The notes under the pieces are model-generated. The model ran no database searches. It worked only from the letters and a program-made list of their open reading frames with translations, and had not been told where the DNA came from. This document shows, piece by piece, positions 1 to 64,000 of a stretch of DNA of 64,000 nucleotides. The stretch is from an uncultured Acidobacteriaceae bacterium (GTDB lineage Bacteria; Acidobacteriota; Terriglobia; Terriglobales; Acidobacteriaceae). The translations under genes were made by a program, and so were the position numbers. The stretch is from the NCBI GenBank assembly GCA_963789425.1, contig CAWBKM010000006.1, forward strand, positions 178,160 to 242,159. Reading direction: 5' to 3'. Within the stretch, counting starts at the first letter, position 1; the number at the start of each line of letters is the position of its first letter.

Positions 1-1
1 C

Positions 2-91
2 GCCGGCGTTTTGAAGCTTGAACTCACGAAGAAGCCCGAAGCGCAGCCCAAGCAGATCAAGGTGAACGTGAATCAGACGCTGGCAGCGTAA
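2..91 (+). CDS. Hsp20/alpha-crystallin small heat-shock protein, 3' end only (truncated by window start)
   Basis: Frame from nt 2 reads AGVLKLELTKKPEAQPKQIKVNVNQTLAA*: beta9 GVL motif plus C-terminal IxV motif; lies directly upstream of clpB. Confidence 0.7.
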   Translation, partial: AGVLKLELTKKPEAQPKQIKVNVNQTLAA

Positions 92-171
92 GTCGGCCAT
101 CACCATTCAGCCATAAGCCTTCAACGCCTGGCTGAGTCCATTAGAGCCGACCTCACGTTTGGGAGATCGGC

Positions 172-210
172 ACGCCGGGAGGGGTTGCAATTCCCTGCCC
201 GGCGTTTTTT
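172..210 (+). terminator. Intrinsic terminator after hsp20
   Basis: ACGCCGGG/CCCGGCGT and AGGG/CCCT stems followed by T6 (205-210). Confidence 0.75.
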
Positions 211-268
211 CATCATTTTCAGGGCGGAATTCTGGTATTCAACCCGATGTCGGGTATTCCCGAATTAA

Positions 269-300
269 GCTAGAGGCTAAAAGCTAATAGCTGGGAGCTG
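269..300 (+). repeat. GCTAGAR-type heptamer tandem array ending in the clpB RBS
   Basis: GCTAGAG GCTAAAA GCTAATA GCTGGGA GCTG, then 6 nt to ATG 307. Confidence 0.65.
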
Positions 301-306
301 TTTTTC

Positions 307-2931
307 ATGGCCATTCGTTGGGAAAAATTGACGGTCAAAACGCAGCAGGCGATCCAGGAGGCGCAGTCGCGCGCTGCCGAGTTCAGCAACCCTGAGCTTC
401 AGCCGGTGCACCTGCTGCTGGCGCTCATCGGAGACCGCGAAGGCGTAGTGCCTTCCGTGCTCGAGAAGATCGGTGTGCCCATTGAACATCTGGAGAGCGA
501 CCTGCGCGGCATCGAACAGAAACTGCCGCGGGTAGCCGGAGTTGCCTCACAACCCAGCCTGAGCCAGTCGATGAACAAAGTTCTCGAGCAGGCCTTCAAA
601 GAGGCCCAGAACTTCAAAGACGAGTATGTTTCAACCGAACATCTATTGCTTGGCATCGCGCACCTCAAGAGCGATCTCGCGCGCGACGTCCTGGTTGCAG
701 TCGGCGCCACGCATGAGGCTATTCTGCAGGCGCTCACCGCTGTGCGAGGCTCGCAGCGTGTGACCGACCAGAATCCGGAAGAGAAATTCCAGGCGCTGGA
801 GAAATACGCCAAGGACCTTACGGAACTCGCCCGCCGTGGCAAGCTCGACCCAGTGATTGGTCGCGACGAGGAGATTCGCCGCGTCGTCCAGGTGCTTAGC
901 CGTCGTACCAAGAACAATCCAGTCCTCATTGGCGAGCCCGGCGTTGGAAAAACCGCCATCGTTGAGGGCCTCGCGCGGCGCATCATCTCGGGCGACGTGC
1001 CGGAGGGCCTGCGCGACAAGCGTGTCATCGCGCTCGATCTCGGCTCCATGCTTGCCGGCGCAAAATATCGCGGCGAGTTTGAAGACCGGCTGAAGGCAGT
1101 CCTCAAGGAAATTGAAGAATCGAACGGTCAGGTCATTCTCTTCATCGACGAGTTGCACACGTTGGTGGGAGCAGGCGCTGCCGAGGGCGCGATTGACGCG
1201 AGCAATATGCTGAAGCCTGCGTTGGCTCGCGGCGAACTTCGGGCCATCGGCGCAACCACGCTGAACGAGTACCGCAAGTACATCGAGAAGGACAAGGCGC
1301 TCGAGCGTCGCTTCCAGATCGTGTATGTTGGTGAGCCCAACGTCGAGGATACGATCGCGATTCTGCGGGGCCTGAAGGAGCGCTACGAGTCGCATCACAA
1401 CGTGCGCATCAAGGACGCGGCGATTGTAGCCGCGGCTACGCTGTCGCACCGCTATATCAGCGACCGCTTCTTGCCCGATAAGGCCATTGATCTTGTGGAC
1501 GAGGCAGCGGCTTCGCTGGCCATCCAGATCGGTTCCGTGCCAACGGAGATTGACCAGCTTGAGCGACAGGCTACATCGCTCGAGATCGAACGCGCCGCGC
1601 TCAAGCGCGAGACTGACGCCGCCAGCAAGGAGCGTCTGAAGGCGGTGGAGCGTGAAGTCGCGCAATTACGCGAACAAATAACCGCGTTGCGGGCACGCTG
1701 GACAAAAGAGCGCGAGGCGATTACGCGCATCTCCGAAACTAAGAAGAAAATCGAGGCGCTGCGCTTCGAGGCCGAGGAGCAGACTCGCAAAGGTCAGCTC
1801 GATCGCGCCGCGCAGATTCAGTATGGCGAGCTGCCGAAGCTTGAAGCGGAACTAAAGAAGCTTGACGCTGCTCAAGGCGGCAAGGCCGGCGGCGTCCGGA
1901 TGCTGAAAGAAGAGGTCGACGAGGAAGACATCGCCAAAATCGTGAGCAAGTGGACGGGCATTCCCGTCTCGCGCATGCTCGAAGGCGAGGTCAAGAAGCT
2001 CGTGCAAATGGAAGACCGGCTGCGCGACCGCGTGGTCGGGCAGGACGAAGCTTTGAGTGTCGTGGCCAACGCCATTCGCCGTTCGCGCGCGGGCCTCAGC
2101 GATCCCAAGCGGCCGATCGGCTCGTTCATTTTCCTCGGACCGACCGGCGTGGGCAAAACGGAGACGGCGCGTGCACTGGCCGAGTTTCTTTTCGACGACG
2201 AGCAGGCGCTTGTGCGCATCGACATGAGCGAGTACATGGAGAAGCACGCCGTGGCTCGCCTGATTGGCGCACCGCCGGGGTACGTCGGTTACGACGAGGG
2301 CGGCCAGTTGACCGAGGCAATTCATCGCCGGCCCTACGCGGTGATTCTGTTTGACGAAATCGAAAAGGCGCATCCGGATGTCTTCAACATTCTCCTGCAA
2401 GTGATGGACGATGGGCGCTTGACCGACGCCAAAGGCCGGACTGTTGACTTCAAGAACACGGTGCTGATCATGACATCTAACCTGGGCGCGGCCATGCTCG
2501 CGGGCGAAAAGCTCAAGACCGAGCACGACTTCGATATGGCGCGAGAGAGCGTGATGCGCGTTCTGCGCGAGCACTTCAGGCCGGAGTTCCTGAACCGCGT
2601 TGACGATATCGTGATCTACCGTCCGCTGGGCAACGCGCAGCTGAGCAAGATTCTCGACCTGCGCCTGAATGAGGTGCGCAAAATGCTCGAAGACCGGGCG
2701 ATTTCGTTCGAGTTAACGGAACCTGCGCGGCAATTGATCCTGGCTTCCGGCTCCGATGCGGCCTACGGCGCGCGTCCGCTCAAGCGCGCGCTGCAACGCA
2801 TGGTGCAGGATCCGCTGGCCATCAAAATCCTCGATGGCGAAGTGCTGCACGGCGCGCACGTTCGCATCGGCGTGGACCGCAAGTCGAACCAGCTTGTGTT
2901 CGAGCCGATGGGGCGAGAAGCAATGGCGTGA
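307..2931 (+). CDS. clpB: ATP-dependent disaggregase ClpB
   Basis: 874 aa; two AAA+ modules ([16 protein letters not shown]), coiled-coil middle domain, [17 protein letters not shown]. Confidence 0.98.
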
Positions 2932-2940
2932 TATTCGGAC

Positions 2941-2977
2941 GGGATCGGGTTGTGAGGCACCCGAAATATCCGATCCC
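2941..2977. terminator. Hairpin between convergent clpB and esterase genes, possible bidirectional terminator
   Basis: GGGATCGG (2941-2948) / CCGATCCC (2970-2977); no clear U-tract. Confidence 0.35.
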
Positions 2978-2983
2978 AGACAT

Positions 2984-4456
2984 CTACGGCTGCAGCTCTT
3001 TCGGCGTGTAGACTCCGCCCTTCACGAGCAGATCGAGGATGTCCTTCGTTCTCGCGTGGCACGGCTCCATCTTCATGTATGTAAAGTTATCGTGCTCGGA
3101 GTCGATGACGGGTACGGGCTCTTTCGGTCCGGGAATCTGATTAAGCATCGTCCACACGCCCGCCGGAGGCGAGACGGTATCGATGAACCCGAAGCCCGCC
3201 ATCAGCAGCGCTTTGATGCGTGAGGCAAAGTTGACGGTATCGAAGTAGAGAGCAGCATTCATCGCATCGGGGTTGTCGGAAGGCCAATAGGGATAGCCGG
3301 CTTTGCGGCCGTGCAAATCGCCGTTCGTATCAGCGCCGGCCGGCACACAAACCAGCACATCAGTCACCTCGTCCGACCGCAGTCCTGCAAGCGCGATACT
3401 CTGCTGACCGCCCATGCTGCCGCCCGTGAGCACCACTGTCTTGCCGTTCCAGTCGGGCCGCGTTGCGAGATAATCGAGCACGCGCGAATCGCGCAGATAC
3501 ATATCAAGAAAGTAGGATTTTTCACGATCGGTGTTTCCGATCGCGTTGTAGTTCGTCGGAATGTTGCCCGATGGGTCTGAAGGCAACTTATCGTGCGAGT
3601 CGACGTTGAGGACCAGCCAGCCGCCGGCGGCCTGCTCAGCGTCGGCGTGCGCATTGAGCGCGTAAACACCGGCATATTGCAGCATGATTAGCGCTGGGTA
3701 CTTGCCCTCAGCAGCGGGCCGCGCCACGTAGCCGTGAGCCTTCGAACCGAGCGCATCGAGTGCGAACATGCTCATCTCCACGCCCGGCACGTCAGTCTGG
3801 ACCGGGGTGAGAACAGCGTCGATGGGAACCTTGGCCTGCAGAGCCAGCTTGCCGTCCCAGAATGTATCGAAGTCGGCTGGGCGCGGAGTAGAGAGCGGAA
3901 TCTCCATCGGCGCCACGGCGGCGCCAACTGCATATAGACCGTTGTTGCGGCCCGTGTTGCCCCCGATCCAGTGAGGCGCCTGAGGCGAGGTCCCCGAGGT
4001 CGCGGATGCAGAACCGGACTGCGCCGCGGCCGTGGAGGCAGCGTCCGGGGCCGGACTGCTTTGATTCGGCGTTGCGGAACCGGATTGACCCGTGCTTGTG
4101 GCCGATGCATTCGGCGCAGTCGATGCGGAAGCGAGAGCAGCATACGGCTCGATCGCAACATAGATCATTTCGGGCTGGTCGCCGACGATCTCGATCTTAT
4201 CCTTGCCCGACGAAAGATCGAGCTTGCCTTCCTTGAGCACAACGGCGTTGTTTCTGCGAATTGTCCACTCGTAAGCATATGTAGGCGCATCGGAGCCCGG
4301 CGTCACCGTCCAGCCAACCGTTTCGCCGGTTTTGTAGATGCCGTTCGCGTGATAAGGCGTGAAGCTCAGCTGCTGCGGAATTGGAGTCCGCTGGGCGATC
4401 ACCGACGAACAAAAGAACAGGAAAGAGCAGAAGCAAAAAGCTCGGATGCGCGTCAT
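2984..4456 (-). CDS. Secreted acetyl xylan esterase / cephalosporin-C deacetylase-like hydrolase (CE7-like) with N-terminal extra domain and S/T/A/P linker
   Basis: Signal peptide from MTRIRAF (ATG 4456); TPRPADFDTFW, nucleophile elbow GGSMGG, GFIDTVSPP, DSEH. Confidence 0.8.
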   Translation of the reverse strand: MTRIRAFCFCSFLFFCSSVIAQRTPIPQQLSFTPYHANGIYKTGETVGWTVTPGSDAPTYAYEWTIRRNNAVVLKEGKLDLSSGKDKIEIVGDQPEMIYVAIEPYAALASASTAPNASATSTGQSGSATPNQSSPAPDAASTAAAQSGSASATSGTSPQAPHWIGGNTGRNNGLYAVGAAVAPMEIPLSTPRPADFDTFWDGKLALQAKVPIDAVLTPVQTDVPGVEMSMFALDALGSKAHGYVARPAAEGKYPALIMLQYAGVYALNAHADAEQAAGGWLVLNVDSHDKLPSDPSGNIPTNYNAIGNTDREKSYFLDMYLRDSRVLDYLATRPDWNGKTVVLTGGSMGGQQSIALAGLRSDEVTDVLVCVPAGADTNGDLHGRKAGYPYWPSDNPDAMNAALYFDTVNFASRIKALLMAGFGFIDTVSPPAGVWTMLNQIPGPKEPVPVIDSEHDNFTYMKMEPCHARTKDILDLLVKGGVYTPKELQP

Positions 4457-4563
4457 TGGATTCACCGGTTGATGATACAGGACGAAGTGAAACCTCGACC
4501 TCAATGGCCGGGGCCGAAATGGCACACCGGAGTTCTGATTTCTGCTTGGCCGCGTCAGCCAAC

Positions 4564-7053
4564 CTACTGCCTCAGTTCCACCAGCGTTGCACCCTGCCCG
4601 CCTTCGTTCTGGGGAGCTTCCTCGATCCCGGCCACATGCGGATGCCCTTTCAAGAATTCTCGAACCCCACGGCGAAGAATGCCGGCGCCATGGCCGTGGA
4701 TGACGCGCACACGCGGTAGTCCGGCGAGAAAGGCGTGGTCGAGATATTTTTCGAGCTCGTCAGTTGCTTCATCGACTGTACGGCCGATCAAATTAATCTC
4801 AGCGCGCAGCGCGTCAGTGTTCGCGCTCGTCACTGTTACGTGAACGCCCTTCTGCTTTCGGGCCGCTGCGAGAGGGTCAAATTTTCCCTGCCCGGGCTTC
4901 CCTTGCCCCGAGTCTCCTCCAAAACCTGAAGGCTCGGAGAGCTCATCGCGTTTTGCGCGCATCTTGATGGGCCCAAGCGCGACTTCGAATAGGTCCTTCT
5001 CGATTTCGCGCTGCACGACTGCGACTTTGCCCATTGATTTTAGAAATACGCTGTCGCCTGGCGCGACGTGGCGCAGCAGGTGTGGTTGCGCGTTTACGTC
5101 GCCCTGGTCTGCGCCAGTGCGGTGCGCCACGACAGCCTGATTGAAGCTTTCCTGAAATTCGCGGCGCATGCGCGTGATACGCCGCTCCGTTTCCTTGGAC
5201 AGTTTCTGTTGCGCAGCGCGGTCTTCGACCGCCCGCACGTTTTCCCGCATCTGAAATTCGAAATCCTTGAGCAGAGAGGCCAACTTTGCCTCCAGCTCCC
5301 GCACGCGGTTGCGTACCTCGACATCGCCCTCGCGTTCGAGCCTTTTCCGTTCCACATTGAGCGCGTATTGCTGCTCGCGAGTTTTTTTCTTGTCTTGGTC
5401 GAGCTCGGCCAATTCGGAATGGAGTTTGTCGAGGAAGCGCGCGATGTCGGCCTGCTGAGAGCCAAGCCGTTCGCGCGCAGCAGCGATAATCGCCGCGTTC
5501 AATCCCAGCCGCTCGGCCGTTTGAATTCCCGCCGACGCGCCCGGCACGCCAAGATGAAACTGATAGTTGGGAACCAGCGTCCGCTCATCCACGCCGGCCG
5601 CGGCATTGCGCACACCGGGTGTGTTGGCTGCGTAGACTTTGAGCGATGTGTGATGCGTGGAGATCAGGGACCAGGCGCCGGCCTTGAGAAAATGATGCGC
5701 CACGGCCACAGCGAGCGCCGCGCCCTCTTCGGGATCGGTAGATGAGCCCAACTCATCGAGCAGCACGAGCGCGCGCGAGTCCGCGAGTCGCGAGAGCCGG
5801 TCAAGATTGGTAATGTGCGCGGAAAAAGTAGAAAGCGCTGCCTCGATCGATTGCGCGTCGCCAATGTCGGCCAGGAACGCAGAGAACACAGGGAAACTGG
5901 CGCTTGCTGCCGGGACCGGAATTCCCGCTTGCGCCATCATTGCGAGAAGTGCCGTCGTTTTCAGCGCTACCGTTTTGCCGCCGGTATTCGGGCCGCTGAT
6001 AATCAGTTGGCGTTCGTTTGCCGTCAGCTCGAGATTGAGTGGGACTGATTTCCCGCCATTCGCCCGCAAGCGCTTTTCAAGCAGTGGATGGAGGCCGCCT
6101 TGAATTTCCAAAAGGTTTCGTCCAAAAGTCGGAACCACGGAGTGGTCGAAATCGCGGCCAAAGCGCGCCCGCGCCAGCAAGCTGTCGATCAGGGCCAGCG
6201 CTCGGGCGCCTTCGACCAAACTAACGGCGTAGCCGGCCACCTGGCGCGTGAGCGCCACAAAAATGCGGTGAATCTCAGCCTGTTCTTCCTCAATCAGCCG
6301 CACTAGTTCGTTGTTCTGCTCGATGGTCTCCAACGGCTCAACATAGACCGTCTGCCCCGAAGAGCTTGCGCCGTGAATCACTCCAGAGACCCGCCGCTTG
6401 AGCTCCGCTCGTACTGGAATCACGAAACGATCGCCGCGAATCGTAATCACATCGTCTTGCGTTGCATTCTCCGCAGACAGTTTTCGCAGCGTCGCGCGCA
6501 GGCTCTCCTCGATGACTCGCTGCTGCCGCTCCTGCTCGCGACGGATGCGGCCCAACTCCGACGAAGCGTCGTCTGCCAGCGAGCCGTCGGGTTGAATTTT
6601 GCGTTCGATCGATTCAGCCAGCGGCCGCAGGCTCGAGGTAAGCGATGCTGACGACTCCGCCAGACCCGGCAACTTGCCGGCAAGGCGGGCCGGCGGCTCT
6701 TTGAGGAGTGCCTGCCACGACGCGACGTCGTTTGCCAGCCGCGCGATGCTCTGTAACTCGGCAGCTTCAAGCGCCGCACCGGCAATCTGCGCCTTGGCGG
6801 TGAACTGCGTCGGATCGAACAGGCCACCCAGTGGAATGGAGATTTGCTCTTCGAGGAGAAGGCGAACTTCAGCAGCCAGCAAATGCTGGCGCGCAATCCA
6901 TTCCTCGTCCGTTGAGGGATGCAAAGCAAGAATCGCCTCGCGGCCGACCGGCGACGCCGCGAACCCGGCTACGACCGCCAACAATGGCTGCCACTCAAGC
7001 GCGGCCAGGTCGGCGTGCTCAACCGGCGACGGGATGGGATCGAGCAGCGGCAT
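4564..7053 (-). CDS. mutS2: MutS2 family ATPase/endonuclease
   Basis: 829 aa; Walker A GPNTGGKT, LLDELGSSTDP, STHH, coiled coil, C-terminal Smr domain VIHGHGAG. Confidence 0.95.
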   Translation of the reverse strand: MPLLDPIPSPVEHADLAALEWQPLLAVVAGFAASPVGREAILALHPSTDEEWIARQHLLAAEVRLLLEEQISIPLGGLFDPTQFTAKAQIAGAALEAAELQSIARLANDVASWQALLKEPPARLAGKLPGLAESSASLTSSLRPLAESIERKIQPDGSLADDASSELGRIRREQERQQRVIEESLRATLRKLSAENATQDDVITIRGDRFVIPVRAELKRRVSGVIHGASSSGQTVYVEPLETIEQNNELVRLIEEEQAEIHRIFVALTRQVAGYAVSLVEGARALALIDSLLARARFGRDFDHSVVPTFGRNLLEIQGGLHPLLEKRLRANGGKSVPLNLELTANERQLIISGPNTGGKTVALKTTALLAMMAQAGIPVPAASASFPVFSAFLADIGDAQSIEAALSTFSAHITNLDRLSRLADSRALVLLDELGSSTDPEEGAALAVAVAHHFLKAGAWSLISTHHTSLKVYAANTPGVRNAAAGVDERTLVPNYQFHLGVPGASAGIQTAERLGLNAAIIAAARERLGSQQADIARFLDKLHSELAELDQDKKKTREQQYALNVERKRLEREGDVEVRNRVRELEAKLASLLKDFEFQMRENVRAVEDRAAQQKLSKETERRITRMRREFQESFNQAVVAHRTGADQGDVNAQPHLLRHVAPGDSVFLKSMGKVAVVQREIEKDLFEVALGPIKMRAKRDELSEPSGFGGDSGQGKPGQGKFDPLAAARKQKGVHVTVTSANTDALRAEINLIGRTVDEATDELEKYLDHAFLAGLPRVRVIHGHGAGILRRGVREFLKGHPHVAGIEEAPQNEGGQGATLVELRQ

Positions 7054-7148
7054 CTTCAGGAATTATGGTAGCGTTTCGGGCTTGACAGTTGTGCAGACCG
7101 CTCGATTTAAAAGGCGTAGTTGGTCCGGACCGATAGCGCAGCCGGCGA

Positions 7149-7523
7149 TCAGCTCGCAGTCGACTTTGGCGTCGCGGCGGGAGCAGCAGGCGTGGAAGAC
7201 ATCGTGGAAGCGCTGCTGCCGCTATCCGCAGCAGGGGCTTTTGAATCGGATTTTGTGTTGGATTTTGTCTCTGGCTTTGAATCCGACTTCGCGTCCGCCT
7301 TGCTTTCAGCCTTCGAATCGGAATCGCTGCTGGACGAGCTACCCTTTGCCGCGTAGTCGTTCACGTACCAACCAGCACCCTTGAAGCTCAGCCCCGGCGC
7401 GGTGAGAATCCGCTCCAACGCTCCGCCGCATTGAGGGCAGACTTTCTCCGGCTCGGCGCCGAAGTGTTGGATTTTCTCAAAACGATGGCCGCACTGAGTG
7501 CAGCGATAGGGATACAACGGCAA
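7149..7523 (-). CDS. FmdB-family zinc-ribbon regulatory protein with low-complexity S/K/D/A tail
   Basis: TTG start at 7523: (M)PLYPYRCTQCGHRFE...CPQCGG...FKGAGWYVNDY; the 339-aa ORF in the track is over-extended upstream. Confidence 0.85.
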   Translation of the reverse strand: MPLYPYRCTQCGHRFEKIQHFGAEPEKVCPQCGGALERILTAPGLSFKGAGWYVNDYAAKGSSSSSDSDSKAESKADAKSDSKPETKSNTKSDSKAPAADSGSSASTMSSTPAAPAATPKSTAS

Positions 7524-7639
7524 GTGCTCTGACCCCTCGGCAGGAAATGGCCTACTGTGACCATTGTATCGGTAGGGCGGCAAATCTAATGCGACTCGCC
7601 GCCCTTGATGAATGCCGGAGGTAACGGTTCTAGTAGCTT

Positions 7640-8191
7640 TTAATGCACCTGGATGGGCACCGACGCGCTCACATTCTCCCAGGCCAGCGTCAGAGTACCC
7701 TTGCCGCCGCCGTTGTCTGTAATCGTATAGACCAGGTCTTCGACCATCGAAGGCGGCGCTGCCATCGTCATCGCAGTCTTGCCCAGATCCTGGGTTGCGT
7801 CGTGGGCCAGTCCCCACTCGCCGGTCTTCTTGTTTACGATCAGTAGCCAGTGCGCCGGATCGCTGATATCGATAAAGAGCGTGTATGTACCGGCCGGAAC
7901 GTTTAAGTCGCCAATCGTCAGGTCGGCATCGGTTTTCAGCGTGGTGGCGGCATTGGCGCCCCCGCGCCAAATGGGATATTGCGACCCACCACTCGTGGCA
8001 ATCAGCCCGTCCTTGGTATAGATCTTGCCCTCGCGACCTCTTACGCGCGGCGAACTGTAGGCGATCGAAATCGTCTTGCCGCCGATCGTACCGGTCGCTG
8101 TCGCGGGCGGGCTCAATGGCGGCGCCTTCTGTTGGGCAACGAGTGCGGTTGTAGCAAACAGTAAACAAGTACAGATCAATGTGTGTTTCAT
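7640..8191 (-). CDS. DUF2911-like secreted protein
   Basis: Signal peptide; SPPATA, YSSPRVRGR, IWRGGANAAT, LAWEN motifs. Confidence 0.8.
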   Translation of the reverse strand: MKHTLICTCLLFATTALVAQQKAPPLSPPATATGTIGGKTISIAYSSPRVRGREGKIYTKDGLIATSGGSQYPIWRGGANAATTLKTDADLTIGDLNVPAGTYTLFIDISDPAHWLLIVNKKTGEWGLAHDATQDLGKTAMTMAAPPSMVEDLVYTITDNGGGKGTLTLAWENVSASVPIQVH

Positions 8192-8339
8192 TGGTGTATC
8201 TCTCCTCCGGGCAGAGCCTGGTATGTTTTGGGGTCGGCTCCGACGCCCTTCCTTGACGCGATTGATTGTCGCACCGTGCGCCTAGATTGCGAAAGCCGCC
8301 TCTGTGAAAACCCTGTTATGATGCGCCAAAGGAAGAGGA

Positions 8340-9242
8340 ATGGCGGACGGATTAAGCCACAATTCGGCGGGCGCGCGCTTTCGCGCCGCACTGGCGGCTG
8401 AAAGGCCGTTGCAAGTGGCTGGCGCAATCAACGCCTACGCAGCGAAACTCGCCGAGGCCACTGGCTTCCGCGCGATTTATCTTTCTGGCGGCGGCGTAGC
8501 TGCCAATTCGCTCGGCGTTCCGGACTTGGGGCTAAGCACGATGGAAGATGTGCTGACCGACGTCCGGCGCATTACCGGCGCATGCGCCCTGCCGCTGCTC
8601 GTCGACATTGATACCGGCTGGGGCGGAGCATTCAACATTGCGCGGACAATCCGCGAGATGATTAGGGCTGGCGCGGCGGCCGTGCACATTGAGGACCAAG
8701 TAAGCGCCAAGCGCTGCGGACACCGGCCGGGCAAAGAACTGGTGCCGGCCGAAGAGATGGTGGACCGCATCAGGGCGGCTGTGGATGCGCGCACCGATCC
8801 GCAGTTTGTGATCATGGCGCGAACCGATGCGCTTGCGAGCGAAGGGTTGGCGCGGGCGATTGAGCGCGCGCAAGCCTATGTGACTGCCGGCGCCGACATG
8901 ATCTTTGCCGAGGCGGTGACGGATGTGTCGATGTACGCCGCATTTCGCAAGGCCGTGGGCGTGCCCATTCTCGCCAACATTACCGAGTTCGGTAAAACCC
9001 CGCTCTTCACGAGAGAAGAGCTGGCAGCAGCGGGCGTTGACATCATCCTTTATTGCTGCGCTGCGTACCGCGCGATGAATGCTGCCGCGCTCAAGGTCTA
9101 CGAAACCATTCGTGCGGAGGGAACGCAGAAGAGCATGCTCCCGATGATGCAAACCCGCAACGAGCTGTATCGCTATCTCGATTACCACGCATACGAGCGA
9201 AAGCTGGATGAACTTTTCGCCAAGGGCGCAAAGTCAGAGTAG
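8340..9242 (+). CDS. prpB: 2-methylisocitrate lyase
   Basis: KRCGHRPGK active-site loop, YLSGGG, DIDTGWG; first gene of prp cluster. Confidence 0.95.
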
Positions 9243-9291
9243 ACATTTCCCGCATGGATTCGTTACGTTAATGCTCTCCGAGGGTCGAGCC

Positions 9292-10455
9292 ATGAGCGTT
9301 CAAGAGGCGAGTCACGCACCCGCATTCAAACCCAAGAAATCCGTCGCGCTCTCCGGCACAGTCGCAGGCGAGACGGCGATTTGCACTGTGGGCCAAAGCG
9401 GCAACGATCTGCACTATCGCGGATACGACATTGCTGACCTTGCGGAACACTGCGAATTTGCCGAAGTGGCGCATCTGCTGATTCATGGCACGCTGCCCAA
9501 TGCTTCGGAGCTGGCCGCTTACAAAGTGCGGCTCCTTGGACTGCGCAGTTTGCCCGCTGAAGTAAAGCAGGCGCTCGAACTCGTGCCCGCACACACTCAT
9601 CCCATGGACGTTCTTCGCACCGGAGTTTCCGTGCTGGGCTGCGTGCGGCCCGAGGCCGAGGGCCACAACGTCGCCGGGGCGCGCGAGATCGCCGATGCCC
9701 TGCTGGCTTCGATGGGGTCGATGCTTCTCTACTGGCACCACTTCGCGCGAAACGGCAAGCGCATCGCGGTTGACGCAGACAGTGAGCCGCTGGCGGCGCA
9801 TTTTCTCCACTTGCTGCATGCGCGTGAGCCCAGCAAAGAGTGGGTTCACGCCATTCAGGTTTCGCTCATCCTGTACGCGGAGCATGAGTTTAACGCATCC
9901 ACATTTACTGCGCGCGTCATCTCCGGGACGGGCTCAGACATTTACTCCTGCATCGTCGGCGCCATCGGGGCGCTTAAGGGTCCGAAGCACGGCGGCGCCA
10001 ACGAAGTTGCCCTTGAGATTCAACAACGCTACGCGACGGCCCACGATGCCGAGGCAGACATTCGCCGCCGCATCGCCGAGCGCGAGGTCATCATCGGCTT
10101 CGGCCATCCCGTCTATACCATTAGCGATCCGCGCAGCAACATCATCAAGGAGCAGGCGCGTAAGTTGGCGGTGGACGCTGATGGCCAACGCCTTTTCTCC
10201 GTTGCTGAGCGGATTGAGAACACCATGCAGGACGCCAAGCACATGTTTCCCAATCTCGATTGGTATTCAGCGGTGGCCTATCACCTGATGGGCATTCCGG
10301 TCGACTTGTTTACGCCACTTTTTGTGATGGCACGAACCGCAGGCTGGTGCGCGCACGTCATCGAGCAGCGCCAGGACGGAAAGATCATTAGGCCGTCGGC
10401 CATCTATACTGGGCCGGAGAACCTGAAGTTTGTGCCGATTGCGGCACGGGAATAG
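9292..10455 (+). CDS. prpC: 2-methylcitrate synthase
   Basis: [11 protein letters not shown]-terminus, [32 protein letters not shown]; ATG 9292 preferred. Confidence 0.93.
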
Positions 10456-10471
10456 GAAGACAGGAGCTCGC

Positions 10472-11923
10472 GTGTCGTCGCACACCAGCAATGAACGCCC
10501 AGCGCCCGACAAAGTCCTCACCGACATCGCCGACTACGCGTTGAGTTTCAAGATCGAGAGCGACCTCGCCTATACGACGGCGCGCTTTTGCCTGATTGAC
10601 ACGCTGGGCTGTGGCCTCGAGGCGCTCGAATATCCGGCATGCACCAAACTGCTCGGCCCCATCGTGCCAGGAACGGTTGTCCCGAATGGCGCGCGCGTTC
10701 CCGGGACAAGCTTCCAGCTCGATCCCGTGCAGGCCGCCTTCAATATTGGGACTCTCATTCGCTGGCTCGACTTCAACGACACATGGCTGGCCGCGGAGTG
10801 GGGCCATCCGAGCGACAACTTGGGCGGAATCCTGGCCACTGCCGACTGGTTGTCTCGCGCGCCTGCCGCGGGCAGACCTTTGGTTGAGATCCGTGATGTG
10901 TTGACGGCAATGATCAAGGCACACGAGATTCAGGGATGTATTGCGCTCGAGAATTCGTTCAACAGAGTGGGCCTGGACCACGTCGTGTTGGTGAAGGTGG
11001 CGTCAACGGCAGTCGTGTGCCAGTTGCTTGGACTCAGCCGTGAACAGACGATCAATGCTTTGTCTCTTGCCTGGGTCGACGGCCAGAGCCTGCGCACCTA
11101 TCGCCACGCGCCGAATACTGGTTCACGAAAAAGCTGGGCGGCGGGCGATGCGACGAGCCGTGGAGTTCGATTGGCGCTGATGGCTCGCGCCGGAGAAATG
11201 GGCTATCCATCGGCGCTCACGGCGAAAACCTGGGGCTTTTACGATGTTGCGTTTCGCGGCCAGGAGTTCAAATTCCAGCGCGCTTATGGATCGTACGTCA
11301 TGGAGAACGTGCTGTTCAAAATCAGCTACCCTGCGGAGTTTCATGCGCAGACCGCCGTCGAAGCGGCGATGAAGGTGCGCGCACGGCTCGATGCAATGGG
11401 CAAATCGGCGGCAGACATTCAGAAAATCACGATACACACGCACGAGGCCTGCCTGCGCATTATTGATAAAAAAGGACCGCTCTCGAATCCCGCAGACCGC
11501 GATCATTGCGTGCAGTACATGGTTGCGATTCCGCTCCTTTTTGGCCGACTGACGGCTGCCGACTACGAAGATGCCATCGCTTCGGACCCTCGGATCGACG
11601 CGCTCCGCGCGAGGATCGAGTGCGTCGAAGAGCCGCGATTCACGGCCGACTATCACGACCCAGAAAAACGCTCCATCGCCAACGCACTTCGTGCCGTTCT
11701 CGATGACGGCTCCGTGCTGGAGGAAGTTGTCGAGTATCCCCTTGGCCATCGCCGCCGCCGCGAAGAAGGAATGCCTTTGCTGATTGAGAAGTTCAAGACC
11801 AACTTGCGCCGGCGATTTAACGATGCGCAGCAGAAACGGATTCTTGATGTCTCGCTCGACCGCGAACGGCTGGAAAAGATGCCCGTAAATGAGTACGTCG
11901 ACTTATACGTCGCGCAAGATTGA
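10472..11923 (+). CDS. prpD: 2-methylcitrate dehydratase
   Basis: [42 protein letters not shown]; GTG 10472 with AGGAG RBS. Confidence 0.95.
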
Positions 11924-11998
11924 TGGAAAGATGCGCGGTTGTTTGTTTCTTCCGAATTGCGCGAAAAAACCAGCCGAAAAATCGAAACATTCAAAAGC

Positions 11999-12075
11999 AA
12001 AACTGTGAGACTGTGAAACTGTGGCTGCAAGCTGCTGATTCTGAGCGCTCCACAGTTTCACAGTTTCACAGTCTC
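11999..12075. repeat. Inverted pair of octamer arrays (ARACTGTG x3 / CACAGTYT x3)
   Basis: AAACTGTG AGACTGTG AAACTGTG G ... C CACAGTTT CACAGTTT CACAGTCT. Confidence 0.75.
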
Positions 12076-12127
12076 GCAAAACGGCATGGGGGGTGGGGTG
12101 CGAAGCGACGGGGGGTGGGGCGCATGT

Positions 12128-12212
12128 GAAGGAGTGAAAGAGTGAATCGGTGAATAAGTGAAGAAGTGAGCGGGGACCGAGAACGGGGAGCAAGGGAACA
12201 GGGATCGAGGGA
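12128..12212 (+). repeat. Purine-rich octamer array followed by heptamer array
   Basis: GAAGGAGT GAAAGAGT GAATCGGT GAATAAGT GAAGAAGT, then CGGGGAC CGAGAAC GGGGAGC AAGGGAA CAGGGAT CGAGGGA. Confidence 0.6.
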
Positions 12213-12274
12213 AGTGCGGGCGAGGACGCGGGCGTTGCTTGTGCATCGGCGACTGACGCAGAACGAAAGACAAA

Positions 12275-12695
12275 AGCAGGTCCCTCGGCTCCGCTGAAAA
12301 GCGCTGCGCTCGGGATGACACATCTGTGGGCAGACGGAATTTTGCGGAGATTTGCAGAATGCACCTCAGGGTGGTCAATGATTCAATTATGCGCCGATTG
12401 AGGAAATAATCGGCAAATGGAAGTGGTTAGAATGCAAGGGCTTAGGGACTACGCCTCTTGACAAGAATATTCGGCGGGCGCATGGGAGTGGATGAAATCG
12501 CGGTATCCCAGGTCCCCAAGTGCGAGGGACCTAGGGCACCCATTTGTTCATGGGAAGCGTGGATCGCTAAGGGCATATTCAGGTTCTTCGACTCGGTCGC
12601 CGCGGCGACCTCGCTCAGGATGACATTGCGAAAATAGGGTTCGTGGTATCCCACCCTAGGCGCAAAAACAAAGACGCGCCGAGGGTGGGGCACCC
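12275..12695. repeat. Cluster of four REP-like palindromes (alternating families B, A, B, A)
   Basis: Family B ending CTC(A/G)GGATGACA at 12275-12320 and 12580-12625; family A TATCCC...GGGCACCC at 12504-12541 and 12647-12695. Confidence 0.8.
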
Positions 12696-12701
12696 GACTT
12701 C

Positions 12702-17441
<4,740 letters not shown>

Positions 17442-17848
17442 AGTTCCCTCACATTGAATCCTGGTTTTGAATCCTGGTTCAATCTTTTCCGTTCTATCTT
17501 TTCAGTTTGCGTCGCCGGCGCTGAAGCGCGCGGAGAGCGAGCCTGCCGCGTCTGTGGCCTGAATCATCGCCGCATTCGATGCGGCGCGCGCGTCATAGAC
17601 CATGCGTCAGGAAGCCTCGTCAAAAACCCTTATCAATTGTCGAGCAAGTCGAGCGGCCGGAGCGGCAAAAAGGAGGCCTAAGGGGAAGGTTACTCCTTCA
17701 TAGAACAGACCATGATCAGTATGCGCCCGATATAGAGACGGCGTATCGCAATATGAGAAGAATCCGCCGCTGGCTGGGATTGGAGCCGTGCGGCCCTGTC
17801 TTCTTCTCTGAGCCCCTGCGCTACCATAAAGACATCATTGAGGTTCTC

Positions 17849-18145
17849 ATGTTTGTTGTGGTCTGGCAGTTTGAGATTGTCGAGGACAAGGTAGCCGGCT
17901 TCGAGGCTGCTTATGGGGCTGACGGAGCTTGGGCGCAACTGTTTCGCACCTCGCCCGAGTATCTGGGAACCGAATTGCTCCGCGACGCCTATGTTTCGGG
18001 CAACTACCTGACCATCGACCGCTGGAGCAGCGAACAGGCTTTTCGCGCCTTCCGGAAAGACCACGATGGCGAGTACGAGGTGCTGGACCGCAAGTGCGAT
18101 GCGCTTACCGGCAAGGAAACACGTGTAGGCGCATACACGGTTTGA
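17849..18145 (+). CDS. ABM (antibiotic biosynthesis monooxygenase)-like dimeric alpha-beta barrel protein
   Basis: MFVVVWQFEI...GYLGTEL-like segment (EYLGTELLRD), YLTIDRWSSEQAF; 98 aa from ATG 17849. Confidence 0.7.
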   Translation: MFVVVWQFEIVEDKVAGFEAAYGADGAWAQLFRTSPEYLGTELLRDAYVSGNYLTIDRWSSEQAFRAFRKDHDGEYEVLDRKCDALTGKETRVGAYTV

Positions 18146-18152
18146 GCCAGCA

Positions 18153-18590
18153 CTATTCAAGGACCAGCAGATTGCCGCGGAATTCCGGGCCGGCCAGGTA
18201 CTTCAGCCCTCGATCAAACGTCACCAGAACGCCATCCTCTTTAATCGCCAACCCGAGCAGGTACGCGTCCGTCACCTGCTGATGCCCGGTGATACGAGCC
18301 GCGAACGGCGCAGCGAGATCGACCCAACTCTCATTCATTGGCCAATAGCGATAACCGGGTCGCTCGGCAAACATGGCGAGAATCGCAACCGACTGTTCAA
18401 ATGTGCGCGGCCCGGGATTAAAGGCCGGATTCGTTGTAATTCTTACGAATCCGATCTCTGTAAGTGCGCAAACTCCCCAGTTGTCTGTCCCCGTATTGTC
18501 GAACCAATCCTGTGCTTTTCTGTAGAACTCATGTCCCGGCTCCGCTAGGGCAATCAGTAGATTGACATCAACCAAATTTCGCCGGATCAA
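18153..18590 (-). CDS. vapC: VapC-type PIN-domain toxin
   Basis: LVDVNLLIAL, TEIGFVR, QVTDAYLLGLA, LVTFDRG; overlaps the antitoxin 3' end. Confidence 0.92.
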   Translation of the reverse strand: MIRRNLVDVNLLIALAEPGHEFYRKAQDWFDNTGTDNWGVCALTEIGFVRITTNPAFNPGPRTFEQSVAILAMFAERPGYRYWPMNESWVDLAAPFAARITGHQQVTDAYLLGLAIKEDGVLVTFDRGLKYLAGPEFRGNLLVLE

Positions 18591-18819
18591 ACTCCTCCTC
18601 CTCGAGTTTCTTTACCATTTCGGATGTGATCGTCCTTCCCGTTGGAGGAAACATGGGCAATCCGTTTGGCCCGATCCGAATATCAGGCTTTGTGGCGGGG
18701 CCTGCTTCCACTCTCCGGATCAGCTCGTTGATTGCAGCGCTCAGCGTCACTCCCCGCGACCGCGCATAATACGCCGCAAACTCGTGGGTCTCGTCGTCAA
18801 GTGTGATTGTCGTCCTCAT
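18568..18819 (-). CDS. vapB: VapB-type ribbon-helix-helix antitoxin
   Basis: MRTTITLDDE...GVTLSAAINELIRR...NGLPMF; 83 aa directly upstream of vapC. Confidence 0.88.
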   Translation of the reverse strand: MRTTITLDDETHEFAAYYARSRGVTLSAAINELIRRVEAGPATKPDIRIGPNGLPMFPPTGRTITSEMVKKLEEEEFDPAKFG

Positions 18820-18825
18820 GTCCTT

Positions 18826-18909
18826 ATTGTGCATCATTTTCCATTTTGATGCAAGTTTCAGCATATGATGCTCTAATATCAAATTGATGTAATGTGTTCC
18901 ATTTGATGC
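18826..18909 (-). promoter_or_regulatory. vapBC promoter/operator region
   Basis: Minus-strand TTGCAT-17-CACAAT 6 nt before the ATG; inverted repeat TGCATCA-N10-TGATGCA (18830-18853); TGATG boxes at 18847, 18866, 18885, 18904. Confidence 0.6.
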
Positions 18910-18962
18910 GGCTTGACGGCCAACTTTTGTGCGCTCCGGCACACATGTATCCGGAGAGATGA

Positions 18963-19021
18963 TATTTTCTCTCTTTCTTCGCTATTTTCTCCTTCTCTTC
19001 AATGTCTCATCCTGCTACAAT
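18963..19021 (+). promoter_or_regulatory. recA promoter (extended -10) with tandem TTTC-N7-CTTC boxes
   Basis: TG-C-TACAAT at 19013-19021; TATTTTC-N7-CTTC at 18963-18980 and 18983-19000. Confidence 0.45.
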
Positions 19022-19110
19022 CCCTTGGAAATCCAGTGAAGCCCCTCGCCGTTTCCTGCCAGGAAAGCATGAGATTTGGCGGGCGAGCACTTTTTTGAGG
19101 AGCCCTCCCA

Positions 19111-20187
19111 ATGGCCATCGTTGACGACCGCGCCAAAGCGGTAGAACTTGCCCTTGCACAGATTGAAAAACAGTTCGGGAAGGGGTCGATTGTCCGCCTC
19201 GGATCCCGTGAGGCGCTACTGCCGATTGCGGTGATTTCCACCGGCTCGATCAGCTTCGACGCGGCGCTCGGTGTCGGCGGCGTTCCGCGCGGCCGGGTTA
19301 CCGAGGTCTTTGGACCCGAGTCTTCCGGCAAAACCACCATCACTTTGCAGATCATCGCCGAGGCGCAGCGTAACGGCGGTCTGGCAGCTTTTGTCGACGC
19401 TGAGCACGCGCTCGATCCCGGCTATGCCAAGAAGCTCGGCGTCGACGTCGACAACCTGCTTGTCTCCCAGCCCGACAGCGGCGAGCAGGCGCTGGAAATC
19501 ACCGAAGCATTAGTGCGCTCCGGCGCTATCGATGTGCTGGTCGTTGACTCGGTGGCCGCGCTAGTCCCCAAGGCCGAGCTTGACGGCGAAATGGGCGATT
19601 CGCATATGGGCCTGCAGGCGCGGCTCATGTCGCAGGCGCTGCGCAAACTGACCGGCACGGTTTCAAAGTCCCGCACCGCTCTTATCTTTATTAACCAGAT
19701 CCGCGAAAAGATCGGCGTGATGTTCGGCAACCCCGAAACCACGACTGGCGGCCGCGCGCTGAAGTTCTATTCTTCTGTCCGCATCGATATCCGCCGCATC
19801 GCCGCGGTGAAAGAAGGCGATACGGTAGTGGGCTCGCACACCAAGGTCAAGATCGTGAAAAACAAGGTCGCGGCGCCCTTCCGCGAGGCCGAGTTCGACA
19901 TTCTCTACGGCGAAGGTATCAGCAAAGAAGGCGATGTGCTCGACCTGGCTGTAACGCACAACATTGTGGAGAAGAGCGGCGCCTGGTACAGCTACGGCGG
20001 TGAGCGCATCGGTCAGGGTCGGGAGAACACCCGAGGGTTCCTCAAGGAAAACAAGGACGTCTACACGAAGATGAACGCCGAGGTGCGGAATCGGCTGGGC
20101 ATTGGCGCGGCAAAGGCCGATGTGCCCGAAGCACCTGCCGGCGGCGCTGCCGAAGCCAAGGAAGTGGTGCGAGGGAAGAAGGGATAG
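19111..20187 (+). CDS. recA: Recombinase RecA
   Basis: [47 protein letters not shown]. Confidence 0.99.
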
Positions 20188-20256
20188 CGCTTCTACCTTC
20201 GCGCGTATAGAGAAGCGAACCCCCTAAAGTGGTCCTATCCCCGAAGGATTCGTTCC

Positions 20257-20285
20257 TTGACGGTAGAAAGTAATGTATGTATATT
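20257..20285 (+). promoter_or_regulatory. Sigma70 promoter of the PIN-toxin operon
   Basis: TTGACG-17-TATATT; GGAGG at 20292-20296 and ATG at 20305. Confidence 0.7.
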
Positions 20286-20304
20286 CATGTTGGAGGATAT
20301 GGAT

Positions 20305-20775
20305 ATGAGGCCTACCGACCTGACCAAGCAGCACGTAATTGCCAGGTACGTTAAGCCGGCGAGGTTGAGCGGTGAGAGCATCGTTCAAGTTCGAGTTGGA
20401 ACCGTGCAGAAGGAGTTGGGATGGACGAATCGCACCCCGTCAGTTTTTTCTACGTTGTCATCTAGAGAATTCCAGCAAGAAGCGGGTCTGGAATTGATTG
20501 AACGTAAGGGCGGACCTCCGTCCGGCGGGCCAAGCACGACTGTACAATTTGTCTTCCGCTTGCTGAAGGAGGGAAGTAGTTCACCGTCGCCTCATTTCGT
20601 AGCCAAGCCATTGCCAAATGGTGCAGGCCTCGAAGAGCTCTACGGGGTTCTGAAAGACGCATTTTCAGGGCTTGGCGGCGGAGAATCCTACCTGAAATCC
20701 GAAAGGAGTTGGGAATCCGACTCCTGGCAGCAGTATGAGAAACAGGAGGCATCGCGCAAGGAGAATCGCAAGTGA
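20305..20775 (+). CDS. Hypothetical protein, putative non-canonical antitoxin
   Basis: 156 aa; GTGA overlap with downstream PIN gene; C-terminal LYGVLKDAFSGLGGGESYLKSERSW resembles VapB neutralisation tails. Confidence 0.6.
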   Translation: MRPTDLTKQHVIARYVKPARLSGESIVQVRVGTVQKELGWTNRTPSVFSTLSSREFQQEAGLELIERKGGPPSGGPSTTVQFVFRLLKEGSSSPSPHFVAKPLPNGAGLEELYGVLKDAFSGLGGGESYLKSERSWESDSWQQYEKQEASRKENRK

Positions 20776-21197
20776 CCCGAATCTATTGGGATTCGATGTT
20801 GTTTATCTACATGCTCGAAGCGAATCCTGTCTTTGGACCCAAGGTGCGCCGAATTCTGAATCAAATTGTCAGCAGAGGACAGACGCTTAGCACGAGCGTC
20901 TTTACGATCGGCGAAATCCTCACTGGCCCGCGCCGCCGCGGCTCTCTTTCCGGCGTTGAAGCAGTCAAGAAATACTTTCTAAGCGGGGCCATTGACATCC
21001 TGCCATTCAACGAGGCCGCGGCCGACCGCTACAGCGTGATTCGTGGGACTACGCGAGTTTCCCAGGCCGACGCCATTCATCTTGCGTCTGCAGCGGAAGC
21101 AGGTGTGGATGTTTTCTTCACCAACGATGGTGACCTGCGCAATCTTTCGATTCCTGGTATCAAACTCTTTGCCGACCTCGATGGAAAAGTGATTTGA
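20772..21197 (+). CDS. vapC: PIN-domain (VapC-like) ribonuclease toxin
   Basis: IYWDSMLFIY, FTIGEIL, ADAIHLASA, FFTNDGDL acidic tetrad. Confidence 0.9.
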   Translation: MTRIYWDSMLFIYMLEANPVFGPKVRRILNQIVSRGQTLSTSVFTIGEILTGPRRRGSLSGVEAVKKYFLSGAIDILPFNEAAADRYSVIRGTTRVSQADAIHLASAAEAGVDVFFTNDGDLRNLSIPGIKLFADLDGKVI

Positions 21198-21262
21198 CGT
21201 TCCGCATCGGATCTTACCGCACCGGGAAAGCGGCGCGCTGCTAGAATTCCAATGGAGCCACA

Positions 21263-21757
21263 ATGCCCGTAAACGCTCTCTATCCCGGCACATTCGACCC
21301 GCCGACGAACGGCCATGTGGACCTGATCGAGCGTGGATCGAAGCTCTTTGACCACCTCACGGTCGCCATCCTCGTGAACCCGGTGAAAAATCCGCTGTTC
21401 ACCGTTGAAGAGCGCGTGGAGATGCTCGAAGAGGTCACCGGGCCGCTGGGTAATGTCTCGGTCGCCACCTTCGACGGGTTGATGGTCGCGTTCGCGAAGA
21501 AGGTCGGCGCGTCGGCGGTGCTGCGCGGCATTCGCGCCATCTCCGACTATGAGCATGAATTCCAGATGGCGCTGATGAATCGCCGCCTCGCGCCGGATGT
21601 GGAGACGGTTTTCCTTCAGCCGGCCGGGCGCTACTCGTTTGTGAGCTCGCGCATGGTGAAGGAAGTGTTCAGCTTCGGAGGCGACATCAGCGGCCTGGTG
21701 CCGCCGAACGTGGTGAAGAAGCTGCGCGCGCGGATCAAGAACGGCAACGGCGGATAA
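21263..21757 (+). CDS. coaD: Phosphopantetheine adenylyltransferase
   Basis: YPGTFDPPTNGHVD, LRGIRAISDYEHE, VSSRMVKEV. Confidence 0.97.
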   Translation: MPVNALYPGTFDPPTNGHVDLIERGSKLFDHLTVAILVNPVKNPLFTVEERVEMLEEVTGPLGNVSVATFDGLMVAFAKKVGASAVLRGIRAISDYEHEFQMALMNRRLAPDVETVFLQPAGRYSFVSSRMVKEVFSFGGDISGLVPPNVVKKLRARIKNGNGG

Positions 21758-21813
21758 CGACGCGAAGCACCTCTGCGTTGTTCGCGGCTCGCTCGTCCAA
21801 CCCCGGCAGGAAT

Positions 21814-22494
21814 CTATATCTCCGCCCATCGGCGCAGCAGATTGTGATAAACGCCAGCGAGCTGTACTCCCGCAGGATTGCCCGGAACGTCTTTTGCCAG
21901 GCGCTGAATCGCCGTGTCGAGGTCGTAGAGTAAAGTGCGGTCGCTGTCGGCTCGAATCATGCTTTGAATCCAAAAGAATGACGCGACGCGCGCGCCCCGG
22001 GTGACCGGCGCAACGCGATGCAGGCTCGTGGCCGGATAGAGGACAAGATGGCCGGGAGGCAGCTTGACGCTGTGCAGGCCGTAGGTGTCCTCAACGAGCA
22101 ACTCGCCACCTTCGTATTCGTCGGGAGCAGAGAAGAACAGCGTTGCAGAAAGGTCGGTGCGAATGCGCTGCCCGGTTGAAGCGATGGCGCGGATGGCGGT
22201 ATCGACATGCGTGCCGAAGTGGCCGCCTCCCATGTAGCGATTAAACATGGGAGGAAAGACCTTGAGAGGAAGAGCGGACGACATGAAGAGCGGAGAGCGG
22301 GCAAGACCGGCGAGAATCATTTCGCCGAGCTCGACGGCAATCGGATGGCCCTCAGGCAATTGGAGGTTCTGTTTGACGCTTTGAGCCTGGTAGCCGGCGG
22401 TAACTTTGCCGTCAATCCATTCCGCCGCGTCAAGTGCCGCTCGCGCCCGCGCAACTTCGCTTGCGTTCAGTACATCGGGAATCGTAATTAACAC
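21814..22494 (-). CDS. ybiX: Fe(II)/2-oxoglutarate PKHD-type hydroxylase (PiuC/YbiX family)
   Basis: [52 protein letters not shown]; downstream of a TonB receptor. Confidence 0.92.
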
Positions 22495-22562
22495 CGGATC
22501 AACTCCTTGCGTGCGTTCGCGGAGCAGCAGCGAGTGAACTCGCGCAGCCCGCTCACGGCCCG

Positions 22563-25229
22563 CTATTTGAATCTGAAGTTCACTCCGAACAGCACACTTG
22601 CCCCAGCTCCTGGAATGAGATGGCTGGGGTGCGGCAAGTCAATGTAATACCGGTTAAGGATGTTGTTGAAGTTGGCCTGCAGCTCAAGATGCTCAGTCAG
22701 AGGCCGCTTGAGCATGGCGCTGAACATCCAATAGCCCGGCACCTGCCTCATGGCCGTTGAAAGCACCGGGTAGCATACGGTGGCTGTTACGCCGCAAGGC
22801 GCGGAGCCCACGGCGAAGGTCTGCGCGGGACCAAAGCTGGTGGGTACATAGGGAACCGTAGAGCTGGCAGTTCGGCTGCCAACATAGTTCCCGCCCAGGC
22901 CGCCATTCAGCCGCAGCGGAAGGCGATGCGTGATGAATAGATTGAAAGTCTGGCGGGGGACGTTCGCGAGCGTGTAGCCCACGACGGTTGGGAAGAACTG
23001 CGAGTAAAGAACGCTGCTATCGAGATACGCGTAACCCAGAACAAGGTCCATGCCTTGAGGCATCCGGCCGACCATGCTGAACTGCACGCCTTGCACAAGC
23101 TGATTGCCGGCCGCAACGATTTCATTGGAGTTTGTAGGGCTCGTCTCGTGCGCGTTGTCTTTTTCCGTGCGGAACCAGGCGCCCTCGGTCAGCAACCGTT
23201 CATTCAGAAAGCTCCACTTGGCCCCGGCCTCATAGGATTTGTTCTCTTCCGGGGCAACGTTTCCGTTCACCAGGCCGACGCTGAGACTGAGCGATTCGGC
23301 ATCGGGATCCCAGCTGGTTCCGTAATCGAAGTACACGCTGCCTCGCGTTGACGGCTTGAAAACGAGTGCTGCGCGATAACTCGGCTGCTCATCGAGCCTG
23401 CTAAGTTGCGGGACCCCGGCAGTGATCGTACCGCCAGGCGGCGGAGTGGGCTGGTAGAGGCTATAGCCCGTATCGAAACGGTCCCAGCGAACGCCCCCGC
23501 TCAACTCAAAGAGACGGCCCAGCTTTGCGGTATCGATGAAGTAGAGGCCAACGCTCTTTGACTTGGTATGCACGATGGACGTGATGTAACCGGTTCCGGC
23601 GAAGGGCTGCGCCTCGTTGGGATCGAGGAGCGTGGTGTCTGGGACCGTGTTGACGCCGCCGATGGTGTAACTGTAGCGGGTGGGGTTTGAAATCTCCTGC
23701 CCGCCCTCGGCGCCTGCCACCAGATCGTGCCTGACTCCCACGGTGCTGAACCGCGCGGAAACCTCAGTCTGATCCCATAGGATGCCTTCAACACTTTTGG
23801 TCTGGATCTGATTGCGGTTGACCTGGGTGATATCGCTGGCCGGAGTTTCGGGCGTGTAGGGGCAGGTGAGGGTGGAGTTATAAGCCAGCGTGGGAAGGGA
23901 TGAGACGAAGCCACCCACCGGCACACTGAGCGAGGCATTCGAACAGATCTGCGGCTCGGTAATCTGTGCCTGTCGAGGATAGTTTGCACCGCGCGCGATG
24001 GTATGGACATTGAAGCCGGGAGAAAAATCGTGCTCCACGCGCAGCGTCATGATGTCGTCGCTGGTTTTGAGGTAGTTCTCGTCGGGGAATCCAAAGTAGC
24101 TGCGCCGGTTGGCGGGCGCGGGCTTATTGAAGAGCCAGGGGACACCGTAGTCGGGCGTATCGTCTTCAGAGAGATGCTCATAGCTGAGCGTGGCGGTTGT
24201 TTTGGTATTCATCCCGATGGAGATGGAAGGCGCAATTCCAAAGCGGCGAATCTCGGCAGCGTCGCGTTCAGCAACACCGGCTTCCTCCGCCATCACGTTC
24301 GCGCGAAACGCTGTGCCGCCAAGATGATTCGAAAGAGGGCTGTTGATGTCGGCCGTAAGACGCCGCGTGAAATCGGTGCCAAACTGCGTTTGCACATTTT
24401 CGAATTTCTCGACTCCGGGAACCTTTGTTTCCTGGTTGACGACGCCGCCGGTCGATCCCCGGCCAAACTGGATGCCCGCCGGCCCTTCGAGCACGTCGAC
24501 CTGCTCGTAATCGAACGAGTCGCGATAGTAGCTGCCGAAATCGCGAATGCCGTCGAGGAAGATGTCATTGCGCGCGGTAAAGCCACGGATGGTGAGATTG
24601 TCTCCCTGTGCTCCCGCTTCACCCGCGGCGAGACTGATGCCAGGCACGTCGCGCAGAGCGTCGCGCAAGGTGGATAGTCCCTGATCCTGCATCACGTACT
24701 GAGGAACAACGCTGACGCTTTGCGGCGTTTCAATGAGCGGCTCGGTAAATTTGGCCAACGTGACCGAGTTGTCCGCCGAGGAGGTAACCGAGACTGTGTC
24801 GCTTGCGTGCATGCCCACAATCATGGTGGTTGCATCCTGCATGCTCGAGGTCAGGCCGGTTCCATCAAGGATGAGACGCAGAGCTTCGTCCTCGCGATAA
24901 AGGCCCACAACCCCGGGCGACCGGAATCCGGAAAGCGTCCCAGGAGGCAATGTGTCCTTAACCGACAGCCCTGTCGTCTTTTCGTATGCGGCGATCGCCT
25001 CGTCAAGCGGCCCCGCGGGAATGTTGAAGCGTTTAAGAGGAAGCGCGGCTGCTGGAGAGCCGGCTCCGATTGGATCTGGTTTCGCCTTAGCCGCAAGTGC
25101 GCATCGCGCTCCGCCCATGGTTGCGTACGCGGCCAGCGTGCCCATGGCGATCCATCCGCGCGTGTAACCGAGCCCGCGCGCGTGGCCTGGCTTTCTGGCT
25201 GATGCGTTCTTCTTCTTCTTCTGCTTCAT
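22563..25229 (-). CDS. TonB-dependent siderophore receptor (Fiu/PiuA-like) with N-terminal STN-like domain
   Basis: [15 protein letters not shown] start, plug [37 protein letters not shown]-terminal LFGVNFRF. Confidence 0.92.
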
Positions 25230-25381
25230 GAACTTCCTTGAAGGAGCATCCCGTCAGGCAATACCACAGTGCAGCCGGTTGCAAATCCGAACATTCTCCG
25301 CGCGCCAATGGAACAGCGCGAGGAATCTGCGCGGTGGATAGAGCTTGCTTTGTGATTTTGGAATGAAACAGAGGGCTTTAC

Positions 25382-25410
25382 TTGAGCCGGCCCCACGCCA
25401 ACCCTATAAT
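25382..25410 (+). promoter_or_regulatory. Near-consensus sigma70 promoter
   Basis: TTGAGC-17-TATAAT. Confidence 0.7.
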
Positions 25411-25416
25411 GCAGTC

Positions 25417-25497
25417 AGCCTGCGGCCTTATCGGTTGCAGCTCCCAGGGTCTTTGCGGTCTCCGCCAAGAGACAATCCGCGGGACCCTGGTTCCTCT
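25417..25497 (+). ncRNA. Candidate structured small RNA or 5' leader (two hairpins), family unassigned
   Basis: CTGCGGCC-TTATC-GGTTGCAG, then CCAGGGTC...GACCCTGG enclosing GCGG/CCGC and GTCTC-CGCCAA-GAGAC; starts about 7 nt after TATAAT. Confidence 0.45.
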
Positions 25498-25724
25498 AAT
25501 CCTCATTCACCAATCGCAAAACTATGAGCGGTTGGGCTCTTCAAACTATATACGACAATTTTGGTCGGATATCAACCAGCGCAGACTAAAATGTGGGATT
25601 ATCGGCGTCCGGGAAGTGGAAATGTGGGGTTTGAGCGGCTCATAAACCCTGTCTCAACAGCTGGCTGGACTATTTTCGGCACTGGTTTGGCGGCCGCCGC
25701 GAAATCTGTCAAGATAGGACTGAT

Positions 25725-26921
25725 ATGACCGTTACATCTCCTGCAAAGATATTTGCCGACCGCATAGGCCGAATCGAGGTTTCCGCGACAATGGCCGTGG
25801 CCGCCGAAGCGGCTAAACTGCGCGCACAGGGCGCAAACCTGGTCGATTTTGGGGCCGGTGAGCCGCATTTCGCCACGCCGCGCCACATTAAGGACGCCGC
25901 GATTGCCGCGATTGAGGCCAATTTCACGCGGTACACCGTGGTGCCCGGGATTCCCGACGTGCGCAAGGCGATTGTCGAGCGGCACGCGTGCGACTTTGGT
26001 TCGGACTATTCGATCGACGAGGCCGTGTTTACCGCCGGCGGCAAGCTGGCGCTGTTTAACACCATCCAGGTGCTTATCGACCACGGCGACGAAGTGATTT
26101 TGCCGGTTCCGTATTGGGTGAGCTTCAAGGACATCATCCAGTACGCGGGCGGAAAAGTGGTGTACCTCGAAACCAGCGAGGCGGAAAGTTTCCGCATCAC
26201 GGCCGACGCGATTGAGCGGGCGATTACGCCGCGAACCAAGGCAATCATTCTCAACTCGCCTTCGAATCCGGCGGGTTCGGTGGTCTCGGCGGCGGATCTG
26301 GAGAGGATCGTCCACCTGGCGCACGATCGCGGCATTTTCTTGCTTTTGGATGAATGTTACGTCTACCTCAACTACACCGGCAAACCCGTTTCGGGCGGCT
26401 CGTTCACCTGGGCTAAGGACCATCTGGTGATTCTTGGCTCGTTGTCGAAGACCTATTCGATGACCGGCTGGCGAGCGGGATTTGCGCTGGCCGAAAAGAA
26501 ACTAGCCGCCAACCTGAGCAAGCTGCAATCGCAATCGACGTCCAACGCGACCAGCTTCGTGCAGAAGGCGGCGATTGCGGCGCTAACCGGCTCGCAGGAG
26601 TGCGTGGCGGAGTTCCGCGCCGAGTTCATCGGGTTGCGGGATTATATGCTCGCTGCGCTCGCCAAAATTCCGGGCGTCACCTGCACCAAGCCAGAGGGCG
26701 CGTTCTACGTGTACCCGAATATCGGGGCGTACCTGGGCAAAGGCGGCATCCGCACGGCAACGGAGCTTGCAACGCGCATGCTTCACGAAGCGCATGTGGT
26801 GACCGTGCCCGGCGAGGCCTTCGGGACCGGCGAGCACATCCGCATCTCCTATCCAGTGACCCGGGAGAACATCGACGAAGGCACGCGACGGATGGGCGAA
26901 TTCCTGACGGGTTTACGCTGA
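25725..26921 (+). CDS. PLP-dependent aminotransferase class I/II (aspartate aminotransferase-like)
   Basis: GAGEPHF, NSPSNPAG, LDECY, SLSKTYSMTGWRAG, PEGAFY, HIRISY. Confidence 0.93.
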   Translation: MTVTSPAKIFADRIGRIEVSATMAVAAEAAKLRAQGANLVDFGAGEPHFATPRHIKDAAIAAIEANFTRYTVVPGIPDVRKAIVERHACDFGSDYSIDEAVFTAGGKLALFNTIQVLIDHGDEVILPVPYWVSFKDIIQYAGGKVVYLETSEAESFRITADAIERAITPRTKAIILNSPSNPAGSVVSAADLERIVHLAHDRGIFLLLDECYVYLNYTGKPVSGGSFTWAKDHLVILGSLSKTYSMTGWRAGFALAEKKLAANLSKLQSQSTSNATSFVQKAAIAALTGSQECVAEFRAEFIGLRDYMLAALAKIPGVTCTKPEGAFYVYPNIGAYLGKGGIRTATELATRMLHEAHVVTVPGEAFGTGEHIRISYPVTRENIDEGTRRMGEFLTGLR

Positions 26922-27854
26922 GCGACCACCGGCGGCCACGCCGGCTCGCACATTCGCGGCCTCGGCCCACTCGCCGATGCGACTCATCTTCTGGCATTCG
27001 CCGCACATGGTGTTCGGAAACTGAGCTCCACAATGCGGGCAGATGGCCATGGATTGAAATGTGTCAAACGTCTGCTGGCATTGAGCGCATTTCCAGAGAG
27101 GGCCAATCGGAGGGTGGGCTCCGCAACTGGGACACGTAAAGCCCTCGCGGCGCGGCAGTTTCTCCAGCAGGACCATGGCCCGCGCACTCTTGAATCCACC
27201 CCAGCAGCTGAGCAAGATGTAGGCGGCAATGAGCAAGGACCACGTGGAGTGCATCCACAGAGCCAGACCGACCAATCCGGCCGCGCCCAGAAATCCAACA
27301 ATAGTGGCCACGTAAAGGCTGCGCGCCCGCCCCATGAAGAACCAAAGCAGGCAGCGAAGGATCTGGCCGCCATCGAGCGGGTAGACAGGCAGAATGTTGA
27401 AGACGAACAGGATGATGTTGATCCAGAGGATCCAGCGGAGCAAGGTGTAAGCATCGGGAAAGGAATCCGCCCATCCCAGCGCGCCGGCCGCAAGATAGGC
27501 GCCACCGAAAACGGGCAAGAGAGCCACATTGACCAGCGGGCCTGCGGCAAGGCTCCACAGTGTGGCGCCGGGCCGCTGCGGCGGATTGACGAATGCGACC
27601 CCGCCCAGCGGCCAGAGCATAATGCGATGGACCGTTCCACCGACCTGGCGGCAAGCCAGGGCGTGGCCGAACTCGTGCAGCAGCACGATGGCGAAAAGCG
27701 CCAGGTACTCGAATGCGCTCCAAATGAGAGAACTGTACCGGCCTTCCCGGATGCCGATCTCGATGACTGCCACAACAAACCAGGACCAGTGCAGGTAAAG
27801 ATCGATACCCGCAACGCGGCCGAGATGGATGGAACCCTGACGCAGGAAGGGCAT
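26913..27854 (-). CDS. Site-2 protease (M50) with C-terminal zinc-ribbon domain
   Basis: HEFGH, AGPLVN, NILPVYPLDGG, multiple TM segments; C-terminal CPSC, CAQC, CPHC, CGEC. Confidence 0.9.
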   Translation of the reverse strand: MPFLRQGSIHLGRVAGIDLYLHWSWFVVAVIEIGIREGRYSSLIWSAFEYLALFAIVLLHEFGHALACRQVGGTVHRIMLWPLGGVAFVNPPQRPGATLWSLAAGPLVNVALLPVFGGAYLAAGALGWADSFPDAYTLLRWILWINIILFVFNILPVYPLDGGQILRCLLWFFMGRARSLYVATIVGFLGAAGLVGLALWMHSTWSLLIAAYILLSCWGGFKSARAMVLLEKLPRREGFTCPSCGAHPPIGPLWKCAQCQQTFDTFQSMAICPHCGAQFPNTMCGECQKMSRIGEWAEAANVRAGVAAGGRSA

Positions 27855-28081
27855 TCCAGATAGATTACGCCAGTTGCGCGATCAACGGCTGCGGGCGGAT
27901 GCTTTGCATGCAAGCGGCCCTTCCGGTCGAGCGAAAGCCCCGAAAAAAGGCGGGATGGACCGCGCCAGCCAAGCGTTTCCCTTAATCTGGCAAGCGTGCC
28001 GCACGCGAAACCCGCAGACGGGAAATTTATTCGTTCCTCCCTGTGCAAACGTTGTCCCTGTCGAGTACGATGGTTGTTCGA

Positions 28082-29200
28082 ATGATTGACCAAATCGATT
28101 TTCGACCCGTGATTCTGGCCGGGGGCAGCGGTACGCGGTTCTGGCCGCGCTCAAGGCGCGCTCATGCCAAGCAGGTTCTGGCCCTGGACGGGGAGCGCTC
28201 CATGATCCAGCAGACTGTGGAGAGGCTGAAGCCGCTCGCCGGCCTGGACAAAACCTGGATCATTACCAACGAGTATCTGTCCCACGAGATTGCCGACCAG
28301 TTGCCCGGCCTGCCCGCGGCGCAGATTGTGCAGGAACCCGTGGCGCGCAATACGGCGCCTGCATGCGGCCTGGCCGCTTTTCTGATCGAGCGCGAAAATC
28401 CCGATGCGGTGCTTGGAGTGTTTCCGTCGGACCACGTCATTGCCGACGAGCCGCGCTTTTTAAAGGCGCTGCAAAAGGGGATTGCCGTGGCCGCCGCGGG
28501 CGAAAACATCGTGGTGCTGGGCATCGAGCCGTTCCGCGCCGAAACCGGCTATGGCTACATTGAAACCGGCGACCTGACCAGGGACGACCAGGCGCTGCAT
28601 GTTCGGCGCTTCATCGAAAAGCCGAACCAGAATCGCGCGGAAGAGTTTGTGGCTGCTGGAAATTACTACTGGAATTCGGGAATGTTTTTGTGGTCGGCGC
28701 GGACACTGGCGAACGCCGTGCGCGAGCATGTGCCGGAAACGGCTCCGCTGCTCGAGGCCATTGCCGCAGCGTGGGGCACGCCACAATTCGATGAGGTCTT
28801 TCGCACCGCGTATCCCAAGTGCGAAAACATTTCAGTTGACTATGCCGTGTTGGAGCCGCGATCGGCGAAGGGAGAGCATCTCTCCCATTTGTATTGCATT
28901 CCCGCAGAGTTTAACTGGAACGACCTCGGTTCGTGGGCTTCGCTCTACGAGTATCAAGTGGAGACGCGGCTGCGCGGTGACGCCGAAGGCAACGTGGCAG
29001 ACACCACCGGGCACATCTCCATCGAGGCCAGCGACAACTACATCTTCAGCCCGAAGAAATTTGTCGCGCTGGTCGGCGTAGAGAACCTGGTGATTGTAGA
29101 TACTGAAGATGCGCTGCTGATCGCGCACCGCGATCACTCGCAGGATGTCGGCAAGATTGTGAAAGAGTTGAGCATCACCGGACGCGATGAGTTGATTTAG
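28082..29200 (+). CDS. manC: Mannose-1-phosphate guanylyltransferase
   Basis: VILAGGSGTRFWPRSR, EPVARNTAPA, PSDH, TGYGYI, FIEKP, WNSGMF, WNDLGSW. Confidence 0.93.
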   Translation: MIDQIDFRPVILAGGSGTRFWPRSRRAHAKQVLALDGERSMIQQTVERLKPLAGLDKTWIITNEYLSHEIADQLPGLPAAQIVQEPVARNTAPACGLAAFLIERENPDAVLGVFPSDHVIADEPRFLKALQKGIAVAAAGENIVVLGIEPFRAETGYGYIETGDLTRDDQALHVRRFIEKPNQNRAEEFVAAGNYYWNSGMFLWSARTLANAVREHVPETAPLLEAIAAAWGTPQFDEVFRTAYPKCENISVDYAVLEPRSAKGEHLSHLYCIPAEFNWNDLGSWASLYEYQVETRLRGDAEGNVADTTGHISIEASDNYIFSPKKFVALVGVENLVIVDTEDALLIAHRDHSQDVGKIVKELSITGRDELI

Positions 29201-29300
29201 TTTCGATATGCGTGCCGCGGCTTTCCGCGGCCACCCTACCAGACCGCTGTACAATTCTTGGGTAACTCAGCGCGTACAAATCGCCTGAGTGGGGTGAAAA

Positions 29301-32123
29301 ATGCCCGAAACGATTGATTGGCCGATGCGCGGAAAACGGCAGAGCCCGCGCCTGGTGGTCTATCTCCTCCTCGCCATCGTCATCCTGATCTTCGTCGGCA
29401 GCCGAACCGCCGTCTCCTACTGGGTTGACTTGCTCTGGTTCGGCTCGCTTGGCTATGCCAGCGTCTTCTGGAAGAGCTTCGGCCTCGAATGGGGAACCTT
29501 CGCGGTATTCGCCGCGCTGACCTTCGCGATTTTGTTGGCCGCGTTCCTCGCGCTGCGCCACAGCCACGCGGCCGACTTGCCCGATACGCATACCATTTTT
29601 TTCGGCGGCCGGCCGATCGAGTTGCCGATCAAGAAGTTTCTGCGGACCATCGCCGTCGTTGGCGCGCTCGTAATATCGCTCGTGACCGGTTTCGCTATGG
29701 AGGCGCAGTGGCCAACGCTGGCGCTTTACTGGTACGCGCCACGCGCCGCTTCCGTCACCGATCCCATCTTTGGCCGGTCGCTCGGCTTTTATCTCTTCAC
29801 GCTGCCGGCATGGGAGATGATCGCGGGATGGCTGCTGACCCTCGCGGTAATTGTGTGCGTTCTTGCCGTGCTCTTCCTCATCGCCGCTGGCGGAGGACGC
29901 GCACTCGGTGGGCGCTTTGGCGGGGCTGCTTCCCTGCCCTGGCGCGGAGTCTCGATCGCCGCCGGGTTTCTGCTCTTTGCGCTGGCAATCCGCGAGTATG
30001 TTGGACGCTTCGATCTGCTCTTCGAAGAGCACACGATCTTCGACGGCGTGACTTACACAGATGCACACATCACACTCGTCGGAATGCTATTCATCAGCGT
30101 AGCGCTTGCGTTGGGCGCGGTGATTGCGATTGCCGGGGGAGTCATTCAGCCACGGGCACGCTGGCTCCTCGCGGGGATCGCTCCCTCGATCTTCTGTTAC
30201 ATCGTTGCCGGGCTCGCTGGGTGGTACGTCAGTACATTCATCGTGAAGCCCAATCAGCTCGACCGCGAGAAACCTTACATCGCCGACAACATCGCCATGA
30301 CTCGGCAGGCATACGGACTGGACACTTTTGCGCAGCGTGAGTTTCCCGCCGAAACCACGGTCGCCGCTGTCGACCCCGAGCACAATCAGGCCACGCTCGA
30401 CAACATCCGTCTATGGGATGTGAGTGCGCTGCAGGACACGCTTCGCCAGGTGCAGGAGATCCGCACCTACTACGATTTCCCCGACATCGATATTGACCGC
30501 TACGAGATCAACGGCTCGCAGCGCCAGGTGATGCTCGCGGTGCGCGAGCTGAACGTCGACAAGCTGCCCGAGAGCAGCCGCAACTGGATTAACGACAAGC
30601 TCATCTACACCCACGGCTATGGCATCACGATGAACCCGGTGAATGGCTTTTCGTCGGAGGGCCTGCCGGTTCTCTACCTGAGTAATATGCCGGTGCAAAG
30701 CACCGTGCCGGGCATCCAGGTGACACGTCCGGAGATCTATTTCGGCGAACTCACCGATACAGATGTTTACGTAAAGACGCATCAGCAGGAGTTCAACTAC
30801 CCGCAGGGCCAGAGCAACAATCTTTCCTCATACGAAGGCACAGGAGGCATCGAGATGGGCGGCTTCCTGCGCCGCGCGATGCTGGCTTTCGATCGGGGCG
30901 ACCTGACCAAGGTTCCATTCAGCGACGACATCACGGCCGACAGCCGCCTCCTGATGCGGCGCAACGTGCTGTTGCGCGTCTCAACTCTGGCGCCGTTCCT
31001 GACCTTCGATCACGATCCCTATATTGTGGTGGGCGCGGATGGTCGTCTTTCCTGGATCGTTGACGCGTTTACTTCTTCGGCGACCTATCCTTACTCCGCT
31101 CCGGTCAATCTGGAAAACCAACCCGTCAATTACATTCGCAACAGTGTGAAGGCTGTGGTGGATGCGTACGACGGCACAGTCACCTTCTACGTGTTCGACA
31201 ACGAAGATCCCATTCTGGCTGCGTGGCGAGGCATCTTTCCGGGATTGTTCAAGGATGCGTCCGCCATGCCCGCATGGCTGCGCGCCCACGTTCGCTATCC
31301 GGAAACGCTCCTGAGCAAACAAGCCGAGATGTATGGCCTTTATCACATGACCGATCCCGAAGTGTTCTATAACCGCGAAGACCAGTGGAGCGTGGCCACG
31401 CAGATCGGTTCGAGCCAGGGGGACCAATCCTCACAGGAGATGCAACCGAACTTTGTGCTGATGACCTTGCCAGGTGAAGCGGGCGGTCTCGAGTTCGTTG
31501 AAATTCTGCCATTCACTCCTATCAATCGCAACAATCTGATTGGCTGGATCGCCGGACGCAGCGACGGCGCCAATTATGGCAAAGGCGTGGTCTTCGATTT
31601 TCCCAAAACGCGACTTGTCGACGGACCGCAACAGATTGAGGCCCGCATCGATCAGAACGCGCAGCTCTCGGGCCAGCTCACGCTGTGGAATCAGCAGGGC
31701 TCGCATGTAATCCGCGGCAACTTGCTTGTCATTCCGTGCGGGCAAGCGCTGCTTTACGCTGAGCCCATCTATCTTCAAGCAGCGCAGAGCCCCATGCCGG
31801 AGCTGCGGCTGGTGGTGCTGGCGCTGCAGGATCGTCTGGCCTATGGCCCGACTTTTGAGGCAGCGCTTGGATCGCTCTTTGGTGCCGAAGCGCCGACGCT
31901 CTCGGGCGGCGAAACGCAACAGCCCGCTACAGGCAATGGGACTGGCGCAACGACGCCGGTCGCTGCGCCGCGTGGAACAAGCACGGACGCGCTCATTAGC
32001 CAGGCGAGCCAGGACTTCGCCGACTATCAGCGCCTGACCTCAGAGGGCAAGCTTGCTGAGGCCGGGCAGAAACTCGACGACCTGAAAAAAGTGCTGGATG
32101 AGTTAAGCGCGCACGGAAAATAG
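29301..32123 (+). CDS. UPF0182 family membrane protein
   Basis: 940 aa; WFGSLGY, DPIFG, EKPYI, NIRLWD, YYDFPDIDIDRY, LIYTHGYG, YIRNSVKAVVDAYDG, GNLLVIP, EPIYL. Confidence 0.92.
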   Translation: MPETIDWPMRGKRQSPRLVVYLLLAIVILIFVGSRTAVSYWVDLLWFGSLGYASVFWKSFGLEWGTFAVFAALTFAILLAAFLALRHSHAADLPDTHTIFFGGRPIELPIKKFLRTIAVVGALVISLVTGFAMEAQWPTLALYWYAPRAASVTDPIFGRSLGFYLFTLPAWEMIAGWLLTLAVIVCVLAVLFLIAAGGGRALGGRFGGAASLPWRGVSIAAGFLLFALAIREYVGRFDLLFEEHTIFDGVTYTDAHITLVGMLFISVALALGAVIAIAGGVIQPRARWLLAGIAPSIFCYIVAGLAGWYVSTFIVKPNQLDREKPYIADNIAMTRQAYGLDTFAQREFPAETTVAAVDPEHNQATLDNIRLWDVSALQDTLRQVQEIRTYYDFPDIDIDRYEINGSQRQVMLAVRELNVDKLPESSRNWINDKLIYTHGYGITMNPVNGFSSEGLPVLYLSNMPVQSTVPGIQVTRPEIYFGELTDTDVYVKTHQQEFNYPQGQSNNLSSYEGTGGIEMGGFLRRAMLAFDRGDLTKVPFSDDITADSRLLMRRNVLLRVSTLAPFLTFDHDPYIVVGADGRLSWIVDAFTSSATYPYSAPVNLENQPVNYIRNSVKAVVDAYDGTVTFYVFDNEDPILAAWRGIFPGLFKDASAMPAWLRAHVRYPETLLSKQAEMYGLYHMTDPEVFYNREDQWSVATQIGSSQGDQSSQEMQPNFVLMTLPGEAGGLEFVEILPFTPINRNNLIGWIAGRSDGANYGKGVVFDFPKTRLVDGPQQIEARIDQNAQLSGQLTLWNQQGSHVIRGNLLVIPCGQALLYAEPIYLQAAQSPMPELRLVVLALQDRLAYGPTFEAALGSLFGAEAPTLSGGETQQPATGNGTGATTPVAAPRGTSTDALISQASQDFADYQRLTSEGKLAEAGQKLDDLKKVLDELSAHGK

Positions 32124-32172
32124 CGCCTTTTCTTTCCAACGTCATTCACAGAAATCGAATGCAACGGAGGTC

Positions 32173-34371
32173 ATGGTCATCCCCATGTTCGGCATGGATC
32201 GGCGCAGATTCCTGAAAACCGCAGCAGCAACAGTGCCACTGGTTCGCGCGGGAGACTCTTTGGGCCTGCATCCATCTGTCGCTGCCGCAGGGGCGGGCTC
32301 GGCCGCGTCGCACCTAGCTGCTGCGGACGTGCCCTGGCAGAAGACTCTGCGACGCATCGGGCAGACCAACTTCACCGAGCATGATCCCGCGGTTCTCGAC
32401 GTGGAAGCGTGGGCCAATTATTGGGCCAGCGCCAAGGCCGGCGCGGTGTTCATCAGTATCACCGGCATCCTTGCGTTTTACCCGAGCAAAGTTCCTTTCC
32501 ATCGCCACGGGAAATATCTGAATGGCCGCGATTTTACCGGTGAGCTGCATGATGCAGCGAAGAAGCGCGGACTGCGCACCGTCGCCCGCTATAGCCCCGA
32601 CCTGAATTGGGGCGATGCGCTGGCCGCGCACCCCGAATGGTTTATGCGCGACGAGAAGGGCCAGCCGCTCGCTTCAGCCGAAGCGCCCGAGCTTTTCCAG
32701 ACCTGCATGTTCTCGACATACATGACCGACTATTTTCCCGCCGTCATGCGTGAGGTTAACTCGCGCTACGACATGGACGCGCACTACACGAATGGGTGGC
32801 CATCGTTTACGTTGCCGATCTGTTATTGCGATCAGTGCCGTCAGTTGCCGCCACCAAAGACTCCAGCCTATTGGGACAAGTTCAACGTGCGTTTCACATA
32901 TCTGTGGAATCTCTGCGATTCGATCGCCAAGGAAAAGAAAGCGTCGAGCTTTTACATCAACAATATGGGCGGCGGCGTGCATTCGACTCCAAACCTCGCG
33001 CACTTCGGCGAGTTTTGCCAGTGGTTCCAGGGCGACAACCAGGGCCGCAACCGGGGGGATGCGCCGGTCTGGGGCGCCGCGCAGCAGGGGCGCGTGTGCA
33101 ACGCGGTGCTCGACGGCAAGATGGCCACGAACCTGACGGGTGCATACACGACAGGGCCGATTCGCTGGCGCGAAGTGACCAAGTCCGCTGCCGAAGCCAT
33201 CATCTGGACCAGCCAAACGCTGGCGAGCGGTCTGGTTCCCTACTATCACGTCGTCGGCGGAGAAGGCGGCCTTGGCGAAGATCTGCGTTGGGAGAAGATC
33301 GGCCGCGACTATTTCCTGTGGACGGCGCGGCATGACGCACATTGGGTGAACAAGAAAACCATCGCCAACATCGGCGTGGTGATGGGGCAGCGCACGCAGT
33401 TGTTCTACGAGCCGCAACACGATTTCTCGATGCAGCAGTATATGGATGCGATTTATTCCGCGCTGCTCGAAGGTAGATTCCTGTTCGATTTCGTTCACGA
33501 GGATCGTCTGCAACTGGATCGGATCAAGAAATATGCGGCGATCGTTCTTCCCAACATCGCGCTACTCAGCGACGAACAGTGCCAGCAGTTGCGCGACTAT
33601 GTAAATCAAGGCGGCTCGCTCCTCGCCACCTTCGAGACGAGCATGTACTCCGAGCGCAACGTGCGTCGCTCGGATTTCGGATTGGCCGATGTCTTCGGCA
33701 TCCACGCAGCGGGCGCCGTGATCGGCCGGCTGGGAAATGCAAATCCCTACATGGCGAGGATCGAGCGGCCACACCCGATTCTCGAAGGATTCACTGATAC
33801 GCACTGGATTGCCGGCGCGGAGTTTCGTTTGCCGCTCAAGCCGGTGGATGATCCTGTACTCACAGTCGTTCCCGGTTACACGGCCTATCCGCCGGAGCTT
33901 TCCTATCCGCCCATTTCGCATACCAATGAACCCGCTGTCGTGCTATGTGAGCGCGGCGCGAGCCGCCTGGCCTATTTCCCCGGCGACATTGAGCCGACAA
34001 TGTGGCTATCGGGTCAGACCGATTTGAGCCGTCTGCTTGTGAACTTAATTCGCTGGGTCGCGGGCGACTCAGCTCCAGTCAGCGTCGAGGGCAAGGGGCT
34101 GGTGGAGATTTTTGCATGGGAGACGGAGCCGGGCTTCGCCGTTCACGTTTTGAATTACACCAATCCCAACGCGCATCACGGATGGTTCAGCGAGTTTTAT
34201 TCGATTGGAGCACAGAAGGTTCGCTTCAAGCTTCCAGCGGGTCGCCGCGTCACGCGCGTCGAATTGCTCCGCGCCGAGCGCGACATTCCATTCCACGTGG
34301 AGGGAGACTCCATCGAGTTCACGATTCCTTCGGTGACGGACTATGAAGTTGCGGCGCTCTACAGCGCCTGA
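32173..34371 (+). CDS. Tat-exported putative glycoside hydrolase (GHL6-like catalytic domain plus beta-galactosidase trimerisation-like domain)
   Basis: DRRRFLK Tat motif; [27 protein letters not shown]; C-terminal LPNIALLSD...[11 protein letters not shown]. Confidence 0.7.
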
Positions 34372-34388
34372 AGTACGGAGAGATTGCC

Positions 34389-35183
34389 ATGCCTCGTTTT
34401 GCCGCCAACCTGACGATGATGTACACGGAGCACAGCTTTCTCGATCGCTTTGCAGCCGCGGCGCGCGATGGCTTCAAGGCTGTCGAATATTTGTTCCCAT
34501 ACGAACACCCGGCCGCGACGCTTGCCGCGCAACTGAAGGAGCATGGCCTGCGCCAAGTGCTCTTCAACTCTCCTCCCGGTGATTGGAAGGCCGGGGAGCG
34601 CGGTATCGCGGCATTGCCCGGCCGCGAGCAGGAGTTTCGCGACGGTTTTTTACTGGCTTTGGAATATGCCGGGGCATTGCAATGTCCGCGGATTCACGCG
34701 ATGGCGGGCATTGCACCCAAGGGAGTTGATCGCGCACATCTGCTCGGCGTGTACACTTCGAATCTTGCGTGGGCCGCGGAGCGGGCGCGGGCGGCAGGCG
34801 TCGATTTGCTGATCGAGCCGATTGCATTGCGCAACATACCGGGATTCTTTCTCAGTCGCCAGGAAGAGGCGCATGCCATCGCGGCGGAAGTCGGCGCTCC
34901 CAATCTCAAAATCCTGATGGACCTGTTTCATTGCCAGGTGGAAGAAGGCGATCTGGCAATCAGGATTCGCAAGTACCTGGCAGACGCGAAACAAACTCGC
35001 GTGGGCCATTTCCAGATCGCAGGAGTGCCTGAGCGTCATGAGCCTGACACCGGCGAAGTTCGGTATGAGTACCTCTTCAAACTCATCGACGAACTCGGCT
35101 ACGATGGCTGGATCGGCTGTGAATACATTCCGGCTGGGGCGACGTCGGCGGGTCTGGGTTGGTTCAAGAAGCAAATCACCTGA
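34389..35183 (+). CDS. Hydroxypyruvate isomerase / 2-oxo-tetronate isomerase (Hyi/OtnI family)
   Basis: [58 protein letters not shown]. Confidence 0.9.
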
Positions 35184-35190
35184 GGTGTAC

Positions 35191-35300
35191 TAGCCCCGAT
35201 CTCAAAAGCGAATCCCCACCCCGAGACCGGGGGCACCCATTTCATTGGGGAGCTGACGGGAGTGCTATCCCGGGTCCCAAAATCGGGACCCGGGGCACCC
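35191..35300. repeat. Two family-A REP-like palindromes between convergent genes
   Basis: TAGCCCCGATCTC...GAGACCGGGGGCACCC (35191-35238) and TATCCCGGGTCCCAAAATCGGGACCCGGGGCACCC (35266-35300). Confidence 0.8.
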
Positions 35301-35327
35301 CAACTCTGAAGGGTTAACGCAGGTTGC

Positions 35328-36443
35328 CTACTTCACAACGCCAAAGGTAAGCGTCGTCGTCGAGTGCATGGTTTCGCCCGGACGAAGGACCGTACTTGGA
35401 AAATTCGGATGGTTCGGCGAGTCGGGAAAATGTTGCGTCTCCAAGCAGAACCCGGCGTGCTTTTCGTATTTCACGCCGTGGCGGCCGGTGAACGATCCGT
35501 CCAAAAAATTGCCGGAATAAAATTGCACGCCCGGCTCCGTCGTTTCGACCGTCAGCGTGCGCCCGCTCACGGGATCGGTGACAATCGCCGCCAGATGCAG
35601 CGTGCCAATCTTCCCATTCAGCGCCCAGTTGTGGTCGTAACCGCCGGCGATCTTGAGTTGCTCATTGTCGTCGTTGATGCGCGCGCCAATCACCTCCGGC
35701 TTGCGAAAATCGAGCGGCGTTCCCGCCACCGGAGCCAATTCGCCCGTCGGAATGAGCGTCTTGTTTACCGGCGTGTAGCGATCGGCGTTGATCTCAATTT
35801 TGAGATCGAGGATGTTGCCTTTGTCGTCGCCGTGCAAGTTGTAATACGCATGATTGGTCAGGTTCACCACTGTGGGCTTGTCGGTAGTTGCCGTGTAATT
35901 GATGCTCAGGGTATTGCCCTTGAGCGTGTAGCGAACCTTCGCAGTCAGCGTCCCGGGAAATCCCATGTCGCCGTCGGGGCTGACGAGAGTGAACTCGACA
36001 CCGTCCTGCACTTCGTGCGACTGCCAGACGTATCGATCAAAGCCCTTGGTCCCGCCATGCAATGCATTGGTCGGCTCGTTCATCGGAATCTGGTAGGTCT
36101 TTCCGTCGAGCGTGAATTTTCCTCCGGCGATCCGGTTGCCGTAGCGGCCGACGATGGCCCCGATGAAGGGGTTGGGCGTGATCAGGTACGTGCTCAGATC
36201 GTCGTAACCGAGTGCAACGTCCGCCATCTTTCCCGTGCGATCCGGGGCCTTTACGCTCACCAGGTGCGCTCCGTACGCCGTGACTCTCACTTCAATCTGC
36301 CCGCTGGTCAGTGTATAGATCGGGACGGAAACACCGTCCGGTGTCGTTCCAAAAACCGCCATCTTCGTTTCTCCCTTTGCAATAGCCGGAACGGCCACTG
36401 CTACAGCCATGATGATTGCCAAAACGTGAATGATTCGTTTCAC
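35328..36443 (-). CDS. galM: Aldose 1-epimerase (galactose mutarotase) with signal peptide
   Basis: GRYGNRIAGG, NALHGGTKGFD, GFPG, NLTNHAYYNL, YDHNW, GFCLETQHFPDSPN; GTG 36443 gives a signal peptide. Confidence 0.93.
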   Translation of the reverse strand: MKRIIHVLAIIMAVAVAVPAIAKGETKMAVFGTTPDGVSVPIYTLTSGQIEVRVTAYGAHLVSVKAPDRTGKMADVALGYDDLSTYLITPNPFIGAIVGRYGNRIAGGKFTLDGKTYQIPMNEPTNALHGGTKGFDRYVWQSHEVQDGVEFTLVSPDGDMGFPGTLTAKVRYTLKGNTLSINYTATTDKPTVVNLTNHAYYNLHGDDKGNILDLKIEINADRYTPVNKTLIPTGELAPVAGTPLDFRKPEVIGARINDDNEQLKIAGGYDHNWALNGKIGTLHLAAIVTDPVSGRTLTVETTEPGVQFYSGNFLDGSFTGRHGVKYEKHAGFCLETQHFPDSPNHPNFPSTVLRPGETMHSTTTLTFGVVK

Positions 36444-36608
36444 AAGGTTCCTCTTTGCTTCGAATTCCGACGCCGCGGGCAGGTTCAATGAGCCCGGCGC
36501 AGGTTCTCTCTTTGCCGGGTTCAGATTGCGTTCGCGCCCAAAAACGCTGCGTGCCAAATATATCTGAAGCGGCGAACGAACCAAAATCGCGCTCGCACTG
36601 TCGGCTTT

Positions 36609-36774
36609 CAGCCATCAGCCCTCAGCCGTCAGCCCGGTTCGTGCTGGGATGGACGATGGATGGTAGTTCGTGGGGTGGGCGAGGGCGTCGAACTGTAGGA
36701 AGCGCGGCAGCAAGCGAGCCGGGATGTGCGGGCGAGGACGCCCGCACGACAGCCGGCCAGGAGACCGGCGGTAC
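36609..36774. repeat. Heptamer array plus GTAG-like double-hairpin REP
   Basis: GCCATCA GCCCTCA GCCGTCA GCC near 36609; GCGGGCG-AGGA-CGCCCGC and GCCGG-N8-CCGGC-GGTAC at 36728-36774. Confidence 0.6.
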
Positions 36775-37387
36775 AAGGAGCCCCTGCCGCGAGTTATGAA
36801 TGGTGGATTTTGGATGAAAGATCCATGAAATGAGAGAGTTACGGAGTGAAAAAGCACGGGCTGCAAAAGAGCCGACTGCGTGTTGATTCCAAACGGGTTG
36901 TGGGGCGTAAAATGGCGGTAGTTCGGTGCACATTCTCGACGATTCTGAAATCGATTTATTGATTCTAAACGAGTTAAATGGCGAAAATTGAGCGAAACAT
37001 CCTAAACTTTTTCTTAACTTAATTTTCCGCCCTGCGGGGATTGGAAATTCTTCCTTGATTTTCCGCTCTGCGGAGGATGGTCCGGGCCAGCAACGCACCC
37101 ACTCTTGCCGATGAAATTCGGCTGGTAGTCGATGGCGGCCGGGAACGGTTTTGAATGCCATGAAGAATCCTCTTTCATCTTCAAGGCTAGCGATTTGGGC
37201 GAATTAATCGGCAAACTTGGGGGGATTTATTTGCGAGGGCGTAGGAGATGTAGGGGGAAGGAGTTAGGTGCGGCGTGAAGGGGTTACGGGGGAGGCTGGA
37301 CACTTGACAGAAAGGACAGGGAATGAGGGAAGGTCATGGGGCTCCGGGTTCCGGCTGCTTGAATACCGGTAACTGCGATCTCATAAC

Positions 37388-37756
37388 TTAATTGGGAGTT
37401 CGCATCGCTCTCCGAGGCCCCGCGCTAACCGCCTTGCCAGCTTCAGATAAGTCGATCAGCGCATCGAGGCAGGACGCATCGAGTTCCTTGCGCTTGCTTT
37501 GATCAAACAGTACAGAGTCCACGGGAATTTCGCCAATGTACGTCATCGGTGCCTTATTATAAAAATCCCAGTTTCCTTCTCTTACGAGATCCGCGACCGA
37601 GTCGGGAAGAGCGTAGACCGAGTAGTCGGCCGCGTATTCGTCAAGTGCATCATCGAATTCACTTCGGAGTAACACGAATCGCCCTCGATACTGCAGAGCG
37701 ATGTACCGCGGCACGTCCCAAAACCCTCGGTAGCTGAACGGCGTCATCTTAGACAT
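37388..37756 (-). CDS. Hypothetical acidic protein (122 aa)
   Basis: MSKMTPFSYRGFWDVPR...SEFDDALDEY...GNWDF...VLFDQSKR; globular, protein-like composition. Confidence 0.65.
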   Translation of the reverse strand: MSKMTPFSYRGFWDVPRYIALQYRGRFVLLRSEFDDALDEYAADYSVYALPDSVADLVREGNWDFYNKAPMTYIGEIPVDSVLFDQSKRKELDASCLDALIDLSEAGKAVSAGPRRAMRTPN

Positions 37757-37820
37757 CAGGATATCCCCGTTGGCGGCGGCGCAGTTCTGCGGTCGCGATG
37801 GAACCCGTTGGTCCTTTTGG

Positions 37821-37940
37821 GGGTGGCCCATCCTAACGTCTTTGCGCTCTCAACCCAGCACAGCATGGGTGGGCCGCCGGCCTGTACGTGCTTTTGGGTT
37901 CGCGGTATCCCACGTCTCAAAATCGAGACGTGGGGCACCC
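37821..37940. repeat. Family-C element plus family-A REP downstream of the DUF2891 gene
   Basis: GGGTGGCCCATCCT...GCATGGG (37821-37869); TATCCCACGTCTCAAAATCGAGACGTGGGGCACCC (37906-37940). Confidence 0.8.
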
Positions 37941-37989
37941 CTCGGCTGTGGAGAGTTTGCTTCCCGAGACCCGCGCCGCCCGGCCAGAT

Positions 37990-39084
37990 TCAGGGCTCAG
38001 CTGAAATGCCTCGCCTGGTAACCAGATAGACTGCAAAGCTTCCCAGCCAGTGTCCACCCTCGTAGTGCTCCCCTGTCACAGCCGCCAAACCTGCACGCCT
38101 GTGCGCCGCGGCAGTCGCCATGATTGACGGAAGGCGAGCGTCGGTCTTGGGTAAAGCGTGAGCGATACCTTCCAGCATCCATGCCCGGCTGAGATTGAGC
38201 CCATCTAAATGAGCCAGCTTCGGATCGCCTGGATCCGGCGACACAACGGGCTGCAACCACACACGATTGCCCGACGCAGGAATTTGGGGCATGAAAGTGC
38301 GAAGCCAGCGTGCAAACTCCTGGCTCGGCAAGACACGCCGCATCAGGTCCGCTTCGCCGAGGCAGGGTGACAAGAAATCTTCGCCGGACGGCTCGTAGTT
38401 CAGAGGGCAGTTCTTGTCGCTGAGGTAGAACTGCTTTGCTTTGGACACGATCAGTTCGGCAAATTTCCGATCTCCACTGCTGCGCGCATAATCGAACATC
38501 AGACCCAGCGCGAAAGCGGTCTGGTCATGCTCGCCGATTCGTACAGGGTTGGATAGCTTGGGAAGCCAGTTGTTCAGACGTTCCAATACGACTTCCTCAA
38601 GCGGATGCAGATTAGCGGCCATGTCTTTGGCCTGCGGATCATTCCACTCCAGCAGTTCCGCGTCCAGTTGAAGAAGCCATGCCAACCCATATGGACGCTC
38701 AAAACTAGCGCGTCCCTCTCCCCGGAGATATGCCGCCTCCTGCGCGATGTTTTCTGCGGTGAGGCTTTGCTCGAGTGCTTCGCGCGCACTCTGAACGAAC
38801 GGGGCGTTCGGAAAAGTCCTGACCAATCGAACGAGGAGCCAATGCCCGTGCACCGAGGAATGCCAGTCGTAGCACCCATAAAACGCAGGCGTCAGTTTCC
38901 GGGGTGGCGCCACATCCGCATCGCTGTTCAACGTGTGGCTTATGTGATTTGGATACTCCTTGTGCACACAGCTGAGGGCAAGATTCGCAAACCGCTGCGC
39001 CGCGTTGCTATCGAATTGAACCGTGTTTTGCGCGGCAGCACTCATGGTGAAAGACAGGAGAATGGCGCAGAAGTAGAGTTTCAT
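37990..39084 (-). CDS. DUF2891-like secreted protein
   Basis: Signal peptide; KEYPN, PAFYGCYDWHSSVHGHW, SFERPYGLAW, EPSGEDFLSP, HLDGLNLSRAW, HYEGGHWLGSFA. Confidence 0.85.
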   Translation of the reverse strand: MKLYFCAILLSFTMSAAAQNTVQFDSNAAQRFANLALSCVHKEYPNHISHTLNSDADVAPPRKLTPAFYGCYDWHSSVHGHWLLVRLVRTFPNAPFVQSAREALEQSLTAENIAQEAAYLRGEGRASFERPYGLAWLLQLDAELLEWNDPQAKDMAANLHPLEEVVLERLNNWLPKLSNPVRIGEHDQTAFALGLMFDYARSSGDRKFAELIVSKAKQFYLSDKNCPLNYEPSGEDFLSPCLGEADLMRRVLPSQEFARWLRTFMPQIPASGNRVWLQPVVSPDPGDPKLAHLDGLNLSRAWMLEGIAHALPKTDARLPSIMATAAAHRRAGLAAVTGEHYEGGHWLGSFAVYLVTRRGISAEP

Positions 39085-39187
39085 TGGTTAATACCTTAGC
39101 CGAATCACGCTCCAGGCGCGAGTCCACCGCCCTTGCGAGCCATAGGTGTGAGCTTATATGGCTGCAGTGGCTGGTGGATGTGATCGG

Positions 39188-39382
39188 TATCCCACGTCTC
39201 AAAAGCGAGACGTGGGGCACCCGATTCTTGTGCTGGATGGAGTTCGCGAAAGACAGCCGCAGATCCTTCGTCGCCGATGGAATCGTCTCCTCAGGATGAC
39301 AGATTGACGGGGCACCCCATGCCGTGCCAAGTGGAGAGCCGAAAGACACTAGAATGGGCCACCCGCCAACCTGAGGATGACA
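39188..39382. repeat. Family A, B and inverted family-C repeats upstream of the DUF2891 gene
   Basis: Family A 39188-39222, family B 39260-39301, family C (reverse) 39316-39364, partial B (CCTGAGGATGACA) 39370-39382. Confidence 0.8.
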
Positions 39383-39418
39383 AATTGGCGGGAGTCCGAT
39401 CCTCAAAGCTGCAACGTC

Positions 39419-39925
39419 CTATTTCGCCTGCGCCAGCTCCGCAACAACTGCGGCGATTTTGTCGAGTATCTGGTTCCAGCCCTCGAGTTGACCGCTATTT
39501 CTTGCGCTCTCCATGGGTTCATTTCCAATGAAGGTGAGTTTCGTCTGGCCGTTTCCTAAATCCTCAAAGAGAGCTACATCGAACGCACCCTCTATGGACT
39601 CATGTTCTATTCCATATTGCGCGGGGTCAATCTTGTTTCCCAACGTGTCGGCAAAGTACATCAAGGAAACGATCTTTTCAGGCGGAACAATCTCGTGGTA
39701 TTCAACCGCATTCCAAAACTCCTGCCCATCCGGCGCCTTCATGCAGAAGAGAGATTTTCCTCCAACGCGAAAATCCATCTTGCAAACGGGCGAAGTGAAA
39801 CCTTTCGGTCCCCACCACTGCATCACATATTTCGGTTCTGTCCACGCCTTCCAAACCAACTCGCGTGGGGCATCAAATACTCTCGTTACAACCATCCGGT
39901 CTGTCTCGTTAACCGTTCTCGTCAT
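39419..39925 (-). CDS. SRPBCC/AHSA1 (Aha1-like) ligand-binding protein
   Basis: VVTRVFDAPRELVWKAWTEP, QWWGP, DFRVGG, EIVPPEKIV, GWNQILDKI. Confidence 0.9.
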   Translation of the reverse strand: MTRTVNETDRMVVTRVFDAPRELVWKAWTEPKYVMQWWGPKGFTSPVCKMDFRVGGKSLFCMKAPDGQEFWNAVEYHEIVPPEKIVSLMYFADTLGNKIDPAQYGIEHESIEGAFDVALFEDLGNGQTKLTFIGNEPMESARNSGQLEGWNQILDKIAAVVAELAQAK

Positions 39926-40260
39926 CTCTGACCTCCGTCTTTTTTCATTTGATTCACCACCGCATCCAGCTTGTCGAAACTCTCTTCCCAGAATCGGCGA
40001 TAATAAACCGCCCAGTCGCTGACTGTCTTGATCGCCGCTGGCCTGAGCGTGCAGACACTCTCTCGCCCACGCTTCGTTTTGATCACAATTCGCGCCCGCA
40101 CCAGGCAGGCAATATGTTTTGAAATCATCTGCTGCGAGAGCGCAAACGGTTCCGTCAGTCCATGCACAGAAGCGGGCCCATGGCTGAGCCGCTCGATCAT
40201 CGCCCGCCGGGTTGGATCGGACAAAGCCGCAAATGTTGTACCCAATCTATCCACAACCAT
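39922..40260 (-). CDS. ArsR-family transcriptional regulator
   Basis: FAALSDPTRRAMIERL, SQQMISKHIACL, KRGRESVC, RRFWEESFDKL; 4-nt overlap with SRPBCC gene. Confidence 0.9.
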   Translation of the reverse strand: MVVDRLGTTFAALSDPTRRAMIERLSHGPASVHGLTEPFALSQQMISKHIACLVRARIVIKTKRGRESVCTLRPAAIKTVSDWAVYYRRFWEESFDKLDAVVNQMKKDGGQR

Positions 40261-40450
40261 ATGGTAGTGGATTTTCTGCGCCTGTCAAGTGTGAATTTTG
40301 GCGAGTGGCCCACTGAAGCTAACGTGCTGCTGGCGCAGAGTGTGAACGACGGGTCGCACATGTCAGCGAAAGGAGCCTCGAGCCGCCTCGTCGTGGTACA
40401 TTCACTTCACGTCCCCCCAAGTGCCGGTTTCATCATCCGCAACGGAGGTT

Positions 40451-40822
40451 ATGCAAGAAATGAAGAGCGTTCGCAGATCCTTCTCATTGAGTACACTTTG
40501 CCTGGCTTTGGCATGCATGCTGCTGGGCGTCGCGAGTATCCAGACTGCCCGGGCGCAAGCCTCACCCCCGCCCATCGGCACCTGGGCCAACAAGACGGAA
40601 GGGTTGGTGGTTGAGCAGAATGGAACCTGCGGCTTCCTGGTCAACGGCAAGGTCCGCTACTCCGGAACCTGCTATTGGGAAACCCCCTCGGCCAGAGGAG
40701 GGATTCTCGATCTCACGTATCCCATGCCTCTCGCGCCCGGCCACATTCGCTGGAGCGTGATCTGGGTGAACCAGACAAACATTACGCTCGATGGAGATCC
40801 GTTCACCAAGAAGTCGAACTAG
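40451..40822 (+). CDS. Small secreted hypothetical beta-rich protein
   Basis: GGAGG RBS before ATG 40451; signal peptide ending ARA-Q; GTW, CGF...C.W pair; 123 aa. Confidence 0.6.
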   Translation: MQEMKSVRRSFSLSTLCLALACMLLGVASIQTARAQASPPPIGTWANKTEGLVVEQNGTCGFLVNGKVRYSGTCYWETPSARGGILDLTYPMPLAPGHIRWSVIWVNQTNITLDGDPFTKKSN

Positions 40823-40829
40823 GGCGGGT

Positions 40830-40939
40830 TGCATAAATCCCCTAGGTCGGCTTCAAGAACTCAGGGGCTAAAGCCCGGCTTTTTACGGGCCCCATGCGGC
40901 ACGACTAAAGTCGTGCCCTGATACAAAACCATTTATGCA
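40830..40939. mobile_element. MITE/REPIN-like non-autonomous element (family D), copy 1
   Basis: Terminal TGCATAAAT / ATTTATGCA; internal GGGGCTAAAGCCC and GGCACGACTAAAGTCGTGCCCTGATACAAA. Confidence 0.55.
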
Positions 40940-40978
40940 GGCAGTTGTCGGGCGGGATCCCGACTCCGCCGTCGCGAG

Positions 40979-41085
40979 AGCTGCCGCCTGCGTTAAAGCT
41001 GAGGTGCGCCGAGCCGGCGTGAGAATGTCCGCCTTTGCTGAAGCTGCCGCCTGCGCTTGAGCTCCGGCGCGCCGAGACGGCGCGA
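40979..41085 (+). repeat. Imperfect 44-bp direct repeat, 63-bp period, next to the tRNA 3' end
   Basis: Copies start at 40979 and 41042; first 14 nt AGCTGCCGCCTGCG identical; 36/44 matches by manual alignment. Confidence 0.65.
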
Positions 41086-41106
41086 CAACTTTCGCGAAGC
41101 GAAAGT

Positions 41107-41181
41107 TGGTGGGCGCTGTAGGATTCGAACCTACGACTTCCACCGTGTGAAGGTGACACTCTACCGCTGAGTTAAGCGCCC
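41107..41181 (-). tRNA. tRNA-Val(CAC)
   Basis: GGGCGCTTAACTCAGCGGTAGAGTGTCACCTTCACACGGTGGAAGTCGTAGGTTCGAATCCTACAGCGCCCACCA: cloverleaf, GTTCGAATC T-loop, encoded CCA. Confidence 0.97.
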
Positions 41182-41448
41182 GGAAAAGGCATTGGAAGGG
41201 GTCGGCCTGACGGCCCAGCTCCGCCTTTAAACCCGGAGCGAAACAACCAGAGCCGGAGGGTCATTTTCGCGCTTCGTTCAGTCGCCGAACTGTTTCTGGT
41301 TGGCGTCTAAATGGACCTGCGCAAAAAGATCATCCCGTAGGGTAGAGTAACACCAGCAGGGCTTTACGGCCAAACCGCACCCGCTGTCGGCAGCAGTTTC
41401 GCCGCGAGTAGCGCGAGGGCCCCGGAGCCAAGCGGACCATGCTCGAAA

Positions 41449-41481
41449 ACAGGCTCAAGAACAGGCTCAGAAACAGGCTCA
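41449..41481 (+). repeat. Three ACAGGCTCA copies at 12-bp period upstream of the ECF sigma gene
   Basis: Copies at 41449, 41461 and 41473. Confidence 0.7.
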
Positions 41482-41729
41482 GGAGAGCGCGTTCAAGTCG
41501 CCCGGAGAGCGAGTTTCCCCAAGAAGGGGAGGCGATGGCGGAGCCTATCTCGGGCCCCTTTTCCGGCCCCCGGCTGCCCTCCGGTCTGGCCCGCGCCGAC
41601 GCCCTGGCGCAGAGCGCGGAACCCGGGGCCGCGGATGAGGGGTCAGAAGCGGGCACAGGGGATGGGAATTCAGGCGAAGAAACCGCTTACAGTCCGCAAC
41701 ATTCAGGCCCGGATGGGGTTCCAGAAGAT

Positions 41730-42392
41730 ATGGCAACGATGGTCCTTAGCGGTCCTGCGTTGGGTGCGAGCGCGGCTCTTCGGCCGGGCGAGCCGACTGC
41801 GGGCCTCAGGGAGCAATTGGACCCCAAAAGCGACGCAGCCATTATGCTTCGGGTGGCCGAGGGAGACGAGGCCGGTTTTAATTACCTGGCAACAAAATAC
41901 CATCGGCCGATGATTCACTTCCTGTACCGGATGGTCGGGAACCAGGCAGTTGCCGAAGAGTTAGCCCAGGAGGTGTTTCTTCGCGTCTATCGTGCCAGAA
42001 GCAGCTATCGGGCCGAAGCCAGATTTACGACGTGGCTTTACCGGATCGCGACCAACCTGGCGGTGAACCACGCGAGGGACACCCGGCACGAACGGTCGGC
42101 GCAAACGGTGTACCTGGATCAGCCGGACGAGGAGAGTGGCACGACTCCCGACGTGGCTGACGATGAACCGACGGCGGAGCAGCAGTTGCTGCGCGATGAG
42201 CGCATGACCGCGATTCGGCGACACGTGATGGCGCTGCCCGAGAGGCAGCGGACGGCCGTGTTGATGCATAAGTACCAGGGGATGGATTACCGGCAGATCG
42301 GGGACGTGCTGAAATTGAGCGAGTCGGCGACGAAGTCGCTGCTGTTTCGCGCGTACCAGACACTGCGGGACAAACTGAAGGATTTTGTTTGA
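41730..42392 (+). CDS. ECF RNA polymerase sigma-70 factor (start uncertain; ORF open from 41439)
   Basis: GDEAGFNYL, AEELAQEVFLRVY, FTTWLYRIATN region 2; LPERQRTAV...MDYRQIGDVL...SATKSLLFRA region 4. Confidence 0.93.
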   Translation: MATMVLSGPALGASAALRPGEPTAGLREQLDPKSDAAIMLRVAEGDEAGFNYLATKYHRPMIHFLYRMVGNQAVAEELAQEVFLRVYRARSSYRAEARFTTWLYRIATNLAVNHARDTRHERSAQTVYLDQPDEESGTTPDVADDEPTAEQQLLRDERMTAIRRHVMALPERQRTAVLMHKYQGMDYRQIGDVLKLSESATKSLLFRAYQTLRDKLKDFV

Positions 42393-42452
42393 ATGCATGA
42401 GTGAAAAAAAGCCGGAACTTCAAAACGAAGAATCGACCGGCGGAAACATGGG

Positions 42453-42971
42453 GTGGAGACGATGAACAAGTCGAAAACAAATTGCGCGGGAATGGACGCT
42501 GAGCTGGCAGCAGTGCTGCTTGGGTCCGGCCCCGCTTCTGCCAAGGTTCAAGCGCATGTTGCAGAGTGCGAGCATTGCCAGGGCGAGCTCGAGGAGTTGA
42601 AGGCAACCATGCAGATGCTGGATGCCTGGAGAGCCCCCGCGCCCAGCCCCTATTTCCTTACACGGCTTGGGGCCAGGATGCGTGAAGAGCGCGAGGCCCC
42701 GCCGGCGGGATGGCTGGCTGGGACCATCGCGCGGCTGCGCGCTACTGTGGCGTATGGTCCGGGATTGCACGTGCGTCCGCTGGCGGCTGTGGCGCTTACG
42801 GTGATGCTGCTTGTGGGCGGCGGCACTTATCTGGGCGTGACGGACTGGATGCAGCCCGCGCAACCGACTGCGCAGAATGCTGCCGTGGTGCATGACCTGC
42901 AAACTCTGGATAGCAATGCTCAGGTGCTGGACCAGATGGAATCGCTGACCGGCAACCAGAACGGAGATTAG
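42453..42971 (+). CDS. Membrane-anchored zinc anti-sigma factor
   Basis: HVAECEHC (HxxxCxxC) motif, one TM segment, immediately downstream of the ECF sigma gene. Confidence 0.85.
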   Translation: METMNKSKTNCAGMDAELAAVLLGSGPASAKVQAHVAECEHCQGELEELKATMQMLDAWRAPAPSPYFLTRLGARMREEREAPPAGWLAGTIARLRATVAYGPGLHVRPLAAVALTVMLLVGGGTYLGVTDWMQPAQPTAQNAAVVHDLQTLDSNAQVLDQMESLTGNQNGD

Positions 42972-43036
42972 TAGCTAACCATTTCGGCCGCTACACCGGT
43001 TCCTGAGTCACTGTATCGCGAAGCTGTTGCGCTCAA

Positions 43037-43063
43037 GTGGCTCTTTCGCCAAGAAAGAGCCAC
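43037..43063. other. Perfect 11-bp hairpin with GCCAA loop
   Basis: GTGGCTCTTTC-GCCAA-GAAAGAGCCAC; no U-tract. Confidence 0.7.
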
Positions 43064-43152
43064 CTCGCATATCTTCAAAAAGGCTGTAGTAACTCAGGAA
43101 TTGGTTTTGGCGGGAGCCTCACGCCGGAAGGCGCCCGCTCGGAGAACGACTC

Positions 43153-44046
43153 GTGAACTGGACTTCCAACGCGGAAAAAATGCGTCCGGCGGTGATGGCC
43201 GGGGCAGTCCTGTTCCTATGCCTGATTGCTGTCGCAGCGCCCGGACAGCGCATTGAGGGTGGTGGCCGTGCCATGCGGCCGTTTCGCTATGCTCAGTTGC
43301 AGGCGCGGCAGAATCGTCAACAGAATCTTCGGCAGTATCGGAGTCAGCAGCGGTTTCAGAACCAACAGCGCCGCAATCAGAATCAGCAAAGGCCGAACCA
43401 ATCGCAACAGCGGCCTTACCAAAATCAGCAAAGACCTTACCAGCAGAGTCCGCAATATAACGGAGCGCAACCGCAAGTGCCCGCAGGCCCAGCATACGGC
43501 GGCAGGCCTGGTAATCCCGCGCCGAATTACACCCGCCCGGCGTATCCCGAAGCGAATCGCCCCGGAAACTTGGATCGAAACACGTATCCAAACATGTATC
43601 CAGGCGCCGCGCCTCCGGGACATTTAGGGGACTGGCTCAACCGGCATCAGGGTCTTCCCGCCCAGGACCAGGAACGATTGCTACGCAACGATCCCAGCTT
43701 CAACCGCCTGCCGCCAGCGACACAGCAGCGCCTGGTGCAGCAACTACACCAGTTGGATCAACTGCCCGAGGCGCAGCGCGAGCGCCGCCTGGCGCGCAGC
43801 GAGATGCTGGAGCACATGTCGCCGCAGGAACAAATGCAAGTGCGGCAAGCCGGGCGCGGCTTCATGGCGCTCCCACCCGATCGGCAGGCCGTGGTCAAGC
43901 GCGCGTTCCAGGATTTGCGCTCCGTGCCCCTCGATCAGCGCGCGACCGTGCTGAACTCGGCGCGCTACCAGAGCCAATTCAGCCCGGACGAGCGCGGTAT
44001 CCTCACCAACCTGTTGCGCGCGGAGCCCTACGAACCACCGCGGTAA
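43153..44046 (+). CDS. DUF3106-like secreted/periplasmic helical-repeat protein with Q/N/R/P-rich N-terminal region
   Basis: Signal-like hydrophobic N-terminus; repeats LPAQDQERL, LPPATQQRL, LPEAQRERRL, LPPDRQ; typical third gene of ECF/anti-sigma loci. Confidence 0.75.
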   Translation: MNWTSNAEKMRPAVMAGAVLFLCLIAVAAPGQRIEGGGRAMRPFRYAQLQARQNRQQNLRQYRSQQRFQNQQRRNQNQQRPNQSQQRPYQNQQRPYQQSPQYNGAQPQVPAGPAYGGRPGNPAPNYTRPAYPEANRPGNLDRNTYPNMYPGAAPPGHLGDWLNRHQGLPAQDQERLLRNDPSFNRLPPATQQRLVQQLHQLDQLPEAQRERRLARSEMLEHMSPQEQMQVRQAGRGFMALPPDRQAVVKRAFQDLRSVPLDQRATVLNSARYQSQFSPDERGILTNLLRAEPYEPPR

Positions 44047-44307
44047 TCTGCTTTCAGCACGCGCCGATGAACCGATACGACCACACGAGGAATTTCCACT
44101 TCATCACCTTCGGTTGTTTTCATCGCTTTCGCTATCTCGGCGGGTCGTGGGCGCGCAATCTGTTTGAATCGGTCTGTTGAGAACCCGACACCGCTGCCGA
44201 ATTGCCGTGGGGGGTTATGTCGTCATGCCTGGGCATGATGGGGCCGCATCCTCATCGGTCGGTCAATCGCTTCACGGCCTGTGCCCGGTTTCCATTCTCC
44301 CCAAAAG

Positions 44308-44336
44308 TTGACATGCAGCGCCTGAATGCCGATACT
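44308..44336 (+). promoter_or_regulatory. Sigma70 promoter of the large lipoprotein gene
   Basis: TTGACA-17-GATACT. Confidence 0.55.
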
Positions 44337-44394
44337 GCAGCCAGCGTAATCCAACAGCGTTTCTGGCCCTAAACCTAGAGGAGGTTACCCTCCC

Positions 44395-47300
44395 ATGCGA
44401 TCTGTCTCTGTTAGACTTCCTTCGTTTTTGGGTAAGGTTGTTGCCTTGCTCGCCGTGGCCATGCTGGCTGGGTATGTGTGCGGATGCGGCGGTGGCGGCG
44501 GAACAAGTGGCGGAGGAGGAGGAGGAGGAGGAGGCCAACCTCAGGATTTCAGCCTTTCAGTGTCTTCATCCAGCCTTGCGATCACGGGTGGCGGAAGCGC
44601 ATCGTTCAATGCTTCTGTGTCCGGCGTCAACGGATTTGCGTCGACAGTATCTCTTTCGATCAGCGGCCTACCCGCCGGCGTGACCGCCTCGCCCGCGAAT
44701 CTGCTGGTCACGCCGGGAACTCCGCTGCAGATCACTTTGACTGCCGCTGCTACGGTGGCTGCTACTTCCGCTAGCCTGACGGTGAGCGGAGTCTCGGGCA
44801 CTCTGAGTCACAGTGCCCAGCTGAGCCTCACGGTGAATGCGTTGGCCGGCAGCCCTCTAATCTCGCGTACTCGCTATGTACGGACTGACTCCGTTACGGA
44901 ATATCCCTATTGGGAGAATCAAAACTGGATCGTGTTCGATCCGGGTACCAAGCGGTTCTTCGTGGCCGATCCCAGCGGCAACCAGGTGGTCGTGATGGAT
45001 GCCACGAAGAGACGAAGGTCGCATCGATTCCGGTCCCGGGAGCGTTCACAATCGACGAAACGCCCGACCATACTCTGATCTATTCCGGAACACAGGTCGG
45101 CGATGTTTATGCGATCGATCCCGTCCAGATGGTCGTGAAACACCGGTACCTTGCTGCGCAAATCGGCCCATACGGTTACGCGGCCAATGAAGTGCGGGTT
45201 CTTGCCAACGGAGAACTCGCGCTTCTGGGCGGACAAGGCGGCTTTCAGAGTGTCGATGGATACAGCAGCCTCGCCATCTGGAACCCAGCCGACAACTCGA
45301 TCGTAGTGTATTCGAGCGCCGCAGGAGTGACCGAGCCAAACTACGTGCAACCTAACCCCGTTACGAACATCGTGGTTTTCACGTTGATGAGCAACCGGTC
45401 GCTGATCGTGGAACAAGGCCACAACGGCGTCATATGCACCATCGATCCAGCAGCCGGAATCCAGAATGTGTTCACTTCCTCATACGGTCCCATTTTCCCT
45501 ACGCCCGACGGGAAATCGTTTCTTACGACGGAATCGATCAACTCCGTGAAGTTTCTCCTCGTTCTTGACTCCAAGACGCTGAGTGAAGTCAGTCGCTTTC
45601 CGGTGGATGGTGACATAGGTGGCGATCAGTCGATTCTCGTCAGCCAGGATTCCAAGACGTTGTATATGTCGAGCGCCAGCATCATCTACGCTTACGATTT
45701 AGCCACCGGCAAATTAATCGGCTGGACGCCCAATCTGAATGTTCAGCCCCTCTCCGGGGGTCTGGACGCAGGCGCCGTTAGCGGTCCCCAGCTGCAGGCT
45801 ATTGACGGCACGGGGTTGATCGCCGGCCCAATGGAAGAGGGAGTGGGCTTTATCGACACCTCAGCCTTGCAGGTCGGCCCCGTAGGCACGCAGTTCACGA
45901 ACGCGTATATCACACCGGCTACCGGTCCCGCGTCCGGCGGCACTAATGTCGAGTGGGACCTCTATGTCTCTGGTATTCCCGCCGCAGTATTTTTCGGCTC
46001 CAATCTGGCGACGGACGTCGGGATCTCAGGTAACATGTTCACCGCAATCACACCGGCCGGCTCTCCGGGCCCCGTCGATGTTTACACGCTGATGGGCGAT
46101 GGCGGAGAACAAATTGTATCGGAGGGTTACAGTTACGGGCCAACGATCCTCGAGGCCACACCTGATTCATCAACCCCCGATGGCGGCGGCACAGGGATTG
46201 TTTATGGTTACGGATTCGGGCCCTCCCACGCCGATGCCAACGCACCGATTCCAACCGACCTTGCAATCACCGTCGGCGGTGAGCCCGCAACGGTAACCGC
46301 CTATACCAGCGATGCTTACGGGATCGTGGGCCCGCCTTTTCCACTCGTAGCATTCGCCTATACGATTCCCCCTGGGACCGCCGGATCCTCGGCAGACATC
46401 AAGGTCACGACGAAGTCGGGCTCCACGACTCTCTCCGGAGGCTTGCATTACCTGCCTTCGGCCGCACAAAAGTTCCCGCTCACTGGCGCGGTGCTTGCAC
46501 AGGGGATCTACGATGCCAAACGCGACCTGTATTACTTTACGGATGCCGCCGAGATCCAGGTTTTCTCGCGCAGCAGCGGTCAATGGCAGACGCCGATCGC
46601 TGTTCCGGCGGCGCCTGCCGGGGCGACACATCGGCTTTGGGGCATCGCTCTCTCGCCCGACGGAAGCAAGCTGGCCGTCGCCGATTCCGGCGCCGGGATC
46701 ATCTACGTGATCGACCCGGACTCACCAAGTTCGGCGCAATCGTTTTCGATGCCAACCAATTGCACTTCAGGTCAATGTTCCTTCCCGACCGGCGGATATC
46801 CCATTCCTCCGTACGGAGTTGCCATCAGCGACAGCGGGATCGTTTACATTGCCGGAGGCGGTTTCCTCAAGCTCGATACTACCTCCGGCACTTTCACTGA
46901 GTATGGAATCACCGCCGATGGCGACGCAGACCTTCGCGACGCGATCAGCAGCGACAATACGCATGTGTTTTTCAACGATTCCGGACAGTCCTTCAGCGTT
47001 GATACGGCAACCGACTCGATTTTGTCTCCAAGTATCAGTCTGGGTTATGACGGCGATTACGACCTGAGCCTTTCCAGCAACCAAACCAGGTTTACAGCGG
47101 GTAGTTACCTCTACGATTCCAATCTCAATCTGCAGTCATATCTAACGCTGAACGACCGTGAGATAGCCAACATTTCCTATGTCTATGGAGTGAAATTAAG
47201 TCCGGACGGAACTCTGGTTTTTCAACCCTCAACAGCGGGCATCGATGTCTTTGACGGCAGGATAGGCACCCTGCGCACAAGGATCGCCTTGCCGTTCGCT

Positions 47301-47603
47301 CTCTCGCAGAACTACGACGCGCTGGTCAGCGATGGTAAAGATAATGTGCTGGTGGCCATTATCGATACCACCGGCGATGGCATTGCCGTTATCGACCTGA
47401 GCAGCCTGAGCGAACCCGCCCCTCTTCCTTATGCGAGTGAAAAAACATCGACGTCAGATGACTGGCGTCGGGACACGGCACATGCGCCGGGTGCGCGTTC
47501 GTTGCAAAATGACAAGCCCTCGCCTGCGCCACTGGCCGTTCCACTCTCGCGAGTTCCGCATGCTACGCGTTCGACCCTGCTGCGACGACAGCCGAAATCG
47601 TAG
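44395..47603 (+). pseudogene. Large surface lipoprotein (Ig-like, beta-propeller, IPT/TIG, beta-propeller) split by a 1-nt deletion near 45009
   Basis: ORF 44395 has a VCGC lipobox, poly-Gly and Ig-like segment up to VVVMDATK; the other frame continues ETKVASIPVPGA; adding one G (AAG GAG) gives a single ORF of about 1069 aa. Confidence 0.8.
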
Positions 47604-47825
47604 TGTTTGGCAGCGAATCGACACCAGGAAGCTGATGTTTTCGCATCCCGCTTTGGCATTCCTGGGGGGTTGCGTAGCGCGGTAATTGGACAACTCTTTG
47701 CCTGAGAATCCGAGGATGGAATCTTGCGAAAGACGGGAATCCGGAGAGTCGGGACATTTCGGCGTTTCCGCGACACAATCGATTCAACGGCTTATCTGTT
47801 ATCAGATCGGTAAACACGCGACAGG

Positions 47826-48761
47826 CTACGCTGCATGGCTCCGGAAAAACCCGAGAGACTTCTTCAGGCCTTCTGTCAATCCGATGCGCGGTTCCCAGCC
47901 CAGCAGCGTGCGAACCTTCGTAATGTCGGGACGGCGGCGCGCGGGATCGTCGACGGGCAGCTCGACGTAGCTCAACTCGCTCTTCGATGCCGTGACTTCC
48001 AGAACAGCATTGGCACACTCCAGGATCGTGTACTCGTCGGGATTGCCGAGATTGACGGGGAGATGTTCTTCGCTGCGCGACAAGCGGACGATCCCTTCGA
48101 TCAAATCGTCGACATAGCAAAAGCTGCGCGTCTGGCTTCCATCGCCGTAAATCGTCAGCGGCTCGCCGCGCAGGGCCTGCATCATAAAGTTCGAAATAAC
48201 CCGGCCATCGCCCGGGTGCAGGCGCGGGCCATAGGTGTTGAAGATGCGCACCATCCGCGAATTCACGCCGCGCGAGCGGTGGTAAGCCATCACCATGGCT
48301 TCGCCAAAGCGCTTGGCTTCGTCGTACACCGAGCGGGGCCCCACCGGATTTACATTGCCCCAGTAGCTTTCCGATTGCGGATGCTCCAGAGGGTCGCCGT
48401 AGCACTCCGAGGTGGAAGCGTGAAGAAATTCCGCGCCATACTTTGCTGCAATCTGTAGTGTGTTCTCAACTCCCAACGAGCCAACGCGGAGCGTTTCAAT
48501 GCCGAGGCGTAGATATTCCGGGGGGCTTGCCGGCGACGCCAGATTGAAAACATAGTCAACGTGCCCCGGATCGAAGCTCGCGCAAATGTCCCGTTGCTCA
48601 AAACGGAAGCGGGAATCGTTGGCCAAATGCGCAAGGTTATCGGCATCGCCCGTGCTGAGGTTGTCGACGCCGATGACCAGGTAGCCTTCGCCGAGCAGGC
48701 GATCGGTGAGGTGAGAACCAAGAAACCCGGCAGCGCCGGTTACGAGTGCGGACTTGGTCAA
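47826..48761 (-). CDS. UDP-glucuronate decarboxylase family (extended SDR, UXS-like)
   Basis: TTG 48761 with GGAGG RBS; VTGAAGFLGSHL, ASPASP, ASTSECYGDP, YDEAKR, RIFNTYGP, TRSFCYVDD. Confidence 0.92.
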   Translation of the reverse strand: MTKSALVTGAAGFLGSHLTDRLLGEGYLVIGVDNLSTGDADNLAHLANDSRFRFEQRDICASFDPGHVDYVFNLASPASPPEYLRLGIETLRVGSLGVENTLQIAAKYGAEFLHASTSECYGDPLEHPQSESYWGNVNPVGPRSVYDEAKRFGEAMVMAYHRSRGVNSRMVRIFNTYGPRLHPGDGRVISNFMMQALRGEPLTIYGDGSQTRSFCYVDDLIEGIVRLSRSEEHLPVNLGNPDEYTILECANAVLEVTASKSELSYVELPVDDPARRRPDITKVRTLLGWEPRIGLTEGLKKSLGFFRSHAA

Positions 48762-48812
48762 ATCTTGGTCCTCCAGAAATGACAGCTCAAAGCTTATGTC
48801 GGGGTTAAGAGG

Positions 48813-49004
48813 GGTTGCGGAGAAAGTCTCCGATCTTGTCAATGCTCGCCAGAAGCATCCCTCGGGGGCTAAAGCCCTACGCTTTTTTCTGCCTCTATCG
48901 GCGTGACTAAAGTCATGCCCTGATACAAAGCTTCCTGGCAATCGAGTTTTTCCGCGGCTGTAAAACTCCGACCTACCGCTCGTGCGAGTTTTTCCGCAGC
49001 CTGT
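48813..49004. mobile_element. MITE/REPIN-like element (family D), copy 2, between ugd and the UXS-like gene
   Basis: GGTTGCGGAGAAAGTC versus reverse complement of GAGTTTTTCCGCAGCC (13/16); internal GGGGCTAAAGCCC and GGCGTGACTAAAGTCATGCCCTGATACAAA. Confidence 0.55.
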
Positions 49005-49033
49005 GAAGCCCGATCCTGTGCGGGAGAAACTCC

Positions 49034-50449
49034 TCACGCCGGCGATTTGCGTGGCTTGCCTTCCTGCGCCTGGTAGCTCGCCTGCCTGCCCACGCTTACA
49101 TAGGTAAAGCCGCTGCGCTGCATGTCTTGCGGCTTATACAGATTGCGGCCATCGATTACGATGGGGAAACGCAGGGCCCGATTTAATCGCGCCAGATCGA
49201 TCGCGGCAAATTCCTTCCAATCCGTCAGGATCAGCGCAGCATCGGCATCCTGCGCCGCCTGGTACATATCGTCCGCATACTTCATATTCGCGGAGGGCGG
49301 CAGTGCCTCTTTCGCGCGCTCCATCGCCGCGGGATCGTAAGCCGTTACCGTAGCGCCCGCTTGCAGCAGTTGCTTGACGATCGCAATCGCGGGTGAATCG
49401 CGGATATCGTCGGTATCACCCTTGAAGGCCAGGCCCAGCGCCGCCAACCGCTTTCCGCGAAGCGTCCAAAGCGCCGATCGCACCTTGTTGAAGAACACAT
49501 CGCGTTGTGTGTCGTTGATTTTGCGGACTTCTTCAAGCAGTTGAAGATTGACGCCCCGTTCCTGCGCCACCCAGTGGAATGCGGCCACATCCTTGGGGAA
49601 GCACGAACCGCCATATCCGAGTCCTGCGCGCAAAAATTTGGGACCAATGCGGCTATCCAGTCCGATGCCCGCGGCAATATCCTCGATGTCCGCATCCACG
49701 GCTTCTGCCAGGTTCGCGACCGCGTTAATGAAGGAGATCTTCATGGCGAGAAACGCATTTGAGGCGTGCTTGATGATTTCCGCGCTCTGCGTCGACGTCA
49801 CCAGCAGCCGCGCGGGCTGCGCTTTGCTGCATGCTCCGGGCACAGCTCCCGGCTGTGTGTAGTAGGCGCCGCCGGTGATTGGCTCATAGATCCGCCGCAA
49901 CATCTCCGCCGCGCGCTCATTGCCTGCCCCCACGACGATCCGGTCGGGATGTAGAAAATCCACCACCGCGGTGCCTTCACGCAGAAATTCCGGATTGGAG
50001 ACGACATCGAATTGCTCCTGAGCGACTCCGTGTCGATGCAGCACGCGGCGTATCCAGTCGTTGGTGTAAACCGGAACGGTACTCTTCTCCACGATCACCT
50101 TGTAGCTTTTTATGGCACGCGCAATCTCTGCCACCACGGCCTCGACATACGACAGGTCCGCGGCGCCGCCATCGCCCTGCGGAGTGCCCACGGCGATGAA
50201 GACTGCCTCGCTCTGCTCAACGGCCTCGGCCAGTTGAGATGTGAACACAACCTTGCTGCCGCGGTGCTTTGCCAAGAGCTTGGGCAAATGTTCCTCAAAG
50301 ATGGGCACACCGCCATCGCAGAGCAGCTTTACCCTCACCTCATCGTTGTCGACGCAGACGACCTTGTGACCCATGTCCGCAAAACAGGCTGCCGCAACCA
50401 GCCCAACGTATCCGGACCCGATCACGCAAATTGAGACTTGCTCCGACAT
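49034..50449 (-). CDS. ugd: UDP-glucose 6-dehydrogenase
   Basis: IGSGYVGL, AVGTP, EKSTVP, SNPEFLREG, KHASNAFLAMKISFIN, GYGGSCFPKD, FKGDTDDIRDS, DGRN. Confidence 0.95.
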   Translation of the reverse strand: MSEQVSICVIGSGYVGLVAAACFADMGHKVVCVDNDEVRVKLLCDGGVPIFEEHLPKLLAKHRGSKVVFTSQLAEAVEQSEAVFIAVGTPQGDGGAADLSYVEAVVAEIARAIKSYKVIVEKSTVPVYTNDWIRRVLHRHGVAQEQFDVVSNPEFLREGTAVVDFLHPDRIVVGAGNERAAEMLRRIYEPITGGAYYTQPGAVPGACSKAQPARLLVTSTQSAEIIKHASNAFLAMKISFINAVANLAEAVDADIEDIAAGIGLDSRIGPKFLRAGLGYGGSCFPKDVAAFHWVAQERGVNLQLLEEVRKINDTQRDVFFNKVRSALWTLRGKRLAALGLAFKGDTDDIRDSPAIAIVKQLLQAGATVTAYDPAAMERAKEALPPSANMKYADDMYQAAQDADAALILTDWKEFAAIDLARLNRALRFPIVIDGRNLYKPQDMQRSGFTYVSVGRQASYQAQEGKPRKSPA

Positions 50450-50792
50450 CCGTTCCCCGCTTTCCTTAGCCGCGTTTCATAGGCGCCGTGATCGACGTAT
50501 GCCGTTCCCTCTTTTGCCCGCTCGTGAAACCGGCAATTCAGCGATAGCGCCAGCCAATCATCGGCACACCGACATTCTATCTTGCTGCTTATCCACCGGT
50601 TGTGACGCTTTCGTTGGACTCGTATCTTCCTAGCTACCGCTCGTTGCTTACGCATGGCGGACACAGTCCCAGAGCTTTCTCCAATCGCCCCAATGGCACG
50701 ATCAACTCCCTCCCCTCGGCTACAATTAGATGTAGGCCAAAGGTCATATTCTTTGCGCATTGCGCGCATTTAAGCAAGGAGTTCGAACCTCT

Positions 50793-51353
50793 ATGGCGAT
50801 TCCCGCCACTCAACTACGCCCGGGCATGATCATCAAGCATAACGACCAGCTTCACGTGGTTTTCAAGGTCGAGCACCGTACGCCGGGCAATCTTCGCGCC
50901 TTCATTCAAGCCAAGCTGCGCAACCTCAAATCGGGCGCAATGTTCGAGCATCGTTTCCGTTCCGCCGACGCCATCGAAAAGGTTGTCGTTGACGAGATTC
51001 CCATGGATTTTCTCTACGCCGACGGCGATGACTACTATTTCATGAACCCGCAAGACTACGAGCAAACAGTTCTGAAGAGCGCTACGCTCGGCGACGCTGT
51101 CGAGTACCTAACTGCCAACCTGCAAATCAAGGTGAGTTACTTTGACGGGCAGCCGGTGGGAATTGAGCTGCCGCAGACTGTAGACCTCGAAGTCGTCGAA
51201 ACTGAGCCGGGCTTGAAGTCGGCAACTGCCTCAAGCGTCACAAAGCCGGCCAAGACCGAAACCGGCCTCGTAGTCCAGGTGCCGGCCTTCATCAACGCGG
51301 GCGAAAAGATTCGCGTGGACACCAGCGAAGGCGCGTACTTGAGCCGCGCGTAG
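50793..51353 (+). CDS. efp: Translation elongation factor P
   Basis: HRTPGNLRAF loop (Arg-containing PGNL type), FMNPQDYEQ, ETEPG, KPAKTETG, VPAFI. Confidence 0.96.
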   Translation: MAIPATQLRPGMIIKHNDQLHVVFKVEHRTPGNLRAFIQAKLRNLKSGAMFEHRFRSADAIEKVVVDEIPMDFLYADGDDYYFMNPQDYEQTVLKSATLGDAVEYLTANLQIKVSYFDGQPVGIELPQTVDLEVVETEPGLKSATASSVTKPAKTETGLVVQVPAFINAGEKIRVDTSEGAYLSRA

Positions 51354-51368
51354 CATTGAGTCGAGATT

Positions 51369-51782
51369 ATGAACCGCGCCGATTTTCAGGAAATCGCGGA
51401 GGTCCGACTTCGGGAGTCTAAGGCCTTGCTGGCCGCAGGATTCTCGACAGGTGCATACTATCTGGCAGGGTATGCTGTTGAATGCGCACTGAAGGCTTGC
51501 ATCGCGAAAAGAACACAGGAACACGACTTTCCCGAGAAAGAGTCCAGAAACTACTACAGCCACGACCTTGAGGGGCTCCTTGGATTTGCCAAGTTGAGGA
51601 TCGAGCTCGACCAAAGTTTGCAGGCTAACGCGGCGATGAGAACGAATTGGATCATTGTGCAGGATTGGTCGGAGGAAAGCCGTTACGACAGGAACAAGAC
51701 CGATCAGGAAGCGGCAGAACTGCTCAAGGCGATTGAAGATCAAGCAGGAGGATTACTCCCATGGCTCCGGCAGCGTTGGTAA
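51369..51782 (+). CDS. HEPN-domain protein, putative RNase toxin
   Basis: AYYLAGYAVECALKA helix; R60-NYYS-H65 (RX4H); WSEESRY. Confidence 0.8.
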   Translation: MNRADFQEIAEVRLRESKALLAAGFSTGAYYLAGYAVECALKACIAKRTQEHDFPEKESRNYYSHDLEGLLGFAKLRIELDQSLQANAAMRTNWIIVQDWSEESRYDRNKTDQEAAELLKAIEDQAGGLLPWLRQRW

Positions 51783-52144
51783 GCTTCGACATTGAAAACG
51801 GGAAGAAAGCGGTCGACGCCCTGGATGAGGCCGGCAAGAATCCCGCGGTGGCCCTTTGGGCCAAGTTGCCGGACTACGAGAATTGGCGGCTCGTGATTGC
51901 CTCCGACCGTCTTAATCAGAAGTCCCAGTTTTCGGGATACTCAGAAATAAATGAGGCGCTGGCGAAGGCCGGGATCCCGAGCCACAAGCAGCCTGCAATT
52001 TACTTGCGGCCGATGGACAGTCCGCTCATTCAAGCCCTGCGCCGCATTTTTTCTTCGACGAAGGATACATATGGTATGCGTCTTGGGGGCCAGACCTTCG
52101 GCGACAAGTATCTGGAGGATGCTTTCGTCTACCGGATTCGGTAA
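51761..52144 (+). CDS. Hypothetical HEPN partner protein, putative antitoxin
   Basis: AGGAGG 9 nt before ATG; 22-nt overlap with the HEPN gene; no canonical GS..DxD NTase motif. Confidence 0.65.
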   Translation: MAPAALVSFDIENGKKAVDALDEAGKNPAVALWAKLPDYENWRLVIASDRLNQKSQFSGYSEINEALAKAGIPSHKQPAIYLRPMDSPLIQALRRIFSSTKDTYGMRLGGQTFGDKYLEDAFVYRIR

Positions 52145-52185
52145 GTTGCTTGATTAACCGGAGCACACATCCATCAGGAGGTTCC

Positions 52186-52674
52186 ATGCCGGTCCCCGCA
52201 GTCATCGCCACCGCCGCTGAAAACTATCGCTTCAACTCCGATTTTCTGACCAGAACAGTCCAGGACCTGTCGCCCGAAGAATGGTTGAGTCGCCCTAACG
52301 AGAAGTCGAATCACATTGCGTGGATCGTGGGCCACGTAATCTGGGCGCGGAAGGCAGTGCTCAGCCGGCTGGGTGCGGAATGGTCGCAGCCCTGGCTTAG
52401 CTCCTTCGCGCGCGGAGTGAAGTGCAACGACGTTGCAGCTTTCCCATCGCCTGAAACGCTCCTGGACAACTGGCGCGAGATCTCAGCGGTGCTGGCGACC
52501 GCGCTCGATGGCGCGTCAGAAGCTGAATTGTCACAGCCCTCCACGCAGGGACCTCCGAGTGCCGACGGCAAGATCAGCGGGGTGGTCAACTTCCTCGCCA
52601 TCCATGAGACTTACCATGTAGGCCAGGCCTCGTATTTGCGCAGCTGGATGGGACACAAAGGCCTGATGGGATAA
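52186..52674 (+). CDS. DinB/YfiT-like protein
   Basis: NHIAWIVGHV, LAIHETYHVGQ; AGGAGG RBS. Confidence 0.85.
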   Translation: MPVPAVIATAAENYRFNSDFLTRTVQDLSPEEWLSRPNEKSNHIAWIVGHVIWARKAVLSRLGAEWSQPWLSSFARGVKCNDVAAFPSPETLLDNWREISAVLATALDGASEAELSQPSTQGPPSADGKISGVVNFLAIHETYHVGQASYLRSWMGHKGLMG

Positions 52675-52778
52675 TCGCGCGCCGGCACCTCGGCGGGCCA
52701 CGATTTTCGATGCAAGAAGAGCCCTGGGCTGCGTTCTGCGGTTAGCTGGTGGTCAACTCGCCGAGCGAGGAGGCTCAT

Positions 52779-53999
52779 ATGAAGTCACTGCTTTGCGCAT
52801 TCCTCGTGGTCTTGGGCAGCCACGTGGCTTTTGCCGCGTCTCCGTCCTCTAACGCAGCCGACCAGGCCGAAGCAGTGAACGGCGGCAACGCCTTCGCCGT
52901 CGACCTCTACGCGCAACTTTCGAAGCAGTCGGGCAATCTTTTCTTTTCGCCGGAGAGCATCTCGACCGCATTTGGAATGGCGTATGCCGGCGCGCGCGGC
53001 GAGACAGCAACCGAGATGCAGCACGTATTCCACTTCACACTGCCGCAAGATCGGCTGCACCCTGCGATGGGTGCTCTGCTAGCCGAAATGAACGGTCAGC
53101 ACAACGGCTTTGAGTTGCACGTGGCCGATGCGCTGTGGGCGCAACAGGACGCAAGCTTCCTGCCGGATTACCTGAAGCTGGTTCAAACCGATTACGGCGC
53201 GGGGTTCCACCAGGTTAACTTCAAGGTTTCGCCCGAGAGCGTGCGCGCGACTATCAACGCATGGGTTGAACAGCAGACCAACAACAAAATCAAGGATCTG
53301 ATCGGCCCCGGTGCGCTCAACGCCTCAACACGACTCGTACTCACCAACGCGGTGTACTTCAAAAGCGCATGGCTGGCTCCGTTCGACGCCGAAGCCACGC
53401 AGAAAGAGGAGTTTCACCTCTCCGCCACGCAGTGGGCGATGGCGCCAATGATGAACCGGACCGGCAGCTACAGCTACTACGATGGCGGATCGTTCCAGGC
53501 GCTGGAGTTGCCCTATGCGGGCGACCAGGTCTCGATGGTCGTTCTGCTGCCGAAAAAGATCGACGGCCTTGCGGCGCTGGAGAAATCGTTCGGCTCGGGC
53601 GTGGCGGGCGATTGGATCCGGAAGCTGGAACCGGTGGACAAGGTGGTTCTCACTTTGCCGCGATTCACGATGACGCAACAGTTCGAGTTGAGCAACACTC
53701 TCGGGACCATGGGCATGGCGCAAGCCTTCAGCAATGCGGCGGATTTCTCGGGCATGACCGGCAAGCCCGACTTCGCCATCTCCGCCGCCATTCACAAGGC
53801 CTACATCGACGTGGACGAGCTGGGCACTGAGGCGGCCGCGGCAACGGCGATCACGTTTGTTGCGACGGCGATGCAACGGCGGGTCCCTGAGCCGCCGCCC
53901 ATCGTCTTCCGCGCCGACCATCCCTTCCTGTTCATTCTGCTCGATACACGATCGGGGAGCATGCTCTTTCTCGGGCGCGTCGCCGACCCGACAAAATAG
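52779..53999 (+). CDS. Secreted serpin (serine protease inhibitor)
   Basis: NLFFSPESI, LVLTNAVYFK, LELPY, LPRF, hinge ELGTEAAAAT, FRADHPFLF, LFLGRV.DP; signal peptide. Confidence 0.95.
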   Translation: MKSLLCAFLVVLGSHVAFAASPSSNAADQAEAVNGGNAFAVDLYAQLSKQSGNLFFSPESISTAFGMAYAGARGETATEMQHVFHFTLPQDRLHPAMGALLAEMNGQHNGFELHVADALWAQQDASFLPDYLKLVQTDYGAGFHQVNFKVSPESVRATINAWVEQQTNNKIKDLIGPGALNASTRLVLTNAVYFKSAWLAPFDAEATQKEEFHLSATQWAMAPMMNRTGSYSYYDGGSFQALELPYAGDQVSMVVLLPKKIDGLAALEKSFGSGVAGDWIRKLEPVDKVVLTLPRFTMTQQFELSNTLGTMGMAQAFSNAADFSGMTGKPDFAISAAIHKAYIDVDELGTEAAAATAITFVATAMQRRVPEPPPIVFRADHPFLFILLDTRSGSMLFLGRVADPTK

Positions 54000-54050
54000 A
54001 GCCACCGCCGTAGAGACGATGGCTCCAGTTGATGCGAAAGATTCTGAAAG

Positions 54051-55907
54051 TTACTTCCCGACGGGAAGCCTGACAAGGCGCGCCTCGAGCAAGGCTTCAA
54101 TCACCTTGAGCGCTTCAACCGCTGATTCAGCGACCGGCTCGTCAACCTGAACAACGGCCAGCGCTTTAACGAGTTCCCCTCCCCGTCGCGTCTCTGCACG
54201 CTCGCGGCCCAGCGCGAAGTTGGCGATGTTGACGCCCTGCTGGCCGAGAATCGTTCCGATGCGGCCGATGACGCCGGGCACGTCGAGGTTGCGGCAGACA
54301 ACGAGGGTTCCCTCAAGCGGAGCCTCGACATCAATGCCGTCGAAAGCGAGCAAGCGCGGATGCTCACCTCGAATGACGGTGGCGCTGGCGCGGCTTTCTC
54401 CCTGCGCGGTGTGCATAACAATCGTAAGGACCGAGGCCGCGCCGCCGCGATGGCTTTCTTGCCTCTCCTCGTGAACGCGTACGCCGCGCTCCGCCGCCAC
54501 GGCTGCTGCATTGATCCGATTCACATTCTCCGAGCCTTGCAGCAGACCCGCGATCGCCGCATTGCGCACCAGCTCGGTTCTAGCTTCGGCGAGCGTGCCG
54601 CCGTAGACAATGTGAATCGAGTCAATGCCTGACTTTCCGCCCCCCTTGCCGACATGCGCCAGAAACGATCCCAGCCGCCCGGCGAGGTCGATGTAGGGAG
54701 CCAGTTGCACATATTCCTCGCGGCTCAATGACGGAACGTTTACGGCGTTCTGCACCACGCCCAGCTTGAGGTAATCGCAAACCTGATGCGCGATCTGGAT
54801 GCCAACGGCTTCCTGAGCCTCAGACGTAGATCCGGCAATGTGCGGAGAGAGCATCACATTGTCGAGGTCGAAGTAGGGCGAATCCCTGGGCGGCTCGACA
54901 GCGAATACGTCGAGCGCCGCTCCCGCCACCTGCCCACCCTTGAGTGCAGCGGCCAGATCGGCATCGCATACCAGCTCGCCGCGCGCGCAATTGACGATGC
55001 GCACGCCCTTCTTCATCATGGCGATGTTTTTTGCGTTGATGATTCCCTGCGTCTGCGGCGTGAGGCCCACGTGCAGCGTGATGTAGTCGGAATGTGCAAA
55101 CAGCTCCTCGACCGGAACGAGAGTGATTCCGTTTTCGCGCGCCAGGGCCGCGGAGACAAAGGGATCGGTTCCCATGATCTCCATGCCGAAGCCGCGCGCG
55201 CGTTTTGCCACTTCAAGGCCGATTTTGCCCAGACCTAAAATGCCGAGCATTTTGCCGCGCAGCTCGGTGCCTTGCAGGTTCTTCTTCTCCCACTTGCCTG
55301 CGTGCATGGTGGCATTGGCTGCAGGCACTTTTCGCGCCAGTGCGATCATCAGGCCGATCGTCAGTTCGGCAACGGCGACCGCGTTGGCGCCGGGCGTGTT
55401 CATGACCACAATGCCGCGCCGCGTGGCGGCCTCGGCGTCGATGTTGTCCACGCCTACGCCGGCCCGGCCAATCACACGGAGCTTTGGTGCGTGCTCCAAC
55501 AATGCGTCGTCAACCTGGACCGCGCTACGAACAACGAGCGCGTCGGCATCGGCCAGCGCAGCAGGCAAACCTTCAGGCAACTGATCGTGCGTTTTGACTT
55601 CCCATCCCGACTCGGCCGCAAAGACTGCCAGAGTGGCCGGAGAAACTTTTTCCGCCAGTACGATCTTCATGGCTGCTCCCTTGTCCGCCGCGGCGGACGC
55701 GCTCATGTACTCATCAAAGCGAATGCCCTGCTGTTCGCAGAGCAGGTCGAACATGCGCAGCACCGCCGCGTGTGGCTTGCCCTCGCCGCGCTCGTATTTG
55801 GTCAGCGAGTTGGGGTGCACTCCCAGCCGCTCCGCCATTTCGTATTGATAGAGATCGAGCTGCTTGCGCGCGATCAGCAGCTTTTCTCCGAAAGTCAGGT
55901 CAGGCAT
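54051..55907 (-). CDS. serA: XRE-type HTH fused in frame to D-3-phosphoglycerate dehydrogenase (ASB+ACT type); internal start at 55670 gives a stand-alone 539-aa SerA
   Basis: Residues 1-67 FGEKLLIARKQLDLYQYEMAERLGVHPNSLTKYERGEGKP; from M80 VRSA, RAGVGVDNID, NTPGAN, GLGKIG, VNCARG, SPHIAGST, ACT VPGVIG...VNIANF. Confidence 0.9.
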   Translation of the reverse strand: MPDLTFGEKLLIARKQLDLYQYEMAERLGVHPNSLTKYERGEGKPHAAVLRMFDLLCEQQGIRFDEYMSASAAADKGAAMKIVLAEKVSPATLAVFAAESGWEVKTHDQLPEGLPAALADADALVVRSAVQVDDALLEHAPKLRVIGRAGVGVDNIDAEAATRRGIVVMNTPGANAVAVAELTIGLMIALARKVPAANATMHAGKWEKKNLQGTELRGKMLGILGLGKIGLEVAKRARGFGMEIMGTDPFVSAALARENGITLVPVEELFAHSDYITLHVGLTPQTQGIINAKNIAMMKKGVRIVNCARGELVCDADLAAALKGGQVAGAALDVFAVEPPRDSPYFDLDNVMLSPHIAGSTSEAQEAVGIQIAHQVCDYLKLGVVQNAVNVPSLSREEYVQLAPYIDLAGRLGSFLAHVGKGGGKSGIDSIHIVYGGTLAEARTELVRNAAIAGLLQGSENVNRINAAAVAAERGVRVHEERQESHRGGAASVLTIVMHTAQGESRASATVIRGEHPRLLAFDGIDVEAPLEGTLVVCRNLDVPGVIGRIGTILGQQGVNIANFALGRERAETRRGGELVKALAVVQVDEPVAESAVEALKVIEALLEARLVRLPVGK

Positions 55908-55914
55908 CGAACGA

Positions 55915-56066
55915 CAGCTCCTAGCCTCTAGCTTCTAGCTCTTAGCTAGATGTCGGTAGAGCCCGCGTTTTCCCATCCTTCATGGCCCGGAAAATCTCGC
56001 GGAATCCAAAATCATTGCGAATCACCGCGAACAAGCTAGCGGCTAGAAGCTAGGAGCTAGCGGCTG
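55915..56066. repeat. Divergent GCTAGRA heptamer arrays forming an inverted repeat across the aminotransferase-serA junction
   Basis: Minus 55946-55915: GCTAAGA GCTAGAA GCTAGAG GCTAGGA GCTG; plus 56035-56066: GCTAGCG GCTAGAA GCTAGGA GCTAGCG GCTG. Confidence 0.8.
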
Positions 56067-57228
56067 CTTTGGCATACACTTCCTGCGCCGCGGCCACGGC
56101 CTGGCCGAACTTTACCGGCAGTCCGAGATTGTCCTTGGCGATATGCTCCATGGCGCCAAGCAGTGCGATGGTGTCGAGATAGTCGAAGAAGCCGAGATGG
56201 GCGACGCGAAAGATCTTGCCCTGCATCTCGCCCTGGCCGTTTGCGGCTACCAGCGCAAATTTCGACTTGAGCGCCTTGACGACAACACCCGAGTCCATGC
56301 CTTCAGGCACTGCAACGGCTGTGGCGGCGGCAGCAGGAGCAGTGGGCGCGAAGAGAGTGAAGCCGAGAGCTACGAGGCCGGCGCGCGTGGCCGCGGCGTT
56401 CACCTGTGCGTTGTCGATCAGAGCGATGCGGCCTTTCTCGAGATCGCCGCCCGCCTGCCCTGCAATGTAATCGAGCGCGGCGCCAAGCGCGGCAACAAGC
56501 GCAACAGCCGGCGTGTAGGCGCTTTCGCCCTTGACCGCGTTCTTGCGCTCTTTGCGCAGGTCGAAGTAGTAGCGCGGATTCTTCGTGGTCTCCATGGCCG
56601 CCCATGCGTGATCGCTCACGCTCAAATAGGCCAGGCCGGGAGGAATCATGACAGCTTTTTGCGAGCCGCCGATGAGCACATCGATGCCCCATCCGTCGAC
56701 ATCGAAGTGCGTGGTGCCGAGGCCAGTGATGCCATCGACGACAAGCAGCGTGTTCGGTGCGACCTCATCGCGGAGTTTCGCGATGGCCTGGATGTCGTGA
56801 CGGACCGCCGTCGAGGTCTCGGTGGCCTGCGTGTAAATGACTTTGTGTTCCGGCTTGAGCGCGGCGCGAACCGCTGCCAGGTCGAAGGTCTGTCCGTAGG
56901 GAGCGGTGACCACTTCGGGCTCGCAGCCGAAGGCCTTCGCAAGGCCTGTCCATCGCTCGCCAAATTTTCCGGCCGTGAGCACCAGCACCTTGTCGCCCGG
57001 CGAGGTCAGGTTCGAAACCGAGGCCTCCATAGCGCCGGTGCCGGAGCAGGAGAGGAGCAGCACATCGTTCTTGGTGCCGACAAACACTTTGAGCTGGGCG
57101 AGCACCTTCTGGAAGAGGGCGCGGAACTCAGCAGTACGGTGATGCATGTCGGCCGCAGCCATGGCGAATTGAGCTGCGGGAAGGAGGGGCGTTGGGCCGG
57201 GAGTATAAAGGCGAGTCTTGCGGATCAT
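56050..57228 (-). CDS. Class V PLP aminotransferase (serine-pyruvate/alanine-glyoxylate type), probable phosphoserine aminotransferase
   Basis: LYTPGPT, HHRT, SGTGAME, GKFGERW, ETST, VDGITG, GGSQKA, FRVAHLG; ATG 57228. Confidence 0.9.
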   Translation of the reverse strand: MIRKTRLYTPGPTPLLPAAQFAMAAADMHHRTAEFRALFQKVLAQLKVFVGTKNDVLLLSCSGTGAMEASVSNLTSPGDKVLVLTAGKFGERWTGLAKAFGCEPEVVTAPYGQTFDLAAVRAALKPEHKVIYTQATETSTAVRHDIQAIAKLRDEVAPNTLLVVDGITGLGTTHFDVDGWGIDVLIGGSQKAVMIPPGLAYLSVSDHAWAAMETTKNPRYYFDLRKERKNAVKGESAYTPAVALVAALGAALDYIAGQAGGDLEKGRIALIDNAQVNAAATRAGLVALGFTLFAPTAPAAAATAVAVPEGMDSGVVVKALKSKFALVAANGQGEMQGKIFRVAHLGFFDYLDTIALLGAMEHIAKDNLGLPVKFGQAVAAAQEVYAKAAASS

Positions 57229-57267
57229 TTTTTCCTCGCTTTGGACTGGCATTTGAAGTGAGCCAGC

Positions 57268-57312
57268 AATCACATAATACACACTTTTGTGATTTTTGTG
57301 GTTATTCTTGTG
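57268..57312. promoter_or_regulatory. Candidate operator upstream of the aminotransferase-serA operon
   Basis: AATCACA-N13-TGTGATT (57268-57294) overlapping minus-strand TATTAT; TTGTG at 57287, 57296 and 57308. Confidence 0.5.
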
Positions 57313-57485
57313 GAAATGCCCCGGTAAGGCCCTGAATGCGGGCAAAATAGCCCCCTTTCACTCTGATCTTCCAAAGTCGGTACAATTCTTCTTTGGTCGC
57401 CTCTCAAAGGCCCGCTTCGAGACCCGGAGCGGCCCCGAAGGAGCTTAAGCGAACCCCATAAAAAGCGAACGCCAGGAGAGAATAG

Positions 57486-57968
57486 ATGACCGACGCAGGC
57501 GAACTCGAAGCCCTTGTCAGCCAACAGATTGTAATTGCCATGAAGGCGCACGATGCCGAGCGCACAGGCACTCTGCGGCTGATCAAGAATGCGCTGAAAA
57601 ACAAGGCAATCGAGAAGCGCGAGCCGCTGACGCAAGCCGAGAGCGAACAGACGCTGGCCACGATGATCAAGCAGCGGCGTGACTCGATTGATCAGTTTGC
57701 CAAGGGCAACCGGCCCGACCTCGTGGCCAAGGAACAGGCCGAGATTGTGGTCATCGAGGAGTTTCTACCAAAGGCGCTGGACGAAGCAGAGCTGGCGAAG
57801 TTGGTGGCGGAGGCGATTGGCGAACTGGTAGCGACGCTCGGTCACAAGCCAACGGTGAAGGAGATGGGCCCGGCGATGAAGGCGGTCCAGGGCAAGCTGC
57901 AGGCGGCGGGTCTGCGCGCCGATGGGCGACTGGTGAGTGAGCTGGTAAAGAAGGAGTTAGCCGGCTAG
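57486..57968 (+). CDS. GatB/YqeY domain protein
   Basis: AMKAHD...LRLIKNAL, IKQRRDSIDQF.KGNRPDL...EIVVIEEFLP, KEMGPAMK, DGRLVSELVK. Confidence 0.92.
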   Translation: MTDAGELEALVSQQIVIAMKAHDAERTGTLRLIKNALKNKAIEKREPLTQAESEQTLATMIKQRRDSIDQFAKGNRPDLVAKEQAEIVVIEEFLPKALDEAELAKLVAEAIGELVATLGHKPTVKEMGPAMKAVQGKLQAAGLRADGRLVSELVKKELAG

Positions 57969-58166
57969 GCGGCCGGGCTCCCTAACGGTGGAAGCGCGCC
58001 GCAAGATGCGCCGTGGCAGCGGGAAGTCGATTCCAAGCGCGAGCGAAACAAATCCCCTCAGATCGGGTTTGCTGTGTAAGCCCTCCCCCTGGGCTGCCGG
58101 GTTCCATTTTGTTTGGATGAATGGGATCCGGCATTTGCAAGGGCTCGGAATGGACTGAGAGGGACC

Positions 58167-59918
58167 ATGACTCCCGAAACGAATCTGCGTTTTTTATCCT
58201 CAGCGTCGGTTTCTCCGCAACTGAACCAGTCACCCAGCGAATCAATTCTCGACGAATCTTCAGCGCGGCATAGAACGAGCGCCTTTTGGCTGATTCCCTG
58301 CGTAGCGCTTGCAATCGCCGCGCTCGCATTGGCGGCGGATGCGACGGCGCAACAGCCGTACCCGGGAGCGCCGTACGATAATTCTCCCCAAGCCGGCCAG
58401 TACGCGCAGCCCTATGCGGACCAGCAGCCGAACGGTGCGCAGGCGCCGTCATATCCTGAGCAGGACCAAGGCGCGGCACCAGCTCAGTCGCTAAGCGCCG
58501 AGGATCTGGAGCAGTTGCTGGCGCCGATCGCGCTTTATCCTGATTCGTTGCTCGCGCAGATTCTTGCTGCGTCCACATATCCGGCGCAAGTGGCCATCGC
58601 CGACCAGTGGGTGCAACAAATGCGCACGTCGGGTTACGGTTCACCCGATCAGATTGCGGCCGGAGCGAACGCGCAGACCAACTGGGACCCGAGCATCAAG
58701 GCACTTACAGCGTTTCCTGACGTGCTCGATCTGATGAACCACGATCTGGAGTGGACCACGAACCTGGGCAATGCGTATTACAACCAGCCGCAGGATGTGA
58801 TGCAGACGGTGCAGGTGCTGCGCGACCGCGCCGAGCAAGCGGGCAATCTGCAATCGACTCCGCAAGAGCAAGTGCAGAACGACCAGGGCTACATCGATCT
58901 TGCTCCTACGGACCCGCAGGTTGTGTACGTGCCTACCTACAATCCGTGGGATGTTTATGGCCCACCTATCGCGCCCTATCCGGGCTTCTCGTTTATCGGC
59001 GCGCTGGGCGACTTTTTCGGCGCCAGTCCGATTCAATACGGGCTCAGCTTCGCTCTCGGAGCTTTCGATCGCATGCCGTTCGGGTGGCTCGCTTGGGGCT
59101 TTGACTGGGTTGGTCACGCACTGATGTTCGACCACTCCGGCTACTCCACGCACAGCAACCAGGTTGCCGATTGGGGCCTGCCGCGCGGAGGACCTCGCGC
59201 CTACGGCCGTGGCGGGTCGTGGGGCAGTCGAGGAAATTCATACCAGGCGGGCGGCGAGCGGCGGGGATACTATCAGCGCGGCAACGACCCGCGCGGCGGA
59301 TGGTTGGACAATTCTGGTGGACGCGGTGGGCGTGGCGGTGCCCAGTCCTACGTCCGTCCTGCGCAGGGATTCCCGGAGCCTGGACGACTCGACCGTTCCC
59401 CGCAGGGGTACTCACGTACGGCGCCACAGCAGAACTACGGCTATCGCCCGCAGACTTATCCTAACCGTGAACCAACGTACATGAATCGCGGATACGAAAC
59501 CAGGCCGCAAAGTTACAGTAGTCTGGGTTACCGTTACGGCTACACTGGCCGGTCAAATTATGGATACACGGGGCCGCAGACTTACACCACGCGACCCAGC
59601 TTCGCAACTTCCAACCCATCCAGATCTTATCGCGCGCCGCAGCCCGACTACTCGCGCGGATCTTCGAGCCGATCGTATCAGAATTACGGCAGTTCGGCGG
59701 CACGGAACGAGCGCCCTGGCGGATTCCATCTCTTCGGCGGTGGACAGCCCAGGTCCTTCAGCAGCCAACGCGCGCCCTCGTACTCCTACAAAGCGCCGAA
59801 GGGTTTTGGCGGGGGGCGTCAGAACTTCGGTGGAGGACATCAGAGTTTCGGTGGCGGGCACATGAGCGCACCCAAGATGAGCCGTTCCAGTGGCGGCGGC
59901 GGGAAGCACCACCGCTGA
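58167..59918 (+). CDS. DUF3300-like exported protein with long G/R/Y/S/Q low-complexity tail
   Basis: LEQLLAPIALYPDSLLAQIL.ASTYP, WDPSIKAL, WTTNLGNAY..QP.DVM..VQ.LR.RA, VYVPTYNP; ATG 58167 after GAGAGGGA. Confidence 0.85.
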   Translation: MTPETNLRFLSSASVSPQLNQSPSESILDESSARHRTSAFWLIPCVALAIAALALAADATAQQPYPGAPYDNSPQAGQYAQPYADQQPNGAQAPSYPEQDQGAAPAQSLSAEDLEQLLAPIALYPDSLLAQILAASTYPAQVAIADQWVQQMRTSGYGSPDQIAAGANAQTNWDPSIKALTAFPDVLDLMNHDLEWTTNLGNAYYNQPQDVMQTVQVLRDRAEQAGNLQSTPQEQVQNDQGYIDLAPTDPQVVYVPTYNPWDVYGPPIAPYPGFSFIGALGDFFGASPIQYGLSFALGAFDRMPFGWLAWGFDWVGHALMFDHSGYSTHSNQVADWGLPRGGPRAYGRGGSWGSRGNSYQAGGERRGYYQRGNDPRGGWLDNSGGRGGRGGAQSYVRPAQGFPEPGRLDRSPQGYSRTAPQQNYGYRPQTYPNREPTYMNRGYETRPQSYSSLGYRYGYTGRSNYGYTGPQTYTTRPSFATSNPSRSYRAPQPDYSRGSSSRSYQNYGSSAARNERPGGFHLFGGGQPRSFSSQRAPSYSYKAPKGFGGGRQNFGGGHQSFGGGHMSAPKMSRSSGGGGKHHR

Positions 59919-59982
59919 GCCTTTCCGCCGTCAGGCAAGAGCGTGCGCGTCGCAGAGAGCGCCCGAGGCTGCTATCGCAGAA

Positions 59983-60471
59983 TCAATTAAACTCGATCAG
60001 ATCAGTGTAGGGAGCGGGATGCCCGAGCACTCTGCACATGGCGACAATCTGACCCTTGTGATGGAAGGCGTGGGTCAGGACATGATGCAGAATGAGCGCG
60101 GGAGTTCTGACGGCAGAGTCTCCATCGGGAAAACGCAGCACGGTGTTCCGGATGAGCTGTTGATCCGTCAGGCCTGACAAATATGCGAGGGTCTGGTTTC
60201 TGACTTCCGCCTGCAAGAGCCTCGCATCAGCCACGGTGGGGCAATCTGCGGGTTTCCGGTCTCGATAGGTCAATCCCTGGATCGAGTGGATCCAGAATCC
60301 TTCGCAATTGAAAATATGAATGACCTGCTCGCGGAGCGTAGGGAACCCGAAGCCCGGCACTTCCGCTGAATAGTCGCTTGCAGAGAATGTGGACAGGTGA
60401 TCGAGCGTGCCGGTGAGGCAAGAATGCGTCCAGGAATGGAATTTCCGAATGCCTTCAACGGTAAACATCAA
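59983..60471 (-). CDS. DinB-family protein
   Basis: TLREQVIHIFNCE.FW, LHHVLTHAFHHKGQ, DLI. Confidence 0.85.
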   Translation of the reverse strand: MMFTVEGIRKFHSWTHSCLTGTLDHLSTFSASDYSAEVPGFGFPTLREQVIHIFNCEGFWIHSIQGLTYRDRKPADCPTVADARLLQAEVRNQTLAYLSGLTDQQLIRNTVLRFPDGDSAVRTPALILHHVLTHAFHHKGQIVAMCRVLGHPAPYTDLIEFN

Positions 60472-60584
60472 AGTCTCTTTCCGATCTCGATCTTGGGGGA
60501 TTTAGGGGATTTTCAGCATTCGAGCGCTGGGAAATCAGAATACATTCGGATCGCGGACTTGGCCAAATCAAATCGCCAGGCAAA

Positions 60585-60926
60585 TTATGTTCGTCCAACT
60601 TCGCGCGGACGCGCCTCGTGAAGCTCGCGGTGCAATTCGTCCACCTTCTCACGAGCTTTCCTTAGAGCCTTCTTTCCCGCAGGCGTAATGCGATAGACGC
60701 GCCGAGCGCGGCCGCCTGCCCGACCGGGAATGGTTTTGAGCAAACCGCTGCGCTCCATCCCGTGCAGGAGCGGATAAAGGGTCCCGGGCCCAATGCGATA
60801 GCCGTGATGCGCAAGCTCCTCCATCATCGCCAGTCCGAAGATGGGCTCGTGGCTCGCGTGCAGCAGCACGTGAATGCGGATCAGCCCGTAAAACAGTTCC
60901 CGCCTGAGACTCGGCACAGGAAACAC
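60585..60926 (-). CDS. PadR-family transcriptional regulator
   Basis: GLIRIHVLLHASHEPIFGLAMMEEL, GPGTLYPLLHGME, RRVYRITPAG; GTG 60926 after GGAGG (start uncertain). Confidence 0.9.
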   Translation of the reverse strand: MFPVPSLRRELFYGLIRIHVLLHASHEPIFGLAMMEELAHHGYRIGPGTLYPLLHGMERSGLLKTIPGRAGGRARRVYRITPAGKKALRKAREKVDELHRELHEARPREVGRT

Positions 60927-60952
60927 TATACCTCCCTTCACGAGATTTTGCC

Positions 60953-60981
60953 TTGACTCTTATCGAACTTCGATATAAGTT
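60953..60981 (+). promoter_or_regulatory. Sigma70 promoter with palindromic operator in the spacer
   Basis: TTGACT-17-TAAGTT; TATCGAA-C-TTCGATA at 60961-60975. Confidence 0.75.
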
Positions 60982-60989
60982 TGCGCCAG

Positions 60990-61916
60990 ATGGCTTGTTC
61001 GCCAATGCAGCCCTTCCCGCACCAGAAGAAATCGCTTATGCTCCAAGGCAGCTGCCTGGGGTTGGCGATTGCGTTTCTGTGTGCGCTTGCCGTCCCGCGA
61101 GCAGGCGCGCAAGGCCCTCCCTATCAAACCGACGACCCTGTTCCAGTCGACCTGCACCATTACGAGTTCTACATCTTCGGCGGCGTCGACGGCACCACCG
61201 CGGAGATCGATTCCACCGGGCCGGCCTTCGAATTCAACTGGGGCGCACTGCCGCGATTGCAACTGCACGCGATCCTGCCGTGGGGCGTGATCGCGCCGTC
61301 AAACAACCCCATCTATCTGCCCGGCGGCGCAGGACCCGACGCCTTCGGCCTCACCGACATGGAACTCGGCGCCAAGGTTGCGTGGATCAAGGAGACGAAG
61401 TACTTTCCTCAAATCGGCAGCTTCACCATGTTTGAAATGCCCACCGGAAACTACGACAAGGGCCTCGGCGTGGGAAAGGTCTGGTACAAGCTGCCCATCT
61501 GGCTGCAAAAGAACGAAGGCAAATGGCTCTTTGACGGCGGCGGGGGTTACCAGGTGGTCCCGCAGACCGGCTATCGCAACTTTCCCTACACCGGCTGGCT
61601 GATCAAGCGCGAACTGAGTGAGCAGTGGGAACTTGGCGCCGAAGTTTTTGCGCACGGCGCCGAGGGCGTTGCAGCGGCGCAAACTCAATCCTCCACCATG
61701 ATCGATGTCGGAGGCTACTACCACTTCAAGCGCAACACCAACGAGCAGTTTCTGTTCTGCTATGGTCACTCGGTTGCCGGACAAACCGAGAATTACGCTT
61801 ACGTGGGAATGTATTGGACGTGGGGCAAGGACGCGAAGAGCGACGCGCCGGACAACAAGAAGGAGCCCGCAGCCGATCTGCTCTTCCCCGCGCCGCCACG
61901 CAGAAATGGGTTCTGA
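60990..61916 (+). CDS. Putative outer-membrane beta-barrel / transporter-like protein (start uncertain)
   Basis: Signal peptide ending AGA-Q; GPPYQTDDP; alternating aromatic strands; terminal YAYVGMYWTW strand. Confidence 0.7.
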   Translation: MACSPMQPFPHQKKSLMLQGSCLGLAIAFLCALAVPRAGAQGPPYQTDDPVPVDLHHYEFYIFGGVDGTTAEIDSTGPAFEFNWGALPRLQLHAILPWGVIAPSNNPIYLPGGAGPDAFGLTDMELGAKVAWIKETKYFPQIGSFTMFEMPTGNYDKGLGVGKVWYKLPIWLQKNEGKWLFDGGGGYQVVPQTGYRNFPYTGWLIKRELSEQWELGAEVFAHGAEGVAAAQTQSSTMIDVGGYYHFKRNTNEQFLFCYGHSVAGQTENYAYVGMYWTWGKDAKSDAPDNKKEPAADLLFPAPPRRNGF

Positions 61917-61959
61917 CACGACGCGTTTGCGACTTTCGCGCGCGGGAAGGATGGCTTAA

Positions 61960-62532
61960 ATGGAGATCACGGTACGCGGTCTCTGGACGATGATCCACGG
62001 AATGGGCTTCGGCGCGCTCTATCTCATGGCCTGTTCCGGCGCGCTGGTCGAGCTCTACCGCAGATACAGTTCGCCGCTTGGGCCGGAGATCAAGATTGAA
62101 GACGAGCGGTTCATGCGGATCTATCTAACAGCGATGGCCATGCTCGCATGGCTCACCGTGCTTACCGGCGCCTACATCATCTATCCCTGGTATCGCGCCG
62201 TTCCTCCGCCGGGAACCGCAAGCCCGGCCGAGTTTCCGCAACGCCTGCTGATGTCGAGCCCTTCAACCGTAGCATGGCATTCCATCGGCATGGAGTGGAA
62301 GGAACACGTGGCCTGGCTCGTGCCCATCTCCATCACCATGGCCGCGGCGGTCTTTTCTCGATATCGCCGTAGTCTCAGAATTCATCCTGAACTCCGCGCC
62401 GCTGTGCTTGGTTTTGTCTGGATCTCGCTTCTCGCCGCGGGCATTGCCGGCTTCTTCGGCGCCATGCTCAACAAGAACGCGCCAGTAGCGGGCGGCCCAA
62501 CGATCACCGTCATCCACGGGGGTCAAAAATGA
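61960..62532 (+). CDS. Uncharacterised 4-TM membrane protein
   Basis: Four hydrophobic segments; MIHGMG, YPWYRA, WHSIGMEWKEH. Confidence 0.8.
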   Translation: MEITVRGLWTMIHGMGFGALYLMACSGALVELYRRYSSPLGPEIKIEDERFMRIYLTAMAMLAWLTVLTGAYIIYPWYRAVPPPGTASPAEFPQRLLMSSPSTVAWHSIGMEWKEHVAWLVPISITMAAAVFSRYRRSLRIHPELRAAVLGFVWISLLAAGIAGFFGAMLNKNAPVAGGPTITVIHGGQK

Positions 62533-62876
62533 GCGCTCAAACCGCTGCCAGCGCTCCGAAGGCAAAGCTGAATCCGAACGGCGCGGGCGCGGCAGCAGTG
62601 CTTGCGGCCGGCATCGGCTCGCTCGCGGTCGCGGTCTTCGCTATCGTTGCCGACAAAGCCGCGCCGGTCAAAAGCCTGATGAACTTCTACAAGCCCACGG
62701 GCCCACTTTCAGGAGTGACAACCTGCGCGATCATTGTCTGGTTGGCCGCCTGGGCGCTGCTCCACAGGCGCTGGTCGCGGCGGAATGTCGAAGTGGGACG
62801 CGTCACCGTTGCGGCATTCATCCTGCTCTTCCTGAGCTTACTGCTTACATTTCCACCCATCGCCGACCTCTTCTAG
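62529..62876 (+). CDS. Uncharacterised 3-TM membrane protein
   Basis: ATGA overlap with the previous gene; GPLSG and TFPP motifs. Confidence 0.78.
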   Translation: MSAQTAASAPKAKLNPNGAGAAAVLAAGIGSLAVAVFAIVADKAAPVKSLMNFYKPTGPLSGVTTCAIIVWLAAWALLHRRWSRRNVEVGRVTVAAFILLFLSLLLTFPPIADLF

Positions 62877-62952
62877 CGGAATTGCCGCGCAAAGAACAAC
62901 GCCGGAACCAGCGTGCAGCTAGCCCCGGCGTTTGGTTGATCATGCGTTTGGT

Positions 62953-63999
62953 CTATTGCCAGGCTGCGGTTGCCGTGTCAGTCACTTGGAAACTGTCAAT
63001 GTGGCGCGCCAGCAGCACCAGGTTGCCGTTGGTGGAGTTCTTCAGCAACAATCCCACCACCCGAACCTTCACGCCGTTGCTCAGGTCGTTGAAGGCCGCG
63101 AAACCATAGCGGAAGTCGCAGGCCGGCCCCAGGTAGACCGTCACCGTCGTCGGGACAACCTGTCCCGCGAAGCCGGCGATCTGCATCTGGAATTGCCCTT
63201 GCGCTGAGCTCTGGCTGCCGGTCACAACTGTGCCCTCATAGCCCCAGTTCTCCAGGTGAATACGGTTGACCGTGATGGCCGTGCCAGTGGACGGAGCCGC
63301 TTCGGCATCCGTGCCGCCGACAACGATCTCCTGACCAGGGGTCAAGGCAGACGAGTTAAAGAGAAGCTGCGTGAATGCATTGTGCATCCAGTAAATGCCA
63401 TATTTCTCATTACCGGTGATGTTTACCTGCGCAAGGCCGCCGAGCGGAACGTCGGCCAGTGAAGACGGCTCGACCGCACGCACGTAGAAGTCGAGGTTGG
63501 TGGCCTGGCCTGATGTCGGCGTCACGTAGGTGACCAAACCTCTTGCGTAGAACTTGCTGTCGGTAACCAGTGCCACTTCATCGGCGTCCAGAGTCTGATC
63601 GGCTGGATCCAGTGATCCGGCGATCTCCACAACGCTGCTGGTATTCAGCGATGCCAAGCTGGCGCCGCCGTCCCATTCCGTGGTCGAGCTGGTATTGATG
63701 GTGAACTGTTCGCCGTGTGGACCCTGAATCGTAAATGAGCTCGGTTCAGTGCTGCTCGTTGGAGCAGTCACTACGGATCCGTAGAGTAAGTCAATGTGCG
63801 CACCCGCGTCGGTGCGCGTCACTGTTGAGACGTCAATCGTCGGAGTCACCGTGACGTCGCCGCTGGAGTTCAGCTCAATATTCCCGTTCGAATCCACGGG
63901 GATGGATTGGGCTAGATCAAAATCCATGCGGAGACCCACTGGCGGAGTGTTCGTGCCGATGGTCAGGGATTTCGGCAAATTGAACGTTACCGTGGACGT
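62953..63999 (-). CDS. Secreted beta-rich protein (DUF4382/DUF5666-like), 5' part outside the window
   Basis: Frame open to the window edge (TSTVTFNLPKSL...); MDFDLAQS, repeated OB-like units ending V.V.G. Confidence 0.6.
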   Translation of the reverse strand, partial: TSTVTFNLPKSLTIGTNTPPVGLRMDFDLAQSIPVDSNGNIELNSSGDVTVTPTIDVSTVTRTDAGAHIDLLYGSVVTAPTSSTEPSSFTIQGPHGEQFTINTSSTTEWDGGASLASLNTSSVVEIAGSLDPADQTLDADEVALVTDSKFYARGLVTYVTPTSGQATNLDFYVRAVEPSSLADVPLGGLAQVNITGNEKYGIYWMHNAFTQLLFNSSALTPGQEIVVGGTDAEAAPSTGTAITVNRIHLENWGYEGTVVTGSQSSAQGQFQMQIAGFAGQVVPTTVTVYLGPACDFRYGFAAFNDLSNGVKVRVVGLLLKNSTNGNLVLLARHIDSFQVTDTATAAWQ

Positions 64000-64000
64000 C

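Follow-up and report, generated by a model that had tools for sequence, protein, structure and literature searches.

The locus described here raises the question of why the gene for a serine biosynthesis enzyme in an uncultured Acidobacteriaceae bacterium should begin with a DNA-binding domain, and why a second ribosome-binding site should lie where the two parts meet. Within the window, that is, the whole 64,000-nucleotide stretch of DNA that was analyzed, the ORF listing contains one ORF at 54051-55907 on the minus strand, with just 9 more codons upstream of its ATG when the frame is read from stop to stop. This agrees with the single unbroken 618-aa frame claimed in a sequence-only reading of the same DNA. 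In the product, residues 1-67 form an XRE-type helix-turn-helix (HTH) domain, which a disordered linker of 12 aa joins to a complete type I phosphoglycerate dehydrogenase (PGDH; SerA).

54051..55907, minus strand: long ORF, HTH-linker-SerA, 618 aa plus stop with an ATG start; the full length is conserved in all relatives of the genus.

We interpret this gene as encoding an autorepressing bifunctional trigger enzyme, in which an XRE HTH is flexibly tethered to the cell's only PGDH and which is made as two isoforms. On the comparative sequence evidence presented below, this is probably correct, with a probability of roughly 0.6. Ribosomes would initiate at two sites, ATG 55907 giving the 618-aa HTH-SerA and ATG 55670 giving a 539-aa plain SerA. 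PGDH subunits would assemble into tetramers, and tetramers containing long subunits would therefore present two or more HTH domains. Their binding to a four-box palindrome lying over the -35 and -10 elements of the serC-like/HTH-serA promoter would repress the operon, and this would amount to negative autoregulation of the phosphorylated serine pathway. More speculatively, the geometry of the N termini might shift when serine binds between ACT domains or when the oligomeric state changes, and DNA binding would be modulated as a result; the ratio of the two starts might set the number of HTH domains per tetramer. The sequence-only reading also proposed that NAD(H) status might be coupled to DNA binding and that mixed oligomers might tune repression.

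Analysis of the enzyme part showed the features expected of a type I PGDH. Pfam and NCBIfam TIGR01327 both upheld the earlier description of about 67 N-terminal residues of XRE HTH joined to a complete SerA with ASB and ACT domains. The Pfam matches, all above cut-offs, are 2-Hacid_dh (PF00389), 2-Hacid_dh_C (PF02826), PGDH_inter/ASB (PF19304; residues 402-520), and ACT (PF01842; residues 536-604). The PGDH equivalog TIGR01327 matches residues 81-614 over the whole 525-position profile (1-525) with 545.6 bits, compared to a cut-off of 454, and this is the sole PGDH above the cut-off in the genome, which is 97.8% complete. Residues R309, E338, and H356, as well as G225-G230 (GxGxxG), align with the Mycobacterium tuberculosis PGDH and are at least 90% conserved; going by the 2-hydroxyacid dehydrogenase family, we take these to be the catalytic Arg, Glu, and His and the NAD-binding motif. 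Judged by these residues, the enzyme part looks fully competent catalytically. The best structural match of the predicted model is 1YGY (Foldseek E 2e-49), and M. tuberculosis SerA1 (PDB 1YGY/3DC2/3DDN) has the same four domains, namely, substrate-binding, NAD-binding, ASB, and ACT, with 35% identity over ~550 columns (phmmer E 3e-88). The two proteins differ in the 79 extra N-terminal residues found here, which contain the XRE HTH and its tether, and in one of the serine-contact residues of the M. tuberculosis enzyme. Asp463 and Asn481 are conserved as D542 and N560, whereas Tyr461 is replaced by Asn540. Two of three conserved serine-contact side chains would allow serine sensing.

The HTH domain was equally well defined.

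55707..55907, minus strand: XRE/HTH_3 DNA-binding domain, residues 1-67, seen as a Pfam HTH_3 match, in the AF2 model, and by its dN/dS of 0.10.

Pfam HTH_3 matches residues 13-50 with 31.2 bits (gathering cut-off, 23). In the AF2 model the domain is a compact four-helix fold, where four to five helices including the helix-turn-helix are expected, with helices at residues 6-17, 21-28, 32-39, and 47-60 and a pLDDT of ~88 to 93. The dN/dS ratios were 0.10, 0.08, and 0.63 for the HTH, the enzyme core, and the linker, respectively. The value of 0.10 means that the HTH part is translated, and by this measure the HTH is a constrained protein under purifying selection about as strong as that on the enzyme. 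The closest solved sequences are MqsA, PezA, controller C proteins, and P22 C2 (E 1e-4 to 3e-3), and the recognition-helix region is conserved. The public annotation of the gene, "phosphoglycerate dehydrogenase," conceals the additional HTH domain.

The second part of the question concerns the junction between the two domains.

55918..55922, minus strand: Shine-Dalgarno (SD) sequence AGGAG of the long start, 10 nt before ATG 55907, in the 3′ arm of a heptamer-repeat stem.
55671..55706, minus strand: linker, residues 68-79, MSASAAADKGAA; pLDDT below 50 at residues 70-76, dN/dS 0.63, length and sequence variable.
55676..55682, minus strand: internal SD AAGGGAG, 5 nt before the internal ATG 55670; codon pattern conserved.
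54051..55670, minus strand: short ORF from the internal ATG (M80), a plain type I PGDH of 539 aa plus stop; putative second isoform.

Both starts are thus preceded by an SD, as had been claimed: AGGAG 10 nt before ATG 55907 and AAGGGAG 5 nt before ATG 55670. In alignments, the start codon of every non-fusion SerA (MKIVLAEK) falls at M80, and non-fusion relatives have AGGAG or GGGAG at equal spacing before the serA ATG. By this alignment, the nearly neutral linker (dN/dS 0.63) is the ancient serA 5′ leader, now translated. The internal ATG was kept in all 105 fusion loci examined, and the SD was retained too, by way of non-preferred codons. The pattern AAG GGA Gnn was found in 23 of 25 and then in ~72 of 75 orthologues, and it is kept while the residue at -2 varies among A, D, E, and V. 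The linker Gly codon before M80 was GGA or GGG in ~96% of the loci, although 63% of the glycines in these genes are encoded by GGC; GGA itself was used in at least 21 of 24 loci against a background of 15% (binomial p ~1e-14, a value that is not corrected for phylogeny). Because codon choice is skewed at this site, selection there appears to act at the nucleotide level. No other conserved Met codon of the gene, the upstream start included, pairs as strongly with the anti-SD as the internal start does (mean, -6.8 kcal/mol). An exception is provided by two deep-branching genomes (L027 and L028), which have weak forms of the internal SD, AAAGGC and AAAGGA. Taken as comparative evidence, these patterns show the ancestral serA SD and ATG to be preserved by selection inside the linker, and they support a second, HTH-less isoform made from the internal start. 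The earlier idea of two isoforms is strengthened to that extent by the 105 loci, their non-preferred codons, and the anti-SD pairing. A search for RNA runs containing this stretch found none, and no proteome data turned up.

The strongest of the alternatives, though an unlikely one, is that the autoregulator is a single protein and that something other than initiation, such as a K-G-x-x-M protein constraint or a programmed interdomain ribosome pause that aids folding, accounts for the retention of the internal SD and ATG. SD-like strings can come from protein constraint; for instance, ERGEGK upstream of M52 pairs at -5.0 kcal/mol in 47% of sequences. The glycines of ERGEGK, which are constrained as protein, are encoded by GGC instead, the codon that is avoided in the linker. 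M80 also opens the conserved first β-strand, MKIVLAEK, and the K-G pair ahead of it might be partly constrained as protein. However, several features argue against this alternative. First, the linker Gly is GGA or GGG in ~96% of loci in genes that prefer GGC. Second, the first letter of the -2 codon is always G, whereas the residue encoded there is variable. Third, the remaining linker is almost neutral. Finally, the spacing and sequence of the SD match those of the functional SD of non-fusion serA genes.

If the long isoform is a repressor, its candidate target lies on the promoter of its own operon.

56050..57228, minus strand: class-V aminotransferase, serC-like, first gene of the operon (Pfam Aminotran_5); the true start is ATG 57228, with homology from MIRKTRLY.
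57270..57301, minus strand: candidate operator CCACA-aaaa-TCACA-aaag-TGTGT-atta-TGTGA, four CACA/TGTG boxes 9 to 10 bp apart with dyad symmetry.
57274..57279, minus strand: TATTAT as a -10-like hexamer, located between boxes 3 and 4; all sites share TATTMT.
57297..57302, minus strand: -35-like hexamer, ACCACA here and TTCACA in the consensus, 17 to 18 nt from the -10 and coinciding with box 1.
57309..57317, minus strand: extra conserved element ATTTCCACA upstream of the operator, found in many orthologous promoters and weakly conserved across the 92-site set.

The serC-like gene lies upstream of serA in fusion and non-fusion genomes alike. In its general form the candidate operator is a 32-bp palindrome, TCACA-N4-CACA-N5-TGTGT-N4-TGTGA, over the -35 and -10 of the serC-like/HTH-serA operon; the consensus of 92 unique sites is attCACAaAAAcCACAaaanTGTGTATTcTGTGATT, and the surrounding DNA is unconserved. 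The palindrome is unique in this genome. It was present at 24 of 24 fusion loci and then at 66 of 68 further ones with enough upstream sequence, and it was absent from the same promoter in 18 of 18 non-fusion relatives. At the level of genomes, 25 of 25 from the genus had it, with about one copy each, compared to 0 of 16 from a sister family. It accompanies the fusion on both sides of the clade's deepest splits, although the flanking DNA there is unalignable. A CRP-like reading of TGTGA/TCACA was rejected since the order and spacing are wrong (TCACA...TGTGA, not TGTGA-N6-TCACA).

The co-occurrence of the fusion and the palindrome counts as one event because both share one evolutionary origin. 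This leaves room for a different explanation, which we regard as quite improbable, that the HTH is a protein-protein or oligomerization module or binds another nucleic acid, and that a different clade-specific factor uses the palindrome. Another clade-specific regulator could do so, since fusion and motif both date to one branch of the tree and are phylogenetically a single event, and a simple XRE dimer would not ordinarily call for four boxes at 9 to 10 bp. Dimeric XRE-type repressors such as MqsA (C-terminal HTH; PDB 3FMY/3GN5), PezA, and controller C proteins recognize palindromes in the promoters of their own genes; HTH-SerA differs from these in its low identity, in having no zinc domain or toxin partner, and in a candidate operator of four boxes, not two. 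On the other hand, the matches of the HTH are to DNA-binding XRE repressors (MqsA, PezA, C proteins, and P22 C2), with conservation of the recognition-helix region. The palindrome is also single-copy per genome and located on the promoter of the HTH's own operon, and no paralogous XRE of the same type was found in this genome. The self-regulation first proposed from the sequence gains support in this way from an HTH under selection similar to that on the enzyme and from a genome-unique palindrome, on the gene's own core promoter, that is confined to fusion genomes.

Joining of a small XRE gene to serA by a sequencing or assembly error, or an upstream part that is not translated, is refuted by junction-spanning contigs from four independent runs, by the uninterrupted frame, which over 1700 proteins share and which is found in at least 449 species-level genomes, and by the HTH dN/dS. 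The contigs, from four metagenome runs, cover 55641-55874, 55400-55701, 55400-55710, and 55654-55745, and none contains an inserted or deleted letter. The ATGA overlap noted earlier at 55670 in another frame is present (gccATGAag) but is without consequence, since none of the relatives has a stop at this point. Residues 1-85 were matched by 1701 proteins of similar length. It is thus not the case that orthologues always encode HTH and SerA separately, as had been considered, and the HTH-SerA fusion is real.

The fusion is carried by at least 449 species-level Terracidiphilus/Acidobacteriaceae genomes and is missing from ~139 of the 142 sampled genera of Acidobacteriaceae. The fusion SerAs form a single clade in the SerA tree (support, 100/99), and the fusion, on this tree, has a single evolutionary origin. 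It arose when ~240 nt of DNA coding for the HTH was inserted into the gap that separates the serC-like gene from serA, with the old serA leader providing the in-frame connection. A separate HTH gene adjoining serA in relatives was rejected as the source: no HTH homologue was found near serC-serA in the neighborhoods of at least 40 non-fusion relatives, and no HTH paralogue was found elsewhere in this genome. Free-standing HTH orthologues were rejected as well, since the short high-identity matches of a representative search were all truncated or frameshifted fusion fragments. The nearest genuine small XRE proteins are only 37 to 42% identical to the HTH domain.

Literature searches found no description of an HTH-SerA or HTH-PGDH fusion, consistent with the earlier statement that none was known, and a 2018 review lists PGDH types I to III only and never mentions an HTH. 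The trigger enzymes PutA (RHH and proline dehydrogenase), BirA (wHTH and biotin ligase), NadR (HTH and NMN adenylyltransferase/kinase), and archaeal RbkR (PMC5397151) likewise combine a pathway enzyme and a DNA-binding domain in one polypeptide, and as in these, the candidate target of HTH-SerA is the enzyme's own pathway operon. HTH-SerA differs in its enzyme, a 2-hydroxyacid dehydrogenase of amino acid biosynthesis, and in its pathway, and its predicted regulon is a single operon. The N-terminal HTH of NadR is also of the XRE/HTH_3 type. To our knowledge, a second start giving a regulator-less enzyme is not a described feature of PutA, BirA, NadR, or RbkR. In-frame dual translation starts are found in IF2 alpha/beta, ClpB, and CheA-L/S, where, as predicted for HTH-SerA, an internal ATG with its own SD gives an N-terminally shorter isoform minus one domain. 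The difference is that the internal start of HTH-SerA is the ancestral gene start, kept after gain of an upstream domain. A further parallel is BzdR of Azoarcus, which has an N-terminal XRE-HTH, a linker, and a shikimate-kinase-like domain (PMC3602430) and resembles HTH-SerA in linking an N-terminal XRE-type HTH to an enzyme fold. Such regulators are proposed to have evolved by HTH-enzyme fusion, and an active enzyme-HTH chimera was built as a "missing link" (PMC3602430). The enzyme domain of BzdR is catalytically dead and only an effector sensor. That of HTH-SerA, by contrast, provides the only PGDH of the cell and has the look of a fully competent enzyme; for this reason HTH-SerA would be a naturally occurring case of such an intermediate.

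Few enzymes are also transcription factors. Those that are, such as PutA, BirA, and NadR, are textbook illustrations of how metabolism can feed back directly on genes. If our interpretation is correct, the committed enzyme of serine biosynthesis joins this list, and the transition from enzyme to regulator is caught at a point where the enzyme remains indispensable. The bacterial group concerned is abundant in peat and acidic soils, its regulation is little known, and in hundreds of its species the fusion has become fixed. The system is simple, with one protein, one candidate operator, and one operon. The retained ancestral start suggests a general route by which a regulatory domain can be gained without loss of the original product. 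A more ambitious version, which we offer tentatively and would sooner doubt than accept, is that the tetrameric enzyme is its own serine-responsive repressor, with the DNA-binding heads per tetramer set by competing starts on one mRNA and the four-box operator matched to a tetramer with up to four HTH domains, making it a natural "missing link" in the evolution from enzyme to transcription factor. Repression would then read enzyme abundance and end-product level via one protein.

The DNA on either side of HTH-serA contains two further structures.

55908..56049, minus strand: spacer between the aminotransferase gene and HTH-serA, with inverted heptamer arrays (AGCTAGN) and a long stem of 18+7 bp.
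53997..54027, minus strand: terminator-like hairpin with a T tract.

The heptamer arrays of the spacer were placed by TRF at 55916-55947 and 56033-56060, and the spacer folds with a dG of -70.3 kcal/mol (z, -2.85). Among relatives, however, the stem is unconserved in sequence, and in many orthologues it is absent or built of unrelated heptamers. The heptamer-repeat hairpin was therefore rejected as a conserved part of the mechanism and is a local modifier at most. The terminator-like hairpin lies directly past the serA stop.

The HTH-SerA fusion itself is almost certainly real. One ATG-initiated ORF encodes all 618 aa without interruption, and residues 13-50 match Pfam HTH_3 (31.2 bits versus a cut-off of 23), followed C-terminally by two 2-hydroxyacid dehydrogenase domains, the phosphoglycerate dehydrogenase (PGDH) intervening (ASB) domain, and an ACT domain. 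The whole profile of TIGR01327, the NCBIfam equivalog for PGDH, aligns to residues 81-614 (545.6 bits versus a cut-off of 454). These matches bear out two claims of the sequence-only reading, an uninterrupted frame and a complete SerA with ASB and ACT domains, and its claim of an SD at each start agrees with the sequence:

54051-55907 (-), HTH-serA ORF, a single ATG-started frame of 618 aa
AGGAG, 10 nt 5′ of ATG 55907 (-), SD of the long start
AAGGGAG, 5 nt 5′ of ATG 55670 (-), internal SD

An indel at the HTH/SerA junction had been raised as a possible artifact; contigs of four metagenome runs span the junction with zero indels. The source genome is a soil-metagenome assembly (4.3 Mb, 97.8% complete) in which HTH-SerA is the sole PGDH above the cut-off. 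Its enzyme part is a type I PGDH, matching that of M. tuberculosis with E values of 3e-88 (phmmer) and 2e-49 (Foldseek), and it retains the catalytic Arg/Glu/His as well as the GxGxxG motif. In the mycobacterial enzyme, L-serine is held by three side chains (PMC6300728), of which Asp and Asn are kept in HTH-SerA and Tyr is replaced by Asn.

The HTH is conserved nearly as strongly as the enzyme. Pairwise Nei-Gojobori dN/dS among 24 orthologues, with synonymous differences of about 0.6 in all regions, was 0.10 for the HTH (residues 1-67), 0.63 for the linker, 0.08 for the catalytic core, and 0.14 for ASB plus ACT. In the AlphaFold2 model (mean pLDDT of 83), the HTH helices at 6-17, 21-28, 32-39, and 47-60 are confident (pLDDT of 88 to 93), whereas linker residues 70-76 fall below 50, so the HTH forms a domain of its own, flexibly tethered to the enzyme. 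Among solved sequences, it comes closest to the HTH domains of MqsA, PezA, restriction-modification controller C proteins, and the P22 C2 repressor, which are all dimeric repressors with palindromic targets. More remote relatives (about 33% identity) are large proteins of 340 to 1900 aa with 4 to 9 tandem XRE-HTH repeats (for instance, the search hits P0133, P0134, P0140, P0142, and P0150, among others).

The internal ribosome-binding site proposed earlier proved to be a conserved element. First, M80, the codon at ATG 55670, sits in the alignment precisely where each non-fusion SerA starts (MKIVLAEK), and every fusion locus examined has ATG there, the initial 25 as well as the 80 retrieved afterwards. 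Second, the linkers of fusion loci differ freely in both length and sequence, except in the 9 nt ending 6 nt ahead of this ATG, which follow the pattern A(A/G)G GG(A/G) G. Among 75 loci, 70 use AAG or AGG for the Lys/Arg residue of this stretch, and the glycine after it is encoded by GGA in 59 and by GGG in 13; the third codon almost always has G as its first letter (23 of the 25 loci collected first), even though its amino acid may be A, D, E, or V. Across these fusion genes, just 15% of glycine codons are GGA compared to 63% GGC; the two glycines of the clearly protein-constrained ERGEGK motif in the HTH use GGC. A simple binomial for GGA in at least 21 of 24 loci gives about 1e-14, a value that overstates independence because the sequences are related, although synonymous sites outside the internal SD are near saturation. 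Third, predicted pairing with the 16S anti-SD averaged -6.8 kcal/mol at M80 (92% at or below -5), compared to -5.35 at the long start (62%) and -2.2 at all other in-frame ATGs (17%). Non-fusion relatives carry AGGAG or GGGAG at equal spacing from the serA ATG, and the two deepest-branching fusion genomes have a weaker internal SD. From these comparisons, we conclude that selection keeps the ancestral initiation site in the linker. The simplest reason for its retention would be that M80 still initiates and yields an HTH-less 539-aa enzyme.

The fusion has a narrow distribution. With residues 1-85 as the query and only proteins of similar length considered, there were 1701 matches; all of the best 120 had the HTH_3-plus-PGDH architecture, and their source names, where given, said no more than "phosphoglycerate dehydrogenase" (Terracidiphilus). 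Among species-representative genomes, at least 449 encode the N-terminal 100 residues; each of the 80 fetched was a Terracidiphilus or Acidobacteriaceae metagenome-assembled genome. Short high-similarity hits in the representative library were not free-standing HTH proteins; they were fragments of the fusion itself, either truncated or frameshifted. Within the genus, 19 of 24 other genomes matched over the full length (1-618), and partial or split copies still including the HTH part occurred in four (G004, G010, G012, and G017). In two of these (G017:C1:297243-299076 and G012:C9:610461-612294), the gene lies in two overlapping frames, which points to a frameshift (pseudogene) or else to an error of assembly. 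Among 201 genomes from 142 genera of the family, the fusion was limited to its own genus, two genomes of genus g88, and one of genus g11; SerA of every other sampled genus begins to align at about query residue 76 to 80. When SerA alone was used for a maximum-likelihood tree, a single branch (100/99 support) set all 24 fusion proteins apart, which means a single origin followed by vertical descent. Non-fusion relatives share the gene order of divergent yqeY, class-V aminotransferase, and serA, and no HTH-like sequence was found near their serA; therefore, the HTH segment was an insertion downstream of the aminotransferase gene and upstream of serA, and it reads through the former serA leader. 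No HTH paralogue was found in the source genome.

Alignment of the region 5′ of the aminotransferase gene from 24 fusion genomes revealed one conserved island in otherwise unalignable sequence. Its consensus from 92 distinct sites is attCACAaAAAcCACAaaanTGTGTATTcTGTGATT, with four CACA/TGTG boxes spaced at 9, 10, and 9 bp and forming the dyad TCACA-N4-CACA-N5-TGTGT-N4-TGTGA:

57270-57301 (-), candidate operator, 42 nt 5′ of ATG 57228
57309-57317 (-), extra ATTTCCACA element about 8 nt upstream of box 1, recurring in many orthologous promoters

The mechanical aminotransferase ORF opens with TTG 57345, which would add 57229-57345 (-) to the gene; both homology and an SD (GAGGA) favor ATG 57228 as the true start, so the candidate operator is in true intergenic DNA. 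A -35-like hexamer (consensus TTCACA; ACCACA in the window) coincides with box 1, and TATTAT lies between boxes 3 and 4, 17 to 18 nt downstream of it. A protein bound to the palindrome would thus occlude the core promoter. The ATTTCCACA element may be a fifth half-site or UP-like element. The palindrome has a single match in the source genome even with three mismatches allowed. With two allowed, it is present in 25/25 genus genomes, nearly always in single copy (extra same-place matches on the opposite strand arise because it is symmetric) and 5′ of the aminotransferase gene wherever the locus could be cross-checked, and in 0/16 genomes of a sister family; a reversed-pattern control gave 1 match. 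Of 68 additional species whose flanking sequence was long enough, 66 have it ahead of the operon, and where yqeY is not adjacent, it remains with the aminotransferase gene. It is absent from the same promoter region in all 18 non-fusion Acidobacteriaceae examined, which instead have a different conserved pattern, cATTATAGAAAg ... TACAAT. At loci L077-L096, this pattern lies about 40 to 90 nt upstream of the serC-like start. The cATTATAGAAAg element, TATAAT on the opposite strand, is probably the -10 of divergent yqeY. The palindrome's distribution is the pattern expected if it were the operator of the fused HTH, with a one-operon regulon; since fusion and palindrome arose on the same branch, their association counts as one historical event.

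The sequence-only reading of a self-regulating enzyme made as two isoforms is supported, within the reach of sequence comparison. One gene would give two products, long HTH-SerA and short SerA, which would assemble into PGDH tetramers with variable numbers of HTH domains, and HTH-bearing tetramers would repress the serC-like/HTH-serA operon. We put the probability of this full mechanism at roughly 0.6. More speculatively, serine at the ACT interface or the oligomeric state might modulate HTH-SerA; type I PGDH is known to vary in both respects (PMC6300728). The same review describes types I to III only and mentions no DNA-binding domain, whereas HTH-SerA carries an XRE HTH, and literature searches found no published description of an HTH-PGDH, in agreement with the earlier claim. 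HTH-SerA functionally resembles the trigger enzymes PutA, BirA, NadR, and archaeal RbkR (PMC5397151); it would add to them, and its retained internal start is unusual among them. Architecturally, it resembles BzdR, in which an XRE HTH is joined to a dead shikimate-kinase fold; the study of BzdR included an active chimera of enzyme and HTH, built to represent a hypothetical intermediate in evolution (PMC3602430). By analogy, HTH-SerA looks like a natural occurrence of such an intermediate.

In the source genome, the 142-nt spacer between the aminotransferase gene and HTH-serA contains two inverted AGCTAGN heptamer arrays, which pair in an 18+7-bp stem (dG of -70 kcal/mol; z of -2.85) with the AGGAG of the long start within its 3′ arm:

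55916-55947 and 56033-56060, heptamer arrays at the spacer
267-292, 12126-12169, and 36608-36634, other heptamer arrays in the window

The stem may lower long-form translation in some species. It was rejected as a conserved component of the system, since orthologous spacers (3 to 278 nt) have unrelated heptamers in an equal inverted layout or none. Such tandem arrays occur as inverted pairs in intergenic spacers and lie 5′ of the HTH start at eight loci (L007, L009, L010, L014, L016, L018, L020, and L024), and the unit at the same locus varies by species (AGCTAGN, AGTGAAG, GCGGRGTTA, or CAGTKGG). In metagenome contigs, these arrays also adjoin other flanks, which means that they recur around the genomes; as a class of repeats, they appear to evolve fast and to be akin to cyanobacterial STRR heptamers. 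Finally, a terminator is predicted 3′ of serA, and a serpin gene with an N-terminal signal-like segment (52749-53999 (+); Pfam Serpin, 383 bits) is convergent with serA.

Follow-up and report, generated by a model that had tools for sequence, protein, structure and literature searches.

A conserved four-element CACA/TGTG array over the serC promoter is a candidate autoregulatory operator of an HTH-SerA fusion enzyme in one clade of Acidobacteriaceae

Is the palindromic patch ahead of the serine operon of this uncultured Acidobacteriaceae bacterium a regulatory site, and if so, is it read by the DNA-binding domain that is fused to one of the operon's own enzymes? The window, that is, the whole stretch of 64,000 nucleotides analysed here, carries the operon on its minus strand; it belongs to a bacterium of the Terracidiphilus type, near-identical proteins having Terracidiphilus sp. 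as their source name. The first gene of the operon (56050..57228, minus strand) encodes a serC-like class-V aminotransferase (Pfam Aminotran_5), orthologs of which lie upstream of serA in every relative examined. The serA gene of the operon (54051..55907, minus strand) encodes HTH-SerA, a protein of 618 aa with the Pfam domains HTH_3, 2-Hacid_dh, 2-Hacid_dh_C, PGDH_inter and ACT, in which an XRE HTH at residues 1-60 (55728-55907, minus strand) is followed by a variable linker (residues 61-79) and then by a type I D-3-phosphoglycerate dehydrogenase (PGDH) with intervening and ACT domains. The yqeY gene begins at 57486 and is divergent from the serC operon. The initial annotation of this locus had proposed that a palindrome upstream of serC is the autoregulatory site of HTH-SerA, and had named a Crp/Fnr-like protein as an alternative binder.

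The local features on which this proposal drew were all recovered. The palindrome reads AATCACA at 57268-57274 and TGTGATT at 57288-57294 around a 13-nt spacer, and lies 40 nt from the serC ATG at 57228, as had been described; the TATTAT hexamer assigned to the minus strand sits at 57274-57279, the two extra TTGTG half-sites are located at 57296-57300 and 57308-57312, and the patch called AT-rich (57260-57320) has 38% GC vs 59.5% for the genome. The remark that no good -35 accompanies the hexamer agreed with a consensus scan, which returned zero sigma-70 matches on the minus strand: in the window the pair is ACCACA-17-TATTAT, whose -35 matches TTGACA at 3/6, below the 4-of-6 rule by which nothing was called on this strand, a consensus rule that may not fit acidobacterial promoters. 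The exact palindrome AATCACA-N13-TGTGATT has one copy in the whole 4.3-Mb genome. Taken singly it is not beyond chance, because 29% of the dinucleotide shuffles of the 257-nt spacer sequence hold a 7+7 inverted repeat with 0-20 nt between its arms; among shuffles of the AT-rich patch the figure was 8%. The four-element pattern described below appeared in 0 of 20,000 shuffles.

For phylogenetic footprinting, serC orthologs were collected from 40 relatives, and their upstream regions were excised and aligned. All same-genus loci (23/23) aligned without a gap over about 36 nt upstream of serC, and the same ungapped block was present in four loci from other genera, giving 27 HTH-SerA loci of 3 genera in the set first examined. 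In total 81 sites were read, and all HTH-SerA genomes with the region assembled carry the block. Thus, the question whether the motif is conserved, which the initial annotation had raised, is answered by an ungapped block in the 27 loci and by its presence in the 81 sites. In the orientation of serC the block consensus is tCACAaAAayCACAaAanTGTGTATTmTGTGATT, and its CACA, CACA, GTG and TGT cores are invariant in the 27 fusion loci; the sequence around it, including a 5'UTR of 28-126 nt, is randomised and unalignable. We take the reality of the palindrome to rest on this conservation across genomes and not on the lone 7+7 repeat.

In the window the block, which we regard as the candidate operator overlapping the promoter, occupies 57268..57303 on the minus strand, where it reads AACCACAAAAATCACAAAAGTGTGTATTATGTGATT, that is, CACA-N5-CACA-N4-TGTG-N5-TGTG plus flanks. 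Four elements, E1 to E4, can be named along it, all on the minus strand, and their cores were scored in 78 sites. E1, the outer left element (ACCACA, 57297..57302), lies 17 nt upstream of TATTAT and doubles as the -35-like hexamer; it corresponds to the TTGTG noted earlier at 57296, and its CACA is kept in 76/78 sites. E2, the inner left element (AATCACA, 57288..57294), falls within the promoter spacer and is the right arm of the palindrome, TGTGATT on the plus strand, with CACA in 70/78 sites. E3, the inner right element (TGTG, 57280..57283), is immediately upstream of the -10-like hexamer and reads TGTG in 69/78 sites and nGTG in the others. E4 (TGTGATT, 57268..57274), the left arm of the palindrome and AATCACA on the plus strand, is just downstream of the hexamer at a predicted position of about -6 to +1; here TGTG is kept in 76/78 and the full TGTGATT in 60/78 paired sites. 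The centres of E1 to E4 are spaced 9, 8 and 9 bp apart, which gives a composite site of 34-36 bp. When dyad axes were compared over the 81 sites, the best centre was the one separating E2 from E3, at which complementarity over 18 pairs reached 68%, and the inner palindrome CACA-N4-TGTG formed by these two elements is perfect in 65/81. The E2/E4 axis, which is that of the palindrome first described, ranks second and is a perfect 7+7 in 21/81 sites, and the E1/E4 repeat is a perfect 7+7 in 11/81. The palindrome therefore stands as a part of a conserved site, but its E2/E4 dyad is not the conserved axis, and the real candidate operator, as judged from the alignment, is the four-element array rather than the simple 7-N13-7 palindrome.

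The -10-like hexamer TATTAT (57274..57279, minus strand) is set between E3 and E4, and its forms in 78 genomes all fit TA[T/A][T/A][A/C]T (TATTCT in 41, TATTAT in 35, TAAACT in 1 and TAAAAT in 1), and such restricted variation looks like the constraint expected of a -10 box. Many relatives carry TTCACA-17-TATTMT, in which TTCACA is a 5/6 match to TTGACA. No promoter can lie downstream of the block, because one relative leaves 28 nt in all between the block with its -10 and the ATG. The array would span the predicted core promoter from about -37 to +2, with E1 as the -35-like element, E2 and E3 in the spacer, then the -10, and E4 in the start region, and the -10/-35 pair within it appears to be the only plausible core promoter of the operon. 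A semi-conserved fifth CACA element, E0, reads TTTCCACA at 57309..57316 on the minus strand and corresponds to the TTGTG noted earlier at 57308; it stands at a variable distance upstream of the array. Matches to the E0-type sequence TT[TC][CGT]CAC were found within 75 nt upstream of E1 in 18/25 fusion loci, mostly 16-21 nt away, and in the 5.4 kb of HTH-less upstream regions searched the same sequence turned up a single time.

This overlap makes it necessary to ask whether the block is anything more than an unusually conserved core promoter, or a piece of bent AT-rich DNA, with no dedicated regulator. E1 and TAnnnT do fit a -35/-10 pair with a 17-nt spacer, and the low GC content of the patch in a GC-richer genome points the same way. 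But E2, E3 and E4, which occupy the spacer and the discriminator, vary less than the interior positions of the -10, and neither this pattern nor the twofold symmetry of the block is something that RNA polymerase imposes; moreover, the ordinary promoters that sister genera have at this locus are not conserved likewise. We consider this explanation quite improbable. The position of the -10 bears also on a further reading, in which the inverted repeats belong to an RNA element, a hairpin in the 5' leader. Such repeats could pair if transcription started upstream, but the -10 inside the block would leave most of the block untranscribed, the leader downstream of it is conserved in neither sequence nor length, the arms that would pair differ between genomes (the perfect E2/E4 and E1/E4 repeats counted above), and the cores are invariant, not co-varying. 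A search of 55800-57600 gave no Rfam match at E ≤ 1. The hairpin was rejected on its shifting pairing partners, the invariant cores and the internal -10, and we hold it to be very unlikely.

We then considered how many such sites a genome contains. A position weight matrix of the block scored 64 bits at its own site in the genome under study (G000), where, besides the site, just its own reverse strand (24.7 bits) exceeded the 12-bit listing threshold. No second site was found in this genome with the full matrix or with sub-patterns, and the sub-pattern matches were scattered, GC-rich and chance-like. Among 81 genomes of the genus, exactly one match at no more than one mismatch was found in 75 and two in none, and a reversed control pattern gave 0 matches. 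The six genomes lacking such a match are explained, since three (G583, G589 and G616) carry the site in the same position with two mismatches, two are affected by contig ends (the contig of G582 ends inside serC, and for G003 a short serC fragment alone was found) and the last, G022, is a 74% complete genome.

It is against this background that the Crp/Fnr-family site, the alternative offered by the initial annotation, has to be weighed. The array does share the TGTGA and TCACA pentamers of Crp/Fnr sites. The classical Crp site is TGTGA-N6-TCACA. Here the order is reversed, TCACA...TGTGA, with N4, N13 or N22 between the partners; a global regulator would have many sites, as against one per genome; and the site is restricted to one clade, not being found in the rest of the sampled family. 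With half-site order, spacing and single occurrence all at odds with it, this alternative was rejected, and we regard it as extremely unlikely.

The initial annotation had also asked whether the motif is present only where the HTH fusion is. We examined this in a family sample of 151 Acidobacteriaceae genomes from 142 genera. SerA aligned from residue 1 in 5/151 genomes, belonging to 3 genera, and elsewhere the match begins at about residue 76-82, meaning that there is no HTH. The array was present upstream of serC in 5/5 fusion genomes and in 0/146 of the HTH-less ones, so that within this sample it goes with the fusion alone. Four other one-mismatch matches in the 151 genomes were GC-rich and fell at unrelated loci, in keeping with the two matches that the control pattern gave. 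The CACA/TGTG array was absent from the nearest HTH-less genera, whose SerC is 68-75% identical (63% for one more distant locus). These genera have a different conserved serC promoter layout, consisting of CATTATAGAAAG and of TACAAT near the serC ribosome-binding site; CATTATAGAAAG, the reverse complement of which contains TATAAT, probably serves yqeY. The array was absent from 7 sister-family loci as well. It may be noted that 5 of these 7 loci come from unpublished genomes (G029, G035, G036, G038 and G040), as do 2 of the 146 HTH-less family genomes (G042 and G065); no motif claim depends on unpublished genomes.

In the SerC tree all 27 fusion loci fall together in one clade (support 99/92), and the co-occurrence of fusion and array therefore counts as a single evolutionary event; as read from this tree, HTH and array were acquired once, a lone coincidence rather than a pairing that arose repeatedly and independently. 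In a 401-genome sample of the phylum the HTH-SerA fusion was seen in this genus alone, and no independent HTH-SerA fusion was found among these 401 genomes or among 1.84 billion representative proteins. All junction-spanning matches to residues 1-130 among these representatives were at least 78% identical and came from within this clade, and the remaining HTH matches, at about 33% identity, were to proteins that each had several matched stretches (3-9).

A single event fits equally well any gene gained on the same branch, and the array could serve as operator for some other transcription factor, specific to the clade and encoded elsewhere, with the fused HTH having another role or none; binding of HTH-SerA to the array is, after all, a prediction. 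Against this stands the fact that the single site of each genome lies directly before the sole gene with this HTH. In addition, the neighbours of the operon vary, yqeY itself often being missing within 1.5 kb, and no regulator gene was kept beside the operon in the neighbourhoods of the relatives examined.

The HTH domain itself bears on this question. It matches PF01381 (HTH_3) over residues 13-50 with 31.2 bits vs a cut-off of 23 (E 2e-7), and its sequence matches in the PDB are MqsA (the best, E 9e-5), PezA, C proteins, P22 c2 and 434. A model of residues 1-78 (pLDDT 86) has helices at 6-17, 21-28, 32-39 and 47-60 and a low-confidence tail, and the top Foldseek matches are all XRE DNA-binders, namely C.BclI, C.Kpn2I, the P22 c2-operator complex, HipB, 434 repressor, SinR on DNA and ImmR, with a probability of 1.0 and a TM of about 0.6-0.7, the E-values being weak for such a small domain. 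A full-length AlphaFold model, built from a 26-sequence alignment, had a mean pLDDT of 65 and about 40 over the HTH, and was not used for geometry. By sequence and predicted fold, the fused HTH is a canonical XRE domain. In the model Asn33, Thr36 and Lys37 lie on helix 32-39, the recognition helix, and Asn33 and Lys37 align with Asn97 and Arg101 of MqsA, both reported as important in the binding of DNA by MqsA (PMC5422877). Within the clade, the HTH sequences are 80-96% identical, and the linker at 61-79 varies in sequence and in length. No HTH paralog was found in this genome. Strong purifying selection on the HTH, with its DNA-contact positions kept, would be left unexplained if the domain were idle and another factor read the array.

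Furthermore, variants of the recognition helix accompany weakened sites. The operator is weakened in all 8 genomes that carry T36A or K37N, with a mean of 1.75 deviations from the core, as against 20/70 of the other genomes, with a mean of 0.3 deviations. A naive Fisher test on the 78 paired genomes gave p 1.3e-4 for this association, which was post hoc, having been noticed on 6 of the 8; among the genomes fetched after it had been noticed, 2/2 were weakened vs 13/48. A phylogenetically paired test was not significant, being underpowered with 2 secure pairs. We therefore treat the co-variation of helix and operator as a suggestive lead and not as evidence of binding. With these observations on the HTH added to those on the location of the site, an operator for some other factor seems unlikely, though it has to be kept in mind.

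For the enzyme part of the fusion, the best match in the PDB is M. tuberculosis SerA1 (3DDN/1YGY), over residues 82-572 with E 3e-88, and the catalytic Arg/Glu/His triad is conserved with respect to this protein. In the ACT domain, the residues aligned with SerA1 Asp463 and Asn481 are retained, and Asn stands in place of Tyr461; the roles ascribed to these three residues are those described for SerA1. The enzyme part thus appears intact and is predicted to be catalytically competent. HTH-SerA must indeed still be a working enzyme, because the genome has no other PGDH-like gene at E ≤ 1e-40. Type I PGDHs of the SerA1 class are tetramers and are inhibited by serine.

Within the fused reading frame we also noticed a second possible start. 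A Shine-Dalgarno sequence AAGGGAG with an ATG, that of Met80, lies at 55668..55682 on the minus strand, and a sequence of this kind (AAGGGAG/AGGAG) stands 5-6 nt before the internal ATG in 26/26 fusion genes checked. HTH-less SerA genes have a Shine-Dalgarno sequence at the equivalent position before their own start. The Met80 signal is that of the ancestral SerA, whose start and ribosome-binding site have been retained in frame inside the fused ORF. Since the ancestral signal and Met80 are retained, HTH-less subunits may also be made and mix into the tetramers.

Combined together, these observations lead us to favour, with some reserve, the explanation that the array is an autorepressor operator of the tetrameric enzyme-regulator HTH-SerA. 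The proposal of the initial annotation that the site is autoregulatory for this protein is supported by the conservation of the site, its restriction to genomes with the fusion, its overlap with the promoter and its uniqueness; what has changed is that the site is a four-element array and not a simple palindrome, and binding stays predicted. We propose that HTH-SerA would bind the array through its N-terminal XRE HTH domains and block RNA polymerase, and the first two genes of the serine pathway would be placed under negative autoregulation by a 'trigger enzyme'. A single tetramer, arranged as a dimer of dimers, may fill the four elements, with flexible linkers of about 20 residues spanning some three helical turns of DNA; the natural effector would be L-serine, which on binding to the ACT domain could tune operator occupancy, and a short HTH-less isoform made from Met80 might dilute the number of HTHs per tetramer. 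More tentatively, and with rather less than even confidence, we picture a four-headed repressor with one HTH on each CACA element, in which serine at the ACT interfaces would re-orient the subunits and set occupancy, such that one ligand event would bring about both feedback inhibition and repression; HTH-less subunits from Met80 would tune the number of heads per tetramer, and E0 might serve to bring in a second tetramer or to form a DNA loop.

The sign of the regulation could in principle be the opposite, with HTH-SerA binding the array to activate the promoter, or to activate and repress it in the manner of C proteins. Controller proteins rank high among the structures that the fold search matched to the HTH, and they use a four-half-site operator of 35 bp at which a first dimer recruits RNA polymerase to a promoter with a weak -35 and a second shuts it off (PMC2504287). 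The -35-like hexamer of this window is likewise weak (ACCACA, 3/6), and the semi-conserved E0 lies at about -55, a frequent position for activators. But many relatives have a good -35 (TTCACA) and would need no activator, and the array also covers the flank of the -10 and the start region with E3 and E4, which is hard to square with pure activation. We hold activation to be improbable, and return to repression by HTH-SerA as the reading that we prefer.

The array can be set beside three kinds of known system. At the autoregulatory operator of C.Esp1396I, also an XRE protein, two dimers bind 35 bp (PMC2504287), and operators of this type are like ours in having a small XRE HTH, a position over its own promoter, a length of about 35 bp, four half-sites, there filled by two cooperative dimers, and half-sites of the TGTGA type; C.BclI and C.Kpn2I, the controller proteins recovered by the fold search, belong to the same comparison. 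Unlike restriction-modification (R-M) controllers, this locus has no C-box (GACT/AGTC) in the array and no R-M genes, its neighbours being serC, serA and yqeY; the spacing is 9/8/9 bp, as against two palindromes separated by 15 bp in C proteins; and, unlike that of C proteins, the HTH is attached to a large enzyme, which would itself provide the oligomerisation. We would thus say that the array resembles an R-M controller operator in architecture only. MqsA (3FMY/3GN5/3O9X) binds a compact palindrome, ACCT-N3-AGGT (PMC5422877), over its own promoter, which is comparable to the inner CACA-N4-TGTG; unlike HTH-SerA, however, it acts as the antitoxin to a partner toxin and carries a zinc-binding N-domain, and it has another half-site, no enzyme domain and no four-element array.

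Fusions of an enzyme with a regulator are known from BirA, NadR, PutA and RbkR (PMC5397151). HTH-SerA is like these trigger enzymes in that a DNA-binding domain sits on a metabolic enzyme and would act on the genes of that enzyme's pathway, which in many known cases include those of the same operon, with the ligand state expected to set binding; it is unlike them in being a type I PGDH with an ACT domain, in having an XRE HTH rather than a wHTH or RHH, and in the possible HTH-less isoform. M. tuberculosis SerA1 (1YGY/3DC2/3DDN), the closest structure for the enzyme part, lacks a DNA-binding domain at its N-terminus, and no operator is known for it. The literature searched yielded no relevant paper on a bacterial HTH-PGDH fusion, on its operator or on an XRE regulator of a serine operon. 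On balance, HTH-SerA and its array probably represent an autoregulated trigger enzyme with an XRE-type operator.

Enzymes that double as transcription factors are few, and every one of them has been instructive as to how promoters read metabolic state directly. In the present case it is the enzyme opening the serine pathway, a classic allosteric tetramer, that appears to have gained a DNA-binding head and, on the same branch, a four-part operator replacing the ancestral promoter. The coordinates of this operator are base-exact, 81 natural variants of it have been read, and one target is predicted in each genome. Should HTH-SerA not bind it, the array would still be a clean clade-specific regulatory element seeking its factor. 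If it does, the locus would potentially offer a small switch that responds to serine, from Acidobacteria that abound in soil and peat, a group of bacteria in which regulation is almost unstudied.

Within the spacer between serC and its divergent neighbour yqeY, the sole consensus promoter match was TTCACT-18-TACAAT on the plus strand (window 57357-57386), which probably drives yqeY, starting at 57486. In most of the HTH-less Acidobacteriaceae loci (among L036-L049), whose SerA is without the HTH domain, this spacer carries another conserved motif pair in place of the CACA/TGTG array that forms the probable serC operator. The first motif is CCAAAC..CATTATAGAAAG, with TATAAT lying within its reverse complement, and the second is TACAAT, found about 20-35 nt upstream of the serC ATG. 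These two motifs of the HTH-less genera probably represent the ancestral divergent promoter pair.

Upstream of the four operator elements (E1 to E4) we noticed a fifth CACA element, E0, which reads TTTCCACA, TTTGCACA or TTTTCACA on the minus strand, at window 57309-57316 and at the equivalent place in relatives, and which is strongly enriched as compared with HTH-less spacers. Within the genus it mostly lies 16-21 nt from E1; in the two loci of the sister genus (g11) and in one distant locus of the genus itself this distance is 39-47 nt. E0 could serve as an auxiliary half-site or a looping site, or could act like an UP element. A sub-pattern scan of the source genome also returned a perfect 14-bp palindrome, TCACAATTGTGTGA, outside the window (G000:C5:773584), which shares only the inner-pair geometry with the operator. 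The genome G616 (71% complete) carries a two-mismatch version of the operator, and its HTH-serA (C5:312529-314354; L062-L064) reads with several frameshifts and stops; this disruption could mean that the copy is decaying or that the assembly is at fault.

The spacer that separates the serC stop from the start of HTH-serA is filled by CTAG-rich inverted heptamer arrays, GCTAGCTCCTAGCTTCTAGC ... GCTAGAAGCTAGAGGCTAGGAGC (window 55908-56066, minus strand), and the AGGAG ahead of the HTH-serA ATG is itself part of the distal array. Sequences near-identical to GCTAGAAGCTAGCAGCTAGGAGCTG were found upstream of the HTH-serA start in at least eight relatives. The serC-HTH-serA operon is flanked, on the plus strand, by a gene for a full-length bacterial serpin (PF00079, E 2.5e-114; window 52749-53999) on one side and by one for a DUF3300 protein of 601 aa (window 58113-59918) on the other.

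Inside the HTH-SerA reading frame, AAGGGAG precedes an ATG, that of Met80 (window 55668-55682, minus strand), and its distance is the same as that of the SD in HTH-less SerA genes. An SD-like sequence is conserved here at the nucleotide level in all fusion genes checked (26/26), unlike the linker around it, which is variable; its retention together with Met80 suggests that HTH-SerA may be made as two isoforms.
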